Source of the DNA: an uncultured delta proteobacterium
GTDB lineage: Bacteria > Desulfobacterota > Desulfomonilia > Desulfomonilales > Desulfomonilaceae
DNA: 64,000 bases
Reading direction: 5' to 3'
NCBI GenBank assembly: GCA_963789265.1
Contig: CAWBKB010000006.1
Coordinates: 32,001 to 96,000 of the forward strand
Shown here one piece after another: positions 1 through 64,000 of the stretch. Under the pieces are notes generated by a model that saw only the letters and a program-made list of their open reading frames with translations, made no database searches and was not told the DNA's origin. The position numbers and the translations under genes were made by a program. Every line of letters starts with the position of its first letter. The stretch's first letter is position 1.

Positions 1-158
1 GCGATTTGTGCATGAGCTGCATAAAGGATCTGGAGTGCCCGGCCTTTCACTTTGTAAAGGAAGAGAAAAAGATGAGGATTGACGCGGATCTCTGCGCGGG
101 CTGCGGCTTCTGCGTTCAGATCTGCCCATCCCGAGCCGTAAGGCCTGAAGGTCATTGA
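1..158 (+). CDS. iorA: Indolepyruvate:ferredoxin oxidoreductase alpha subunit, C-terminal ferredoxin domain (partial)
   Basis: Frame from nt 3 reads DLCMSCIKDLECPAF...DLCAGCGFCVQICPSRAV*, a 2x[4Fe-4S] motif pair. It lies directly upstream of an iorB-like gene. Confidence 0.8.
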   Translation, partial: DLCMSCIKDLECPAFHFVKEEKKMRIDADLCAGCGFCVQICPSRAVRPEGH

Positions 159-160
159 TC

Positions 161-667
161 ATGGTTGAACTGGTTCTCTGCGGTAGAGGCGGCCAGGGAA
201 TTGTTTTTCTGACACGCCAAATAGGTCAAATAGCCACAGCCAAAGGGCTAAACGTCATCTCCTCCGAGACTCACGGCATGGCGGTCCGGGGAGGCTCCAT
301 CAACTCTCATCTGAGAATAGGGCCGTTCTTCTCATCGCTTATTCGGGCCGGACATGCGGACTTCCTGCTTTCTTTGGATCCTTCTGAAACGGCCAACAAC
401 AGTCATTACCTTAAACCCAAGGGCCTAACAGTGGAAAATTCCATCGCAGAGGACAGCCCTAACGTCAGACGCGTTGATGCGGCGGCCATCGCACGAAACC
501 TCGGGCGCGTTCAATTAGAAAACGTAGTTCTCCTCGGATTTGTGGCCACACTCGAGAGTTTTCCAGTCACTGTTGCAGAAGTCCGCGCACATCTTGAACA
601 GGAGCCCAGGGAAAACGTGAGGGCTATGAACCTCGCTGCCCTGGAAGCCGGAATCGGGGCCGCGTAA
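161..667 (+). CDS. iorB: Indolepyruvate oxidoreductase beta subunit (POR gamma-like)
   Basis: GRGGQGI and SETHGMAVRGG motifs, NVVLLG; ATG 2 nt after the iorA stop. Confidence 0.85.
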   Translation: MVELVLCGRGGQGIVFLTRQIGQIATAKGLNVISSETHGMAVRGGSINSHLRIGPFFSSLIRAGHADFLLSLDPSETANNSHYLKPKGLTVENSIAEDSPNVRRVDAAAIARNLGRVQLENVVLLGFVATLESFPVTVAEVRAHLEQEPRENVRAMNLAALEAGIGAA

Positions 668-816
668 GAGGACTCTGCCGGGCGACGGAATAATCCTGTT
701 CATGCCTAAGGGAACCGGGGGCAGCGGAACGCCATCTTGTTGACGGCTATTGTCTATGTAGACCGATGGAGGGAATCTATTCACTGGTTCGGGGGCAACG
801 AGCCGCTCCAGCCGGC

Positions 817-904
817 GTCATTTCGAGTCGCCGGACGAAGCAATCTGTTTCGTTGAATGGGAGAGAATTAAGATTGTTTCGTGGCGTTGCTCCACGCTTT
901 GACG
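817..904. repeat. Degenerate palindromic intergenic repeat (GTCATTGCGAG...GCAATC...GATTGCTTCG...GCAATGAC family)
   Basis: Same motif order as the better copies near 10965, 24294 and 48894. Confidence 0.5.
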
Positions 905-1001
905 GGCCCTCGCAGAAGTGATTGCTCTAAAAAGAGGCGACATGCTGCTTGACCTGGATCTTCAAAAGCCTTACCCTGTGTGAAAGTGATGAGGAGACAC
1001 C

Positions 1002-1262
1002 GTGGGGATTGAGGAAGTACTGCTGGGGCTAGCGGATCGTGTACTGGATTTCGATGAGGCTTCGCTCGCTCAGCTTCAGGAAAAATACTTGAAGAAGGTT
1101 TCCGAGTTCTCGCCGACTCGGGATTGGGAACGATCCATTGTAGTGTACTTCCTGATCAATTCCGTGCGTGTGAAGAACAAGATTTTCAACGAAAAGGTAA
1201 AGGGGGCCGATCCGCCCGATCCCCCAAAATCTACTAAAAATACTCTTAAAATCGTAAAATAG
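1002..1262 (+). CDS. Small hypothetical protein (86 aa)
   Basis: GAGGAG SD before GTG; helical, protein-like sequence; possible TTGACC-N17-TACCCT promoter at 949-977. Confidence 0.75.
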   Translation: MGIEEVLLGLADRVLDFDEASLAQLQEKYLKKVSEFSPTRDWERSIVVYFLINSVRVKNKIFNEKVKGADPPDPPKSTKNTLKIVK

Positions 1263-1350
1263 GTGGAATGAATCAACTATTGAAGTAGGAAGTTATCGCA
1301 TCTGGTTGAGATCAAACCAGCTTCAAAAATTCAAAAATCCTTTTTTCGCC

Positions 1351-1378
1351 TTGATTTTCTTACGAGAAAAAGTATAAT
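1351..1378 (+). promoter_or_regulatory. Sigma70-type promoter
   Basis: TTGATT-N16-TATAAT upstream of the Gln-rich gene. Confidence 0.55.
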
Positions 1379-1499
1379 ATAGACGGTGATATCTGTGGGT
1401 AGTTCGAGCGACAACTAAGGATTGATTCGGCACAGCCGAGCCCTTGCTGGATAAAAAGGAGCTTCATGCCGAACTGCTCTTCTCCAAAGGAGAATCGCT

Positions 1500-2999
1500 A
1501 TGCGACGAAGATGGATAACCCTTATAAGCGCTGCGGTAGTGTTGGTGCTCATGGTCGCCCCGGCATTCGGGCAGGGGGCCGCCGGTAATCAGACCAACTC
1601 GTACGGTTATGGGCGCTCTACTCTGATGCAAACCCCTTCCGGGAGCTTCAATGGCAACCAACCGCCTGTTTATTATCCGTACTGGTCAAACTACCTGGAT
1701 AGAATGCAGCAAGAGGGAGGGTATTTAGCGGTGACCGGCAACTACCCGGGGTCGGCACCGATCACCAGCTACTATCCGGCATCCGAGAACAGCCAGGCAA
1801 CTTCGCCGCCGCAGAATGCAAGTCGATCCGACATATATTATAATCCTTCCGAATATTACGCCAACCAGGGCGGAGCGGCGTATCAGGCCCCTGTTGCGAC
1901 CGGACAAGCTGTTTCGGGAAGCCGGCAGAGCGCCGGGACATCGGGCAAGAAACGGCGATTGAGCATGAAAAAGCACCATAAGCATGCTCAGCAACAGGCC
2001 TATCAGCCGCAACAGGCCTATCAGCAGCAACAGGCATATCAGCCGCAACAGGCTTATCAGCAGCAACAGGCTTATCAGCAGCAACAGGCTTATCAGCAGC
2101 AACAGGCTTATCAGCAGCAACAGCAAGCCTATCAGCAACAGCCACAGAATAGTTACCAACAGCAGCAGCCTTATCAGCAACAACCCGGAGCATATCCTGC
2201 CGGCCAGGAAGCTTCTTATCAGCAGCAGGGCTACGGGCAGGCGGCACAGCCTCAGGCGGCACAGCCACAGGCTGGAGAGGCACAGGGGACATACTATAGT
2301 TCGGATCCCGCGGTGCGGGCTGCTCAACAAAAATCCTACGAGCGCGCGGTTGCCCGACAACGTGCGGCTGAACTGGCGGCTCAGCAACAGGCGGCCACCC
2401 AAGAGCTGACCCAGGCGCAACAGCAGTATCAAGTGGCTCAGCAAAAAGTTAGGGAACAACAGGCAAAGCAGCAGGCCCTACAGGCTGAATATCACAAGAA
2501 GGCGGTGGCCAATGCCTACGAGAGCTTGCGGTCTGCGCAGCAGAGGTACTACGACCTGATGGGGGTTTCCGGTGAAACCGGCAGACCTGCTCGACCAGGC
2601 AACCAAGCACAGGCAGGTGCTACTCAGATGCCGACGCAGCAGCCGACCCTTCAGTACCCGCAAATGGCGGCGAATCAGCAACAGCAACAGTACGGTCAGT
2701 CGGCCCAGCGCTATCAAAGAGGGCAGCCCCAGTATCCTTCGCAGGCCCCTACTGCACCTACTGCAGGCGGCCCTACGCCTGTCCAGCAGGGCATAACCCC
2801 ATATCAGGCCCCGCCGCCCGGACGGGCGACTCCCCTGCGCGTTCAGGGTCAACAGCAACAGCAGGCTGAGAGCGGAGGCGGGTTGTGGGCTACTCTCAAG
2901 GAGATTTTTGCCGCGCCGACTACCATTGGGGGCCAGCCGCAAGGCAACATGTTCGGCGCACGAGGTAGGGGGCCGGCCGGCCCTGGCCCGAATATGTGA
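1500..2999 (+). CDS. Secreted Gln/Tyr-rich low-complexity protein
   Basis: AAGGAG SD, Sec signal peptide (MRRRWITLISAAVVLVLMVAPAFG), QQAYQ(Q/P) repeats, coiled-coil Q/A region, downstream terminator. Confidence 0.85.
   Translation: MRRRWITLISAAVVLVLMVAPAFGQGAAGNQTNSYGYGRSTLMQTPSGSFNGNQPPVYYPYWSNYLDRMQQEGGYLAVTGNYPGSAPITSYYPASENSQATSPPQNASRSDIYYNPSEYYANQGGAAYQAPVATGQAVSGSRQSAGTSGKKRRLSMKKHHKHAQQQAYQPQQAYQQQQAYQPQQAYQQQQAYQQQQAYQQQQAYQQQQQAYQQQPQNSYQQQQPYQQQPGAYPAGQEASYQQQGYGQAAQPQAAQPQAGEAQGTYYSSDPAVRAAQQKSYERAVARQRAAELAAQQQAATQELTQAQQQYQVAQQKVREQQAKQQALQAEYHKKAVANAYESLRSAQQRYYDLMGVSGETGRPARPGNQAQAGATQMPTQQPTLQYPQMAANQQQQQYGQSAQRYQRGQPQYPSQAPTAPTAGGPTPVQQGITPYQAPPPGRATPLRVQGQQQQQAESGGGLWATLKEIFAAPTTIGGQPQGNMFGARGRGPAGPGPNM
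1990..2140 (+). repeat. Coding 18-bp tandem repeat, about 8 copies (QQAYQ[Q/P])
   Basis: Repeated caacaggc(c/a/t)tatcagc(a/c)g units visible in the sequence. Confidence 0.9.
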
Positions 3000-3023
3000 C
3001 AAGATCAGCCTGAACAGTTTGGC

Positions 3024-3054
3024 AAGTCCGGTCGAAAGATCGGACTTTTTTTTT
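3024..3054 (+). terminator. Rho-independent terminator
   Basis: aagtccggtc-gaaa-gatcggactt hairpin followed by a T run. Confidence 0.85.
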
Positions 3055-3111
3055 CCGGATTGTCGATGCTTAAACGGAAGGCCCCCCCAACGGCCGGGAC
3101 GACATTGGACT

Positions 3112-4910
3112 CTATTGGCTCCCGACTACTTCGTGTTGCTGATGATAAGTCCTCTGTATCATGTCATTTAGAAAGCGCTCAGGGTTTTGAACAGCTTCCC
3201 GCGGTATGACGAATTCGTGCTCCTTGGTTCGTTCCATGACGAGCTTTAGGCCGTGATGGTAATTCTGGAAAATTTTACGACACACTATCAAAGCTTCTTC
3301 CGAACCGTTCAGCACCAATCCTATCAATTCTTGAAGAGCGTCCTGGGAGAATCGGATCTTAAGTTCGTAGAGGCCCTCAAACTCTTTCTCAAACGCGTGG
3401 ATCTCCGCCTCCACTTTGACAAAACGCTTATAGACCGTTTCCGGAGTGAGACCTTGCTTCATGGAAGCATCTACAATCGCTTCCAGTGCCCAATCATTGG
3501 CCGATTTACCACAGGCCCTTTCGAATTCCGCGCACCTGGATTGCAATTCCTCAAGTAGTTCTGCCCTCTCCTGGGCATCAATCTGTTCGAAAATTTCGCA
3601 TCTGGAAGGATGGGACTCGTCTTCAAGAAACTCTTGCAGAAGCTTTCTTGGATCCTCGACCAACTCTTCGGTGACGGCCAGACGCGTGATATCTGTTGAG
3701 GGCGGTACCTCTTTCAAAGCTTACGAGGATCTTCTCCATCGCGCTTATTAGAGCCCGCGCCCCGGTTTTTTGGTGGTGCGCAAGCTCGGCTACCTTCCTC
3801 AATGCCTCGTCTTTGAACCGGATGTCTATTCCGTAAGCCTTGAAATCCTGTTTCTTGGCCGTCACAACCGAGGAATAGCGGTTCTTCAAGATCTTGTACA
3901 AATCTTCTTCTTCAAGATCGTCTAGCACCGCGACGACAGGCAGGCGTCCGACAAATTCCGACTCGAAACCATATTCGATCAGGTCTTCCGCTCTGACCTC
4001 CCGCAAAAGGTCGGTCCTGCTTTCTTTTGATTTGAGGCTTGCTCCGAAGCCTAGTCCCTTCACGCGACAGTCGCTTGGAAATGATTTCATCCAGCCCGTT
4101 GAACGCTCCGGAAACTATGAAAAGAATATCCCGAGTGTTTATTGTCCGCTTCAGCCGCTTCCCTGTTTTTTGAAAATGAGCCGCAGCCTCCATAAGGGAT
4201 ACCGGATCATGAGCCACCTTAAGATCGACCTCGGTTTCCTCCATCGGCTTGAGCAGATTCCTCTGAACGCCGGTTCGCGACACATCAATCCCTATTATAT
4301 TTCCTGAAGAAGCAATTTTGTCGATTTCATCTACATATATGATTCCGTACCGGGCCTTTTCGATGTCACCGTCCGCTTCTTGCACCAGATCGCGGACAAG
4401 ATCCTCCACATCGCCTCCAACATAGCCTGTTTCGCTGAACTTTGTTGCGTCGCCTTTTACGAAAGGCACGCCTATTTTGCGGGCGATGAGCTTGATCAGA
4501 TAGGTCTTGCCCACGCCGGTCGGGCCGATAAGGATCATATTATTCTTTATTCTTCCTATTCCTTCGCGATCCTCATCCTCTCCTTTCTGTTGAAAATAAC
4601 GAATCCGGTTAAAATGGGTGCATATCTTGGTGGAAAGGATTTCTTTCGCTGAGTCCTGACGTATAACAAAACGGTCCAGATACTCATGGAGTTCCGCGGG
4701 CTTCATATCGAAGCGGATGTGGGATGGCTCTACATCCTGTTTAACCGTTGCCCCGCCGCCGGTCTCTTCTGCACCGGGCCACGGACCGATCTGAGTTCCC
4801 ATAACACGTATGCGATTACCGTACTTGTTAGCCAGAAACTCATTTATTTCTTTTTCGATCTCTTTCGGATCAGGCAAATTCGATCCCCTGGTTTCATCTT
4901 TATCATTCAT
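3112..4910 (-). CDS. clpX: ClpX-like AAA+ ATPase with C-terminal extension, split by frameshifts near 4070 and 3715
   Basis: Walker A GPTGVGKT, DATKFSETGYVGGDVE, YVDEIDKI, GVQRNLLK, LGF loop, EFVGRLPV and TGARAL, spread over three consecutive ORFs. Confidence 0.8.
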
Positions 4911-5155
4911 GATTTCGACCCTTCCGAAGTCCTGAACCTCGTAATCGTCAATTCCATTGTAGTTTTTAATATATGTACTAGGCCCCCAAAGGTCAATCCT
5001 CTCACAACACTCTCGGGAATCCCATTACTATGGTTGACTTTCCGGGCTGAGCTGACATAAGTACTTGGATCGGCATTGCCTAATATAGTCATTACAGGCG
5101 GTTGTCAAAACGGCCACCTAACGCCACTTCTTGAGTTTTTAAATTGTGGGGTACC

Positions 5156-6106
5156 ATGAAGATTGTGTTTTGCGGCGAAACGTTTCCCAGAGCACCCCGG
5201 ATGCTTAAAGCCCTCCTCCCTGACGATGAGATCGTCGCGTCTCCCACCGGTCGGGTCGTCAAACAAGGGTTGACTGCCGATGTGATTGTTCCCCTTATGC
5301 ACCGCCTGGAGCCCGAGTTGATCCAAAATACGGCGGCCCGACTGATACATCAATGGGGCGTGGGGCTCGAAGGGGTGGATATCCCGGCCGCTACGGCGCG
5401 GGGGATACTTGTGTGCAATGTGCCGGGAGACGCGACAGCCAATGCCGATTCCACCGCCGAGCACGCGATCTTTCTCATGATGGGCCTGGCAAGGCGTATA
5501 CACGAATGTTTCACGGCTTTTCACGAAGGGATCTGGGGCGCCCCTATCGGCGAGGCTCTCTTTGGCAACACAGTGCTGATTGTGGGTCTGGGAAGGGTGG
5601 GTATGGCCCTCGCTCGCAAGCTGACGGCCCTAGGCATGACCGTTGAGGCGATCACTCGCACCTTCGACCCTGAGATGGAGAGGGCGCTAGGCGTCAAGAG
5701 AACCGCGAATCTTTCAGGCATGCGCGAGATGGCATCAAGAGCAGACTTTGTAGTATCTACCATCGCTCTAACCGAAGAGACGAGAAATCTTTTCGATCGC
5801 GAATTATTCCAATCAATGAAGAAGACCGCGTTCGTAGTCAACGTGTCAAGAGGCCCCGTAGTGAATGAACATGATTTACTCCGTGCGCTCGATCAAAGAA
5901 CAATAGCCGGTGCGGGGTTGGATGTTTACTCACGCGAGCCGCTGGATCCTACGAGCCCGCTTCTGTCGAGAAAGGATCTCCTCGTCACGCCGCACATCGC
6001 CGGCGCAACAAGGCAGAACTACGAGGGCATAGCGCGTATTGTCGCGGACAACATGCGGCTCTTCAAAAAAGGAGAAACTCCCTGCCACTGCGTAAATGCG
6101 CGATGA
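5156..6106 (+). CDS. D-isomer-specific 2-hydroxyacid dehydrogenase
   Basis: GLGRVG NAD motif, NVSRG, GAGLDVYSREP, TPHIAG. Confidence 0.9.
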   Translation: MKIVFCGETFPRAPRMLKALLPDDEIVASPTGRVVKQGLTADVIVPLMHRLEPELIQNTAARLIHQWGVGLEGVDIPAATARGILVCNVPGDATANADSTAEHAIFLMMGLARRIHECFTAFHEGIWGAPIGEALFGNTVLIVGLGRVGMALARKLTALGMTVEAITRTFDPEMERALGVKRTANLSGMREMASRADFVVSTIALTEETRNLFDRELFQSMKKTAFVVNVSRGPVVNEHDLLRALDQRTIAGAGLDVYSREPLDPTSPLLSRKDLLVTPHIAGATRQNYEGIARIVADNMRLFKKGETPCHCVNAR

Positions 6107-6188
6107 AACGACATCCGACCGACATCTGTAGTGAACTGCATTGAAAACCGGGCTTAGCAACTGAGCACCGCGTGGCGTGCCCCCATGT

Positions 6189-6355
6189 TATAGCCATTGC
6201 CAAAAGCAATGACCCGTTCACCGCCCGTCACCCCGGCGAAAGCCGGGGTCCAGTCCCGCGAGGAACGCGGGATTGAAAGAACTGGATTCCGGCTTCCGCC
6301 GGAATGACGGTGTGAGGCTAACTTCAATCGGATAAAACTTTTGGCAATGGGTATA
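6189..6355. mobile_element. MITE-like element with 18-bp inverted ends and terminal TA
   Basis: TATAGCCATTGCCAAAAG...CTTTTGGCAATGGGTATA; internal GTCACCCCGGCGAAAGCCGGGGTCC and GGATTCCGGC...CCGGAATGAC hairpins. TA ends resemble the IS630 type (inference). Confidence 0.7.
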
Positions 6356-6450
6356 CATGCAGCACGGCCGTATCGAAGTACAAAAGCCCGGCATGCTACC
6401 TGCGTTCCCAAAATCAGGTATGATGCGATTCTCAGTGCCGCCGCCATAGG

Positions 6451-7560
6451 TTACGAGGTTTCCTCGGGCGCGGCTTGCTCCGTCAATGTACGAGGATGAG
6501 ACCCGTCCCTGTCAAGCATCTTCAGGAACTTGCCTATAAGCTTTCCCGTCAGATCCTTTTTTTCCGATTCAGTCATGCCTGCAACCGGAATCTGGCCGCC
6601 GGCCATCTCCTTGTGGCCCCCAGCAGATCCCGCCTTGCCCACCAGTCTGCGAATGGCCGCGCCGGCCCTGTGAATTCTCGACGTTGATCTCATTGAAAGG
6701 ATCAGCGCGTTCTTGTGCTCACCCAAGCACAAGGACCAGCTCACACCTTCAAGACGCAAAAGGAGATCGGCCAACTCGGGGATAATGGCCGCAGAATTAA
6801 TCTTCCCCAAACATGAAATCGCGACGTCCCGGTAAACAGTTGTTCGAGCCAGTCCTCTCTCGTAGTCTACAAAGTACTCGGCGGAAAGGGCCGGGCGCTC
6901 GATACCTGCGACCACGCGAGGGTTGGTCAGAGGCGACAGGTAGCTGAATGCATTAAAATCTGCCTTCGAGGTCGCCCTAAGCAGGGAACTGGTGTCCGTC
7001 TTAATACCATACAGTAGGGCATTGGCAAGTGACCGTGTGGGAGGTACGTCCGCGGCCACGAGATACTCCGTTATTATAGTGGATGTGGCACCGTATGTGG
7101 TACGAATATCGTGAAACGCTGCCTTGAAAGAATGCTTGCGCACGGGATGATGATCGATCACGATCAAAGGGGCTTCGCTCCGAGAGTCCAAAAGGTTGTT
7201 TCCGGTCCCCGGCTGAGCATCGACAAGAGCGACTCCAAAGTACTTGGACGCGTCGGCGCGTGACAGTTGCGTTGTCTTGATCCGCAGCCTCAGGATCATT
7301 GCCTTGTTCTCTGAGCGTGTGACCATGCCGCCATAGCCTATGACGGACCGGATCCCGAACTTTTTCAAAACCAGAAACTGGAAACCGTAAGCACTTGCTA
7401 TTGTATCGGGATCAGGATTGTTGTGGCATAATATCAACAGGCGCTTGCGCCCCGCCCCTTCAAGGACGGCTGCCAGATCGTTGAGTTTGCACGAGGATCT
7501 GCCGACGTCCCACTTTAGGGAATTCAGAACTCCGAAAGTTTGCCCTGATATTTTGGTCAA
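6451..7560 (-). CDS. DHH/DHHA1 family phosphoesterase (NrnA-like)
   Basis: HNNPDPD, LVD, IDHH, GIKTDT, SAGGH motifs. Confidence 0.9.
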   Translation of the reverse strand: MTKISGQTFGVLNSLKWDVGRSSCKLNDLAAVLEGAGRKRLLILCHNNPDPDTIASAYGFQFLVLKKFGIRSVIGYGGMVTRSENKAMILRLRIKTTQLSRADASKYFGVALVDAQPGTGNNLLDSRSEAPLIVIDHHPVRKHSFKAAFHDIRTTYGATSTIITEYLVAADVPPTRSLANALLYGIKTDTSSLLRATSKADFNAFSYLSPLTNPRVVAGIERPALSAEYFVDYERGLARTTVYRDVAISCLGKINSAAIIPELADLLLRLEGVSWSLCLGEHKNALILSMRSTSRIHRAGAAIRRLVGKAGSAGGHKEMAGGQIPVAGMTESEKKDLTGKLIGKFLKMLDRDGSHPRTLTEQAAPEETS

Positions 7561-7618
7561 GATTCTTCCGGGTTGAATGGTTTCGAGTTCGAGTTGCGTT
7601 GTTCTTCGCCTTCTAGAG

Positions 7619-9205
7619 TCACTCCTCTGGGTTCTCGTCGTTAAACGATGCCATCATCTTGCGGACGAGACGTTCATTGAGCACCATACCTCGAATTACC
7701 CCCCTGGAGCGTGCATAGCGATTTTCAATAAAAGCTTCGAGCTTGAGGTTTCTCTTCTCAGGGACTGTCATTATTCCCATCATGGTCAGCGTTTCCCCCG
7801 GAGGAGCCATAGTGTTCAAATCGGGAAACTCAGTACCCGTGAGTATCGGCATGAGCCTCTGTCCTTTGAGGAGCTTCAAGACCATGAATGCAGCGAACTG
7901 GGCCACCGCTTCCATTTGGAGGTGTCCCCCGAAAAGCGGCATACCTACGAAATGGTCCTTCAGTATAGGATTTTCGTCGGGTGTAGGGACCGTGAACCTG
8001 GCGAATCCCAGGAAGCCGTCATATATGTCACCTTGCTCCATTATGACTCGATCAAGAAAGAGGAAGTTCTCCCCGTACATGCTCAGTGTGCGCCGTATCT
8101 CATCTCTTTCATAGCACGTCCACTTGCGGTTGACCGGGGCCTTGCGAGGTGTTTCTTCACGCTGCTTTGCAGTGCCGATAGAGGTACATCCGGTGAGGTC
8201 TCCATAGTGGACCTGACGTACGTCCCCCGGCTGATAACGCCCACCTGAAATGAATTCTCTCACAACAATGATACCGGAGGCTTCCAGCACAAACTCGGAA
8301 ATCGTCCTCACTCCCTCCCTGAGAACTGAGAAAGACCCGTCTTTTCTCAGCCTGGAGAAGAACTTCTCCACAGTTTGGGAAAGCCTTCCGAGGTCCGAAG
8401 AACTCGCAATCGAACGCCATTCTTCCTCGAGAAATCTCTTCGAATCCTCCAGGAGCCGATTCCAGCCGCGAAGTCCGGCAAGCGATCGCTCCATCCTGGA
8501 GAATGCAGGCGCCAGGTCTTCGGAGATTCCCGACGTCTGCTGAAGATCTTGAAGATAGTTGTGGATGACCGCGATCTCAATGCCCGTGAAGAACTGAGAT
8601 GACTGGGTCCAGGCTTCGGGCAGCGCAGCAACCAGGGTTCGTTTTCCTTGACGGGCTAAACGCACGGCCAGATCTTCAAGGTGCTTTTTGGTATGAGAAA
8701 TGAAGTAGGGCAAGTCCCCGCGGTAAGTGAGGGCCATGAACTGCGTGTCTTCGTTAGTGAGGCCCGACAAGCCGCTTACCGTGTCGGAAAAGGAGTCGGC
8801 ATTGACATAGTAGACATTTCTTTTCACTGTCGTGGCCAGGTCAAAGAAGGTCTGCTTCCCCTTGAAGATGTCACCCACTGCCTTCATGACCGATGGCTGC
8901 CTGGGGAATCCACCGGCGACCGTATGTATGACGGCGTCGAGCCGCATTACACCCCTGTCCCTTAGTCGACCTTCGATCAGCGCTAAGTCGTCGAAAACCC
9001 GGCACCTCTTGTCAAAACTGTACCGGAGAGGTACGTCTATAAGCGTTGTACCCAGTTCCGTGAAGACAGCCCGTTCGCGTGGATCTTCGGGGTTCAGAGA
9101 AGTGCCGAAGACTTCAGCGCCCGCTGACACAGCGGCTTTAGCAATTCCCGCCCCATAGCCGCCTTCACGAGCGCCGATAATAAGAATATTCATTCCGTTG
9201 AGCAT
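7619..9205 (-). CDS. Putative fusion: N-terminal FabI/SDR-like reductase plus C-terminal FabZ-like hot-dog dehydratase
   Basis: N-term ILIIGAREGGYGAGIAKA, LDAVIHTVA, ALTYRG..Y.....K; C-term FLFLDRV and DHFVGMPLFGGHLQMEAVAQ. Start moved to ATG 9205 because the longer ORF runs into an upstream repeat. Confidence 0.7.
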   Translation of the reverse strand: MLNGMNILIIGAREGGYGAGIAKAAVSAGAEVFGTSLNPEDPRERAVFTELGTTLIDVPLRYSFDKRCRVFDDLALIEGRLRDRGVMRLDAVIHTVAGGFPRQPSVMKAVGDIFKGKQTFFDLATTVKRNVYYVNADSFSDTVSGLSGLTNEDTQFMALTYRGDLPYFISHTKKHLEDLAVRLARQGKRTLVAALPEAWTQSSQFFTGIEIAVIHNYLQDLQQTSGISEDLAPAFSRMERSLAGLRGWNRLLEDSKRFLEEEWRSIASSSDLGRLSQTVEKFFSRLRKDGSFSVLREGVRTISEFVLEASGIIVVREFISGGRYQPGDVRQVHYGDLTGCTSIGTAKQREETPRKAPVNRKWTCYERDEIRRTLSMYGENFLFLDRVIMEQGDIYDGFLGFARFTVPTPDENPILKDHFVGMPLFGGHLQMEAVAQFAAFMVLKLLKGQRLMPILTGTEFPDLNTMAPPGETLTMMGIMTVPEKRNLKLEAFIENRYARSRGVIRGMVLNERLVRKMMASFNDENPEE

Positions 9206-9354
9206 GGAATTAAACCTTGGTTTACATGTGTCGTGCGCGTTCGACCTATGAAAATACAATACGCACTTAATGCAGTCAATGCGAGGGCGCCACGCAAAAT
9301 TAGCTTTTGGTTGGATGCACGAAGGACAAGATCCCCGGAAGATCTTGTCGTAAG

Positions 9355-9659
9355 CATTCACTAAGCCGCGGAAAGAGATTGTCATTGCGAGTCCCGCTTC
9401 CCGCGCATAGGCGTTAAGTTAAGGCAATTTCGTTCCTTTTCAGGAGGTCCATGCAGGCGGAGGGCGATCAAAGTCCCCCTGTTCTAAAGGGGGATTTAGG
9501 GGTATTTTCAAATAGTTATCCCAAAATCCCCCCTGGCCCCCCTTTACGAAAGGGGGGAACCCCGCGTTTCGCGGGGGTTAAGTTAACGCCAATGCGCGGG
9601 ACGCGGGATTTCACTCCTCGCAATGACAAGCTGCAGAAGATCCCCCGCGTAAGTGAACG
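9355..9659. repeat. CATTCACTTA-bounded repeat element, interrupted by a second MITE
   Basis: Ends and internal sequence match the uninterrupted copy at 24268-24404. Confidence 0.7.
9407..9593. mobile_element. About 187-bp MITE, copy 1
   Basis: Inverted ends ATAGGCGTTAAGTTA / TAAGTTAACGCCAAT with GCGC on both flanks; near-identical inverted copy at 19661-19845. Confidence 0.85.
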
Positions 9660-9765
9660 GGTACGTCTTGTCGGTTTTTTGCTCGCTGGAGATACAACCT
9701 CCGAGCTATAATTGTGGGGGATTGATTCCAGTTTCCGGGCTTCACCCGGCCATGAGGAGTTACAA

Positions 9766-10518
9766 ATGTCATGGGCTAAAGAAAAAGAAGAGGCCGCGCT
9801 CGAAATCCTCGGACTCCTGTATGAACACCGGATGATTAGGACGTTCTATCGTGATAAACCGGAAGGGTGGACTCTTGTATCCGGCCTGTACAGTCCCTTG
9901 TACATACAGCTTCGGCCTCTTATGTCATATCCATCCGTCTTTGAAAAAGTTTGCAAGGCCATGGCCCGAATGGCTCGCGAAGAAGCGCCGGAGATTAACA
10001 GAGTGATCGGCATTGCCATGGCAGGGGTTCCAATTGCCGCCGGAATGTCCCTGGCCGGCGGTATTCCGGCGGGATTCACCAGAAAGATTGACAACGTCAA
10101 GTCTCTGGCACAATTCAGGGAAGCCATTGCCTTGTATGGTGAACATTCGATGCTGGAAGGGGAACTAGCTCCCGGGGACCATGTAGCATTGGTAGACGAT
10201 CTGGTAACCAGATTCGACAGCAAGCTCATCGCTCTCGAACAGGTAAAGTATGAAGTGGCCAGGCAGGGGCTCCAGCGAATTGAATGCCGGACAGTCCTCG
10301 TGGTGTTGGATCGGGAGCAAGGGGGCCGGGAAACTGCAGAAAAGGAGAGCGTGAAATTGTTGAGTCTAGTTCCGTTCAAAACTATGGGCCTTGCCCTGCT
10401 GGAAGGGATAATGGAGAAAACGGAATGGGAAACAATTCGCCATTACCTCGAGGACCCCGGCTATTTTCAGAAAAAGGCGGTTCAAGAGCGTCTTGCCGGT
10501 CTTGCCTGTGGAGGGTGA
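9766..10518 (+). CDS. pyrE: Orotate phosphoribosyltransferase-like protein
   Basis: TLVSGLYSPLYIQLR, GIAMAGVP, PRPP loop LVDDLVT, VLDREQGG; GAGGAG SD before ATG 9766. Confidence 0.8.
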   Translation: MSWAKEKEEAALEILGLLYEHRMIRTFYRDKPEGWTLVSGLYSPLYIQLRPLMSYPSVFEKVCKAMARMAREEAPEINRVIGIAMAGVPIAAGMSLAGGIPAGFTRKIDNVKSLAQFREAIALYGEHSMLEGELAPGDHVALVDDLVTRFDSKLIALEQVKYEVARQGLQRIECRTVLVVLDREQGGRETAEKESVKLLSLVPFKTMGLALLEGIMEKTEWETIRHYLEDPGYFQKKAVQERLAGLACGG

Positions 10519-10585
10519 CAAATCCGGGTGAATAGCAAATCTAGTGCATTTTCGCACTCCCCGGAGTCTGTCTGCACGGGAGGGT

Positions 10586-11089
10586 AACCATTCAGTCTTA
10601 TGGGGCAGGCTTTCCGAAAGTGTCTCAAAACTATTTTGATGTCAAGAATCGTGGCACGATGTCAGCCCAGCACTAAAGTACCGGTCTACTCTCGATCGCC
10701 CCGATGGGGCTCAAATGCTGGCGTCCCGTAGGGACAGAGGACAGTAGCCCGGTAATTCATTGCCGGGAAAAGGGGCATCGTGCTACGGATTTCGTACGCG
10801 CCTCGATTTTGAGACACTTTCTTCCAGCCTGCCGAGGAAACCCCGTTCAATGGCGGCCTATAAAGCCGACCCCACGAAGCTACAGGCAAATTCCGGCTGT
10901 AACTGAATGCTGACACGAGGGAGTAAGCATTCAGTTCCGGAGGGAGAATTCTGTTAACGGTGTCATTGCGAAGAGTGAAACGACGAAGCAATCTCCTCTT
11001 GGACAGGCTGGGAGATTGCTTCGCTGCGCTCGCGATGACATGGCCGGATGGAGCATCCGCCGCATATAACTGAATGCTGACACGAGGGA
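10586..11089. repeat. Tandem and nested cluster of MITE/REP elements
   Basis: Two CATTCAG...CTGAATG-bounded units; 23-bp direct repeat TAACTGAATGCTGACACGAGGGA at 10900 and 11067. Confidence 0.7.
10616..10821. mobile_element. 206-bp MITE with 15-bp perfect inverted ends and TTCC target duplication
   Basis: GAAAGTGTCTCAAAA...TTTTGAGACACTTTC, flanked by TTCC at 10612 and 10822. Removing it restores the hairpin GGCAGGCTTTCCAGCCTGCC. Confidence 0.8.
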
Positions 11090-11490
11090 TGAAATTTCTG
11101 TTGACGCGGCCATTATTCTGCCTTACTTATATGTGATGAAATAGGGCTATGCCTTTGACGTGCTTTTTCGATGCCGCGGAGGCTCTGCCATGTGGATTGT
11201 CAAGGGCGTCTTCAGTTTTACAAAAGACTATGAAGTCAGGAGACGTCCGGTAGAAGGGATCTGATACTTCCAGCCAAGAAACCCAGTCGAAAAGAAACCG
11301 CACAGGTGTTTCTCTCCTTAAGGGAGAGGGCCGCGATAGATCGCAACTAAGAAATAATGGTCCGCACGCGTGGAACCTCAAAAGGCCGGACGGGGGAAGA
11401 GCGCTGTTTCGTTTCTCTAATTTTGTGTTCGCTCTGAGAAGAGAGTGCCGGCCGGCCCAAACAAAACTTTTCAGAAAGGAGAGATTCTGA

Positions 11491-11691
11491 ATGCCGGGTA
11501 TTTACCTTAAGGAAGACGAACCCTTTGAAAATGCACTGAGGCGATTCAAGAAACAGGTCCAAAAATCAGGTGTCCTAACGGAAACGAAAAAGCGGCGAGC
11601 CTACGAAAAACCGAGTGTTAAGAGAAAAAGGAAGGCCATGGCCGCGCGAAAAAGACTATTGAAGAAGCTTCGAAGAATGCGGACAAGATAG
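11491..11691 (+). CDS. rpsU: 30S ribosomal protein S21
   Basis: [13 protein letters not shown]...[18 protein letters not shown]. Confidence 0.97.
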
Positions 11692-11814
11692 GGCGGCAAC
11701 GGCTTCGTTGAAGCGAAGCGCAAGGTTCCGAAAAGGAGATCGGTTCACTTGCCTCTTGAAGCGTGAGAGTTTTCAGGGTACTGTAGTGTATAAAAAAAGA
11801 GGGAGGCGAGCCCA

Positions 11815-13161
11815 ATTCAGATACGACTAATTGCTCCTCAGCGATGGCTCGAGTGGTTTGCAGAGAGTTCCTGCCTTATTGCCGCATCGTATATTGTTGC
11901 GTTCTTGGTCCTTCTCGTAAATGTCCTCGGTACGGGATTCTCAGGCGTAGAGATCAGCCCGTACAGGATGGTTCTCGTCTTAGCGGCGGCTATCCCTGCG
12001 GGGTTTTTATTCGTCTTTTCAACCTTCGGGCTGATATCGTACTTCATCTTCATGCCTTCGATTACCCATGACGGCCACCTGTTTTCGCGCGTTCATGGGA
12101 CTCACCTGATTCATCCGGTGACCACGTCGATTTTGCTGGGCCTCGCGGCTCTTTGCATTTACACGGGCAGCATGCTCGCCTGGGCGACTTGGGCTGTCTT
12201 CCTGGCAATCTACCTGCTTCAGACCACCCTCATTCTAAAACGAGTCAGTGAAGAAAATCGTGTAAACAGCTTGGAAGGACCGAGTGCCGGCAAATCGCTG
12301 TTGTTGCTCAACCTGATCCTTGGAGGCGAACTCGTCACTGTGGCGGCCGGTGCCAAACCCTTGCCGCCCTGGCGGCTGGACACCCTTCCCCAAGACACAT
12401 GGATCGTGGATGTTCGCACAAAGCCCGAATTCTATTGGAACCGGCTGCAGGCCGCGGAGAATTATCCGTGGGGATCGGGTGTGATAGAAGCGGCAAAAGA
12501 CAAGTCGAAAGAACGTCCGGTGCTCGTCGCCTGCTTTTCGGGCCACCGATCCCCTGCAGTTGCGGTAATGCTTCGAAAACTGGGCTTTAGGACCGTTTAT
12601 AATTTGAATTGGGGGATTCTCTATTTGATTCTATTGGAACGCGGTAAGAAGAATACAGGACCGTTCAGCCTCACCCGGCCTCATCGAGATCCTCAACGGC
12701 GGGGTGAGGATTTCAGGGGAATATCAGTTGGATATATCACCTTTGCTCTACTGACGCTGATCGTCGCTCCATTGGAACATGTCTTTGAGCCGACAGTAGT
12801 TTCCGCATTGCAACAGATCATCGGGGCATTACTCGGGCTCGGAGGACTTTTGCTGGGCCTCTTGAGCTTCAGAGCACTAGGGAGGAATTTTCGCGTATTT
12901 GCGGCGCCCAGGAGAAGCGGGACCCTCATTACCTCGGGCGTGTACGCCAAGGTTCGTCACCCCATGTACACCGGGGTCATCATGAGTCTGGGGGGGTATA
13001 CGCTTTATTTTGGGAGCTTGTGGGCATTTCCTTTCTGGCTGGGGTGCACAATCTTTTATCTGATCAAGGTCGTGAAAGAAGAAAGGCTGCTCGTGGAGCA
13101 TTATCCCGAATACGAGAACTATCGTAAGCGTTCATGGCGCCTCGTCCCCTTCATTTTTTGA
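11815..13161 (+). CDS. Membrane protein with central rhodanese domain and C-terminal ICMT/PEMT-family methyltransferase domain
   Basis: DVRTKPEF and LVACFSGHRS (rhodanese active-site Cys); LITSGVYAKVRHPMY...EERLL (ICMT family). First standard start is TTG 11905, but the frame is open from an SD-preceded ATT at 11815. Confidence 0.75.
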   Translation: MQIRLIAPQRWLEWFAESSCLIAASYIVAFLVLLVNVLGTGFSGVEISPYRMVLVLAAAIPAGFLFVFSTFGLISYFIFMPSITHDGHLFSRVHGTHLIHPVTTSILLGLAALCIYTGSMLAWATWAVFLAIYLLQTTLILKRVSEENRVNSLEGPSAGKSLLLLNLILGGELVTVAAGAKPLPPWRLDTLPQDTWIVDVRTKPEFYWNRLQAAENYPWGSGVIEAAKDKSKERPVLVACFSGHRSPAVAVMLRKLGFRTVYNLNWGILYLILLERGKKNTGPFSLTRPHRDPQRRGEDFRGISVGYITFALLTLIVAPLEHVFEPTVVSALQQIIGALLGLGGLLLGLLSFRALGRNFRVFAAPRRSGTLITSGVYAKVRHPMYTGVIMSLGGYTLYFGSLWAFPFWLGCTIFYLIKVVKEERLLVEHYPEYENYRKRSWRLVPFIF

Positions 13162-13252
13162 AACGGCACTTTTCGCTTGGCAAAGAAACTTAACTGTTAT
13201 TGCGCGTTTCGTGGGGCGGACTTTCTAGTCTGCCATTTCCGGGTCTCCCTGA

Positions 13253-13411
13253 GTAGTTGTCCAAAATGATGTCCGTTTGAAACGAGGAGGCGGGGAACCA
13301 GGCAATCCACTCGAAGGGCCTCTCGTTCGTCATTCCGGCCAGCTCCGGACTGGTGTCCGGGGCAGGAGCCGGAATCCAGGAACTGGACCCCGGATCGGAG
13401 TCCGGGGTGAC
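13253..13411. repeat. About 160-bp dispersed repeat, copy 1
   Basis: Near-identical reverse-complement copy at 48987-49145. Confidence 0.85.
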
Positions 13412-13525
13412 CCCGCGAGAAGCGGGATTCTATTCCTGGCAATGACATTACTCTCATAACCCGGCTCTTTGGCAACAGCGCAATTCTGTTCACCAATTGC
13501 CATAGATTTCCTGAAACCGCTCTCA

Positions 13526-14527
13526 CTACCCTAGACTACCGATCTTTTCCGTCCTGACCGTTTTTCGGACTTTGCAACTCAAGCTGGAAATGCGTTCCAT
13601 GGTTTCCTGCGTGATCTCGCTCATTGTCAGATCTTTGAAGCCACGAGCTCCCTGGTTCACGAAGAGCATGGCCAGCCAGCCGATAGGCAGGGCAGTTCTT
13701 GAGGTGACAGCGAATGAAGCCTCTTTGACGGCCCAGTCATTGCCATTGAAGGAGAGAGCCATACCGCCCGCTGTCTTCACGAGCCGAAACGCGTCCACAT
13801 CGGTTATGCTGTCTCCCACGTAAAAGACGTCGCGCAACTCCGCGTCTTCAATTTCAGCGATTCTTTCGATGGCCCTTGCCTTTTCTTTGCCTCCCACGGG
13901 ATTCACTTCATCGATTATCCTGTAGACTTCCATTCCTGGGAGCAAACTCCAAAAGATCGCGTTCAACTCTTGGACCGTCTTTCTGCCGTCATCTGAAAGA
14001 TCTTCAGCCGAGGTGGCACCGGAAGGAATCGTGAAATCGGGCAGATCCAGTATGCGCTGATGGATCTCTCTGAGTGTTGTTTTCTCGCTCTGCGACAGCG
14101 AGTAGTGGTCCAGGTTTACAGGGGTGGAATAGGTGTTCGGGAAGGGAAAACCGACCGCGTCGCAGACGGCCAATATGTAGGCCGAATAACTCGTGCTCAC
14201 GATATACGCGGGCATGATATCGAGAACGTCCCTTAGCATGCAGTCGGCCTGAGGAATCATCTCTATGTTGTGGCGGGAGAACTTGATCATGCTCCTGTTA
14301 TCAAGGCCGAAGGCTTTGAAAAAGGGGAGGATCAGTCGCAGGGTGTCGCCTGCCTTGTACCCGGGCTTGTGAACCACTTCAGCCAAATAGTCGTCATACA
14401 GGCTGATCTTGCTGAAAAAACGGCTGCCTTTAGGTATGAAAGCCTCTGAAAGCTCGGCCGCATTGTCATTCTTGGTAATGGGGCCTTCGCAGTCGCTAAT
14501 GAAAATCCTTTTGGGGCCTCTTTCCAT
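13526..14527 (-). CDS. HAD-superfamily protein, EhaR/COG4030-like
   Basis: FISDCEGPITKNDNA, IVSTSY, EKARA, YVGDSITD, SFNGN motifs. Confidence 0.8.
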   Translation of the reverse strand: MERGPKRIFISDCEGPITKNDNAAELSEAFIPKGSRFFSKISLYDDYLAEVVHKPGYKAGDTLRLILPFFKAFGLDNRSMIKFSRHNIEMIPQADCMLRDVLDIMPAYIVSTSYSAYILAVCDAVGFPFPNTYSTPVNLDHYSLSQSEKTTLREIHQRILDLPDFTIPSGATSAEDLSDDGRKTVQELNAIFWSLLPGMEVYRIIDEVNPVGGKEKARAIERIAEIEDAELRDVFYVGDSITDVDAFRLVKTAGGMALSFNGNDWAVKEASFAVTSRTALPIGWLAMLFVNQGARGFKDLTMSEITQETMERISSLSCKVRKTVRTEKIGSLG

Positions 14528-14538
14528 GTCGATTCTCC

Positions 14539-15525
14539 CTAAAGCGAAGAAATGGCGCTATCCAAGAAAGCTTTATCCGGGTAGCTCCTCCGGCCGTAGT
14601 CCTCGAGACTCATCGATGCGGCCCTTGCGGCCAGTTGCAGGCTCGCTTCAAGATCCAGCGATTCGAGCATACCGGCCAAAAAGCCTGCGGCCGCCACGTC
14701 GCCTGCGCCCGTGCGGTCCTTTATCTCTCGCGGAACTATAGCAGCTTGATAAATAGACCGTCCAGGCTCGCAAGCCATCATCCCTTCCGGACCCAGCTTC
14801 ACGATAACTATCTTGACGCCGATTTCAAACAGAAAAGTGACTCCAGTTTCAATTCCTGAATGAGAAGTCAGCGTCGCCAATTCCTCTCTCGTGATGAAAA
14901 GTAGATCCGTCCTTCGGAGGACAGGTAGGAGAATATTCAATCCTTTGGCAACATACACTGCTCCAGGATCAAAGCTCACCCGCGTCGAATCGCCGAGACG
15001 ATCCACAAGCCCGGCCTGAACTACCAAAGGTTCTGGCGAGACAAAAGATGTTAGGTGCACCCATCGGGCCCGTTGAAAATACCCGATATCGGGCTCTTCC
15101 GAGCCCGCCAGATCATTGGCATTGGGAAGGACCACAAGGGCCCTGTCTCTCTTTGGGTCGTCCCGATCGATAAGTGCCAAGCACCTTCCCGCAGGCAGCG
15201 CTACTCTCCTTATCCTCAAATTTTCCGGCCGACCGAGGGAGTCCAGGGCCAGATGCTCTTCTCCGTCGCTCCCTGTCACGCCATAGAATCCGGTTGCAAA
15301 ACCCATTTTGAACAGTGCAGCAATCATGTTAGCCGCAGATCCGCCCGGGTCAACACCCTTCAGGACCCCTTCGGCCTCCAGTGCCGGATAGACTGTACGG
15401 AACCATGCAAGGTCCCGCACGTATTCTTCTCCGGGTCGAAGTCCAAGCTGGGATAGAAATTCTCCCCTCACTTCCCAGAACTCGTCCAAATTCAACGACC
15501 CGAAGCCGATAGCGTGCAAATTCAA
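14539..15525 (-). CDS. PfkB-family carbohydrate/nucleoside kinase
   Basis: GSLNLD, GGSAAN, SFDPG, VKLGPEG, DRTGAGD signature. Confidence 0.9.
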   Translation of the reverse strand: MNLHAIGFGSLNLDEFWEVRGEFLSQLGLRPGEEYVRDLAWFRTVYPALEAEGVLKGVDPGGSAANMIAALFKMGFATGFYGVTGSDGEEHLALDSLGRPENLRIRRVALPAGRCLALIDRDDPKRDRALVVLPNANDLAGSEEPDIGYFQRARWVHLTSFVSPEPLVVQAGLVDRLGDSTRVSFDPGAVYVAKGLNILLPVLRRTDLLFITREELATLTSHSGIETGVTFLFEIGVKIVIVKLGPEGMMACEPGRSIYQAAIVPREIKDRTGAGDVAAAGFLAGMLESLDLEASLQLAARAASMSLEDYGRRSYPDKAFLDSAISSL

Positions 15526-15574
15526 CAGATCACCCTTTCTCGGTTCAAGATCCTATAGTACGCTCGCACAAGTT

Positions 15575-15757
15575 CAACGCGGAGATCGCAGAGAACGCCG
15601 AGAATTCTATTTTGCTGTGTGTCCATCCGCTGGAGCACGGCAAGTCTTGGTCTGCGACAATGAGAGCCATTCCGGCCTGACTGTAGGCTCGGACGACTCA
15701 GTGGCGTTGAACAAGCTAATCTCTTTTACTCTGCGTTCTCGGCGCTCTCTGCGGTTA
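15575..15757. repeat. Inverted-repeat element (AACGCGGAGATCGCAGAG...CTCTGCGTTCTCGGCGCTCTCTGCGGTT)
   Basis: Complementary arms; related motifs near 23250, 24880 and 42070. Confidence 0.5.
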
Positions 15758-16513
15758 ATCTTGATTATAGGGTGAACGGTCACGTTCCCACTGCATATTC
15801 TTTCTTAGGGCCACGATGTAGTTCGAAGCAAACATCCTCTTCAGGTGGAATGTACTGTCAATGATTCTTGCCAACGTGAGCCACGCGAGGGTGGTAGGGC
15901 GAATCAACCCCCTGAGACCTAGAGTCTCCCAGACGGTGGAAGACGTAACCGACGGGAGGTTCAACGCCAGGTGGGCCAAGCCGCCGTTCGCCACCATTTC
16001 GGCCACCTGAAAGCCCGCTCTGGTTGCAAGATGCTCAATTCCGTATCGGGTGAAACGATAATAGTCGTGCGGCTCGTCATGCAAATGGAGCAAGAACGGG
16101 AATGAGACAATGGCAATTCCGCCCGGAACCAGGACCCGATACATTTGGGAAAGAGCGCCCCACGGTTCGGGCGCATGTTCCAGCACAGAGCAACAAAAGA
16201 TAGTATCAAAAGACTCATCCGGAAAAGGTAGCCCGTGAGTCACATCCAGAATAACATCGAGGTCCGGGTGGTCCTTTGTCACGTCACAGCTAATGTAACT
16301 CGCTGCATGTCGCATCAACAGGTTGCGCCACGCCAATCTCCCCGCTCCTATGTCCAAGACTCGACCTTTCGTGAATTCTGGAATTAACGGCGCCATGTCC
16401 CTATAAAAAGCCGCATTTTGGAGAGCGATCCACCAGTATGTGTCCGTGCCGATGGTCCGAGTGTTCAAACGTCGCCACGCCTGTGCGAACCATCGGGTCT
16501 TCACGGTACTCAT
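15755..16513 (-). CDS. Class I SAM-dependent methyltransferase
   Basis: VLDIGAG, LPFPDESFD, VLEH, RVLVPGG, PHDYYRFT. Confidence 0.9.
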   Translation of the reverse strand: MSTVKTRWFAQAWRRLNTRTIGTDTYWWIALQNAAFYRDMAPLIPEFTKGRVLDIGAGRLAWRNLLMRHAASYISCDVTKDHPDLDVILDVTHGLPFPDESFDTIFCCSVLEHAPEPWGALSQMYRVLVPGGIAIVSFPFLLHLHDEPHDYYRFTRYGIEHLATRAGFQVAEMVANGGLAHLALNLPSVTSSTVWETLGLRGLIRPTTLAWLTLARIIDSTFHLKRMFASNYIVALRKNMQWERDRSPYNQD

Positions 16514-16570
16514 TGAGGGTATCCTGAAGTCGGAACTCGATCAAAAATAGATCAGCCGTGAGGCACCGTA

Positions 16571-18277
16571 TCATGGTGCGGGACGTGTGGGCAAGGTCCC
16601 CGCAGCGGGTTGAATCGTGCAACCCTGGCGGTTTCTCGGGCGCATCCCGGAGACAATAGCGCGGCTAAGAGACGACAGCGGGAAGTAATCCTGTGCCACA
16701 GAGCGACCCGACTTCACCGGTCCGCTCTTTCTCACAATCGCACTCCATGAATGAGGTGCCACGCACTTTACGAAGGTGGGTTTTTCGGCCGCGAGGGGGC
16801 TTATTCGGAAACTGATCGCTTTGGACAATACCTGGGCAACCACTTTATGCCCGAACATGGTGTAGTGGTCTCCGAAGACATATCTGCCTGTCTCTTTTTG
16901 CGCATCAATAAGCGGCTCCAATAGTGAAATAAAGGGAATATTATTCTCACTGCAAAAACGAGTCACACGTCTAATAGATTTGCTCATGTCCCAAGTGATA
17001 GCCTTATGAGGTCCCCCCATAGCTTTGAGTCGCGAAATTGTCCCCACCGGGTCCAGAGCATACTTGACTTCAAGGTCTGAGCCCACGTAGACGAGCACAA
17101 AATTGATGCCGCGGGCACGACAGAAGTCCCTGGAGGCTACAACCTGATTCAAAGTGCGGGACCACGCGGCTTCTACCCTGGGAATGTCCTCGGCCGACCA
17201 CTGGAGCAAATCAGGCGATATGGCTATCCTATTCCTACGAATGTCATCAATTCGGCGCAAGGCAAAAGCCAGTGCCAAGTAGCCGTGACTGGCCAGTCGG
17301 CGGAATTCCGGTGTGATGCCGCCGGCAGCCAGTATCAATTCGGTCTTCAATTCGGGGTCGTCGCGACAAAAGTCGCTGGTGTATAGCGTTAGGACCACTG
17401 TGTCAGGGGTATAGAGCATGGCTTCGTCTCGTATAACCTTGAAATGTTCAATTTGTCCCGTGCCTGAATTGCCAAGCGCTATAACCTGGAACCTGCGGCG
17501 CGGTCCTGCAAAAGAAGGGTCATTCAAAGCGGCCTCCCACAGCTTATGAAAGCTTCGGGAGAGCGGGACCTGGACCGCCTCAACGTAGGAATCACCGACA
17601 ATGACAATGCGGTGAACGCCCGGAGGCTTTGGCAGAGCATAATCATCATCGAAATATCCCTTGGAGTTCCAATGAAATTCGTTGACGTATTTGAGCCTGG
17701 AGTTCGGATCGTACCCGTAGTAAATGAATTCCTCGTCCGGAGCGTGCCAAACTTTGAATCGGCTTTTTCGGTGATTGGATGAATCCGACGCATACCATCG
17801 CTTCTGATCCCCATTCCGGAACACAACGGAGCCAACCTGGCCTTTTCCCAGAGGCGAATTCACAAAAGATTTGGCCAGTTCCTTGGTTTGGGCATAGTCG
17901 GCCGGGAGGACCCACGGAAATGCGATCTCTAGAGCCAAGAGCGCTATCAATGCAAAATTCAAGCACAAGGAAGACGCCTTAGCCCAGGATAAGACCGCAC
18001 CGGCGCGCAACTTTCCCGCCAGTAGGACCGGCATCCTGCCGGTCCTCGAAAGGGATAAGGCTGCGCCCGCGTGCAACTTTGCCGCGGGGAGTAACAGAAT
18101 CAGGAGATTCGAGAGTATCAAAACGAGATAGATGAGCCATCCGCAATAAAGGTTATTATAAAGTACTGCAAAGAGGGCGATTGTCCCGCATAATGGAAGC
18201 AATCCACCCGCAGCCCCCACGATCACCGCACTCCGTCTCCATCCAAAGGACACCGCGACCATTGAAATTTCCCTCAA
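16571..18277 (-). CDS. Membrane-anchored SGNH/GDSL hydrolase-like protein
   Basis: N-terminal TM helices, RIVIVGDSYVE, LGNSG, DHYTMFGH. Confidence 0.75.
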   Translation of the reverse strand: MREISMVAVSFGWRRSAVIVGAAGGLLPLCGTIALFAVLYNNLYCGWLIYLVLILSNLLILLLPAAKLHAGAALSLSRTGRMPVLLAGKLRAGAVLSWAKASSLCLNFALIALLALEIAFPWVLPADYAQTKELAKSFVNSPLGKGQVGSVVFRNGDQKRWYASDSSNHRKSRFKVWHAPDEEFIYYGYDPNSRLKYVNEFHWNSKGYFDDDYALPKPPGVHRIVIVGDSYVEAVQVPLSRSFHKLWEAALNDPSFAGPRRRFQVIALGNSGTGQIEHFKVIRDEAMLYTPDTVVLTLYTSDFCRDDPELKTELILAAGGITPEFRRLASHGYLALAFALRRIDDIRRNRIAISPDLLQWSAEDIPRVEAAWSRTLNQVVASRDFCRARGINFVLVYVGSDLEVKYALDPVGTISRLKAMGGPHKAITWDMSKSIRRVTRFCSENNIPFISLLEPLIDAQKETGRYVFGDHYTMFGHKVVAQVLSKAISFRISPLAAEKPTFVKCVAPHSWSAIVRKSGPVKSGRSVAQDYFPLSSLSRAIVSGMRPRNRQGCTIQPAAGTLPTRPAP

Positions 18278-18859
18278 TTAGCAATATGTGCAAAAGCAAC
18301 GGGTGCCTTTTTGCTCACTACTTGATCCTTGTCAAGAAAAAAAAGCTTCCTTTTAGAGAGAAAATTCCCGGACGTTATGGCCATAATCTCTACCAGAGGC
18401 TCTAACGGATTTGACAGGCCCAAAAATAGTTCCGATCTTTTCGCTCTAATAGCTCTCGCAAGCTAAGACACAGCACGCGCAAACTTCTGCAATTTCATCC
18501 GGCTTCACAATCAATAACGCAAAAATTTTGGCCATTTCATGCCGCGCTTCCAAGCTTGTAAAATTGTCAATCACCGGTTCCGGCCGTCCCCCGCCGAGCA
18601 GCCGGCCACGCCACAGCCGTGGCGCTAACCTTACAGGCCCAAAAGTTGCCTCGATCAAGTACTAATCGCTCAGAAGCACACCAAATATCATCGAACCCTT
18701 TACCACCGATGTCAAGCAAATCGATGCCGCCAAAGCCGGCGAATCCCGAGAAAATTTAAAGATACAAGTTAGGTTTACATGATACTTGTTCTAGCAAAAT
18801 TAGTCAACTATTTAAAACTGGCGAAAAAAAACTTGACAAATCTTTGAGAGTGCTATTTA

Positions 18860-19033
18860 AGTCGTAACCGGAGGTTGGGTATGGGGTAGGTAATACAAGC
18901 GGTTGACAGTAAGGGGGGAGCTGCTCCTTTGACATCAACCGCGCGGATGAGAAGCAACTTGTGAGATGAGGGGGCACTAAATAAGGCTCTATAAACACGA
19001 AAACGGCATCTAAATGGCCGTTTTGCGTGTGTT
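18860..19033 (+). ncRNA. Candidate small RNA (unknown family)
   Basis: A-tract plus TTGACA (18833) and TGCTATTTA (18851) upstream, long hairpin 18899-18942, terminal hairpin 18994-19033, no convincing ORF. Confidence 0.35.
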
Positions 19034-19242
19034 CCACTGGGATGGAAAAGTATGTTGAGAAGTGCCCACCTCTTATCACACAAGATCCGGGTGTCAATCA
19101 AAAAATCTCCGATTGACCCCAAATATCCAGTTCTTTATACCAGCCTGATATGATACACGAAACCGGCGAAGGCCCGCAGCGGCTCGATCCAGAGTATCCT
19201 ATCAACCTGTTTCTTTGCAAGAAAAAGACTCCTTAATTGTGA

Positions 19243-19500
19243 TCATTCACTTACGAGCGGCGAAAGATTGTGATTGCGCCGTGGGGCGGACTTTCCAGTC
19301 CGCCAAATATGAGATGAGAAACCGCAGACTGGAAAATCTGCGCCACGAGCCAGTTAGCAAGGAGTTCAATTCAATCCGTTGGACGGGCCTCTTTCCCAGT
19401 TGGGATGCCTCGCGCCGAACGCGGGGTTGCCCGCCATCCACAATGGACAGGGTGTCTCGCGCCTCGCGGGACCTTCCCACCATTCATTCCTCGCGATGAC
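19243..19500. repeat. Composite repeat (CATTCACTTACGAGCGG end plus GTGGGGCGGACTTTCCAGTCCGCC REP-like hairpins)
   Basis: Shares its end with 24268 and 48868; REP-like hairpin also at about 13210 and 44712. Confidence 0.6.
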
Positions 19501-19660
19501 AAGGACCGTGCAACTTCCGGGCATTACTGAATGCCTACCCGGGGGCACAATACTTATCTCGCGAGTGCGGTCGGTAGGATGTGGTGAAACCCGCGGAACG
19601 CGCGAGAAAGCGCTTCGCTCACGCTAAAACGCCATAGATACGGTTCCCCGCTGCCAGCGC

Positions 19661-19845
19661 ATAGGCGTTAACTTACCCCGCGAAACGCGGAGTTCCCCCC
19701 TTTCGTAAAAGGGGGCCAGGGGGGATTTTGGGATAACTACTTGAAAATCCCCCTCAATCCCCCTTTAGAAAAGGGGGACTTTGATCTCCCTCGGCCTGCA
19801 CGGACCTCCTGAAAAGGAACGAAATTGCCTTAAGTTAACGCCTAT
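19661..19845. mobile_element. About 185-bp MITE, copy 2 (inverted relative to 9407-9593)
   Basis: ATAGGCGTTAACTTA / TAAGTTAACGCCTAT ends, GCGC on both flanks. Confidence 0.85.
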
Positions 19846-19950
19846 GCGCTGCTCGCTGGATAACCAGATACTACGAGAGCTGCTTTCGCCAAGGCATCAT
19901 CCCGCCCCGTGAAAATTAAGTGTGGTGTCCCCAGAATTCGCCGGGTCTTG

Positions 19951-20475
19951 TCAAAAATCAAGGATTTCCGAAAGCTCTATTCCGAATCGTCGCCTCAGGT
20001 AGAGGTTTATGAATTCCATGATGGTGGGCTTGAACGGTTTGCGCACGAGGTACATGCTTGCTTGTCTGGGGGTGCGGCCCCCCTTCCTGATGTTACAAGC
20101 ACGGCAACAGGCCACTACATTGGTCCATTCGTTAGCTCCCCCTTGGACCTTCGGAATGATGTGGTCGATGGTGAGATCGCCCGAAGTGAACTCACGTCCG
20201 CAATATTGGCACAGATGAGAATCGCGGACGAGGATGTTCTTCCTGGAAAAAGGGACTTCGCGTCTATAGATCTGCCGGATGAACTTGATGAGGCGGATTA
20301 CCGCGGGAATCCGAAAGGTCCGGGTCACGGTTCGGACAATCCTGTCGGATTCCTTCACCACTTCCACTTTCCCGTTGAACAGAAGCAGCATAGCGCGTTG
20401 CCATGAAACCAACCCTATAAATTCATAGCCCGCATTCAGGACTATGACCGCCTCCATGGATGACATCTGGTACAT
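19951..20475 (-). CDS. HNH endonuclease (McrA-like)
   Basis: SRKNILVRD, CQYCG, TIDHIIP, WTNVVACCRACNIRKG. Confidence 0.9.
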   Translation of the reverse strand: MYQMSSMEAVIVLNAGYEFIGLVSWQRAMLLLFNGKVEVVKESDRIVRTVTRTFRIPAVIRLIKFIRQIYRREVPFSRKNILVRDSHLCQYCGREFTSGDLTIDHIIPKVQGGANEWTNVVACCRACNIRKGGRTPRQASMYLVRKPFKPTIMEFINLYLRRRFGIELSEILDF

Positions 20476-20606
20476 GCCTCTCTACCTGGGAAATCATAAG
20501 ATTTATCCATTCGGCAATATCTATCGTTTAACAAAGCTCCGGAAGCTGTGTCAAGCGGAAAGGACAGCCCCGCGCAGGGGAAAACCCGTACCGGCCGCAG
20601 CCGGGC

Positions 20607-20795
20607 TCAAGAGGATTCCAGAATAATACGATGGCCGGTGAGGTCCATTTCACGAAGGCGGGCCTCCAGCACGGTTTGCTCCCCGAAAATGCTCCTGAGC
20701 AGTATCTTGCCGCCCTGTGGCTGCACGAAATCGACACTTTCCATCACTAGCTGCTCTTCGCCGTCCTTTATCAGGTACGCGTTGGATTCACACAT
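20607..20795 (-). CDS. cooT: CooT-family nickel-binding protein
   Basis: MCESNAY start, SIFGE, DLTGHRI; 62 aa. Confidence 0.85.
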   Translation of the reverse strand: MCESNAYLIKDGEEQLVMESVDFVQPQGGKILLRSIFGEQTVLEARLREMDLTGHRIILESS

Positions 20796-20822
20796 TGATT
20801 TGACCTCGACAAAACTAGCGTC

Positions 20823-21183
20823 TCACACCATTTCGCTTTCAAGCAAGTGACACCGCGTTTTCAATGGGGGCGGGTCTCAAACCCGCCCCTACTTGTCTTC
20901 ACGCCCGCGTACACGGAACCTGCAATCACCGGCGGAGATGTCGGCGCTACCGGACCCGTCATGCCCGCCTACCGTGGATGTGAAGGGGCGAATGGCATTC
21001 GCCCGAGGCGATCTCGCGTCTCACGGGATGCCCCTGCCCCCCCTTACGAATGGGGGGAATCCAGCGTCCCGGGGCTAAGTTAGCGTCTATGCGGTCGGGG
21101 TCCAAGGTGACGACATGCAAATCCGCCCGCGCGGGATGTCCCGCCGGAAATGCCGTGTCACTTGTCTGACGCGGATCGGTCTC
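20823..21183. repeat. Composite element with imperfect inverted ends (...TCAAGCAAGTGACAC family)
   Basis: Related ends at about 44790, 45735 and 47385; contains a decayed end of the 9407-type MITE at about 21035-21090. Confidence 0.55.
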
Positions 21184-21297
21184 AACTATCTTCTTTTTTA
21201 AGCATCCCGGAAGAAAAGCCAAGCTCCGGTGCTGTCAGGCGCGCAGTCTTTTTTCCTCGGAGCACTTCAGATATAATAATAACCAAAGTCACGCCTA

Positions 21298-22673
21298 ATG
21301 AAAATCAGTGCCGTGGAAAGATTCAACGAAACGCTCCCCAAAACCGTAAGAGAGCCCAAGTGTGTTCTCGCTATCGGCAGATACGAGATTCTAACCACCT
21401 TGGGCCGTGGAAACATGGGAGAGGTCTTCCGAGCCAAGATTCCCATGATCGGCCGTTTAGTCGCGCTGAAGACCCGCCGCTTCGATCTGGTCTACGAAGA
21501 GAAGGACCTCAAGTACAGTTACCGACAAGTTTTTCGAGGAAGCACGGATCGCGGGGAATTTGGTTCACCCGAACATTGTCACCATTTATGACGTAGGCCG
21601 CGACGGAGACTATTGCTTCATTGCGATGGAACTCCTGGAGGGGGAGAACCTCACCCTGTTCAACAAGGAAGACATGCTGCTCCCACCCGCCAAAGTGGTG
21701 GACCTGGTGAAGAAAATTTGTATTGCCCTAGATTTTGCACATTCCAATAACGTAATCCATCGGGACATCAAACCGGCCAATCTCATGTTCACCCGCGACG
21801 GAAGAATCAAGATAACAGACTTCGGCATTGCAATGGCGGTCCGGACAGACCATTCCAGTGACTTTCAAGTCATGGGTACACCCAGCTACATGTCCCCGGA
21901 ACAGACCAAAGGCCTGAATCTCACCAAACAGACGGATTTTTTTTCCCTGGGAATAGTGCTCTTCGAATTGTTAGCCGGCAGGCGACCGTTTCACGGGCGA
22001 ACACTCTACGAACTCATGGACAACATCCGGTACGCTCCTGCGCCATCCATCCTGAGCTTCAACTCCAAACTGCCCGCGGGCCTCGATCAGGTAATTCAGA
22101 GGTCCCTGGAGAAGGAACCCGAACTCAGGTACAGAACGGGGCAGGAATTCGCAGAGGAACTCGACAGGGCTATGAAAGGTATGCAAATTCCCGTGAGAGA
22201 CCTCAAGGCTACCAAGAAAGCGTACCTTCTCAAAGCTATTGATTTCTTCAGGTCTTTCAGTCGGGTGGAAATAGAGGATGTGGTGCAGTTCGGGACCTTC
22301 ATCCGTTACGAATCGGGCCAGGTGGTTGTCAGAGAGGGGGATGTGGACACCACTTTTTTCGTTCTTCTCCGAGGCTCTGTGCGTGTCATCGAGAAACAAT
22401 AGAAAAATTGCCGACTTGCCGAAAGGTTCCTGCTTTGGCGAGATGGGCACGTTCACCAAGACTCCGCGCACTGCACACGTTATTGCTCGAGAATCTTGCA
22501 TCGTGCTGAAACTCGATCTCAAGGTCCTTGAACGAGAAAGCCCGGATCTCAAATTAAAGTTTTATCAGGTCTTCATTGAAACTCTTATATCTCGGCTCGA
22601 AGCCACCACGAAGCGCCTCAGCGGCGAAAGCAAGGGCTCCGGCGCTCAGAGCGAACCAATCGTACCTGCTTGA
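21298..22673 (+). CDS. Ser/Thr protein kinase with C-terminal cyclic-nucleotide-binding domain, frameshifted near 21520 and 22395
   Basis: [35 protein letters not shown]; cNMP domain VVREGD...FGEM...PRTA. Confidence 0.85.
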
Positions 22674-22890
22674 TTTTCCCTACACGCGTAATCCCCCGTT
22701 CCCCGCGGCAAAAATTGTCATTGCTGCAGGAAGTTGGATAAGCGAAAATTCTCCCGCGTAATCGAATGGTTACAACCACGCGGATTTCGGCCTTGCCTCC
22801 GGGGGGATGGCGTGCTATATATCAAAGGTTAATTGACCGCTATCCTGCCGAATGCCTCGGCCTAGTATTCTTAGTAAGGGAGATGCCCGC

Positions 22891-23073
22891 ATGACGATCC
22901 AATACTTCAAGAATATACGTGATCTCAATAGGTTTTTGAAGACAGCCTCCGTGGATCTTCCCCCGTCCCGCCTGAATGAAATAAAAACCAGAGCAAAGAA
23001 GAAGAAACCTTCCAGCTTCATGGTTTGGATCAACCCGTCCGGCCACGTCATCGATCTGTCCCTGAGGGTTTAA
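22891..23073 (+). CDS. Small basic hypothetical protein (60 aa)
   Basis: AAGGGAG SD before ATG 22891. Confidence 0.55.
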   Translation: MTIQYFKNIRDLNRFLKTASVDLPPSRLNEIKTRAKKKKPSSFMVWINPSGHVIDLSLRV

Positions 23074-23451
23074 AGATTTTTCCCGCTCTGCTCGCGCTGC
23101 GCGTGCGGGGCAGGGCAGCTTCATCAGAAGCTCGCGAAATCGCAACCAACAGACGTAGCGAGCGCGCGAAACGCGGCTAATCGTGTCATTCGCATTCTTC
23201 TCGAGCGATACGCTTGCGCGCTGACCGCACGGGATCACTCCGCGGGGCGAGCGGTGCCGAGAACGCGGAGAAACGGAATCGGAATTAGGGGTTTTCGCGT
23301 AATCTTATGTCTAGGGCATCACGCTTAATTGGACTATCTTCAGCGGTTGCTTGGATGACATGAGACACATGTCAACCGTTTCGCGCGCATCAAGTCTTGG
23401 CAGTACGCCAGCAATCCTGCTTCATTTCCTTGAGGAGCTCAAATCCATCGT

Positions 23452-23787
23452 TCATGTACAAGTTCGCTTCAAATAATCGTTACACGTATGGCTATTCTGG
23501 TCCTCGAAAGAGGATGGTTCGCCTTCCGACCAGTTTGCTAGTTTTTCACATACCCAGTCCAGTATTTCGTTTGGAGATTCCTCAAAATCTGCACCTTCAA
23601 GACTTTCAATTTCTTCACGACTGACACCTAGAATCCCTGCCAGCGCTTCTTCTGACAAATCGTAGTGTTGCCTCAATTCGAATATCTTCAAACCAACGTC
23701 AATCCTTTTGCTTGCGTCGTCGAACCTTGCCTTCTTTTCGGGACTGTCGATTCTTTTCTTGATGGACTCCTCTAATGTCATGCTCAT
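23452..23787 (-). CDS. XRE/HTH antitoxin (HigA-like)
   Basis: IFELRQHYDLSEEALAGILGVS HTH pattern, directly downstream of a RelE-like toxin; AAGGA SD. Confidence 0.75.
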   Translation of the reverse strand: MSMTLEESIKKRIDSPEKKARFDDASKRIDVGLKIFELRQHYDLSEEALAGILGVSREEIESLEGADFEESPNEILDWVCEKLANWSEGEPSSFEDQNSHTCNDYLKRTCT

Positions 23788-23817
23788 ATCGTTTTCCTTT
23801 TCCTATTTGCGTCCGGC

Positions 23818-24183
23818 CTAGGTTTCCATCCGTCTAAGAAAGTCGCGCATCCTTTTGCGGGCTAGCCTTTTTTCGTGATCTGGAACCTTATTGTCCTTCT
23901 TTTTGAACCCGTGACACACGACGGCTCGCCTTTCATAGTAAAAGAATATCAGTCTGTACCAAATTTTTCCATGTTCTATTCTCACATCGTACAGATCGTC
24001 TCCAAGGGAGCCAAAGAACTTGGTTCTGATCACCGTCGGGTCTTGTTCCAGTCGCTTAAGCAAATTTTCCAGTTTGTCAGCGGCTTTTGGGTCAATATCT
24101 TCCTCCAGCCATTCTCGTGCCGGGTGATTCCCCTGCTCAGTTTCATAGTATATGACTTCCAGGTCTCGGCGCTGTTGCATCAT
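23818..24183 (-). CDS. Type II toxin, RelE/ParE superfamily (HigB/Gp49-like)
   Basis: YYETEQG..PAREWL, LYDVRI, YRLIFF, HGFKKK...ARKRM. Confidence 0.85.
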   Translation of the reverse strand: MMQQRRDLEVIYYETEQGNHPAREWLEEDIDPKAADKLENLLKRLEQDPTVIRTKFFGSLGDDLYDVRIEHGKIWYRLIFFYYERRAVVCHGFKKKDNKVPDHEKRLARKRMRDFLRRMET

Positions 24184-24267
24184 GAATAGACTTTCTAAGA
24201 AGAATGGGATCTTAGCGTATCATGGCGTAAATTCTTGAATCAAGGGAAACCAGTCGAGGATTGTAAT

Positions 24268-24404
24268 CATTCACTTACGAGCGGTAAAGGACTGTCATTG
24301 CGAGCAAAGCGAAGCAATATCTTCCTTTAAACCCCACTTAGATTGCTTCGTCGTTTCACTCCTCGCAATGACAAGTTGCAGAAAATCCCCCGCATAAGTG
24401 AATG
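24268..24404. repeat. MITE-like element with CATTCACTTA/TAAGTGAATG ends
   Basis: Perfect 10-bp inverted ends; internal GTCATTGCGAG...CTCGCAATGAC palindrome. Confidence 0.75.
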
Positions 24405-24662
24405 GTTTCCGAGGATTCACGCTACAATCAGGACATACATCCTCGATGACCTCACCTGAAATAGCCAGACAGGTTTGGACTCCGCTTAACATGAATTGAT
24501 TATTCAAGGGAATAATTCCGCACAGAACTCCCTGGAACTTGTTTCGTAGAGGTTTATCTATTAAAAACAGAATATAATCTATGAAACAAATAAATTAGTT
24601 AATGGTCTACACACAGTAGCCGATGATAATAGGCAGTTAGTCGCTCCAACTTGGAGGTTGTC

Positions 24663-24851
24663 ATGGCTTCTGTATTTAAAGAATTTTCAGATACCTATAA
24701 AGAATTCCAAGTCAGGTTTCCACGTCACCCGCTAAACGAAGAGCTGCGCAGCCGCATATCGCGAGGCAAATTCCCTGGGGAGGATTGGCTGAAAATTCAT
24801 ATAAATAAGATGAAGGAACTCATGGCCCCGGTCTGGTTGAGACATAATTGA
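24663..24851 (+). CDS. Small hypothetical protein (62 aa)
   Basis: GGAGG SD before ATG; AT-rich upstream region. Confidence 0.6.
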   Translation: MASVFKEFSDTYKEFQVRFPRHPLNEELRSRISRGKFPGEDWLKIHINKMKELMAPVWLRHN

Positions 24852-24962
24852 CGGTGGCTACGCACGACGCAGCCGAACAGAATTCTCTGCGATCTCAGCG
24901 GTCAACTCTTACCTGAACGCGTGGAAACTTCATCAAGCTTCGAACAGGCCGATCCGGCTTGT

Positions 24963-26213
24963 CTATCCAATGACCATTCCCACAGCATACCGTGACACTT
25001 CTCCGGCAAGAGCAAGGCACGCACTCACCAGCCCAATCAAATCATTAAAAACGCGGGGCTTTGCACGCCGCGCGGCGGGAAGTGTCTCGCAGATTTTGTA
25101 GCTTGCATCATTTGCCAGGGAATAGCTTGAGTCGCTCATTCTGCGGTCCTTCATCAGGGCCATTAGGGTTCGATCAATCCGTGGAGCCAAACCCACGGGT
25201 ACTCGCGCCAATTCCTTCATAAGTGGCTTCATGTCGATCTGAGGCGCGGTCTGCCGGTGGGCCTCATCTTCGGACCCGGTATCGCCGCTCGGAATCGAAA
25301 GGGCCTGGAGGAAAGCATGATTCTCTCCCTTTTTAACCGCTTCATTGAGAATAAAGTGGACCACGGATTCGAAGAGCCAGTGCCGATTCTTCAGGTAATT
25401 TTCACTTTTCGCTGTAAATCGTCCGGGATTCGGATTCAAGAAGAAACGGACGAGAAGCGGCATTACGGGAGTCGGAAGGGCACGAGCGTGATATGGCTGC
25501 GTAAGGTCCTGCAAATAGTGCATGGCCCAAGAACCAAATCGCCATCCCCAGTAATCCGCGCCGTTCTCGAAAGCAAGCTCGGCCAAGGCGAAGAAGAGTT
25601 GGATTCTCTCCGCCATAAAGTTCCGACCCAGACGCGGCCAGATGGCCATTATAAGGCGGTTTTCATGCAAGAAGGCCATGTGAAACGCGGCCTGAGAACT
25701 TGGACCATGCTCTGAACCGAAGGGGCAAACACCGTAACCGTATCCCGCATTAGAGAAGAGGTCCTGATCCATGCCCCAGTCCGGCTCGTCGGAAAAGGTG
25801 GATAGGACCTCCCTTGCCTGGATGGCCTCTCCCTGTTCGGTCTTTACGTACATCCCGCCCGGTGGCCCGGCTCGAGACGGATCGTGCGGTGCGTCCGGCA
25901 ATATCTCTTCAGGTCTCAAAACTCTCACGTAGTGAACAGGCTGGTTTACATTCAGTTTAAAGGCGGTCAGGAAGTCGCGGGGCGTGAGGATCTCGCCCGG
26001 AATCCTGGGGCGCACGACCGTTTTTATAGCTGTTCCACGGACCTTGCGATCCAGCAGTCTGTTATGCCATTTGACCACTTCCTGCAGACGGTCCTTGGAC
26101 AGTGAGAGGAAAGTTTCCAGGGCCATGACCGGGACCGGCTCATTGAGCCGCGGCAGGTCAGAGGCACTCAACGCCGCGCGTGTTATAAGAGCATGGGTAT
26201 TCCAGGAGAGCAT
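24963..26213 (-). CDS. Zn-dependent phospholipase C / S1-P1 nuclease-fold protein
   Basis: N-terminal W..H (WNTH), DEPD, FHM, HYLQDLTQPYH, H..FE; starts 4 nt after the radical SAM stop. Confidence 0.7.
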   Translation of the reverse strand: MLSWNTHALITRAALSASDLPRLNEPVPVMALETFLSLSKDRLQEVVKWHNRLLDRKVRGTAIKTVVRPRIPGEILTPRDFLTAFKLNVNQPVHYVRVLRPEEILPDAPHDPSRAGPPGGMYVKTEQGEAIQAREVLSTFSDEPDWGMDQDLFSNAGYGYGVCPFGSEHGPSSQAAFHMAFLHENRLIMAIWPRLGRNFMAERIQLFFALAELAFENGADYWGWRFGSWAMHYLQDLTQPYHARALPTPVMPLLVRFFLNPNPGRFTAKSENYLKNRHWLFESVVHFILNEAVKKGENHAFLQALSIPSGDTGSEDEAHRQTAPQIDMKPLMKELARVPVGLAPRIDRTLMALMKDRRMSDSSYSLANDASYKICETLPAARRAKPRVFNDLIGLVSACLALAGEVSRYAVGMVIG

Positions 26214-26217
26214 GTCG

Positions 26218-27309
26218 TTACGAAACTGCGGCATCAAGATAAGCCGCCAAATCTTGATCTGTTTCCATTCTCAGGCCCAGAGATTCTTGCCACACATGAG
26301 GAGATTCCATGCAGAGGTAAATCCTTGCATCCGGACAGTGCCTCCGTATGCTGCCCGCGAGGTGCCGGTAAATCTTGATGCGGCGATCCGAGTGCAAACG
26401 GCTTTTGCCATCCAAGCCCCTCAAAAAGCCATCATGAAAATAGGGGATTCGGCCGAAGCGTGCTCCGGCGATTTCCTTCAACTCCGGGACGAACCGCAGC
26501 ACTCCCATTGATATCCAGGCGATGGCTGACGGCCTCACGAGTTCAAAAATCTTCTCAATTGTCCGAGGATAGTCTTCTTCCCAGCCTGTAAGCGGGATTA
26601 TGGGATCGAAATGAAATCCGATCCTGTAGCCGCAGTCCTGAGCCCTCACGGCTGAAGCCAACCGCCTTTCCAACGGCGCGGCCCGTTTCTCTTCCCATTC
26701 GCTGACTGCCTTGGAGTTCACCGAGAAGCTGAGCACTACTCGGCCTTTGGGATCCACGTCAAGAAGGGGTTCGATGGAATCGGTTTTGGTCTTTATTTCC
26801 AAGCATGCACTCTTGCGCTCCGAAAAGAAATTCACCAGGGCCTGTGCCAGTCCTGTTGCGGGCTCGAGCGCGAGGGAATCGGTAAACTCTCCGGTGCAGA
26901 TACGGTGAAAGCGTTGTGGGCTGGACTCCAGATGCTTGCGCAGCGCCGTCAGCAGATCGTCCGTATTGACAAAAGCCTCCAGGACAGGCCGGTTGAAGTA
27001 TACCTGAAGCGCGCAATATCGGCATTCCATGGGGCATCCCTGGCCGATGTGGAGGATTTCCAGGCCGCAACATACATATTGTGGAGTGCCGGGACAGGGC
27101 TTCACAAAAGCCCCTTTATGCTTCATCAATCTCAGTATACGTTTGCCGCGCATCATCGGATCGGGTTCCAGATCCAGCGTACGCCTGGCAGCGGAGATCT
27201 CATCGCCGACGCAGACCTTGGCTTCCGGTAGCCGCCGCACGATCTCACTGGTCAAGGGGTAGCTTTGAGCGTCCTCGTCAATCCATATTTGTTCGATGCG
27301 AAATTTCAT
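26218..27309 (-). CDS. Spore photoproduct lyase-like radical SAM protein
   Basis: CPMECRYC, TGEFTDSL, EIKTK, FHFDPII, YLCME. Confidence 0.85.
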   Translation of the reverse strand: MKFRIEQIWIDEDAQSYPLTSEIVRRLPEAKVCVGDEISAARRTLDLEPDPMMRGKRILRLMKHKGAFVKPCPGTPQYVCCGLEILHIGQGCPMECRYCALQVYFNRPVLEAFVNTDDLLTALRKHLESSPQRFHRICTGEFTDSLALEPATGLAQALVNFFSERKSACLEIKTKTDSIEPLLDVDPKGRVVLSFSVNSKAVSEWEEKRAAPLERRLASAVRAQDCGYRIGFHFDPIIPLTGWEEDYPRTIEKIFELVRPSAIAWISMGVLRFVPELKEIAGARFGRIPYFHDGFLRGLDGKSRLHSDRRIKIYRHLAGSIRRHCPDARIYLCMESPHVWQESLGLRMETDQDLAAYLDAAVS

Positions 27310-27390
27310 GGGTGCGTTTCATGGGATTTAAGACACGGTAATGTGATTGTAAAGATTCTCAGAAGCTGTGACTGGTATCGCATGGGATTT

Positions 27391-27447
27391 AGTGGGGATG
27401 GGCATCTTGCCCGTCCATCAATGACAGGCAGGATGCCCGTCCTACTG
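27391..27447. repeat. REP-like doublet
   Basis: GTGGGGATGGGCATCTTGCCCGTC...GACAGGCAGGATGCCCGTCCTAC; related copy at 45611-45718. Confidence 0.6.
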
Positions 27448-27491
27448 GGCTGAGGCCTCCCGAGAAGCGGGGTTCCGAGACCTGCAATCCC

Positions 27492-28466
27492 TCAAGACTT
27501 TGAGAGCCGCGATAACTTCAGCTCCGGATTTCCGTCTTGTCTCAGTGCGTTCAATATCCTCTGCGCTTCTTCTCTGGAATTTGTGCGGATCTCCACAGTG
27601 CATTCGCGACTCTCGAATCCCGGCACGGGTCGCACAAAAACCCCATCGGATTGAGGTAGCGTACTAAGCCACTGTCGAAATTCTTGTTCGCTCTTTGTCA
27701 GTTCAGGAAACTTCCAGGATCGGATCAGGCGCCGCAGGCGTGCAGCACGCTCCGGAACGGGAACATGTTTGTCTCGCACCATGGATTGAACCTCATCCTC
27801 CTTCAAAAACTCCAGGATGGGCCTGTTTTGAAAAACCGAGAGGTCGAAAAGGTGGCTAATCACCTCAGCGCTTTTGTTGGCATTCATCCCAAGCGCCTCT
27901 GTCAGTTCCGAGAGCGCTTTTTGCTCTCCTGGTGACAGTGAGGACAGAATGAAAGCGGTTTTCTCCTGGATGCGGCCCGTTGAAAGAGCTTTTAGAGAGG
28001 GATCATCCAACCCACCGATTGCTCTCAGCCTTTCCAAACGAGGCCCTTGGGCTGGAATCCCCAGCAATGGCAGAAAATCATCAGCAACAGCTTCCCTTGG
28101 AAATAAATCGAGAAGGCGCTTCACAACCACAGCGGTGGCAGCCACGTCAAATTTACGGTGACCGAGGTTGTCCCACAGAGCCAGGACATAGCCCTCGGCT
28201 TCAGACATTGGGCCCGCAACAACTCTCACTTCTATTTCCGGGAGATTCAATTGCCGTGCAGCTTGCAAACGACGCCTACCCAACATCGGGACCATTCGAC
28301 CGGATGCTCTTTCCTGTAATAGCGGAGGATTCAATACTCCCACATTTTCAACGGATTTTACCAGCGGGGCCAAGTCGGCAAAACAGGGGATGTAGTAGGT
28401 CCTGTCTCGGAGGTCAGCTTGGGCAGGGTCAAAAAGAGTGGTTTTGGTATCGAAGAGCCGTTTCAA
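27492..28466 (-). CDS. ParB/sulfiredoxin N-terminal domain protein
   Basis: LVKSVENVGVLNPPLL and GRRRLQAA arginine patch, followed by a helical region. Confidence 0.75.
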   Translation of the reverse strand: MKRLFDTKTTLFDPAQADLRDRTYYIPCFADLAPLVKSVENVGVLNPPLLQERASGRMVPMLGRRRLQAARQLNLPEIEVRVVAGPMSEAEGYVLALWDNLGHRKFDVAATAVVVKRLLDLFPREAVADDFLPLLGIPAQGPRLERLRAIGGLDDPSLKALSTGRIQEKTAFILSSLSPGEQKALSELTEALGMNANKSAEVISHLFDLSVFQNRPILEFLKEDEVQSMVRDKHVPVPERAARLRRLIRSWKFPELTKSEQEFRQWLSTLPQSDGVFVRPVPGFESRECTVEIRTNSREEAQRILNALRQDGNPELKLSRLSKS

Positions 28467-29262
28467 TATACGTTTCTGCCTCCTCTTTCTTGCCTCTTTT
28501 CATACATCCCGAAGCGACGACATGGCACTTCCGGATAAGTTCCCGGATGGCTGCTTCCCGGTAAACATCACATAGTGACGGGTTCTCGAGGATCTTGAGT
28601 ATGGCAGAAATCCTGAACCGATCAATAGCCGGGGTCAAGTGAGACAGTTGGTCCTCTCGCCCCCCATGCTTGATCACCAGCCTATCCGGCACGAAGCCCA
28701 CGTCATGAAACGCCGTTACCCGGAGCCACAGATCGTAATCCTCCGCGGCAGGCAAGCCCTCGTCGAACCATCCTACACGATCCAGGAGGATTCGCGAGAC
28801 CATCACGGAAGACGGGCTTATGAGGCATCTTTCCAGGGCTCTGGGGAAAAATCGGCCCCCTTGTTTGCAATGAATCCCCTTTTGTGGAACCTCAATACCG
28901 TTTCTTAACCATAACTCATCGGTATGACATATAAAGTCAGGATTAGCCGCGTCAATAAGGTCAGTCTGCCGGGCAAGCTTCTCCGGCAGCCATTCGTCGT
29001 CGGAATCGAGGAATGCCAGAAAAGGTCCGGTTGAGCATTTGATGCCAAGATTGCGGGCCGCTGCGACTCCTCTGTTTTCCTGAAACAAGGGCTTGAGCTT
29101 GCCCTCGAATGTCTCCAGGATGTCAGCGGTGGAATCATCCGAGCCGTCATCCACAACAAGCAGCTCAAAATCGCTGAACGTCTGCCCGAGCACGGATTTG
29201 ATCGCCCGCGGCAACACTGAAGCTCTGTTGTACGTTGGAATGATTACGCTGACCAGAGGCAT
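28429..29262 (-). CDS. Glycosyltransferase family 2
   Basis: VSVIIPTYNR, VVDDGSDD, AARNLG, FLDSDD, EDYDLWLR. Confidence 0.92.
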   Translation of the reverse strand: MPLVSVIIPTYNRASVLPRAIKSVLGQTFSDFELLVVDDGSDDSTADILETFEGKLKPLFQENRGVAAARNLGIKCSTGPFLAFLDSDDEWLPEKLARQTDLIDAANPDFICHTDELWLRNGIEVPQKGIHCKQGGRFFPRALERCLISPSSVMVSRILLDRVGWFDEGLPAAEDYDLWLRVTAFHDVGFVPDRLVIKHGGREDQLSHLTPAIDRFRISAILKILENPSLCDVYREAAIRELIRKCHVVASGCMKRGKKEEAETYIETALRYQNHSF

Positions 29263-29498
29263 CGCAGCCCGTCCCGAAAAAGCGCCGGATTCGCTAAAGG
29301 TATCATAGCCGGGCGTATTACTAACAGCGAAGAGCCGTAATTGACGTCATTGCACAAATGTAGTTGACGTCGAGCAGCAGTTGACAACGCACTGTCCATA
29401 AACATCTGGATGAAATGTGGGGCACGTCGTGATGCACTTCCGTGCCATACTGTATCGACATGGCATACGATGCCCGGTTAATGCGAGAGAAAGCTGTG

Positions 29499-30917
29499 TC
29501 AAAGTTCCTTCTCTCGGAAGTACGCAGACACCGGGCCATCGGCACTGACTGCGATTGCCAATCCGAACTTCGAAGCAAATCGTGCTGCTGTCGTACGAGC
29601 GCCCTCATCCTCTTTAGCCGCTCGGCGCCCTTGAACTCGCAATATGGTACCGAACGTAATCAATTTGCCCGTGCGGTCGACAATCAGTGCTCCGTCCACG
29701 GCGGCCAAAGCAGTCAGTATATCAACACCGATGTCACTGACACAGCGATTCCGAAACTGCTCGAGGAGAAAGTCTTTTGGCCGAAGCATCAGGTCGCTCA
29801 CAATGGGTTTTGTAAGCGTCGGAATGCCTTTCTTACCGAGACGCCTTTCCTCGTTCTCAATTCTGGTCGGTCCAGGGAGATTAAGAGCGGAAGCCACGCA
29901 GAGATCCTTTTCGATCAATTTTTGTGGGTCTTCAACGATCAAAAGCAATCCACCTTGCCCGGTCTCATGCAACTGCCTGGCGACTTCCCAAATGATTTGA
30001 TTCGAGCCGATCAGTGACGGCTCTCGATCGTGCACAAGGCTTTTCTTAGTTTCGATATCGATGTAACTCCATCTTCCATCGCTGTAAAGAAGACGAAGAG
30101 CACTGCCGACTCGAAACTCGAGTAGCCCACGCCTCGCGATACGCCAGCTACATGTGGGTTCCACCATATTGTATAAGGACTCCACCGAAAACAGTCCCAG
30201 GAATTCGCCACAGCCGCCAAAGACGAAGACGGTTCTCTTCCCGTCACTTAACTTGCGGCTGAACCTAGGTTGGGTGCGGAGATCAAGCCCATTGTGAATA
30301 TAAGGCAACCAGCGAAGTCGATTTGTGTCACTAGATTTGATGAAGACGATTCCCGCCGTGGCATGCTGGCCTTCATACTCCTGGACGAGAAGATTCTGCA
30401 AAGCGCCCAAGATTTCCCGGTGTAGGTAACTTGCCGGATGACTCCAGGCGTCCCAGAAGCCCTCATCGGACCACATATCATGATTTGCTACAAGCATTGC
30501 AAAGCGGCTGACCGCCTGGTCGGTCAAGGCAAAGGATGCGAGGTGAGCCAGTTCGTCGGAAGGTTTACTGAACGAACGCAGGAGGGCAAATAGGAGACGC
30601 TGGTATTCGATTAGAAGAAGCCTTTGATGAGGATGCATGGAACTGTTTTCCTTGCCTCGCACGCGACGTCTTATCAGAGGGCCTGCGTCAGCGCCCCAGG
30701 CCGGAGTGACAATCTCAGGGCCTCGAGATCCGTATGGATTTTTCTGGGCGACTCTCTCTTTAGTGGCTTCAAGCCCCATAGCAGAGAGGAATTCATCTGC
30801 AGCGAAGCCCACTCTAGCTGCAGCCCCCCAGTAGCGCGAATCTCGAAGCGCGCGAAAGCGCCGCATAGCATCGGTCATGGTCGGAATTATTCGGGTCTCA
30901 TACGCGGTTAAGTCCAA
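29499..30917 (-). CDS. DAC (DisA_N) domain protein with large uncharacterised N-terminal region
   Basis: C-terminal LAAVDGALIVD, GARTTAA, AIAVSADG; GGLLLIV upstream. Confidence 0.75.
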   Translation of the reverse strand: MDLTAYETRIIPTMTDAMRRFRALRDSRYWGAAARVGFAADEFLSAMGLEATKERVAQKNPYGSRGPEIVTPAWGADAGPLIRRRVRGKENSSMHPHQRLLLIEYQRLLFALLRSFSKPSDELAHLASFALTDQAVSRFAMLVANHDMWSDEGFWDAWSHPASYLHREILGALQNLLVQEYEGQHATAGIVFIKSSDTNRLRWLPYIHNGLDLRTQPRFSRKLSDGKRTVFVFGGCGEFLGLFSVESLYNMVEPTCSWRIARRGLLEFRVGSALRLLYSDGRWSYIDIETKKSLVHDREPSLIGSNQIIWEVARQLHETGQGGLLLIVEDPQKLIEKDLCVASALNLPGPTRIENEERRLGKKGIPTLTKPIVSDLMLRPKDFLLEQFRNRCVSDIGVDILTALAAVDGALIVDRTGKLITFGTILRVQGRRAAKEDEGARTTAARFASKFGLAIAVSADGPVSAYFREKEL

Positions 30918-31158
30918 TGACTTTCCTTGTAGATTTCCTCGTCAGGATATCGGGTAGTTAGAACCAAGTCTCTTCCACAAATACGCCCCGGATGGTCCGA
31001 AGGAAGGACGTCCCCGGGAAGATGACAGATCGGTCTTTGAATGTATCCTCCGGATACTGAGCACAGGGCTCGCCGGAAAGATCTTCCTAAGAAGGTATCC
31101 GCCTCCTTTAACTTGTTGACAGCGTCTCCATGAACGGTAGGGGAGTGCTCCCGTGTGC

Positions 31159-33675
31159 TTATTCCTCATCCTCAGGATCGCCGAGACTCACCGGAATGGG
31201 ACTCACCTTCCAGATTTCATCGCAATACTGTCGAATCGTGCGATCTGATGAGAATTTACCCATTCGAGCTGCATTGAGGATCGACATTCGTGTCCAGCTA
31301 TCGCTATCCCGGTAAGTCTGACTGACACGATCCTGACAGTCCACGTACGATTGATAATCGGCGAACAGAAGGTATTCGTCATGATAGAGCAGCGAATCAA
31401 CAAGAGGCTTGAAAAGTTGAGAATCCCCAGCAGAATAATGTCCTGATGCGATGAGGTCAATGACGCCTTTCAATTGATCATTCCCTTCGTAAAAAGCACG
31501 TGCATGATAACCTCGAGATTTAAGATCGTATACCTCCTTGGCCGTGAGACCGAAAAGGAAGAAATTCTCAGGTCCTACTTCTTCTCTGATCTCGACATTG
31601 GCGCCGTCCAAAGTGCCGATTGTGAGCGCTCCATTCATCGAGAACTTCATGTTTCCGGTTCCTGAAGCCTCCTCTCCGGCTGTGGAGATCTGTTCGGAGA
31701 GGTCAGCAGCAGGGTAAATCAATTGCGAGTTTTTTACGTTGAAGTTGGGGAAGAAGACCACTTTGATGCGATCTCGCACGTCCGGATCGTTGTTCACGAC
31801 GTTGGCTACAGCGTTGATCAGTCTAATGATCATCTTCGCCATAAAATAACCTGGTGCGGCTTTTCCTCCGAAAACAAAGGTTCGTGGCACAATCTCCACG
31901 TTGGGGTTCTGCTTTATCCGATTGTACAATGTCAGAATGTGCAGCACGTTGAGGTGTTGCCGCTTGTATTCGTGAAAACGTTTTACCTGGATATCGAAAA
32001 GTGAGTCCGGGGCGACGACAATGCCCGTACGATTACGAATTGCTTCCGCCAGATCAGTCTTGTTGAGCCTCTTGATGCTACCCCACTCGGTCTTGAACTC
32101 CTTGTCCTCGGCAAAAGTCTCGAGCTTCCGGAGTTGCTCCAGGTCCGTGATCCAGCCGTCTCCGATCCTGCCTGTGATCAAGTCAGCAAGTCTGGGGTTA
32201 CTCAATGCAATAAAGCGCCGGGGAGTCACGCCGTTGGTTTTGTTGCTGAACCTTTCCGGAAAGAATTCGTAAAAGTCGCGGAGCACGTGCTCTTTAAGTA
32301 ACTCCGTGTGCAACTCGGCCACGCCATTTATCGAGAAGCTGCCAACACATGCGAGGTTCGCCATGCGCACGTATTTTTCTCCAGTTTCGTCGATCAGAGA
32401 CATCCGGGTCGCTCGATGGTCGTCTCTCGGGTACCGAGTTCGAACTTTTTCCAGAAATCGGTGATTGATCTCGAAAATGATTTCCACATGTCTGGGAAGA
32501 AGCGACTGAAACAGTGGTAAGGGCCATTTTTCCAGGGCTTCGGGCAACAAGGTATGATTTGTGTAACCAAAGGTGTTTTGGGTCACATCCCAGGCCTCGT
32601 CCCATCCCAAACCGTGCTCGTCAATGAGAAGACGCATTAATTCGGGTATTGCCAATGCAGGATGTGTGTCGTTCAGTTGGACTGAAAAGAGTTTATGAAA
32701 GTCCTTGGGAAGTAAATTGCCCATAGACAATATACGGAGCATATCCTGTAATGAACAGGACACAAGAAAATACTGCTGTTCCAACCTGAGCTGTTTTCCC
32801 TGGGCCGGTTCGTCGTTGGGATAGAGCACTTTTGTGATGTTTTCCGAATAGATCTTCCGATCGACAGCACCGTAGTAATCCCCTATATTGAATGCCCTAA
32901 AATCGAAAGATTCGATTGCTTCGGCTTTCCAAAGCCTCAAAGTGCTACAGGTGTTCACCTTGTATCCAAGAACAGGCGTATCGTAAGCAACTCCTCTGAC
33001 CACTCGCTCCGGAATCCATCGGACCTGAAGAGATCCATCATCCGATTGAACATGCCCCGTATGGCCACCGAACTTAACTTCATAAGCAATTTCCGATCTA
33101 TGACTCTCCCATGGATTTCCTAAAGATAACCACTTATCCGTGGTTTCAACCTGTTTTCCGTCTTGAATACTCTGGGAAAAGATCCCGAATTCATAACGTA
33201 TTCCGTAACCTATCGAGGGAATTTCCAGAGTGGCAAGAGAGTCCAAAAAACAGGCAGCCAGTCGACCAAGTCCCCCGTTTCCCAATCCGGGTTCCGGTTC
33301 GTGCTCCAAAAGGACATTCCAATCTTCTCCTAACTCCTCGGCACCTTTACGCACTTCTTCATAAATCCCGAGATTAATCAAATTATTCGCAAGCTGTGGT
33401 CCAATTAAGAACTCGGCGGAAAGATAGCTTACCGCACGAAGCCCCCCTTTAAGGTAAGTTTCGCCACTTCGAACCCATCGGTGAAGCAAACGATCCTTTA
33501 CCATGTAAGCGAGGGCCATGTACTTGTCGTTCAGTGTAGCTATTGCTGGAATTTTTCCTTGGGAGTATTTCAGGTGCTCCCGAACACCACTTTTGATTGC
33601 CCCGATGCTTAAGCCTGTACGACTCACCGAATCTCTTTCGATTTCACTCCGTCCGGATTTTTTTTGCATGACCAA
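31159..33675 (-). CDS. glgP: Glycogen/starch phosphorylase
   Basis: GLGNGGLGRLAACF, QLNDTHP, KRFHEYKRQ, EASGTGNMKF. Confidence 0.97.
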   Translation of the reverse strand: MVMQKKSGRSEIERDSVSRTGLSIGAIKSGVREHLKYSQGKIPAIATLNDKYMALAYMVKDRLLHRWVRSGETYLKGGLRAVSYLSAEFLIGPQLANNLINLGIYEEVRKGAEELGEDWNVLLEHEPEPGLGNGGLGRLAACFLDSLATLEIPSIGYGIRYEFGIFSQSIQDGKQVETTDKWLSLGNPWESHRSEIAYEVKFGGHTGHVQSDDGSLQVRWIPERVVRGVAYDTPVLGYKVNTCSTLRLWKAEAIESFDFRAFNIGDYYGAVDRKIYSENITKVLYPNDEPAQGKQLRLEQQYFLVSCSLQDMLRILSMGNLLPKDFHKLFSVQLNDTHPALAIPELMRLLIDEHGLGWDEAWDVTQNTFGYTNHTLLPEALEKWPLPLFQSLLPRHVEIIFEINHRFLEKVRTRYPRDDHRATRMSLIDETGEKYVRMANLACVGSFSINGVAELHTELLKEHVLRDFYEFFPERFSNKTNGVTPRRFIALSNPRLADLITGRIGDGWITDLEQLRKLETFAEDKEFKTEWGSIKRLNKTDLAEAIRNRTGIVVAPDSLFDIQVKRFHEYKRQHLNVLHILTLYNRIKQNPNVEIVPRTFVFGGKAAPGYFMAKMIIRLINAVANVVNNDPDVRDRIKVVFFPNFNVKNSQLIYPAADLSEQISTAGEEASGTGNMKFSMNGALTIGTLDGANVEIREEVGPENFFLFGLTAKEVYDLKSRGYHARAFYEGNDQLKGVIDLIASGHYSAGDSQLFKPLVDSLLYHDEYLLFADYQSYVDCQDRVSQTYRDSDSWTRMSILNAARMGKFSSDRTIRQYCDEIWKVSPIPVSLGDPEDEE

Positions 33676-33766
33676 TCCTCACATAAACTGATTCAGCGCA
33701 AGATCTTCAGATCGAATGCCGGTGGCCGCGCGTGTTAAACGTTTCCATTCAATAGTTCCAAACTTT

Positions 33767-33940
33767 TCAGGATCTGTGACCTCTGAGGAAAGAGATTATC
33801 AAGATAAGTGAAATCCATTTTAGCTCGCCTAGTCGGCGCGGACACCCCATAATGGGGCCTTCGCGATTAATGGCTTCTTGCATTGGAGAGTTGACATCAA
33901 TTGTGATTACGTCTTTAAGCATCCGGTCTTTAACCAGCAT
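33767..33940 (-). pseudogene. Relic 5' end of a CBS-domain (AcuB-like) gene
   Basis: GGAGG SD then MLVKDRMLKDVITIDVNSPMQEAI, after which similarity is lost. Confidence 0.55.
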
Positions 33941-34046
33941 CTCACTACCTCCCTGACACTGGCGTGCATTTTGTGGTATCACCGCCCCCCTAGAGTCAAT
34001 AAACTATTGAGTTCGGTTCTATGACTCACAACGTTCTGTAACATTG

Positions 34047-37000
34047 CTAATCCGACGGCCTGTTCTCGGTTTCTGTAACGGGGGATTTGTTTTCTTCCGA
34101 CTCGCGCCCCCCTGTAGCTTTGCTGATCTTTTCGATGACGTAAAACAACATCGGGATGAGGAAGATCGCAATCCCGGTTGCCGCGAGCATGCCGCCGATG
34201 ACGGCCGTCCCCATTACTTGCCTGGCCATGGCCCCGGCTCCGCTGGCAATGGCCAGTGGAACACAACCGAGGATAACGCGAAGGACGTCATCAGGATCGG
34301 ACGGAGCCTGAGCCGTGCTCCGGAAAGTGTCGCGTCCATCAGATCATGGCCCGCCTCGTACTCGCTTTTTGCAAATTCGACGATCAGAATGGCATTTTTC
34401 GCAGCCAGCCCTATTAGGACTATCAACCCGATCTGCGCGTAAACGTTGAAAACCATTTCGCGTCCCAAAAGTGCCGCAAACGCACCGAACACGGCAACGG
34501 GTGTGCTGAGCAGGACGCTGAAGGGTAGCGACCAACTCTCATAAAGCGCGGCAAGTATGAGAAAGACGAACAGTAGTGAGAGCGCAAATACGGCAGCAGG
34601 CGAGATGCCTTGCTGTGCCACTTGCTCCTGGTATGACATGCCCATATAATCGAAGCCCATATCTGAAGGCATGGTTTCTTTAAAAACCTCCTCCAGGGCC
34701 TTCATTGCCTGCAATGTGCTGTAACCCGGTGCAGCCGAGGCGTTTATCTGCGCCGAGCGGTAAAGGTTATAGCGCATGGTAAACTCAGGGCCCGAGCGGC
34801 GCTCCGTCCGTGTCACTGCTGATAGCGGAACCGGGTCGCCCTTCGAGTTTTTTACATAGAATTGGTTCAGTTACTTGACGTCTGTACGGTAATCCCCTTC
34901 GGCTTCCACATACACCTGCCACTGTCTGCCGAAGCGATTGAAATAGTTTACGAACTGCCCTCCCATAAACGCTTGCAGCGTCCCATAAACCTGCCCCAGA
35001 TCCACACCCTGGCTCAACACTTTATCGCGGTCCACATCAACAAAGTACCGTGGTACGTCAGCCAGAAGGGTTGTAAATATCTGGGCGAGTTCAGGCCGCT
35101 TCTGTGCCGCTTCAATGAATTTCCGAGTATTCTCCGCCAGGAACCCGATGTCTCTGCCTGCACGGTCTTCGAGAATGAAGGTCACACCTCCCGCAGTACC
35201 AATTCCCTGGATAGCCGGCGGCGGAAAGGCCAACGCAATTCCCTGCGGCAATTGGCTGAGTTCGCGGCTGAGGTGGGCGATGATGGCCGGCGCTTTCTCT
35301 TCGTCACGCTCCCTCTCGGACCAGTCCTTGAGTTTAATGAAGAAAAAGCCGCTGTAGGTGTTTTGTATGAGGCTTAAGAGATTGAAACCGATAACTGTAG
35401 TGCAGTTTTCCACGCCGGGGGTGTTCATGATGATCTGCTCTACTAGCTTGCCTGCTTCCGAGGTACGTTGAAGCGAGGCAGCATTGGGCAGTTGAATAAC
35501 GGCGAATACATAGCCCAGGTCCTCTTCCGGCAGAAACCCGCCTGGTATCTTCTTACCGAGGAAAACGATCCCGACGCTCATGACAGCGAGAATGACAAAT
35601 CCAATAACCACCTTTCGGATAATGCCTCTCGACACGCTCACATAACCGTCGGTTCCACGGCCGAGCATACTGTTAAACGCGTTATAAAACCAATTTAGCG
35701 GGCCCCTCGCTTCCTTTTTGGGGCGAAGAAGGATTGAACAAAGCGCAGGGCTCAAAGTCAAGGCGTTGAAAGCGGAAAGAATTACCGAGATCGCAATAGT
35801 GACAGCAAATTGGGTGTACAGCCTGCCGGTAATGCCAGGGATGAATACCGTCGGGAGAAACACGGCTGCCAGGACGAGTGCGATTGCCATAACGGGGCCG
35901 GCAACCTCCTCCATCGCTTTAAGGGCCGCTTCCTTGGGCGGCACTCCCTTTTCTATATGGCGTTGCACTGCCTCGACGACGACAATGGCGTCGTCGACTA
36001 CCAGCCCTATTGCAACTACCAATCCCATGAGGGCAATCGGATTTATCGAGAAATTCAGGGCCGGGAAAAAAGCGAAGGTGCCGATGAGCGACACCGGCAC
36101 TGCGATAATGGGAATAAGTGTGGCGCGCCACCCTTGGAGGAATACGAACACTACGATGATGACGAGGAATATGGAAATGAACAAGGTCAAGACAATTTCT
36201 TTTATCCCTTCAGTGACGGAAAGCGTCGTGTCCAATGCGACTTCATAATCGAGGTCGCCTGGAAAGGATTCCTTGATTTTGGCCATCACTTTTTTGGCGC
36301 CAGTCGCCGCTTCCAGGGCGTTCGTGCCCGGAAGTTGAAAGAGCGCCAAGACTGCAGTAGGCTTGCCTTTGAAACGTCCCTCAATGTTGTAGGTTTGGGC
36401 TCCCAGTTCGAGGCGGGCAACATCGCTGAGTCGCACGAGGCTACCGTCGGGATTGGCCCGCAGAACGATTCTTCCGAACTCTTCCGGCGCGACTAATCGT
36501 CCCTGGGCCTGGATCGCATAGGTGAACTCCTGTCCCGGAGAACACGGCTCTCCCGCAACCTGTCCCGCAGGGTTTACCGTATTCTGTTTCTGTATGGCGT
36601 CTACGATCTCGGGGACGGTAATATTCAGCTTGGCCAGCCGATCCGGGCGCACCCAGCATCGAAGGGCGTACTGCCCTGCGCCGAAGACCGTCACCCTGGC
36701 AATCCCTCTTACCCGAGTCAATTGGTCGACAATGTTGATGTACGCGTAATTCGCAAGGAAAGTCTCATCATGGCTTCCTTTAGGCGAATAGAGTGCAAAG
36801 ACAATGAGCGGCGTGGTAAGCGACTTTTGGACCGTAACTCCGAAGTTCCTCACATCGGCCGGGAACTGGCTCTCTGCCTGGGACTCTCTCTGTTGCGTTA
36901 ATATCTGGTCGGTGTTGGGGTCTGTCTTCACGTCGAAATTTACAGTCAACTGCATCTGGCCGTTGTTGGCGTTAAGGGAATACATATAGTTCATGTTGTC

Positions 37001-37216
37001 TACGCCGCTCATTTTCTGCTCGAGGGGGGTGGCCACAGACTGCTCGACTGTCAAGGCATCGGCACCCACATAAAACGCCTGCGCGAGAATTTCGGGCGGA
37101 ATAATATTGGGATACTGGGCCACCGGCAGCCCCGCCATTGCGACCAGGCCAACTATTACCATTACGATAGCGATTACGATTGCAACGATAGGGCGTCTGA
37201 TAAAGAACCGGTACAT
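34047..37216 (-). CDS. RND efflux permease (HAE1/AcrB family), frameshifted in its 3' part
   Basis: FFIRRPI, GLVVDDAIVVVE, GLAAKNAILIVEFA, RLRPILMTS across three ORFs. Confidence 0.9.
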
Positions 37217-37221
37217 GACGG

Positions 37222-38472
37222 TTATCTCCCTTCTGTCGCAGGCAGGTGTTCCGGCTTTGTAGTGGCTTTATGAACTGGCACGGGAGATGACGGGGCAAAA
37301 GGCTTCGGATTCACGCGTATACCTTGCTTTATCTTCTGGACCCCTTCAGCTACGACGCGTTCGCCGGGCTTGAGCCCTTCCTCGATTTCCCAAAGGGAGC
37401 CATAACGCTCTCCAGGCTTGACATTTCGGATATCGACCTTATTTCCGGTGTCCACCACGGCCACTTCGTACATGCCCTGGAGTTCCATCACGGCCCGCTG
37501 CGGTACGAGCAGAGCGCCCTTTTTAGTATCGACCAAAACTCGGACTCTGACGAACTGACCGGGGCGGAGGAGGTAGTTCGGATTTGGAAAGACCGCCTCA
37601 ACCCGCAGTGTCCCTGTCCTTACGTCCACCTGCCGATCAATCGCGTAGAATTTTCCTTGGTGTGGGTAGACCGACCCGTCTTCCAACATCAGGTCTGCCC
37701 GCATCTTTTTTGCTTGTTCTAAACCGGAAGCAGGAGTCGCGAATTGTTTCATCCAGTCGATATAATCCTGTTCACTGATAAAGAAGTTCACCTTGATCGG
37801 ATCGATTGTAGAAACGGTCGTCAGCTCTGTTCTCTGACCTGCAGGACCAACAAGGTCACCTACCTGAGCCTTGGCAATGCCGGCCACGCCATCGATGGGG
37901 GATGTGATTTTCGTGAAGCCGAGGTCGAGCTGGGCCTTCTCTACCGCAGCCTTGGCCGCGAGCACTTGCCCCTCGGCTGATTTGTCGGCGGAGATGTAAG
38001 AATCAAGAGCTTCCTTGCTTATCGCTCCCTGGTCGAAAAGGGGTTGGTGGCGGAGTAGGTTGGCATGGGCATTCTTGTAGCTCGCCTCCATCTGCAGAAG
38101 GGTTCCTTGGGCTTGCTCCAGGGCGGCCTGGAAGGGACGAGGATCAATTTCGAAGAGCATCTGGCCCTTCTTGACCGAGTCCCCTGCCTTGTAATTTTGG
38201 CTGATCAGGTACCCCGTGACCTGCGCCAGGATGGTAGCATTCACCAGCCCATCTGTCGTGCCAACCCACTCGTGTACGATCGGGACGTCCTTCTGTACAA
38301 CCTCCGCGATTTCAACAACCGGCGGCGGTAGCGCCGCCGGTTGTTCCTTGCTGCACGCAAAAAGGCAGGGGAGCGCCATACAGACAAAAACCAACAGGCC
38401 ATTGCGTATGATGGTGACGAACTTGTAATCGATTTCAGATATTCCCGGGTGCAGCATGTTCTCCCCCTTCAA
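37222..38472 (-). CDS. RND periplasmic adaptor (AcrA/MexA-like lipoprotein)
   Basis: Lipobox LFAC, FEIDPRPFQA, ITSPIDG, LRPGQF. Confidence 0.92.
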   Translation of the reverse strand: MKGENMLHPGISEIDYKFVTIIRNGLLVFVCMALPCLFACSKEQPAALPPPVVEIAEVVQKDVPIVHEWVGTTDGLVNATILAQVTGYLISQNYKAGDSVKKGQMLFEIDPRPFQAALEQAQGTLLQMEASYKNAHANLLRHQPLFDQGAISKEALDSYISADKSAEGQVLAAKAAVEKAQLDLGFTKITSPIDGVAGIAKAQVGDLVGPAGQRTELTTVSTIDPIKVNFFISEQDYIDWMKQFATPASGLEQAKKMRADLMLEDGSVYPHQGKFYAIDRQVDVRTGTLRVEAVFPNPNYLLRPGQFVRVRVLVDTKKGALLVPQRAVMELQGMYEVAVVDTGNKVDIRNVKPGERYGSLWEIEEGLKPGERVVAEGVQKIKQGIRVNPKPFAPSSPVPVHKATTKPEHLPATEGR

Positions 38473-38560
38473 ATACGTTTCAATTCGATAACCGTACGTG
38501 ACTATTTGTTCACTTGAATAACACTATCAACATTGCAACAGTATTATACAATGAACAGCA

Positions 38561-39208
38561 TTACTCGGCGAGCTTCTTGAACGCCTGCTTGATCTGAGAC
38601 ATGCCGTTCGAGAGTTCTTTTTCAAAAGTTGCGGCTTTGTCCCTGGCCATTTGTTTCTTTTCCTCAAGCTGGCGTTTGTAATCGTTTATCTGTGCAATGA
38701 GTTGCCCCTTTTTGTTCTCAAATTGAGCTCTTGCCCCAGCCTTTTTCACTTCAAATTGAACCTCCAAGGCTTCCATCTCAGCTTCTAATCCGATAGCGGC
38801 TGCGATGAACTTGTTTGCAGCCTTTTTTAGCGATTCATCAATGGATTGGCCGGCAGCGTCCAGCTCACGATCAATGGTGGTTTCCAGCGTGGCGATTGAA
38901 CGTTGGATCTTTTTCTTCTGCACTTCGAAGGCGTCTCTCGCCTCAGCCTTACCCAACGCCAGTTGAACCTGCAACTCGTCGAACCTGGCCTGGATTTCGG
39001 TTTTCTTTTCATCGGCAAGCCCTTTGGCCTTCACGACCTCGGATTTGAACCCATCCAGGGTCTCGTTCAGACGTTTCTTCCGAACTTCCAGTTCTTCTAT
39101 AGCTTGCTCTTTGGATAGTTGCAGTTGGGCCTCGATCGCTGTGGCGCTGGCCTCCCATTTATCCATCTTTGTGTCGATGGCTTCCCTAATTTCCTTAATC
39201 TTTGACAT
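38561..39208 (-). CDS. Coiled-coil hypothetical protein
   Basis: AAGGAG SD; K/E/A/Q-rich helical sequence. Confidence 0.8.
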   Translation of the reverse strand: MSKIKEIREAIDTKMDKWEASATAIEAQLQLSKEQAIEELEVRKKRLNETLDGFKSEVVKAKGLADEKKTEIQARFDELQVQLALGKAEARDAFEVQKKKIQRSIATLETTIDRELDAAGQSIDESLKKAANKFIAAAIGLEAEMEALEVQFEVKKAGARAQFENKKGQLIAQINDYKRQLEEKKQMARDKAATFEKELSNGMSQIKQAFKKLAE

Positions 39209-39423
39209 TGGATTCTCTCCTTCAGATTTGATTTGTAAGGCGGTTTTGCCTCCGCCACGTGTCTAACGACCTATTTGGGCGTCCTTGCTACGCCCAAGCC
39301 ACCATTGTGGCCCAGCCTGCCATTATTAGGCGCAATGTCGGCCCGGACTCACTAAGCGGCTCAGATGCCGTGCATTCCATGCCTTTCAAAGAAACATCGC
39401 ACCCTCTCCAAACGCTTCGCTTC

Positions 39424-40095
39424 CTATCTGTCTTGATTACTCTCCCCGTTTCTCATCACTCCTTTGAGAAAAATGTCTCTGACACTTGACAATTCGTCTC
39501 CCTTTAGGAATCCGGCATGGTCTTCAGTCATCCGGAAGAGAAAAGTGAGGATGATTCCGTAAAGCGCTAGAGCCATGTGATGAGGATCGCCGTCGCGGAA
39601 GACGTTCGCTTTGATCCCCCTCTCAAAGATCGAGGCCAATTTCTTGAGGTATTCGTCGCGAAATTTGTGAAGATCCCGTTGGAAAGCGGCTGTTACGTCA
39701 ATGAACCCCCCTTGAGTTCCGGCAAAGAACAGGTGCGCGAACGGCAGGTTGTCAAAAAACAGTTCCCGATGAATGGTGATACATTTTTCTATCGCTCGTA
39801 CAGGATCCCGTTCCTGTTCGAGGGCCTGTAAAACAGTGTGGTGCCACCTTTCTGCCATCTGCAGAATAAGAGATCTGTACAAGTCATCCTTACCACTGAA
39901 GAATTTGTATATCGTCCCCATCCCGAACTCTGCCTCTCTCGCGATTTCGTGCATGGAAACGTTCGGATAACTCTTCTCTGAGAAGAGCTTTAGCGCGGTC
40001 TTGAGTATCTCATCTCGCTGCTGCAGGTTTAGTCGCTCGCGACGTGAAAGTTTTTCAGGTGTTTTGTCGGTCGTGCGAGACGGTGAAAAGGTCAT
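39424..40095 (-). CDS. TetR/AcrR family regulator
   Basis: ILKTALKLFSEKSY..VSMHEIAREAEFGMGTIYKFF. Confidence 0.92.
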   Translation of the reverse strand: MTFSPSRTTDKTPEKLSRRERLNLQQRDEILKTALKLFSEKSYPNVSMHEIAREAEFGMGTIYKFFSGKDDLYRSLILQMAERWHHTVLQALEQERDPVRAIEKCITIHRELFFDNLPFAHLFFAGTQGGFIDVTAAFQRDLHKFRDEYLKKLASIFERGIKANVFRDGDPHHMALALYGIILTFLFRMTEDHAGFLKGDELSSVRDIFLKGVMRNGESNQDR

Positions 40096-40124
40096 TTATT
40101 TCTCCAATGCGTCATGGTCTGAAC

Positions 40125-40168
40125 CTGAATCTGATTCAGATCATGAATCATGGTCATATAAAAGTCAA
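40125..40168 (-). promoter_or_regulatory. tetR promoter with adjacent palindromic operator
   Basis: Minus-strand TTGACT-N17-CATGAT, immediately followed by the palindrome CTGAATC-T-GATTCAG (40125-40139). Confidence 0.6.
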
Positions 40169-40314
40169 GCAAAAAATTTGCCGGCTCCCTTAACTGACGA
40201 GCCGCGAGCACAGTAGTTTCAGTTTCGAAAACCTACAAAAAGTTGCGTGTCAAAATATTTGGAGTTTCTCCCTGCCTGAATCGGCAAAAGGAGTGATCCA
40301 ACGTAGGATCATGA

Positions 40315-40602
<288 letters not shown>

Positions 40603-40607
40603 AAGCA

Positions 40608-41915
40608 TCATTTCTTGAAATTCCACCCCGGAAAGGTTTCCTTCATCCAGAACGTGCTAGCCACCACGATAACGGATGCTCCCAACAATACCAGCAGCAT
40701 GGCTCGATAGCCGGCAAGCGAGTATGCCCCGGATGCGACTTTGGGATACGCATCCAGGATCCGTCCGAGAATCGGCTGAAAAATCGCACCTCCTAGAAAC
40801 GGGAAGAGATTCACTGTGCCGACCGAGGTCCCCGCAATCTCAACCGGGAACAATTCCTTTGTGGTGGTGAAGCCGATCACCACCACGGCGGCCGACGAGA
40901 CCGACATCACAAAAAAGACTATGTACAGCCCCAATCTGGGGATATTCTGAGGGAATATACAGAGCACAAGCAGGTCAAGGAACAGTATGGCCGAAGCCAA
41001 GGTGAGGACTTCTTTTCTGCTGTGAAACACACGGTCGGACAAAAAGCTCACCAGAGGGCTGCCTACGATCATGCCTACTGCGATCATGTTGAGAACATGG
41101 CCGGCTTCGGAGCGGGTCATTCCGTACACCTGCATGAGATACGGGCCAGCCCACAGGCCCCCAAAACCGAAGAAAATCCCGCAAAGAAAAAAGAACCACA
41201 CCGCAATAGGCCAGAAGCTCTTTTCAGTAACGACACGGCGGGCCCCTTCCCAGGTGGATATGACAATGGGCGGTGCACAGGCACCCGGACCCAGATGATC
41301 TATTTCAGCAACCGACGGCCACCCCATGTCCTCGGGACGATTTCGAACGAACAACCACACAAGAACGGCTACAAGCAGCGTCCCCGCGGCTATAATCTCG
41401 AAGGACGCGCGCCACCCCACCCATCCGGTCATCAAGGCCAGGGGGCTTGCCGCAGTCAGCGCGCCTAAGCCTCCCATTGTTGTCAGGATAGCGGTCATAA
41501 AGGCGAATTCCCGGATCCTGAACCATTGGGATAGGATCTTCATGGTCGGTATAAACACCATAGATATGCCCAAGCCGACCATGACCCTGGAGGCAACGGC
41601 CACATCCAGGGTCGGAGCCATACCGAAGAGCAGGCTCCCAAGCGCGGCAATCATGAGAAACAAAGTCACGGTCTTGCGCGGGCCGAAAGAATCTGAAAGG
41701 AGACCGGCGGGGAACTGCATGAACGCGTAGGGGTAGAAGTACGCGGAAGCAAGAAGCCCCATAAAGCTCCCGGAGGTAGCGAAAGATTTCTGCAAGTCCA
41801 CAGCAACCACCGCGGGGCTCAACCTGTGGAAGTACACGAAAATGTAGGCCACGGCCATGATCCCAAAGATTAGCCAGCGGTAAGCGAGCACCTTGTCTGC
41901 GGGATTTTCGTCCAT
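40608..41915 (-). CDS. MFS transporter
   Basis: About 12 TM segments, GLLSDSFGPRK motif A, YFHR. Confidence 0.9.
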   Translation of the reverse strand: MDENPADKVLAYRWLIFGIMAVAYIFVYFHRLSPAVVAVDLQKSFATSGSFMGLLASAYFYPYAFMQFPAGLLSDSFGPRKTVTLFLMIAALGSLLFGMAPTLDVAVASRVMVGLGISMVFIPTMKILSQWFRIREFAFMTAILTTMGGLGALTAASPLALMTGWVGWRASFEIIAAGTLLVAVLVWLFVRNRPEDMGWPSVAEIDHLGPGACAPPIVISTWEGARRVVTEKSFWPIAVWFFFLCGIFFGFGGLWAGPYLMQVYGMTRSEAGHVLNMIAVGMIVGSPLVSFLSDRVFHSRKEVLTLASAILFLDLLVLCIFPQNIPRLGLYIVFFVMSVSSAAVVVIGFTTTKELFPVEIAGTSVGTVNLFPFLGGAIFQPILGRILDAYPKVASGAYSLAGYRAMLLVLLGASVIVVASTFWMKETFPGWNFKK

Positions 41916-42324
41916 TCGCTTTCTTTCGACAACGAGTTAGGGGAATTTCGCCGAGCCGATGGCAGCGAGTGATACAATATCAAATCAGACAACAGTTCCC
42001 CAGTGAAGATAGCGCGATAACAACAATTTTACAGATGCCGTCATTCTCGCGCACGCGGGAATCCATTGACCGCAGATTACGCAGATCACGCAGATAACAG
42101 AATATCGTTACTCTCGCGCACGCAGGAATCATTTTAGGGGCACCTCTTGTGGGTGCCCGTAAAAGGGCAGGCACAACCTTGCGTCTCGCTGGACATGCCT
42201 ACGGACTTCATTCCTTCGCCCCGTGAGCTTTGAGGAATTCCGCGATTTTCATAGCGCCGGCGGAGGAAGCCAGCATTAATGATGTCACGCCGCGCTCGGT
42301 CTTAGCATTATTTCTCGCTCACAG

Positions 42325-42445
42325 GCTCAGCCTGGGAATGCCTGCCATCGAGGCTCCGCCCCGACCCTGGCAGTAACATGGTGGCAGTTTGCGGGCATAG
42401 TCGCGCGTACCGCGGGATTGCCAGGCGGAGCTGGGGAACCAGGAC
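42325..42445. repeat. REP-like doublet (CAGGCTCAGCCTGGGAATG...CCAGGCGGAGCTGGGGAAC)
   Basis: Two related short hairpin units. Confidence 0.5.
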
Positions 42446-42537
42446 TCCCGATTTGCCCCGGTTCGTCACCGGAAGGGATGCAGTTCCCTCTCACTTCGTG
42501 CGGCCCCCACCTCTGGCCCGACTGCCTTTGTCCATTT

Positions 42538-42566
42538 TTGACACAGGCAGGCAGGCTTGTTATATT
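42538..42566 (+). promoter_or_regulatory. Sigma70 promoter of the moeA locus
   Basis: TTGACA-N17-TATATT with extended -10 TG. Confidence 0.65.
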
Positions 42567-42605
42567 TTTTGTGCGCAATTTTATCGCACGTCGAAAGACT
42601 TTATA

Positions 42606-42710
42606 ATGCTTAAACCTTTTCCGTGCGCACTCTCCCTTGAAGAAGCCAGGAGCTTGCTCAGGAATTTCGGCCCACTGGACACAGAGACCGTTCCCATTTT
42701 AGATGCTATT
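42606..42710 (+). pseudogene. Relic 5' end of a first moeA paralog
   Basis: MLKPFPCALSLEEARSLLRNFGPLDTETVPILDA resembles a MoeA N-terminus, then similarity stops. Confidence 0.55.
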
Positions 42711-42747
42711 GAGGACCGGCGACCTGCCGGATGGATCGAGGAGTCCC

Positions 42748-44679
42748 TTGAGAAGAAACATTCATCTGGATATGAAATCGCCGGAGGAAGCGCTGGCGAT
42801 ATTTTTGCAGCGCCTGAACAAGAGAACCTTTCCCGGAACTGAGACCGTCCCTGTCACCGAAGCCAAGGGCAGAGTGAGCGCAGAGGCGGTCTATGCCCGG
42901 CTCTCTTCGCCTCACGTTCATATTGCGGCCATGGACGGTTTTGCCGTCCACGCGGAGGGCACTATCGGCGCGGGGCCGGACAGTCCGATCTGCTTCCAAG
43001 TCTGGCGTGGAGCGTGGCCCATCAATACGGGGCGACCCATGCCGCCTGAAACAGACGCGGTGGTTATGATAGAGAACGTTCACTTCCTGGACGATAAGAG
43101 CTTCGAAATCGACCAAGCATTGGTCCCGTGGCAAAATGTCCGCCGCGTGGGTGAAGACTTTGTGGCCTCGGAGATGATCTTGCCGAGCCGCCACCCGATC
43201 TCGGCATACGACCTGGGAGCACTCATCGCAGGTGGCGTGTTTTCAGTGAAGGTGGTGGAAAAACCGACGGTGCTGCTGTTCCCGACCGGGTCGGAACTCG
43301 TCCCCGGAGAATCCCTGAGCCAAAAGCTACCCACGCGGGATCAGACTCTTGAATATAATACTGTCATTCTCAAGGCACTGGTAGAAGAAGCCGGCGGCAT
43401 CGGAATACGCGCCCCCATAGTGAGAGACGAATATGAAGTGGTCAAGGACGCTATCCTACAAGGCGTCCATTCGGATGCTCACCTGATCGTCATAAATGCC
43501 GGGTCGTCCGCGGGGAGCGAGGACTACACCGCGGCAGCCATCAGTGAAGTCGGTGAAGTGCTGGTTCACGGAGTGTCCATGATGCCCGGCAAGCCGACGA
43601 TTCTAGGGATAGTCGAGGAAAAGCCGGTCATGGGGAACCCGGGGTATCCTGTTTCGGCTGTTCTCTCTTTCGAGATGTTCGGGGTTCCGGTGCTCGAAGT
43701 CATGCAGGGACTTCCCCACCGCACCAGGCCGACCATAAGCGCGGTCACCACCAGAAAGATACCCTCAAAGCAGGGACGCGAGGAGTTCTATCGGGTCAAG
43801 CTTGGGAAGGTTGGAGATCGAGTTCTCGCTGCCCCGCTTCCACGAGGCGCGGGGTCCATCACTTCGTTGACCAAAGCGGATGGCCTCGTCCGCATCCCCT
43901 CGCGAAGCGAAGGAGTGGGCCAGGCTGTCCCGGTACAGGTGGAATTGTTGAGAGATCCCGGGCGAATCGACCGCACTCTTGTAGTCACGGGAAGCCACGA
44001 TTTGACCCTGGACCTACTCGCGGACGAGCTTGTGCAACACAATGTATTCCTCACATCGAATCATGTCGGAAGTCTCGGGGGCTTGTTGGCACTCAGGAGC
44101 CACAGCGCACATTTTGCCACCTCTCACCTCCTGGACCCTGAGAGCGGTGTGTACAACTGGCCCTATATTCACAAGTATATTCCCGAGATTCCGGTAAGGG
44201 TTTTCCACGGTGGTACGAGGGAGCAAGGCTTCATCGTGCTCAGAGGCAATCCCAAAGCCATACGAAGTTTTGAAGACTTGCTGCGGGAGGACGTAACCTT
44301 TATCAATCGACAAGCGGGCGCGGGAACGCGAGTGCTTCTCGATTACCATCTGGATTTGCGCGGCTTGGATCACGCAAACATTCGCGGCTATCAGATGGAG
44401 GAGTATACCCACACGACTGTTGCAGCGGCTGTACTTTCGGGCGTGGCCGATGTAGGCATGGGGGTCCTGGCCGCGGCTCGGGCCCTGGGCTTGGATTTCA
44501 TACCGATCACAACCGAGCAGTACGACTTTGTGATTCCCGAGGAGTATCTAGGCGATGAAAAGATCGTCACGCTGTTGGATGTGATGAGAGGAGAGACGTT
44601 CAAACAACGGGTGCTGGCCCTTGGTGGATACGGTGTGGAGCGTACCGGCGAGGAAGTGTCACCGCCCGCCCCAATATAA
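42748..44679 (+). CDS. moeA: Molybdopterin molybdotransferase MoeA fused to a C-terminal PBP domain
   Basis: AAMDGFAV, TGSEL, GSSAGSEDY, PGKP, GNPGYPVS; PBP part GSHD, FINRQAGAGTR. GAGGAG SD precedes TTG 42748. Confidence 0.9.
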   Translation: MRRNIHLDMKSPEEALAIFLQRLNKRTFPGTETVPVTEAKGRVSAEAVYARLSSPHVHIAAMDGFAVHAEGTIGAGPDSPICFQVWRGAWPINTGRPMPPETDAVVMIENVHFLDDKSFEIDQALVPWQNVRRVGEDFVASEMILPSRHPISAYDLGALIAGGVFSVKVVEKPTVLLFPTGSELVPGESLSQKLPTRDQTLEYNTVILKALVEEAGGIGIRAPIVRDEYEVVKDAILQGVHSDAHLIVINAGSSAGSEDYTAAAISEVGEVLVHGVSMMPGKPTILGIVEEKPVMGNPGYPVSAVLSFEMFGVPVLEVMQGLPHRTRPTISAVTTRKIPSKQGREEFYRVKLGKVGDRVLAAPLPRGAGSITSLTKADGLVRIPSRSEGVGQAVPVQVELLRDPGRIDRTLVVTGSHDLTLDLLADELVQHNVFLTSNHVGSLGGLLALRSHSAHFATSHLLDPESGVYNWPYIHKYIPEIPVRVFHGGTREQGFIVLRGNPKAIRSFEDLLREDVTFINRQAGAGTRVLLDYHLDLRGLDHANIRGYQMEEYTHTTVAAAVLSGVADVGMGVLAAARALGLDFIPITTEQYDFVIPEEYLGDEKIVTLLDVMRGETFKQRVLALGGYGVERTGEEVSPPAPI

Positions 44680-45268
44680 ATCGGAACTGTTCACTTGGCA
44701 AAGATTGCGATTGTGGGGTGGACTTTCCAGTCCGCCGTTCCCCCGGCAAAGAAACTTGACTTACATTGCGAGGGCCTCAGCCCGCAATCTCATACCGATT
44801 CGGTGTCAAACAAGTGAGAATGGGCCGATAGCAAACAACACTGACCTGGCACCATGATGGTGCTCAGGTCAGTGGCACCCAGCATCCAGTCAAGATCGGG
44901 TCCTGGGTGCCACGGATCTGGGCTTTGTCAGATCCGTGCTGTATTTCCTTGATTGTTCACCGTTTGATCGCGCACTAATACCAGACACTGCTTCTTTGCC
45001 AACGACAAAAATCCAAAATAAATTGCCATCAACTCGGATTTTTTCGGAACCCTCCATTTAGGTTGGTGTCTGATTCGCTAACACCTACCTTATAGATGAT
45101 TTGTCGGTGAGAGGCCCTGTTGTTCCTACCATGCACGTGGGCCTTTCGTTTTTGTGCCTTTTGTCAGCATGTCATGAAGCCATCTCCACTCCGGTCACAA
45201 TGACCTTTCACGAGATGCAACCGGGGCTGTGATCTCGGACGTTGCCTGTCCACGTTCATAACAGCATT

Positions 45269-45375
45269 CTATAGGTGGCCCCGTGCGGGATGAACGTAAA
45301 TCATCGTAGTCTTGATCTCCTTATGCCTCAGCCCCAACGCGAACGTTTTTCGCAAGGTGTGGTGCCCCGCGAAGT
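45269..45375 (-). pseudogene. Possible tyrosine-recombinase C-terminal relic
   Basis: HTLRKTFA and HKEIKTTMIYVH match the HxLR box and the catalytic Tyr box, with the intervening residues missing. Confidence 0.45.
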
Positions 45376-45610
45376 GGTTCGAGGAATGAGAGCCAATTGA
45401 TAAGATGTTATCCGACATTTCTCCCTTTATTTCGTAGAGTGTCTTGTCAAGCGATATGCACAGCGCGAAAATCTGAGCAGGAGGATAGGTATGGTGAAGT
45501 TCCAACCATTTTGTGCAACATCGGATTATTTGGCGACAAGACAGAGAAATTCATGTATCGCGATCAACCAACTCGTATAATGTAGAAAATGACGTGACAC
45601 CGTGTTTTTA

Positions 45611-45718
45611 GTGGGACAGGCATCTTGCCTGTCGTCATGCCCGCGTACGCGGGTATCCAGACTGGACCCCGGATCGAAGTCCGGGGTGACGAATGGCAGG
45701 CAGGATGCCTGCCCCACC
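45611..45718. repeat. Nested REP-like doublet
   Basis: GTGGGACAGGCATCTTGCCTGTC...GGCAGGCAGGATGCCTGCCCCAC enclosing a GACCCCGGATCGAAGTCCGGGGTGAC hairpin. Confidence 0.65.
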
Positions 45719-45833
45719 ATATCCTCGCGGGGATTGTCACTTGTTTGATGGCGCACTGGTGTCAGATGATCGGGAGCGGTGAAAAGGAAAGTAAGGCAAT
45801 TCCACTTTGCAACAGGACAAATGGGAGATCGGA

Positions 45834-46574
45834 GTGAGCACAAGAATCAAGAATAATCTCTGGCAAGTGGGCGGACGCGGGCTGACTGACCCAGCGGACG
45901 CAGCCATCTACCTCGTACGTTTTGGCGACAAAGCGGCTCTTGTTGATGCAGGCACCGGGCGAGGTCAGCAGCAATTGAGAAGAAACATTGCCGAATGCCT
46001 GGAACCAAATGTGCAACTAGAATACCTTTTGTTGACTCACTGTCACTTCGATCATGTCGGCGGGGCCGAGGCCGTCAGACACGAATATGACTGCCAAATT
46101 GTGGCTCATGAATTGGATGCGATTTATCTCGAATCGGGCGACAGTCGCGTGACTGGAGCCGCCCGATGTGGGGCTCATCTAGAACCCTTCGCCATCGATG
46201 TCAAATTGCAGGGCCAAGAATCGACCCTTGCAATCGGTAGCGGTACCGTAACAGCCATTCACTGCCCGGGTCACTCTCCTGGTTCGGTTGTTTATACTAC
46301 AGACATTGACGGCCAGCTTATCCTTTTCGGGCAAGACATCAGCGGTCCGATCCATTCGGAATTCCTGTCTGATGAAGAACAGTATCTGGCGTCGTTGGAA
46401 AGACTTGTAAACTTGAATGCCGATCTTCTTCTCGAAGGCCATTTCGGAATCATCGAAACAAAAAAAGAAGTGCGAGAATTTATTGAGTATTGGAGATCGC
46501 CGCTAGGAGGCTCTCTGTACGCTGTTTTGTACTCTCCGAATTATTCGGCACCTGGACTCAAACCCATCAAATAG
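45834..46574 (+). CDS. MBL-fold metallo-hydrolase
   Basis: LVDAG, THCHFDHVGG, PGHSPG, EGH. Confidence 0.9.
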   Translation: MSTRIKNNLWQVGGRGLTDPADAAIYLVRFGDKAALVDAGTGRGQQQLRRNIAECLEPNVQLEYLLLTHCHFDHVGGAEAVRHEYDCQIVAHELDAIYLESGDSRVTGAARCGAHLEPFAIDVKLQGQESTLAIGSGTVTAIHCPGHSPGSVVYTTDIDGQLILFGQDISGPIHSEFLSDEEQYLASLERLVNLNADLLLEGHFGIIETKKEVREFIEYWRSPLGGSLYAVLYSPNYSAPGLKPIK

Positions 46575-46623
46575 CCGAAATTCCTAGAACAACCACACCA
46601 ACTATCATCTCTAAACGGAATTA

Positions 46624-47184
46624 TTACATCCAACTGATCACGTACGTGCAGGACTCATTTCCTTTCTTGCGGCAAGGTTGAGAGTCGTCGTGTCTGACTA
46701 TAACATCGCGGAATTCTGGCAGTTTAAACCTCGTGGCGAATCCTTCAATTACACCTCGATCGAACGCACACGGATAGGGATTTTGACAGGTTATTGTTGC
46801 CTTCTGCAACCCGCCCTGAGTGCCAAGAAATTTGTACTGGTACCGGCCTATTTCGCCGCCTCTGTGGTTCATGTGATAAGCCACGTCTATGGATGACAAA
46901 CACGTCTGCAGATCATCTATTCCGGGGGGTAGCACCGCGTGAAGCGCAATCTGTTCCCCAATGCGATAAAGCATTTGTGCGGAGAAGGTATCCGAGATAT
47001 CCTTCATAGCATCGAGAAAACGTTGAAGTGGGTAGAAATTCTTGGGTCTCGGGTCTGACAGCCCGTGCTTCCCCAGAATAAGGAGACCCGACGATCTAAA
47101 TTCCTGCGGGAAGCCGGCCAGAAATGCCATCAGTACCTCTCCCGTGACCTCTACTTTGGACGAAAACGATTTGAATTCAGCCAT
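46624..47184 (-). CDS. V4R-like Cys-containing small-ligand-binding hypothetical protein
   Basis: CQNPYPCAFDRG...CRKKGNESCTYVISW; AGGAG SD. Confidence 0.65.
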   Translation of the reverse strand: MAEFKSFSSKVEVTGEVLMAFLAGFPQEFRSSGLLILGKHGLSDPRPKNFYPLQRFLDAMKDISDTFSAQMLYRIGEQIALHAVLPPGIDDLQTCLSSIDVAYHMNHRGGEIGRYQYKFLGTQGGLQKATITCQNPYPCAFDRGVIEGFATRFKLPEFRDVIVRHDDSQPCRKKGNESCTYVISWM

Positions 47185-47794
47185 GATCTCTGCACTCCTA
47201 TTTTATTTCGCTGAACAGAGTCACCTTGAACGCTGCGGTTCATCCAATTTTCAGGGTCCATTATACACCCTACGGCGACTTCCCGATAAGTTTTGTCCTT
47301 CAAGACATTTTAGCCGCCATTGCTCAGTTTGCGGCATGACGACATGCAAGGGCGGGTTTGAAACCCGCCCCTATCAGAAACGCTGTGTCACTTGCTTGAA
47401 AGGGAATCGGTACTATAGGCACTTGCCTATTGGCTGACCCTTCGAATTCCGGCGAGCACCCTGCCCAAATTGACATCTCGATTCTTGGAATTGAGTTTAG
47501 AGTTTCCTAGTGATCGCATGATTATGACGGCATTAGCATCTGATTAATTTTCGCGGCACCGACTGAGTATTTGCGAACATGCGCAGAATTGACAAGATTT
47601 ATCGTGGATGGACAAGAGTACTGGCCGTGCTCGTCCTACGAATAGCATGATAATGTTCGGACTATCGGCTCAGCAAAGGCATTTGCTGGATGAGTAGAGA
47701 ATTGGCTGCAAGCCGTGCATGTGTCTCGAACGATGCCGTTCTTGCCGCGATTTGCGAAGTTGCTGCATCCTCCTCCGCCACCTTGTTTTCCTGA

Positions 47795-48778
47795 TCAGTC
47801 GGCAGTTTCACTCAGTTTCTCCAGAGTTTCAGTGGCCACCTCCAAGTATTGCGGATCGATGTCAAACCCGATCATGCTCACATTTAGGCGGGCGCAAGCC
47901 ACTGCTGTGTTGCCTATGCCCAAAAACGGGTCGAGCACTAGAGTCACTCGGGCGAGCCCATGAAGCTTCAAGCACATCCCGGCAAGCTCGGGTGGGAAAC
48001 AGGCTGGATGAGGCCGATCTGTAGAACGCTTCTGAATAGTTGAATAGGGAATGTACCAGTTGTTTCCGCGGCAGCGCACTCCCGCTCCTGCTGATTTCCA
48101 GCGGGTGATGTTCGATGAATCCTTATAGGGCGCCCCTATGGCTTCCCTGTCCAATGGGACCTTGCCTGTCCTCGTAAAATGGAACACGTACTCGTGGGCA
48201 TCGTTGATAAACCGAGTGCTGTTGATCGGCTTGAAGTGTCCGACGACCAGCGAAGTATGTTCATCGTAGCTGGAATTTTCGATGTAGATGGATTTGATCC
48301 AATGGATGACGTTTTGAAGGGAAAGCGTACCCCGCAGCCGGTTCGCGACATCAAAAGGCACCCACGGATCTGAAGGTTTCGACCCTACGTTCAAGAAGAG
48401 CGATCCGTCGGGCTTCAGAACTCTCCGGACCTTTGTTCCCCACTCCCCGATCCAGTCGAGGTAGGCATCTCGCGGGATGCGATCGTCATATTTGCCGTAA
48501 TTGACCCCGATGTTGTAAGGCGGAGAAGTGACGATCACATCAATCGATTCGGGTTGTAGCAGTTGCTCCATTCCAAGGAAACAGTCACCGAGGTACAAGC
48601 CAATTTCCTTGTCACCCGTAAGGACAAACCTGGAGAATACTCTAGGCTCAGATTCATGGACTTCTCCGGCGATGTCTACGGGTTCACGCTTGTTCAGAAC
48701 CTTGCCCTGTTTCTCTCTGCTATCGCTCTGGAACAAGGGCAACTGATCGCCCATTTCAAAAAGCTTGCCTGAGTCCAA
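47795..48778 (-). CDS. N4-cytosine/N6-adenine DNA methyltransferase (beta class)
   Basis: TSPPYN precedes HPACFP and LDPFLGIG. Confidence 0.9.
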   Translation of the reverse strand: MDSGKLFEMGDQLPLFQSDSREKQGKVLNKREPVDIAGEVHESEPRVFSRFVLTGDKEIGLYLGDCFLGMEQLLQPESIDVIVTSPPYNIGVNYGKYDDRIPRDAYLDWIGEWGTKVRRVLKPDGSLFLNVGSKPSDPWVPFDVANRLRGTLSLQNVIHWIKSIYIENSSYDEHTSLVVGHFKPINSTRFINDAHEYVFHFTRTGKVPLDREAIGAPYKDSSNITRWKSAGAGVRCRGNNWYIPYSTIQKRSTDRPHPACFPPELAGMCLKLHGLARVTLVLDPFLGIGNTAVACARLNVSMIGFDIDPQYLEVATETLEKLSETAD

Positions 48779-48986
48779 ACGTTTCTCTTCTCGTACGCAT
48801 TTTGTCTTGACCAGAAGCTAGCTAATTCCGAGTTCTGTGTCAACTAGGATCGGATTTCAGCGGTAATAATTCAGTTACGAGCGGCGGAAGATTGTCATTG
48901 CTTCGTCCCGCGGAACGCGGGACGAAGCAATCTTTTCCTTTATTAGCAATTGTCAAAATTTCTGTCCGATTTGCGGTAATGTAATC

Positions 48987-49145
48987 GTCACCCCGGACTC
49001 CGATCCGGGGTCCAGATCCTGGATTCCGGCTCCTGCCCCGGACACCAGTCCGGAGCTGGCCGGAATGACGAACGAGAGGCCCTGCGAGTGGATTGCCTGG
49101 TTCCTCGTCTCCTCGTTTCAACAGGACATCATTTTGGACAACCAC
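48987..49145. repeat. About 160-bp dispersed repeat, copy 2 (inverted)
   Basis: Reverse complement of 13253-13411. Confidence 0.85.
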
Positions 49146-49205
49146 TCTATACTATGGCACACTTTGTGATAAGATCTCTTCAGAACCCTCTGGAGGTAAT
49201 CGGCA

Positions 49206-49487
49206 ATGACTGAATCTACGGAAACTTGCGCTCGCGAAGATATTCAGTCGGCTTTGGACCGAGCCTTTGGCAACAAGGAACGAGTAAAGGTTGTTTGCGG
49301 CGGCAAGGAGATCGCCGCGGTCATTCCTCTGTAGGGCCTGGAGTTGCTCGAGGAACTCGAAGACCTTTTGGATCTAGTGGAGGCGCTTGAAGCAATTGCT
49401 GAAGCCAAGCGGGAGGGCGGTATCCTGCCTTGGCAGGAATTTAAGAATCAGCTAGGCATCTCGTCGAGTGAGCGCAAAATATGTTGA
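49206..49487 (+). pseudogene. Phd/YefM-like antitoxin with in-frame TAG at 49332 (absent from the ORF track)
   Basis: GGAGGT SD; ...AFGNKERVKVVCGGKEIAAVIPL*GLELLEELEDLLDLVEALEAIAEAKREGGILPWQEFKNQLG. Confidence 0.7.
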
Positions 49488-49521
49488 ACTCCGCGAGCTA
49501 TTGATTGGCACAAGCGCCCGC

Positions 49522-51210
49522 CTATTTTTCCGTCTTAATATGGAGATCTCGCTGCGGGAATGGGATCTGTATTCCGTTACTCTGAAATTCCTCGTAAATC
49601 GCCCAGTTCAGCCCATGAATCGTCTCGCCTCTGAGTTCCGGTAAATGTATCCAGCACAACAGCTCAAGTTCGAGAGCTGAGTCGCCGAAGCTCCGAAATC
49701 GAACGCGTGGCACCGGGTCGGACAAGACAGTTTTGTTGTCCTCCGCAACTCTTAACAATATATGTTCGACTTTTTGAAGATCAGAGCCATAAGCCACTCC
49801 GACCTTGATCCGGATTCTAGACATTGGAACAGGCGCACTCTCGTTTATCATCTTTGAATTGGCAATGACCGAGTTTGGAATAGAAATCAGTATGTCGTCC
49901 CTCGTCCGAATGCGTGTGCTTCGAAGGCCCACTGCGGCAACCTCGCCGCGTTCCCCCTCACCGAGGACAATGTAATCGCCGAGCTTAAACGGCCGGTCAA
50001 GAATGATCATGATGCTTCCGATGACATTGGATAGCGCCTCCCGGCCCGCCAGTGCTACGGCAATACCGCCGACTCCCAGTCCGGTAACCAAAGAATAAGT
50101 CGGCAGACCCAATCGAGCGCCAAGATGTATTACCACAATACCGATGACGATCAGCGTTACTATTTGAAAACTCAGGCGAATGAGCTGCGCATCCGTACCG
50201 CCTCTAACAAATCCTCCCACTGACACAAACGCGTCCGCGATTCGATTGAGTATGGCGCCAATCAACCATATTATCCCAACATAAGATACGAGCAAGAACA
50301 CCAGTGCTACCGGCACGTAAGCATCGGCATTAAGAAATCGCAAGCCGTAGATCAGAAACCAGAGGCCGGTTCTTGCAAAGATGATGAGGGTAACAGGCAG
50401 AATCAGGCCACCCGCAATATGTCGCAAGCTAGTGTCAAGTTTCCTGTCCAACGCGTCGAAAGCCGCGCCGAAACCCTTGTACAGGAGCAAAACTATGCCG
50501 GCTCCGATGAACAAATAAAGGGCGAGGCCAAACCATTGCCACATGGCTTGCCCGTAGATGCCCGCTTTGGCCCAGTTCGGCAAACGGTCTACAAATGTCT
50601 TTGGCACAATCAGGCTTCCAGAGATCTTCAACTGCTCCAATAGCGCCCCGCCGCCGGATCCGGGCTTAAACGGCAAATTCTTTATCTTAAGGTAATATTT
50701 TTCCGCGTTTGCGACCGTGTCAATCGTGAAGAGGAATCGTGTGATTGACGAGGCGTCTTTCACTGCCGCTAGGCTGATCTCCGTGTTTGGAATTGTCCAA
50801 GTGGATATTTTTTGAATTTCCACGGCGTTGGCATCGGGAATGTCCGCGTATGGCGGGATATCAACGCGATCAAGTGTTTCTTTGAGGTACAAGGCAGCAT
50901 AGAATCCCGTCATGAGTCTCAGGGCGGGGGGTTCTTTTTCAAGATTAAGGCATCGCATCGCCCGCTTGATGAAAGTTAATGCCTCCGGCCTATTGCGGTT
51001 TTTGAATGCATCAGCAGCCTGGTTTGAACTCTCCAGGAATGTCTTGAGCGTTGCTCTCGGACTTGACGTGTCCGGGGGCGCCAGGGGGTTGCCCATTTGG
51101 GTTGCTCCGGCAGTGTTCCCGCCGGTCCACAACAACAGCAGACAAAGTATTGTCATGAAGCCATGAACGCGCGCACTCAATGAATTAGCTCCGTAAGCTG
51201 GATTTTCCAT
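49522..51210 (-). CDS. MscS-family mechanosensitive channel with periplasmic N-terminal domain
   Basis: DTSSPRATL; GLGVGGIAVALA, DRPFKLGD, GLRSTRIR, IPFPQRDL. Confidence 0.9.
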   Translation of the reverse strand: MENPAYGANSLSARVHGFMTILCLLLLWTGGNTAGATQMGNPLAPPDTSSPRATLKTFLESSNQAADAFKNRNRPEALTFIKRAMRCLNLEKEPPALRLMTGFYAALYLKETLDRVDIPPYADIPDANAVEIQKISTWTIPNTEISLAAVKDASSITRFLFTIDTVANAEKYYLKIKNLPFKPGSGGGALLEQLKISGSLIVPKTFVDRLPNWAKAGIYGQAMWQWFGLALYLFIGAGIVLLLYKGFGAAFDALDRKLDTSLRHIAGGLILPVTLIIFARTGLWFLIYGLRFLNADAYVPVALVFLLVSYVGIIWLIGAILNRIADAFVSVGGFVRGGTDAQLIRLSFQIVTLIVIGIVVIHLGARLGLPTYSLVTGLGVGGIAVALAGREALSNVIGSIMIILDRPFKLGDYIVLGEGERGEVAAVGLRSTRIRTRDDILISIPNSVIANSKMINESAPVPMSRIRIKVGVAYGSDLQKVEHILLRVAEDNKTVLSDPVPRVRFRSFGDSALELELLCWIHLPELRGETIHGLNWAIYEEFQSNGIQIPFPQRDLHIKTEK

Positions 51211-51305
51211 CTCGATTCAGAAGATAAACCATGATTGTTCGAATCTTACAATGATTCTGTCTGCGGCTTGCATAGGCGATAGATAACCGTAAGGCCCTAA
51301 AATTC

Positions 51306-52580
51306 TCATGAACCCGGGGCAGTATTTTCAGCTTGCTTCTCTTCCTCCGGCTGCTTGAGGCGAACCATGAGCCATCGCTGAGTCTTATCTTTGCCGAAGT
51401 GAACCAGTGCCTCCGTCTGATCCTGGGTCAGGTTGTAAACGCCTGTTTCCATGATAATATCTGTGTTCTTGCCGTCGGCAAACGTCCAGGCCGCTCTCTG
51501 ACTCTTTTTGTCTACCATCCCTTTGATGGGCCGCCCTGCGTCAGTAGCCCTGTTGTAATATGTTCCTGATATCACGCCCTGTTTGTTTATGGCCAGTTGC
51601 AAAACCATATTGGAATCCGGCACATTTCCATTGCTCAGCGCGAATACTCCCAACGGCAGCCAATCTTCAGTCTGCCGACTTGTAGCCTCCGGAGCCTTGT
51701 CGGCTAACGTACTTGCTTGTTGATAATATTCTTGTGCCGTGGCTGCCTTTTCTCCTCCAACGTAAACGTCATCGCCTTCGTAATAGATATTCTGGCCATA
51801 ATCGTAGTAGACGGGATTGCCATAAGCACTAGCCGCTGCAGAGCCGGAAATCCAACCGGCTACAGCCCCCCAAGTTGCCCAGCGCCACCAGTAATTCCAG
51901 CGATCATGATGATGGTCCCAATGATGGCGGGCGGCATTTGGATGATCTTTCCACCACTTGGGAGTGAATGGTTTGTCATGCCTGTTCTGCCAGTCCTTTC
52001 GAATCTGGTCACTCACGCGCCTTGCCGGGAGCGTGGATGGTCTGCCCGTTTCACCACGCCGTTCGGCTAGTCCGGCTTTTCCCGGCAGTTGGGATGGTTT
52101 TTCCAGGCCGCCCGGCCTCTTGCCTTCGAGGAGCCTCCGCGCTCCCTCGGCACCCAGTGCACCGGCTGCAACACCAGCGCCGATTTTCGCAAGCTCGGAT
52201 CCTCTGCCGGGCCTTTGGTTTTTAGGCAAATTAATAAATTGCTGCAATTGCCTCTGGGTCGGCTTTGCCATCGCTGTTGTTGGGAGTTTTGTGGCACTGC
52301 CTTTGCGAATCTTTGTCTCGGCAGCCTGTCTGGAGGAGGCCCGTTGTCTGGATGACGCTTGGCGACTCGGCGTTGCGGTCCGTGAGTAAGAATGGCCTCT
52401 TTGGTATGAGGGCCGGCTCATGGATGGGCTCCTGTATGCCGCACCGGAACCTCGATATCCTCCAAAGCTTCCTCCACCTCCACGGACTCCACCTCCGCCA
52501 AAACCCCGGGCCATTATTTCATGGGCCGATACGGAGAGAACGAAGAGAATAGTTAATGTGATAACTAATGGTCTTTGCAT
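51306..52580 (-). CDS. Secreted protein with RGG/Gly-rich N-terminus, Trp/His-rich middle and conserved-looking C-terminal domain
   Basis: Signal peptide, ARGFGGGG, WWRWATWG, WLPLGVFAL, GMVDKKSQRAAW, ETGVYNLT, LVHFG. Confidence 0.75.
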   Translation of the reverse strand: MQRPLVITLTILFVLSVSAHEIMARGFGGGGVRGGGGSFGGYRGSGAAYRSPSMSRPSYQRGHSYSRTATPSRQASSRQRASSRQAAETKIRKGSATKLPTTAMAKPTQRQLQQFINLPKNQRPGRGSELAKIGAGVAAGALGAEGARRLLEGKRPGGLEKPSQLPGKAGLAERRGETGRPSTLPARRVSDQIRKDWQNRHDKPFTPKWWKDHPNAARHHWDHHHDRWNYWWRWATWGAVAGWISGSAAASAYGNPVYYDYGQNIYYEGDDVYVGGEKAATAQEYYQQASTLADKAPEATSRQTEDWLPLGVFALSNGNVPDSNMVLQLAINKQGVISGTYYNRATDAGRPIKGMVDKKSQRAAWTFADGKNTDIIMETGVYNLTQDQTEALVHFGKDKTQRWLMVRLKQPEEEKQAENTAPGS

Positions 52581-52592
52581 TTTACACCTCTC

Positions 52593-53498
52593 TTACTTGC
52601 CGGTTCGCGGCGCAGCAGGCTGTTTGCGGATTACCGTCACCGGTGCGATGTCCGGCATAGGCTCACCGGCAATGTCGCGTCCTTCCGACTGAAAGGTGAA
52701 GGTGTTTTCATCTACATAAGTGTAGGTGTTGATTGAAGAAGCCTTCTCACCGGTACTCAAGATACTCGATGAATCCACTACCCACGCGTTACCTTTCTTG
52801 GACCAAGTACCTTGGCCAAAACCTCCCTGCGAGTCGAACACCCACGACCTGATAACTTTTGCCACCGGATCCCACCCTATGACTTGAGTGCCCTGGAGAT
52901 CTACCTTGCCTTTGATATAAACGGAGAAAGAACCGGTAATAAAGCTGTTGTTTCTAGCCCACTGGTATACGGTATCCAAGGTCGAGTTTTCGTCTTTGTC
53001 AATCCATTCCCCGATCAGCCACTCAACCCGCTTGAGGTGTTGGTAAGCCACCGAACTTTCTTGCTCTTTGACGCTGGTGAGCTTCCAATCTCCGCCTTTC
53101 TTGATGTAAGCCGCAACATATTGAGTCTCTTCAGGAGCCTGACCAGGGCGGTTGACGGTGGCAATGCCTGTCTCGACCGCACGATCGGGATACGGAAAGC
53201 GTACGGACGACGTAGATACCTGAAGCTGCACGCCTTTGTTTTCGGTAAAGAACCGCTTGAGAGCGGCCTCGATCTTTTTGCGCCCTTTGAATCGATCCCC
53301 CGATGGAGCGACATACTCCCCGTCGTCGGTCCAAAATGAAGCCACTGTCGCCACATCACCGCGATTGAAAGCGCCGACGTACTCCTGGACAGCTTTCTTG
53401 ATCGCTGCATCATCAGACGTTTGCTTTTCCTGAGCTTCAATGGCGACAGCGGCGACGGCCACTACAAGAATAGCTACAATCGTTAACATCTTCTTCAT
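52593..53498 (-). CDS. Secreted NTF2-like (DUF4440/SgcJ-EcaC-like) two-domain protein
   Basis: Signal peptide, YVGAFNRGD...WTDDG, LIGEW, IGWDP...IRSWVFDS.GGFG. Confidence 0.75.
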   Translation of the reverse strand: MKKMLTIVAILVVAVAAVAIEAQEKQTSDDAAIKKAVQEYVGAFNRGDVATVASFWTDDGEYVAPSGDRFKGRKKIEAALKRFFTENKGVQLQVSTSSVRFPYPDRAVETGIATVNRPGQAPEETQYVAAYIKKGGDWKLTSVKEQESSVAYQHLKRVEWLIGEWIDKDENSTLDTVYQWARNNSFITGSFSVYIKGKVDLQGTQVIGWDPVAKVIRSWVFDSQGGFGQGTWSKKGNAWVVDSSSILSTGEKASSINTYTYVDENTFTFQSEGRDIAGEPMPDIAPVTVIRKQPAAPRTGK

Positions 53499-54009
53499 AG
53501 TGCGTTCCCCATAGCATTTCCCAGATTCGTGAGGATAGCCTTCCCCTGCTTACTTTAGACGTCTAGTTTTGAATCTTGATTCGGATTGAGTAGAGATGAA
53601 TGAACACCCCAGAACCAGAGCCTCTCAATCCCGAGTCGGCACTCTAACAAAGAAGAGAGGGCCGAGCCAAACTCGCTGCTCTTTCTCATTTAAACGCTTT
53701 GTGATGCTTAATTACGCTTCAAGCCGACTGCCGTCATGCCATGGCAGGCGCCTCCTTTTGCCTCGGCGCGATCCACGTGCAAAGAAGAGCGGCAAGCATT
53801 CAGTTGCATGTGGGCGTGTCATTACTGCCGCGAAGGGGCAACCCAACGACAGTTCCGCGGGACGCGGGATGTGAACCCACGGAAGAGGCACACCATTGAT
53901 TCCAAAGGACCCTGGGAGGGTTCATTCTATACGGTAAGGCCACCAAAGAGAATCCCTGTCAGACCTGCCTGTTGCGCAGAGGGCACTCCCGTCGAACGGG
54001 AGGCTTGGA

Positions 54010-55107
54010 CTACTTACCCGGAACGAAGTAGAACGCAAGTCCCAAAATCACATACACGGCGAGCAACAGAACTCCCTCAAACCAGTTCGATTCACCATTG
54101 TTCACGATATGGCTGCAAATGCTCACCGAGAGTATCACAGCTAATGACTCTCCTACTGTGAACACCAGATTCATTGGTCCAGGGGCTATCCAATAGCTTA
54201 GCAAAACTAGCAGAGGCGCTACGAAAAGCGCTATCTGCAGACTGCTGCCGATGGCAATGCCAAGACTGAGTTCCGTCCGGTTCTTCATAGCCATGAGCAC
54301 CGCGGAGCTGTGTTCCGCAGCATTCCCCACCATCGCGACCACAATGACTCCGACAAAGATATCTGACATACCGAGAGCTTGTGCCGCCTGGGACACCGAG
54401 CCCACTAAAATTTCGCTCATCCAGGCAATGAGGATCGTAGAGATCAAGAGTACCGTTATGGACGCCGCCAACGTCCAGGGTGGTTCCACAGACTCATCCA
54501 CGGCCGCCCCCGCACCCTTGATTCCCGAGAACAACTCCTTGTGAGTCTTCATCGAGAACAAGAGGCTGAGCAGATAGGTAATGAGCAGAACTACAGAGAT
54601 GACGACACTGAGCTTGTTCACGGTTGCGGTCAAGGTTCCCTGACCGAGATAATGGAACACACCAGGTACGATGAGGGCGATGGAAACTAGGACCAGAGCT
54701 GCAACCCGTGACTGCGCCCCAGCGGCGTTAAACTCCTGGATTTTGTACCGGATTCCCCCTGCAACGAAAGCCAGCCCCAAAACCAGCAGAACGTTTCCTA
54801 TAATGGATCCGGTCAGGGAAGCTTTGACCACGTCGAATAGACCCTGCCTAAGAGCCACAACAGCGATGATTAATTCCGCAGCGTTTCCCAGAGTCGCATT
54901 GAGAAATCCACCGATGTTCTCTCCGGCTCGGTCGGCAACCTGTTCGGTAGCTTTGCCCAACAAGCCCGCAAGTGGAACTATCGCGCCACACGATAAGGCG
55001 AATATCACAGTGTGAGATCGTGGGTGCGCGTGCTCCACATAAAGACAAACCGGAACCAAGATCACCAACCAATGGAGGGAAGGCTTAAATATCTGTCGCA
55101 CGTTCAA
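54010..55107 (-). CDS. cax: Ca2+/H+ antiporter (CAX/ChaA family)
   Basis: LNATLGNAAE and VGNAAEH alpha repeats, GSSLQIAL; start codon uncertain. Confidence 0.9.
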   Translation of the reverse strand: MNVRQIFKPSLHWLVILVPVCLYVEHAHPRSHTVIFALSCGAIVPLAGLLGKATEQVADRAGENIGGFLNATLGNAAELIIAVVALRQGLFDVVKASLTGSIIGNVLLVLGLAFVAGGIRYKIQEFNAAGAQSRVAALVLVSIALIVPGVFHYLGQGTLTATVNKLSVVISVVLLITYLLSLLFSMKTHKELFSGIKGAGAAVDESVEPPWTLAASITVLLISTILIAWMSEILVGSVSQAAQALGMSDIFVGVIVVAMVGNAAEHSSAVLMAMKNRTELSLGIAIGSSLQIALFVAPLLVLLSYWIAPGPMNLVFTVGESLAVILSVSICSHIVNNGESNWFEGVLLLAVYVILGLAFYFVPGK

Positions 55108-55301
55108 CCTTCGGGTCCTGCCGGAATTAGCGCAGGCTTTTGCGAGCGTGGCTTTCTTCAGCAATAAATGGTCGCGATTTCACGTGCGTTACGGGAAATC
55201 GTGTGGTCTTCAATGAAAGTCTTTGAACTGCCCAACCCGACTTGAATCATCGCATGGAATTCGTCATTCTCGACAGCTCGGCACAAGATCATGCGGTCCT
55301 G

Positions 55302-56231
55302 CTAGAACCCGGCTTCCTTTGGTGACTTTCCGCAGGCTTCCAGCACAATGCCCCTAAGCTGAATAAGCTGGAGCGTTCCCTCGCCGCCGACTTGATCCCA
55401 GAATTTCGTTCCTACTTTCACCCAATTTTCCGCCGCCTTTATAGCCTTTGCAGGCGCTCCTTTCATTCTAGGCGCGTACTGTTGCTTGACTTGCTCAAGG
55501 GACTTTGCGCGTTCCGGTCCTTTTTGCCGCCTAACAACTTCTTCGCTTGCTTTCATGAACGCAACTACTGCATCACATGGACTGAGTTCTTCCATCCGTT
55601 TTGCACCACCTGGAACAACTTCGGTAGACGTGGCGGCAGGTGCCTTCGGCGGTGGAGCTGTTTCGGTCACACGTTTCTTGTATTCCTGGACCTCTTGGGC
55701 AACCTGGCCCTTTTCGCGTTTTAGAGAAGCGATTTCCTCCTCGGCGGCGCTATTCTTCTTTTTAAGCTCACTGTTTTCGGTCGAAATAGCTGCTTTAGCT
55801 TTGTTCAATGCATCCAGATCTCGCTGTAGCCGCGTATTCTTGTCCGAGAGAGCTTTTGATTCATCACTTAGGCGACTCGTTTCCTGTTTCAAACGGGCGG
55901 TCTCGTCAGTCAATCTCTTAACTTCGGAGTTTAGCTTTTCAATTTGCTGCTTTGCGCTCGCTAATTCCTTTTTCTGCCTGCCGCATCCTGAAACCATAGG
56001 CAACAAAACGCTCACAATCAAGGCCCAGCAAAAGACGGCATGAGGTGTCGGCAGACCCTGGGCGCGACTCCTCAAGCTCCTGTAGGTAGTTTCAGAAATT
56101 ATGTGACGGAGCACTGCCAACATCCGTCCCACCGGCCGGGTTGAATCGAAAATATTCACGATGGCCCTCCTATCGCAGAGTTCGAAAGTGACAAACCTCC
56201 TCGAATCCAGCATAACTCCCGTGTCCAGCAC
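55302..56231 (-). CDS. Coiled-coil lipoprotein
   Basis: Hydrophobic stretch ending in VSGC lipobox, long heptad region; true start is probably downstream of 56231. Confidence 0.65.
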   Translation of the reverse strand: MLDTGVMLDSRRFVTFELCDRRAIVNIFDSTRPVGRMLAVLRHIISETTYRSLRSRAQGLPTPHAVFCWALIVSVLLPMVSGCGRQKKELASAKQQIEKLNSEVKRLTDETARLKQETSRLSDESKALSDKNTRLQRDLDALNKAKAAISTENSELKKKNSAAEEEIASLKREKGQVAQEVQEYKKRVTETAPPPKAPAATSTEVVPGGAKRMEELSPCDAVVAFMKASEEVVRRQKGPERAKSLEQVKQQYAPRMKGAPAKAIKAAENWVKVGTKFWDQVGGEGTLQLIQLRGIVLEACGKSPKEAGF

Positions 56232-56517
56232 TCTGGTCTAGCCTCCACAAACCCACTGAACAGGTGTCCACTATTTGCCATCCTGTTGTCCATTTAAACG
56301 ATTCTGTGGTACGTTCGGGTCTCATCGTCTAGAGCTTACTATACTCGCGCGAACACAGTCTGTCGACGTAGAATTCGGCAGCCTGTCGGACTATCCGTTC
56401 AAGCGCGTTTGTTTTGGGGATCTTCGGCATTGACCTATAATAAGGATCTTTTGCATTAACCCGGGACTTGTGCAGCCCACACTAAATGGTCTAAACCGGC
56501 CGAAATCAGGAGTCTGG

Positions 56518-57704
56518 ATGATGACCGCCATACGATTATCAGCAGTTTTGATCTTTGTCGCCTTGGCTTCTGTGGGCATTCTAGGTTGCAGCGAAAACGT
56601 TCAACTGGCTGTGCCTCCTCCAGCCGAGGTCATCGTCAGCCATCCATTGAAAAAGAAAGTCACTCAGTACCTCGAGTTTACAGGGACTACGGCCGCATTG
56701 GAATTCGTCGAGATCAGAGCCAGGGTCGAGGGATGGTTGGAGAGCCTTCATTTTCTACCGGGATACTCGAGTCAAGAAAGGAGATCTGCTCTTCGTCATA
56801 GATCCAAGGCCGTTCCAGGCTATAGTTGATCAGTACCGAGGCTGCCCTGAAAGGCAAGCAGGCCGATCTGCAGCTCAAGCAGGCGAATCTCAAGCGCGCC
56901 AAGCAGCTTCTTTCGACGGCGGCCATTAGTCAGCTCCAATACGATGTCCAAAAGGCCGAGGAAGCTGTGGCAGTTGCCCAGGTCGGAATAGCGGTAGCTG
57001 ATCTGAAAAAATCCAAGCTCGATCTCGCTTACACTCAGGTAACCGCTCCTATCTACGGCCGTGTCAGCCGCAATTATGTGGACACAGGAAACCTTGTGGG
57101 AGCCAAAGACAAGACGCTGCTAACGGAGATTGTCAACGATACTTCGGTATATGTCTATTTCGACGTAAGTGAACGAGATCTGCTCATGCTTCTCAGAATG
57201 TGGCCGAACCTTGAGACAGAAAAGCCGTCAGATCGAGCAAAGCCGTCTGCTTATCTCCAGTTGGCGGATGAAACCGGCTACCCGCATGAAGGCAACGTAG
57301 ATTTTGTGGAATCGCGGGTTGATCCAAGCACGGGCACTCTGAGGGTCCGCGCAATCTTTTCGAACGACGATAGTCTACTTGTTTCCGGGCTCTTCAGCCG
57401 CGTTCGAGTTCCCATTGAGCAAAAAGAAGCGCTCCTCGTTCCGGAGCTCGCTGTGGGTATTAGCCAAGCTGGAAGATATGTTCTTGTGGTAAACAAGGAC
57501 CAGATAGTAGAGCAGCGGCTGGTCAAGACCGGTCAGCTTGAGGGAACTCTTCGGGTTATCGAAGAGGGCCTTGCCAAAGATGATCGGGTGATAGTTAACG
57601 GCATCCAGCGTGCAAGACCAGGAACGCGAGTCAGCCCCAAGGAATCGACCATCTCGGCAACTCCTCAGGCCTCCGAAAAGGCGGGTCCAACTTCCAAAAA
57701 GTAG
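56518..57704 (+). CDS. RND periplasmic adaptor, frameshifted near 56760 and 56830
   Basis: ILGC lipobox, VEIRARVEG, KKGDLLFVIDPRPF in a shifted frame, VTAPIYG, VDPSTGT. Confidence 0.85.
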
Positions 57705-57716
57705 TGGAGGTCCACA

Positions 57717-60700
57717 ATGCTGAGTCGCTTTTTCATTGAAAGGCCCATTCTTGCCTCAGTGGTATCCATTATAATTGTGTTTGCGGGTGCCGTCTCGATT
57801 TTCAGCCTTCCCATTGCTCAATATCCTGAAATTGTCCCGCCAGTTGTTCAGGTGACGGCTTCCTATCCAGGCGCTGACCCGCGGGTGATCGCAGAGACAG
57901 TCGCCGCTCCAATTGAACAGCAAGTCAACGGCGTCGAAAACATGCTTTACATGTCGAGTCAGAGTGCTGCTGACGGATCCTATACGCTCAATGTGACATT
58001 CGAGCTTGGAACTAACATCGACATGGACACGGTGCTGACGCAGAACCGTGTCTCCGCTGCACTGGCCCAATTACCCGAAGATGTTCAGCGACAAGGGGTG
58101 ACAACGAAAAAGGTTTCTAGTGCTCTTGTTATGGTTGTGAGCGTGTTCTCTCCCGATAATCGGTATGACGACCTCTTCGTGACTAACTACGCTACGATAA
58201 ACATGAAAGATACGTTGAGTCGCATACCGGGCGTCGGGAACATAGTCTTGTATCCGAACAAGGATTACTCCATGCGGGTGTGGCTGGACGCGGACAAGCT
58301 GCGGGCCAGAGACCTTACCGTTGATGATGTGGTGGGCGCACTTCGCACGCAGAACGTTCAGGTGGCTTCAGGGCAGCTCGGTCAGCCTCCAGTCCCAAAA
58401 GATCAGGTCTATCAGCTAAATCTGAATACCATGGGTAGGCTTGCAAATGTAGAGCAGTTTGAAGATGTTATTCTCAAGACCGGCGAAGGCACGCGGGCCA
58501 TTCGTGTCAAAGATGTGGGGAAAGTCGATTTGGGTGGTAAAGGGTACGACTTCTTGTCGCTATTCAACGGCCGACCCGCAGCCACCATGGTGATCTATCA
58601 ATCTCCGGGTTCCAATGCTATTGAGGTGACCAATCAATTGATCAGGACCCTTGACGAGCTCAAGAAGAGTTTTCCTCAAGGTATAGAATACCGGGTCCTG
58701 TACAAAATATCCGATTTTGTAAACGCTTCTATTCATGAAGTCATTAAGACTCTGTTCGAGGCCTTCGTGCTAGTAGTGATCGTCGTTTTCATCTTTCTTC
58801 AGAGTTGGCGGACGACACTTATTCCCATGATTACGATTCCCGTATCCCTTATCGGTACGTTTGCAGTAATGGCTTTGTTGGGGTTCTCAATAAATATGGT
58901 AACCCTCTTCGGGCTTGTCCTAGCCATAGGATTGGTCGTGGACGATGCAATCGTGGTAGTGGAAAACGTTGAACGCAACATGGCTGAGTTCGGCATTGGT
59001 CCGAAAGAAGCTGCCATTAAATCGATGGAGGAAGTGAGCGGAGCAATCATCGGAATTACGCTGGTACTTATGGCGGTGTTTGTGCCACCGGCGTTCCTGG
59101 GCGGCATTACGGGTCAACTATTCAGGCAATTCTCACTTACCATCGCCATTACAATGCTATTCAGCGCGATTAATGCTCTTACTTTAAGTCCAGCGCTCTG
59201 TGCCCTGATTCTGCGACCCGGCGGACATGGATCTCAGAATGCTTTTTTCAGGCTTTTTAACAATGCCTTCAACCGAACTACGGATTGGTATGCCCGAATT
59301 GTGTCCCTGGGCGTGCGACGGATCGCCCTCATGATGATTTTGTTTCTTGGGCTGGTTCTGCTTACAGGTGTCATTTACGAGAGAGTTCCTAAAGGATTTC
59401 TCCCATTGGAAGATGACGGATTGATACTAGCGAATGTGCAGATGCCGGATGGTGCGACCTTGGACCGAACCAACAATACTGTGGAACAGGCAGGTAAATA
59501 TATTGACGAAACGGAAGGAGTGGCCTCCTGGGGCGCACTAGTAGGCTATTCGATGATCGATGCCGCACGATCCAATCTGGCGACGATTTTTATTCCGCTC
59601 AAACCGTGGGAAGAAAGGCTTGCGAAAGGTCGGAGCAGGCAAGCAATCATGAAGGAACTTTCAGACAAATTCCGGAAGATATACGATGGGATTGTTTTTA
59701 CCTATACCTTGCCGCCTGTCATCGGATTGGGCACGGGGGGAGGGTTCGAAATGCAACTCCTTGACAAAGGAGATCTCGGTTTTCAGTCCCTCGAGCAATC
59801 CGGCACCGAATTGGCTGCAGATGCGAACCAGCAGCCGGACCTGAAATCGGTTTTGGCCACTTTCCGATCTACATATCCGGACGTCTACATCGATATTGAT
59901 CGTACGAAGGCCTTGGCGCTGAAGATACCTCTGCAGAGCGTGTTCAACACATTGCAAACATATTGCGGTTCTACATACGTAAATGATTTCAATAAATTCA
60001 GCAGGACCTGGCAAGTGAGAGTCCAGGGAGAAAGCATGTTCCGTCGGAAACCGGAGGATATATCGCAACTGTTCGTGAGAAGTAACAATGGCAAAATGAT
60101 ACCCTTGGGGACCTTAGTTAACGCTCGATACGAAGTGGGCCCAATGCGTGTGGATAGGTACAACCTTTTTCCTACCGCGAAAATTCTGGGTGAAAATGCC
60201 CAGGGATACAGTTCCGGCCAAGCGCTCCAAACAATGGAAACGCTGGCGGAAAAGACCCTGCCGCCCGGAATGGCATTCGAATGGACGAACATGGCTTACC
60301 AGGAAAAAAAGGCGGCAGGTAAAGCAACCATAACATTTACCGCAGCAATTTTAGTGGTTATCCTGATCCTGGCTGGCTTGTACGAAAGCTGGGCCGATCC
60401 CATTGCCGTCGTTTTAGTTGTTCCCCTAGCAGTCCTGGGAGCTGCAGCCGGCCTTCTCATTGGCGGCATGGACAATAATGTATATACACAGGTGGGTTTG
60501 GTGCTCCTGGTGGGGTTATCCGCAAAAAACGCCATTCTGATTGTTGAGTTCGCGCGGGAAGCCCGTGCCAGGGGGCAAGGTGTTCTCGAAGCTGCTACGG
60601 AGGCATCGAAACTTCGCTTCCGGCCCATTCTTATGACTTCGCTCGCGTTCATCTTGGGCGTTCTTCCTCTCGTGACAGCATCGGGGGCTGGGGCTGTCAG

Positions 60701-60848
60701 TCGTCGGTCCGTAGGAATGGCGGTCTTCGCGGGGATGATCGGGGTAACCGCCTTGGGAGTTTTCTTCACGCCTGCTCTGTATGTCCTCATGCGAAAGCGC
60801 TGGAAGAAAGGCGGTAAATCTTCGGACACTGTCGCATCCAAATCCTAA
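57717..60848 (+). CDS. RND efflux permease (HAE1/AcrB family)
   Basis: 1043 aa; FFIERPI, AIGLVVDDAIVVVENVER, KNAILIVEFA, RFRPILMTS. Confidence 0.95.
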   Translation: MLSRFFIERPILASVVSIIIVFAGAVSIFSLPIAQYPEIVPPVVQVTASYPGADPRVIAETVAAPIEQQVNGVENMLYMSSQSAADGSYTLNVTFELGTNIDMDTVLTQNRVSAALAQLPEDVQRQGVTTKKVSSALVMVVSVFSPDNRYDDLFVTNYATINMKDTLSRIPGVGNIVLYPNKDYSMRVWLDADKLRARDLTVDDVVGALRTQNVQVASGQLGQPPVPKDQVYQLNLNTMGRLANVEQFEDVILKTGEGTRAIRVKDVGKVDLGGKGYDFLSLFNGRPAATMVIYQSPGSNAIEVTNQLIRTLDELKKSFPQGIEYRVLYKISDFVNASIHEVIKTLFEAFVLVVIVVFIFLQSWRTTLIPMITIPVSLIGTFAVMALLGFSINMVTLFGLVLAIGLVVDDAIVVVENVERNMAEFGIGPKEAAIKSMEEVSGAIIGITLVLMAVFVPPAFLGGITGQLFRQFSLTIAITMLFSAINALTLSPALCALILRPGGHGSQNAFFRLFNNAFNRTTDWYARIVSLGVRRIALMMILFLGLVLLTGVIYERVPKGFLPLEDDGLILANVQMPDGATLDRTNNTVEQAGKYIDETEGVASWGALVGYSMIDAARSNLATIFIPLKPWEERLAKGRSRQAIMKELSDKFRKIYDGIVFTYTLPPVIGLGTGGGFEMQLLDKGDLGFQSLEQSGTELAADANQQPDLKSVLATFRSTYPDVYIDIDRTKALALKIPLQSVFNTLQTYCGSTYVNDFNKFSRTWQVRVQGESMFRRKPEDISQLFVRSNNGKMIPLGTLVNARYEVGPMRVDRYNLFPTAKILGENAQGYSSGQALQTMETLAEKTLPPGMAFEWTNMAYQEKKAAGKATITFTAAILVVILILAGLYESWADPIAVVLVVPLAVLGAAAGLLIGGMDNNVYTQVGLVLLVGLSAKNAILIVEFAREARARGQGVLEAATEASKLRFRPILMTSLAFILGVLPLVTASGAGAVSRRSVGMAVFAGMIGVTALGVFFTPALYVLMRKRWKKGGKSSDTVASKS

Positions 60849-61046
60849 CGCCAGGACTGTTCTGTAATGGACGTCTCTCCGATTCGTTTCCCGTGAGAAA
60901 GGGCTGAGGTGCAGTAATCCGGGATTTCTCGGGTGCTCGAGAGACCGGTCCGTAGAAGAAGATTTGCAGAGCGGCGAAAATGATAATTGGATAATTAATC
61001 ATGCGGTTGGGTTGACCATCTGCAAACGGTCGGGGGCAACAAAGCT

Positions 61047-61757
61047 CTAGGCCGAATTATCTAAAGGGCTCTTACACTTTGCCTCGGAGGCGCTAACGCT
61101 AATCCGGCGACCGATATAAACGCTCAAAAGGTAGGCCACCACAAGCCATCCGTAAAACTGACCCGTAATCGCTTCAGTAATGGCCAGCCGTTGGGCGAAC
61201 TCTGTCTTTGGTGTGATATCCCCATATCCCAGGGTGGCCAGAGTGACAAAACTAAAATATACGAAATGTGATGCCGACTCTCCGCCTGGAACCCGCAAGG
61301 CGAAAGATTCCGGACTGAACCAGTCGAGTATCGTGTAAATATGCGCGCAAAACATCCCAAGGATTATATAAAAGCTCACGGCTGAAATGATTAGTTGATG
61401 TGTGACATCCCGAGCCTTTAACATGGCCGAGAGTATCAAGGCGCCGCAGCATACGTATAAGACAATGATGAAGATCAGGACGAGTAGGCCGATTCGAATG
61501 CGTAAGGGCCCGATCATGGCTCCGGGAAGAAGCTTTGCCAAGACTATCGCCAGCACCACAACCGATGAGGACACAGCGATGACTTTTCGGGCAAGGCTTT
61601 CTCTGTCACTGAGAAGCCAGCCCCCGGCCACACCGATTGCCGCGAAAGACAGACTGGTAAGGGGTCCAGGTATCAGCGGGCCTAGAAGCAGAAGCCCGAG
61701 GAACATTACGAGTACCAAGATAGCTCTTTCGTGAAGAACTCGCTGACGAAGGCTCAC
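61047..61757 (-). CDS. Potassium-channel pore-domain protein (Ion_trans_2-like)
   Basis: YFSFVTLATLGYGDITP selectivity filter. Confidence 0.88.
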   Translation of the reverse strand: MSLRQRVLHERAILVLVMFLGLLLLGPLIPGPLTSLSFAAIGVAGGWLLSDRESLARKVIAVSSSVVVLAIVLAKLLPGAMIGPLRIRIGLLVLIFIIVLYVCCGALILSAMLKARDVTHQLIISAVSFYIILGMFCAHIYTILDWFSPESFALRVPGGESASHFVYFSFVTLATLGYGDITPKTEFAQRLAITEAITGQFYGWLVVAYLLSVYIGRRISVSASEAKCKSPLDNSA

Positions 61758-61894
61758 AGCTCAGGTTCCCTTTCACAATAAAGAACTTCAGTTGCCCATA
61801 TCATATTTCTGGAAAAACTGGTAATACCAAAACCCCTTCATAAAAGTAATTCTAGTAAGCCGTTTGTGGCAGTTCACCCCATGTGTCACCACGG

Positions 61895-63139
61895 TCAACC
61901 CAATTCCTTCATACAATCGAGGATAATTCTTGCCGCGCTGGGCCTCTCCTCGGGCAGGGCCAGCGTATCGCGTATCGCTTGAAATCCTCTTGCCATGAAA
62001 TTGCGAAGAGGTTCTTCAGTCCTGAAACGCATCAGCCAAGTCGCGAGATTCTCAGCCGTCACATTGTCCTGCAGCAACTCAGGGACGAAGAGCGGACGGC
62101 CGCATTGCTGGCACGTGATCCCCAAGCTGCCCGGGGTTGCTTCTTTGAGCGGGCCTTTCCCTTGCTTTTCCAAATTGATGGCCAGCACATTGGCAATGGC
62201 TACGTGAATGTCCTTGTCCATCACAAGCGGCTTCAAAACCTTGATCGCAAGTAACCACGTGAACAAGTCCAGCTTGTAGACCACGGCATGGGGCATGCCT
62301 GCGAGCGCGGCCTGAAGAGTCGCGGTCCCGGATGTCACGAGTCCGCTGTCGCACGCAGCCATGATTTGCGCTGAGTCCGAGGACTGAATCATTACAGGAG
62401 TTCTATGCTCCAATACAATTTCGGTCACCAGAGGCCGGAGGTGCTCACCGGCAAGCGGAAGCACGAACTGTGTTTCCGGGTAATGCGCGATATGGATTCC
62501 AGCGGCTTCGCACATCACCGGCAACATGCGGCGAATTTCTGCGGGACGGCTGCCGGGAAGCAGCGCCACAGCGTACGTGGTCGGCGCCATGCCGAGATCA
62601 CGTCGGATGAGATGCCTGTCAGAATGCTCAGGGATATCCTGAACCATGGTATGCCCGACAAAATCGGCCTTGACACCTGCTTCCCTGTAAAGCGTCTCCT
62701 CAAAGGGGAAAATGGTCATCATTCTGTCGACTCGTGCCGCTATCTTACGGATTCTCCCGCGTCTCCACGCCCACACTTGAGGACTGATGTAATAGCATAC
62801 CGGCACCTTAGCGCCGCGGGCTATTCTGCAAAGCCTCAAGTTCACATCGGGAAAATCGACCGGGACAAAAACCGTGTGCCGCCCGCTTCGCAATTCGCTC
62901 TTCATCCTCCGGTACGCTGAGATGATATTGCGGACTTTGCCCAGACCTTCACTGAGTCCAATGGTATTTATCTCACTGTAATGATGGAAAAGCTTCATGC
63001 CCGCCGCGGCAAGCTTGTCCCCGCCAATGCCTGAAACACTGATTTCGGGGCAAAGCTGCCTTAGATCGCTCACCAGGGCCGCGGCGTGGTGATCGCCGGA
63101 GGCCTCGCCTGCAAGAAGAAGAATTGAGTAATCTGCCAT
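61895..63139 (-). CDS. lpxB: Lipid-A-disaccharide synthase
   Basis: AGEASGD, VDFPDVN, SPQVWAWR, FVGH, LLPGSR, SGTATL, VPELLQ. Confidence 0.93.
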   Translation of the reverse strand: MADYSILLLAGEASGDHHAAALVSDLRQLCPEISVSGIGGDKLAAAGMKLFHHYSEINTIGLSEGLGKVRNIISAYRRMKSELRSGRHTVFVPVDFPDVNLRLCRIARGAKVPVCYYISPQVWAWRRGRIRKIAARVDRMMTIFPFEETLYREAGVKADFVGHTMVQDIPEHSDRHLIRRDLGMAPTTYAVALLPGSRPAEIRRMLPVMCEAAGIHIAHYPETQFVLPLAGEHLRPLVTEIVLEHRTPVMIQSSDSAQIMAACDSGLVTSGTATLQAALAGMPHAVVYKLDLFTWLLAIKVLKPLVMDKDIHVAIANVLAINLEKQGKGPLKEATPGSLGITCQQCGRPLFVPELLQDNVTAENLATWLMRFRTEEPLRNFMARGFQAIRDTLALPEERPSAARIILDCMKELG

Positions 63140-63426
63140 TATCGTTGTTTGCGCGCCCGCGGGGGGAGGCAGCAGCATCAACTTTCTTTCTTAAGACTTT
63201 GAATCATGAACTCTTCTTAGCCTCTGCTGCCTGCATCTCATCGTATGATTGAACTATGTAGTTTCTCAAATGTCTTTTTGTCTTGACAAGAGAAAAGCAT
63301 GTGATATGGATTCCAACCTGAAAATCTGATCGTTTTCTTCAAAAATTCCACCTGGATGACGTTGGAGACTCTCGCATGTCAAGTCTGCGTCCGATCTAGG
63401 GGCCAAACAAAGCTGGGAGCCTGAAC

Positions 63427-64000
63427 ATGAAACTGGGTTTGTGTGAAAAATGTGGATCGCCTACTGATGCTTGCTACGAAATCCGTAATAACCGCGGTTA
63501 CCTTGTGAAATTTTGCCGAGATTGCGGCCGAACCGCGTCTCTCGTGACAAAGGACGCCCGTAAGTGGCGATGGAAACGAGAAATATCGGGGTATCAGGAA
63601 CCCGCTATGCCTGCTTGCTCAATGGATTGCGCGAACTGTGACCACCAAGTTTACACCAAGCCTTCAACCGTAGCAATTGATGTTACCAACCTCTGCAATC
63701 AACACTGCCCAATCTGTCTAGCTTATGTCGACGCGATGGGTTTTGCGTACCACCCTCCCATCGAGTACTTTGACAAGATATTTAAGCATTTCGTAAACAA
63801 CGATCCAAAACCCAATATCTGTTTCTTCGGCGGGGAACCCACCGTCCACAGGGATTTCCCGCAAATAATGCGGCTCGCGGCTCTTATGGTTTTCAGGTCC
63901 AGCTCTTCACCAACGGCATAAAGCTAGCGGATAAAGACTACTGCCGCGAGCTTTGCTCCATGGGGATACAGGTCAATTTCGGGTTCGACGGCACCAAGCC
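63427..64000 (+). CDS. Radical SAM protein, Tes/MJ0619-like N-terminus (partial, frameshift near 63880)
   Basis: CEKC...FCRDCG, CSMDCANC, IDVTNLCNQHCPIC, GGEPT; the shifted frame continues QLFTNGIKL...FGFDG. Confidence 0.8.

Follow-up and report, generated by a model that had tools for sequence, protein, structure and literature searches.

The DNA analysed here (the window, 64,000 nucleotides) carries on its minus strand a single unbroken open reading frame that fills exactly positions 7619 to 9205 and encodes a protein with a reductase-like N-terminal half and a dehydratase-like C-terminal half (Table 1). This agrees with the initial annotation, which had described an uninterrupted frame of about 528 codons at this place. 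A plus-strand reading of the same span was ruled out by its many in-frame stops. Upstream of the gene, the frame remains open as far as an ATG at 9385, which would yield a 588-residue form. Since the homologues mostly measure 521 to 540 residues and their alignment begins at residue 1 of the shorter form, position 9205 is likely the translation start, rather than 9385. The motifs that had been quoted from the translation were all recovered, namely LDAVIHTVAGG (residues 89–99), LTYRGDLPYFISHTKK (with Tyr167-x5-Lys173), FLFLDRV and DHFVGMPLFGGHLQMEAVAQ (with His418 and Glu432). At E ≤ 0.001, 148 database proteins match the fusion; among the 120 matches listed, identity ranges from 58 to 91% and E-values go down to 0. 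In an alignment of 40 sequences, every one keeps Tyr167, Lys173, His418 and Glu432.

Table 1. Coordinates of the fusion gene, its domains and motifs, and its downstream neighbour in the window
Feature	Positions	Strand	Details
Enoyl reductase–dehydratase (ER-DH) fusion CDS, putative activities	7622..9205	-	528 aa; ATG at 9205; stop codon 7619-7621
FabMG-type SDR enoyl-ACP reductase domain, divergent (putative)	8183..9205	-	Residues 1-341; Pfam, AF2 model, Foldseek
Catalytic Tyr167-x5-Lys173 (YFISHTK), FabMG-type Yx5K	8687..8707	-	Codons checked; invariant 40/40
Interdomain linker, GCTSIGTAKQREETPRKAPVNRK	8123..8191	-	Residues 339-361; variable alignment columns; no regular secondary structure in model
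FabZ-like hot-dog 3-hydroxyacyl-ACP dehydratase domain (putative)	7622..8122	-	Residues 362-528; PF07977, domain model, Foldseek
FabZ-type active-site segment HFVGMPLFGGHLQME	7910..7954	-	His418 (7952-7954) to Glu432 (7910-7912); codons checked
DHH/DHHA1 phosphoesterase gene, downstream neighbour	6451..7560	-	Pfam DHH + DHHA1

The surroundings of the gene are not those of a fatty acid synthesis locus. The DHH/DHHA1 phosphoesterase gene adjoins the fusion in all four loci from other genera that have enough flanking sequence; this neighbour is conserved, probably without a functional link. The other neighbours are a 2-hydroxyacid dehydrogenase gene and one further, unassigned ORF, none of them lipid-related, and the fabD-fabG-acpP-fabF cluster is found on a different contig. 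Three sequencing runs, all from a single study, contain this DNA, and no RNA run is listed among them. The earlier remark that the gene lies outside any fab cluster is therefore correct.

The full-length AF2 model of the protein (pLDDT 89, pTM 0.84) predicts an N-terminal domain made of a Rossmann core and a helical lid, with helices at about 209–320. A Foldseek search with the whole model ranked the FabMG structures 6KIA/6KI9 first (best PDB match 6kia_A, E 1.9e-14, TMt 0.57), followed mainly by FabI structures, and the SDR/enoyl reductase (ENR) fold that had been anticipated for this half is thus recovered. The structural-alignment identity to FabMG 6KIA is 17%. Pfam assigns the half to FabMG as well (PF22046, 38.8 bits against a cut-off of 27, E 6.6e-10), with a match that spans only profile positions 257–316 of 431, and the FabI family is absent among the Pfam and NCBIfam matches of the protein. 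FabI has the same general fold and presumably catalyses the same reaction, and dozens of its structures were matched with TMt 0.58–0.68. However, the likeness stops at the fold, since the spacing between the catalytic tyrosine and lysine is x5 in the fusion and x6 in FabI. Two proteins that match PF22046 (E 1e-145 and 1e-156) carry their own Yx5K at the same alignment position, and the motifs HTxAGGxPR and PExxTxSS are common to the fusion and bona fide FabMG proteins. According to the review PMC9260719, FabMG is a triclosan-tolerant enoyl-ACP reductase from a soil metagenome that is distinguished from FabI by the same x5 spacing, and complementation is abolished in its mutants Y260F and K266A. 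Judged by sequence and predicted structure, the N-terminal half belongs with FabMG among the SDR enoyl reductases, with a putative reductase activity, and not with FabI as the initial annotation had suggested. Besides the shared Rossmann core, helical lid and Yx5K motif, the two proteins differ in their layout. FabMG is a stand-alone enzyme of 438 residues, whereas the reductase domain of the fusion spans about 340 residues, is followed by a C-terminal hot dog, and lacks two FabMG insertions, one of about 45 residues that follows the second strand and another of about 15 residues ahead of the catalytic tyrosine.

The linker that follows sits within one continuous frame and leads to a hot-dog domain. 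PF07977 scores this domain at 20.9 bits with hmmscan and 23.3 bits in a six-frame genome search, on either side of its cut-off of 23. The FabZ equivalog models are missed by far (TIGR01750, 19.4 bits versus 155.15; NF000582, 24 versus 113), and the domain is therefore FabZ-like rather than a FabZ equivalog. The domain modelled alone (pLDDT 84.5) returned FabZ for the top Foldseek matches listed (E 2.4e-7 to 5e-6, TMt 0.70–0.83), including 3d6x_B (E 2.4e-7, TMt 0.81), the closest structures being FabZ of C. jejuni, P. falciparum, E. coli and anammox bacteria. Two entries for the Yersinia pestis 3-hydroxydecanoyl-ACP dehydratase, which we take to be a FabA-type enzyme, appear at ranks 30 and 50. 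In an alignment with P. falciparum FabZ, His418 and Glu432 fall on its HF...E.A.Q segment, and the view of a FabZ-like half that has kept the catalytic His and Glu is supported by this alignment, by the fold and by the invariance of both residues. Like FabZ (3D6X, 1Z6B, 6N3P), the domain is a single hot dog with its catalytic pair in an HF...PG...E.A.Q context, although the P-G ahead of the central helix reads G-G in the fusion. It also differs from FabZ in sitting behind a reductase, and its gene is not at the lpxD-fabZ-lpxA position.

FabZ is known as a dimer with active-site residues at the interface, and the same is predicted for the hot dog of the fusion. Two copies of residues 355–528 scored 0.84 as a homodimer, whereas the best of three controls scored 0.00, a result that may only reflect the likeness to solved FabZ dimers. 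Among proteins of known structure, the mark applied to such scores was attained by 20 of the 30 solved as one-chain pairs, compared with 1 of the 23 solved as single chains. At least 97% of the contacts were common to the runs, with a partner pLDDT of at least 84, and the predicted interface takes in residues 416–420 and 431–432, hence both His418 and Glu432.

Were the N-terminal SDR a 3-hydroxyacyl or 3-ketoacyl dehydrogenase/reductase instead of an enoyl reductase, the fusion would be an MFE-2-like hydratase-dehydrogenase that uses CoA thioesters, at work in the anaerobic breakdown of fatty acids or aromatics. SDR and hot-dog domains are commonly fused in this way, and beta-oxidation-type genes are abundant in Desulfomonilaceae genomes. 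In the ESM Atlas, the fusion has its own cluster of 63 members from Thermodesulfobacteriota, and beyond it only SDR + MaoC clusters were found; their scores of 0.78–0.86 are below 0.9 and these clusters are therefore leads only. We regard this reading as quite improbable. The Yx5K replaces the classical YxxxK of SDRs, the structures that resemble the model most are those of enoyl reductases, with FabMG ahead of FabI, Pfam gives the N-terminal half to FabMG, and the hot-dog half with its His/Glu pair resembles the ACP-dependent FabZ, unlike MaoC.

Sequence, fold and distribution all back the initial proposal of a genuine, conserved fusion of an enoyl reductase-type and a FabZ-like dehydratase-type domain. 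The fusion was found in 56 of the 61 Desulfomonilaceae genomes sampled (34/36 high-quality genomes, 24/26 genera), as a single-copy gene, and it forms one ORF in nearly all of the 56 carriers, which come from independent assemblies, at 56–91% identity. A PF22046 match was obtained in 19 out of 20 sampled genomes of the family. None of 294 genomes from other families of the phylum Desulfobacterota has the fusion. An HMMER search over 1.84 billion representatives returned just 38 matches, which are fragments, a few stand-alone hot dogs (one from Ca. Azambacteria) and one stand-alone relative of the N-terminal domain from Ca. Peribacteria (L023), at whose locus no hot-dog gene adjoins. Two other, distant fused proteins, P0129 (553 aa) and P0156 (504 aa), emerged from this search, and no adjacent two-gene ancestor was found in it. 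The rarity of the architecture and the split look of a few relatives could be taken as signs that an assembly or frameshift artefact unites two separate genes. These apparent splits are due to one in-frame TGA (G035) or lie at contig ends (G027 and G034). By contrast, the full-length frame recurs across 24 genera in nearly every carrier, and about 120 of the database proteins listed are equally full-length, so that the artefact deserves practically no credence. The two-gene reading was rejected on the same grounds, the search for the architecture across genomes having returned single-gene homologues in the genomes of the family and among database proteins.

What the fusion does for the cell is best approached through the enzymes that accompany it. 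The genome from which the window originates (95.6% complete) contains fabD, fabG, acpP, fabF, lpxA and lpxD, and 3-hydroxyacyl-ACP must therefore be made. In a profile search of this genome, the fusion gene is the sole FabZ/FabA-type match. E. coli FabZ gave no tblastn match in it, E. coli FabI recovered generic SDRs only (about 25% identity), and neither a FabV domain nor a canonical FabH was found there; lpxD abuts lpxA without an intervening fabZ. Possible substitutes in the same genome include FabK/NMO-like paralogues, with 259 and 226 bits against a cut-off of 453. About 12 MaoC-type hot-dog matches are further candidates, as well as an adjacent pair of genes, for an NMO and an MFE-2-type double hot dog, located beside beta-oxidation genes. 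This pair was considered as an alternative dehydratase and is disfavoured because its occurrence fails to track the absence of FabZ: the MFE-2-type double hot dog occurs in three of six sampled Desulfomonilaceae and in 63 of 301 genomes of the phylum, mostly in FabZ-bearing lineages.

The same picture extends to the family. While FabZ is detected at E ≤ 1e-10 in 270 of 301 genomes of the phylum sample, it exceeds the cut-off in a single one of the 61 Desulfomonilaceae genomes, and that genome is devoid of the fusion. FabI-like genes (at least 36% identity) occur in 3 of these 61. FabK-like genes at E ≤ 1e-60 are found in 9/20 Desulfomonilaceae versus 20/20 genomes of a sister family, and in half of 20 Desulfomonilaceae genomes the queries used recovered no ENR type other than the FabMG-like domain. 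One genome of the family (G016, 99% complete) has neither the fusion nor FabZ. As the family is without canonical FabZ and mostly without FabI, a housekeeping role is likelier than the specialised lipid that the initial annotation had envisaged as a possible destination.

A specialised or secondary lipid nevertheless has to be weighed. The fusion would still be bifunctional, and housekeeping dehydration and reduction would fall to as yet unrecognised enzymes that the sister family possesses as well. The latter, from the same class, is represented by 20 genomes (93–100% complete), and it runs fabD-fabG-acpP-fabF without a recognisable FabZ or fusion. There, fabF is present in the three genomes checked, and the layout of the fab cluster is the same in the one checked. 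A FabZ/FabA domain search over the 20 genomes gave one match, a 34-residue scrap, a FabMG-like gene search gave one weak match, and the fusion is in none of them. Given that FabF is present in this family while FabZ and the fusion are both missing, a further dehydratase must exist in the class, and this unrecognised enzyme could serve the fusion-bearing Desulfomonilaceae too. No candidate was found around the fab cluster or the best FabK-like genes inspected in the sister family. The distance of the fusion gene from the fab cluster, its unrelated neighbours, the FabK-like paralogues and the three KS-AT-ER (PKS/PUFA-synthase-like) loci of its own genome, which could use trans-acting partners, also fit a specialised function. 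On the other hand, accessory lipid clusters usually do not behave as a single-copy gene kept by nearly a whole family, the fusion lies beside PKS-like genes in none of five loci inspected, half of the 20 genomes searched for ENRs revealed no other type with the queries used, and the only alternative dehydratase checked, the MFE-2-type protein, is patchy. We consequently consider the specialised-lipid explanation unlikely.

The fusion is rather probably the dehydratase and enoyl reductase of the elongation cycle of type II fatty acid synthesis (FAS II) in Desulfomonilaceae, where it would replace separate FabZ and FabI/FabK enzymes. In such a housekeeping enzyme, the C-terminal FabZ-like hot dogs would pair into a dimer, in which His418 from one subunit and Glu432 from its partner may convert (3R)-hydroxyacyl-ACP into trans-2-enoyl-ACP. 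The N-terminal FabMG-type SDR domain would then reduce the enoyl-ACP with NAD(P)H, Tyr167 acting as the presumed proton donor and Lys173 holding the ribose of the cofactor. Joining the domains may couple the reversible dehydration to a reduction step that pulls it forward, possibly with channelling between them. We hold a broader version of this proposal tentatively, leaning slightly against it as a whole. In this version, Desulfomonilaceae would have no separate FabZ or FabI/FabK, and the last two steps of every cycle would take place on one didomain protein that passes the enoyl-ACP directly, in an arrangement intermediate between type II systems and megasynthases, while the sister family would hide another FAS II dehydratase.

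If the housekeeping role is true, FabMG, represented to date by one soil-metagenome clone and its structure, would find a place in the physiology of organisms that can be cultured, Desulfomonile among them. A class of Desulfobacterota that lacks canonical FabZ, and FabH as well in the genome studied here, points to undiscovered FAS II components. We found no description in the literature of a fusion between an enoyl reductase and a FabZ-type dehydratase, and a lineage-wide natural fusion of these two steps would be a new FAS II architecture. It would also provide a test case for a kinetic advantage gained from coupling a reversible dehydration to reduction. That FabZ is able to work as a fused domain is indicated by the bifunctional LpxC-FabZ protein (NCBIfam NF009667), although the latter unites lipid A synthesis with fatty acid synthesis, whereas the present fusion unites two steps of one cycle.

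Dehydratase and enoyl reductase also share one chain in type I FAS and PKS enzymes (DH-ER-KR domains). These megasynthases combine a double hot-dog DH with an MDR-type ER (FabK/TIM-barrel-type in fungi), in the order DH then ER. In the Desulfomonilaceae fusion, by contrast, an SDR-type ER domain comes first and is followed by a single hot-dog domain.

The open reading frame annotated initially at 7619-9205 is indeed uninterrupted (528 aa) and lies on the minus strand, while the plus-strand frame of the same interval is crowded with stops; its translation contains all the motifs cited in that annotation. The frame is still open upstream as far as an ATG at 9385 (588 aa), but translation likely starts at the ATG at 9205, since homologues are mostly 521-540 aa long and their alignment begins at residue 1 of the 528-aa form. 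The fused architecture is genuine. A fusion gene is present in 56/61 sampled Desulfomonilaceae genomes (34/36 high-quality genomes; 24/26 genera), nearly always as a single gene and not as a two-gene pair, and the rare interruptions of the frame are contig ends or, in one genome, an in-frame TGA. Besides, a word-indexed protein search returned 148 matches at E≤0.001; the 120 listed share 58-91% identity and are nearly all full-length, several being named as MAG proteins of Desulfomonilaceae or Desulfomonile. Single genes across the family and full-length protein matches together exclude an assembly artefact. The distribution is narrow: in a phylum sample of 301 genomes, the fusion occurs in six, all of this family, and in 0/294 others. 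Only 38 matches came from an exhaustive HMMER search across 1.84 billion representatives: besides fragments and one full-length cluster representative, these were FabMG-type stand-alones, a few stand-alone hot dogs and two distantly related fusions, P0129 (553 aa, 29% identity) and P0156 (504 aa).

The N-terminal half is predicted to be an enoyl-reductase-type short-chain dehydrogenase/reductase (SDR) of the FabMG branch. It falls in Pfam PF22046 (enoyl-ACP reductase FabMG; 38.8 bits for a cut-off of 27, E 6.6e-10), with a match restricted to profile positions 257-316 of 431. In a MAFFT alignment with two reference proteins (PF22046 matches with E-values of 1e-145 and 1e-156), the HTxAGGxPR and PExxTxSS motifs are common to all three, and the Yx5K of the references aligns with Tyr167 and Lys173 of the fusion; FabMG differs by two insertions absent from the N-terminal half. 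The review PMC9260719 describes FabMG, which came from a triclosan-resistant clone of soil-metagenome DNA, as an SDR-type enoyl-ACP reductase of 438 residues, with Yx5K as its signature and with loss of complementation of an E. coli fabI(ts) strain in the Y260F and K266A variants. The AlphaFold2 model of the fusion (40-sequence alignment; mean pLDDT 89.0, pTM 0.84) has FabMG as its closest PDB matches (6kia_A, E 1.9e-14, TMt 0.57, 17% identity; 6ki9), followed mainly by FabI structures (TMt 0.58-0.68), so that this half does model as an SDR/enoyl-reductase fold. The absence of YxxxK argues against a classical ketoreductase, and a FabI identity is ruled out by motif spacing and sequence family. 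The reading as a FabI-like enoyl reductase thus holds for the fold but not for the family: with a score above cut-off, the motif and the fold, the fusion would be a divergent FabMG family member.

The initial annotation of the C-terminal half as a FabZ-like dehydratase fits its sequence and predicted fold: the hot-dog fold is nearest FabZ and the catalytic pair is kept, but scores stay below the FabZ equivalog cut-offs (NF000582, 24 bits for 113; TIGR01750, 19.4 for 155), making it FabZ-like rather than a FabZ equivalog. PF07977 likewise gives 20.9 bits for a cut-off of 23. The match to P. falciparum FabZ (1z6b) has an E-value of 0.004 and pairs the catalytic His and Glu segment of that enzyme with His418 and Glu432; these two residues, Tyr167 and Lys173 are invariant in 40/40 homologues. 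A separate model of residues 354-528 (pLDDT 84.5) has, as listed top PDB matches, FabZ of C. jejuni, P. falciparum, E. coli and anammox bacteria (TMt 0.70-0.83); ranks 30 and 50 are two Yersinia pestis entries for 3-hydroxydecanoyl-ACP dehydratase, the FabA-type enzyme. Two copies of residues 355-528 reached a predicted pairing score of 0.84, versus 0.00 for the best of three controls, a result that may only reflect likeness to FabZ, whose dimers are already solved. The pairing mark is attained by 20/30 proteins solved as one-chain pairs and by 1/23 solved as single chains. Contacts common to the runs amount to at least 97%, partner pLDDT is at least 84, and the predicted interface takes in residues 416-420 and 431-432, as a FabZ-type two-chain active site would.

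From sequence and models, the predicted function combines that of FabZ with that of an SDR enoyl reductase; the fused-enzyme interpretation is partly supported, in a FabMG-type form. The hot-dog domains would dimerise, and His418 of one chain with Glu432 of the other would dehydrate (3R)-hydroxyacyl-ACP to trans-2-enoyl-ACP, which the FabMG-type domain would then reduce with NAD(P)H via Tyr167 and Lys173. In FAS II, the FabZ step can run in both directions and the reductase draws it forward; fusing the two enzymes would therefore couple dehydration to reduction.

The fusion stands outside any fab cluster, as initially proposed: none of its neighbours is lipid-related (see table), and fabD-fabG-acpP-fabF lie on a different contig of this 6.06-Mb, 95.6% complete genome. 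There, lpxD and lpxA directly abut with no fabZ in between, and the fusion is the sole match to FabZ (TIGR01750) or to the FabA domain (PF07977). E. coli FabZ has no tblastn match in this genome, E. coli FabI matches generic SDRs alone (~25% identity, closer to FabG), no FabV domain was found, and the FabK/NMO-like paralogues, which lie in non-fab contexts, reach 259 and 226 bits for a cut-off of 453. Canonical FabZ above cut-off occurs in 1/61 family genomes, on a small contig in an assembly of 1100 contigs that lacks the fusion, and all but one of the remaining weak FabZ matches lie inside the fusion gene; FabZ is found in 270/301 genomes of the phylum sample at E≤1e-10. FabI-like genes (at least 36% identity to E. 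coli FabI) occur in 3/61 family genomes. In a class-level sample, FabK-like genes (E≤1e-60) are present in 9/20 family genomes, plus the present one, versus 20/20 of a sister family, and the FabMG-like domain runs opposite (19/20 versus 1/20). Among the enoyl reductase types queried at family level (FabI, FabK and FabMG), the N-domain is thus the only one found in 10/20 family genomes. The scarcity of FabZ and FabI-like genes suggests that the role is probably housekeeping, rather than devoted to a specialised lipid as first proposed.

Features of the window around and beyond the fusion
Feature	Position	Strand	Remark
Fusion gene	7622-9205	-	ATG at 9205, stop at 7619-7621
DHH/DHHA1 phosphoesterase			58 nt downstream of fusion; conserved neighbour in 4/4 loci from other genera whose flanks are long enough
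ORF without family assignment		opposite to fusion	upstream of fusion
2-hydroxyacid dehydrogenase			further on, beyond upstream ORF
499-aa ORF	1500-2999	+	signal-like N-terminal segment
201-aa ORF without family	3112-3717	-	after ClpB_D2-small ORF
ClpB_D2-small domain	3623-4090	-	part of seemingly split AAA+ ATPase
AAA_2 domain	3912-4910	-	part of seemingly split AAA+ ATPase
418-aa membrane protein	11905-13161	+	rhodanese domain and PEMT/ICMT-type methyltransferase domain

Several observations count against a sole housekeeping role. In the sister family, sampled through 20 genomes that are 93-100% complete (e.g. genome G103, locus L029), neither the fusion nor a FabZ/FabA domain was found, apart from a 34-residue scrap of the latter in 1/20 genomes. 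Since fabF is present in 3/3 genomes checked (one with the same yceD-fabD-fabG-fabF-rpiB-glyA layout) without FabZ/FabA, a FabMG-like gene or the fusion, there must be a dehydratase outside the recognised types, one that might act in the fusion-bearing family too. Neither the fusion nor FabZ is present in a 99% complete family genome (G016). The present genome also holds about 12 MaoC-type hot-dog matches and a pair (C1:1895062-1897130; 6063-8131 of locus L027) made up of a 384-aa NMO/FabK-like gene and, immediately after it, a 278-aa MFE-2-type double hot-dog hydratase that matches FAS1_DH_region. This ER/DH-like pair, beside beta-oxidation genes (acyl-CoA dehydrogenase, FadB-like), is reminiscent of fungal FAS I in its types of enzyme. 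The double hot dog occurs in 63/301 phylum genomes, mostly of FabZ-bearing lineages, and in just 3/6 sampled family genomes; its distribution does not track FabZ loss.

FAS II initiation may be non-canonical as well, since canonical FabH was not found in the genome (TIGR00747, best 45.5 bits for a cut-off of 292) and rpmF-plsX-fabH is absent from its fab cluster (yceD-fabD-fabG-acpP-fabF-rpiB-glyA); E. coli FabH and PlsX gave no tblastn match there. Three large KS-AT-(FabK-like ER) loci (C1 ~690.9-696 kb, C5 ~82.7-88.4 kb, C7 ~169-177 kb) contain ORFs of 1288-1758 aa and resemble genes for a PKS or PUFA synthase; a single PS-DH domain is encoded close to the C7 locus.

Known fusions such as LpxC-FabZ (NCBIfam NF009667), SDR + MaoC proteins and the DH-ER modules of megasynthases differ in kind from this one. 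No published description of the architecture was found in the literature searched, a scope outside which the original FabMG structure paper falls; automatic JGI names of homologues already bear both functions. A 363-aa stand-alone relative of the N-domain (P0144) is encoded in a candidate-phyla-radiation genome (Ca. Peribacteria contig L023, 4587-7155), divergent beside a 420-aa ORF, and a stand-alone hot-dog relative (P0148) is named Ca. Azambacteria, which places the nearest nameable stand-alone relatives of both halves in this radiation.

Elsewhere in the window, the 499-aa ORF matches no Pfam family and has a long Gln/Tyr/Ala-rich low-complexity region with QQAYQ repeats. Finally, a ClpX/ClpB-like AAA+ ATPase (3112-4910, minus strand) is seemingly split over overlapping frames, which suggests a frameshift or sequencing error near 3912-4090.
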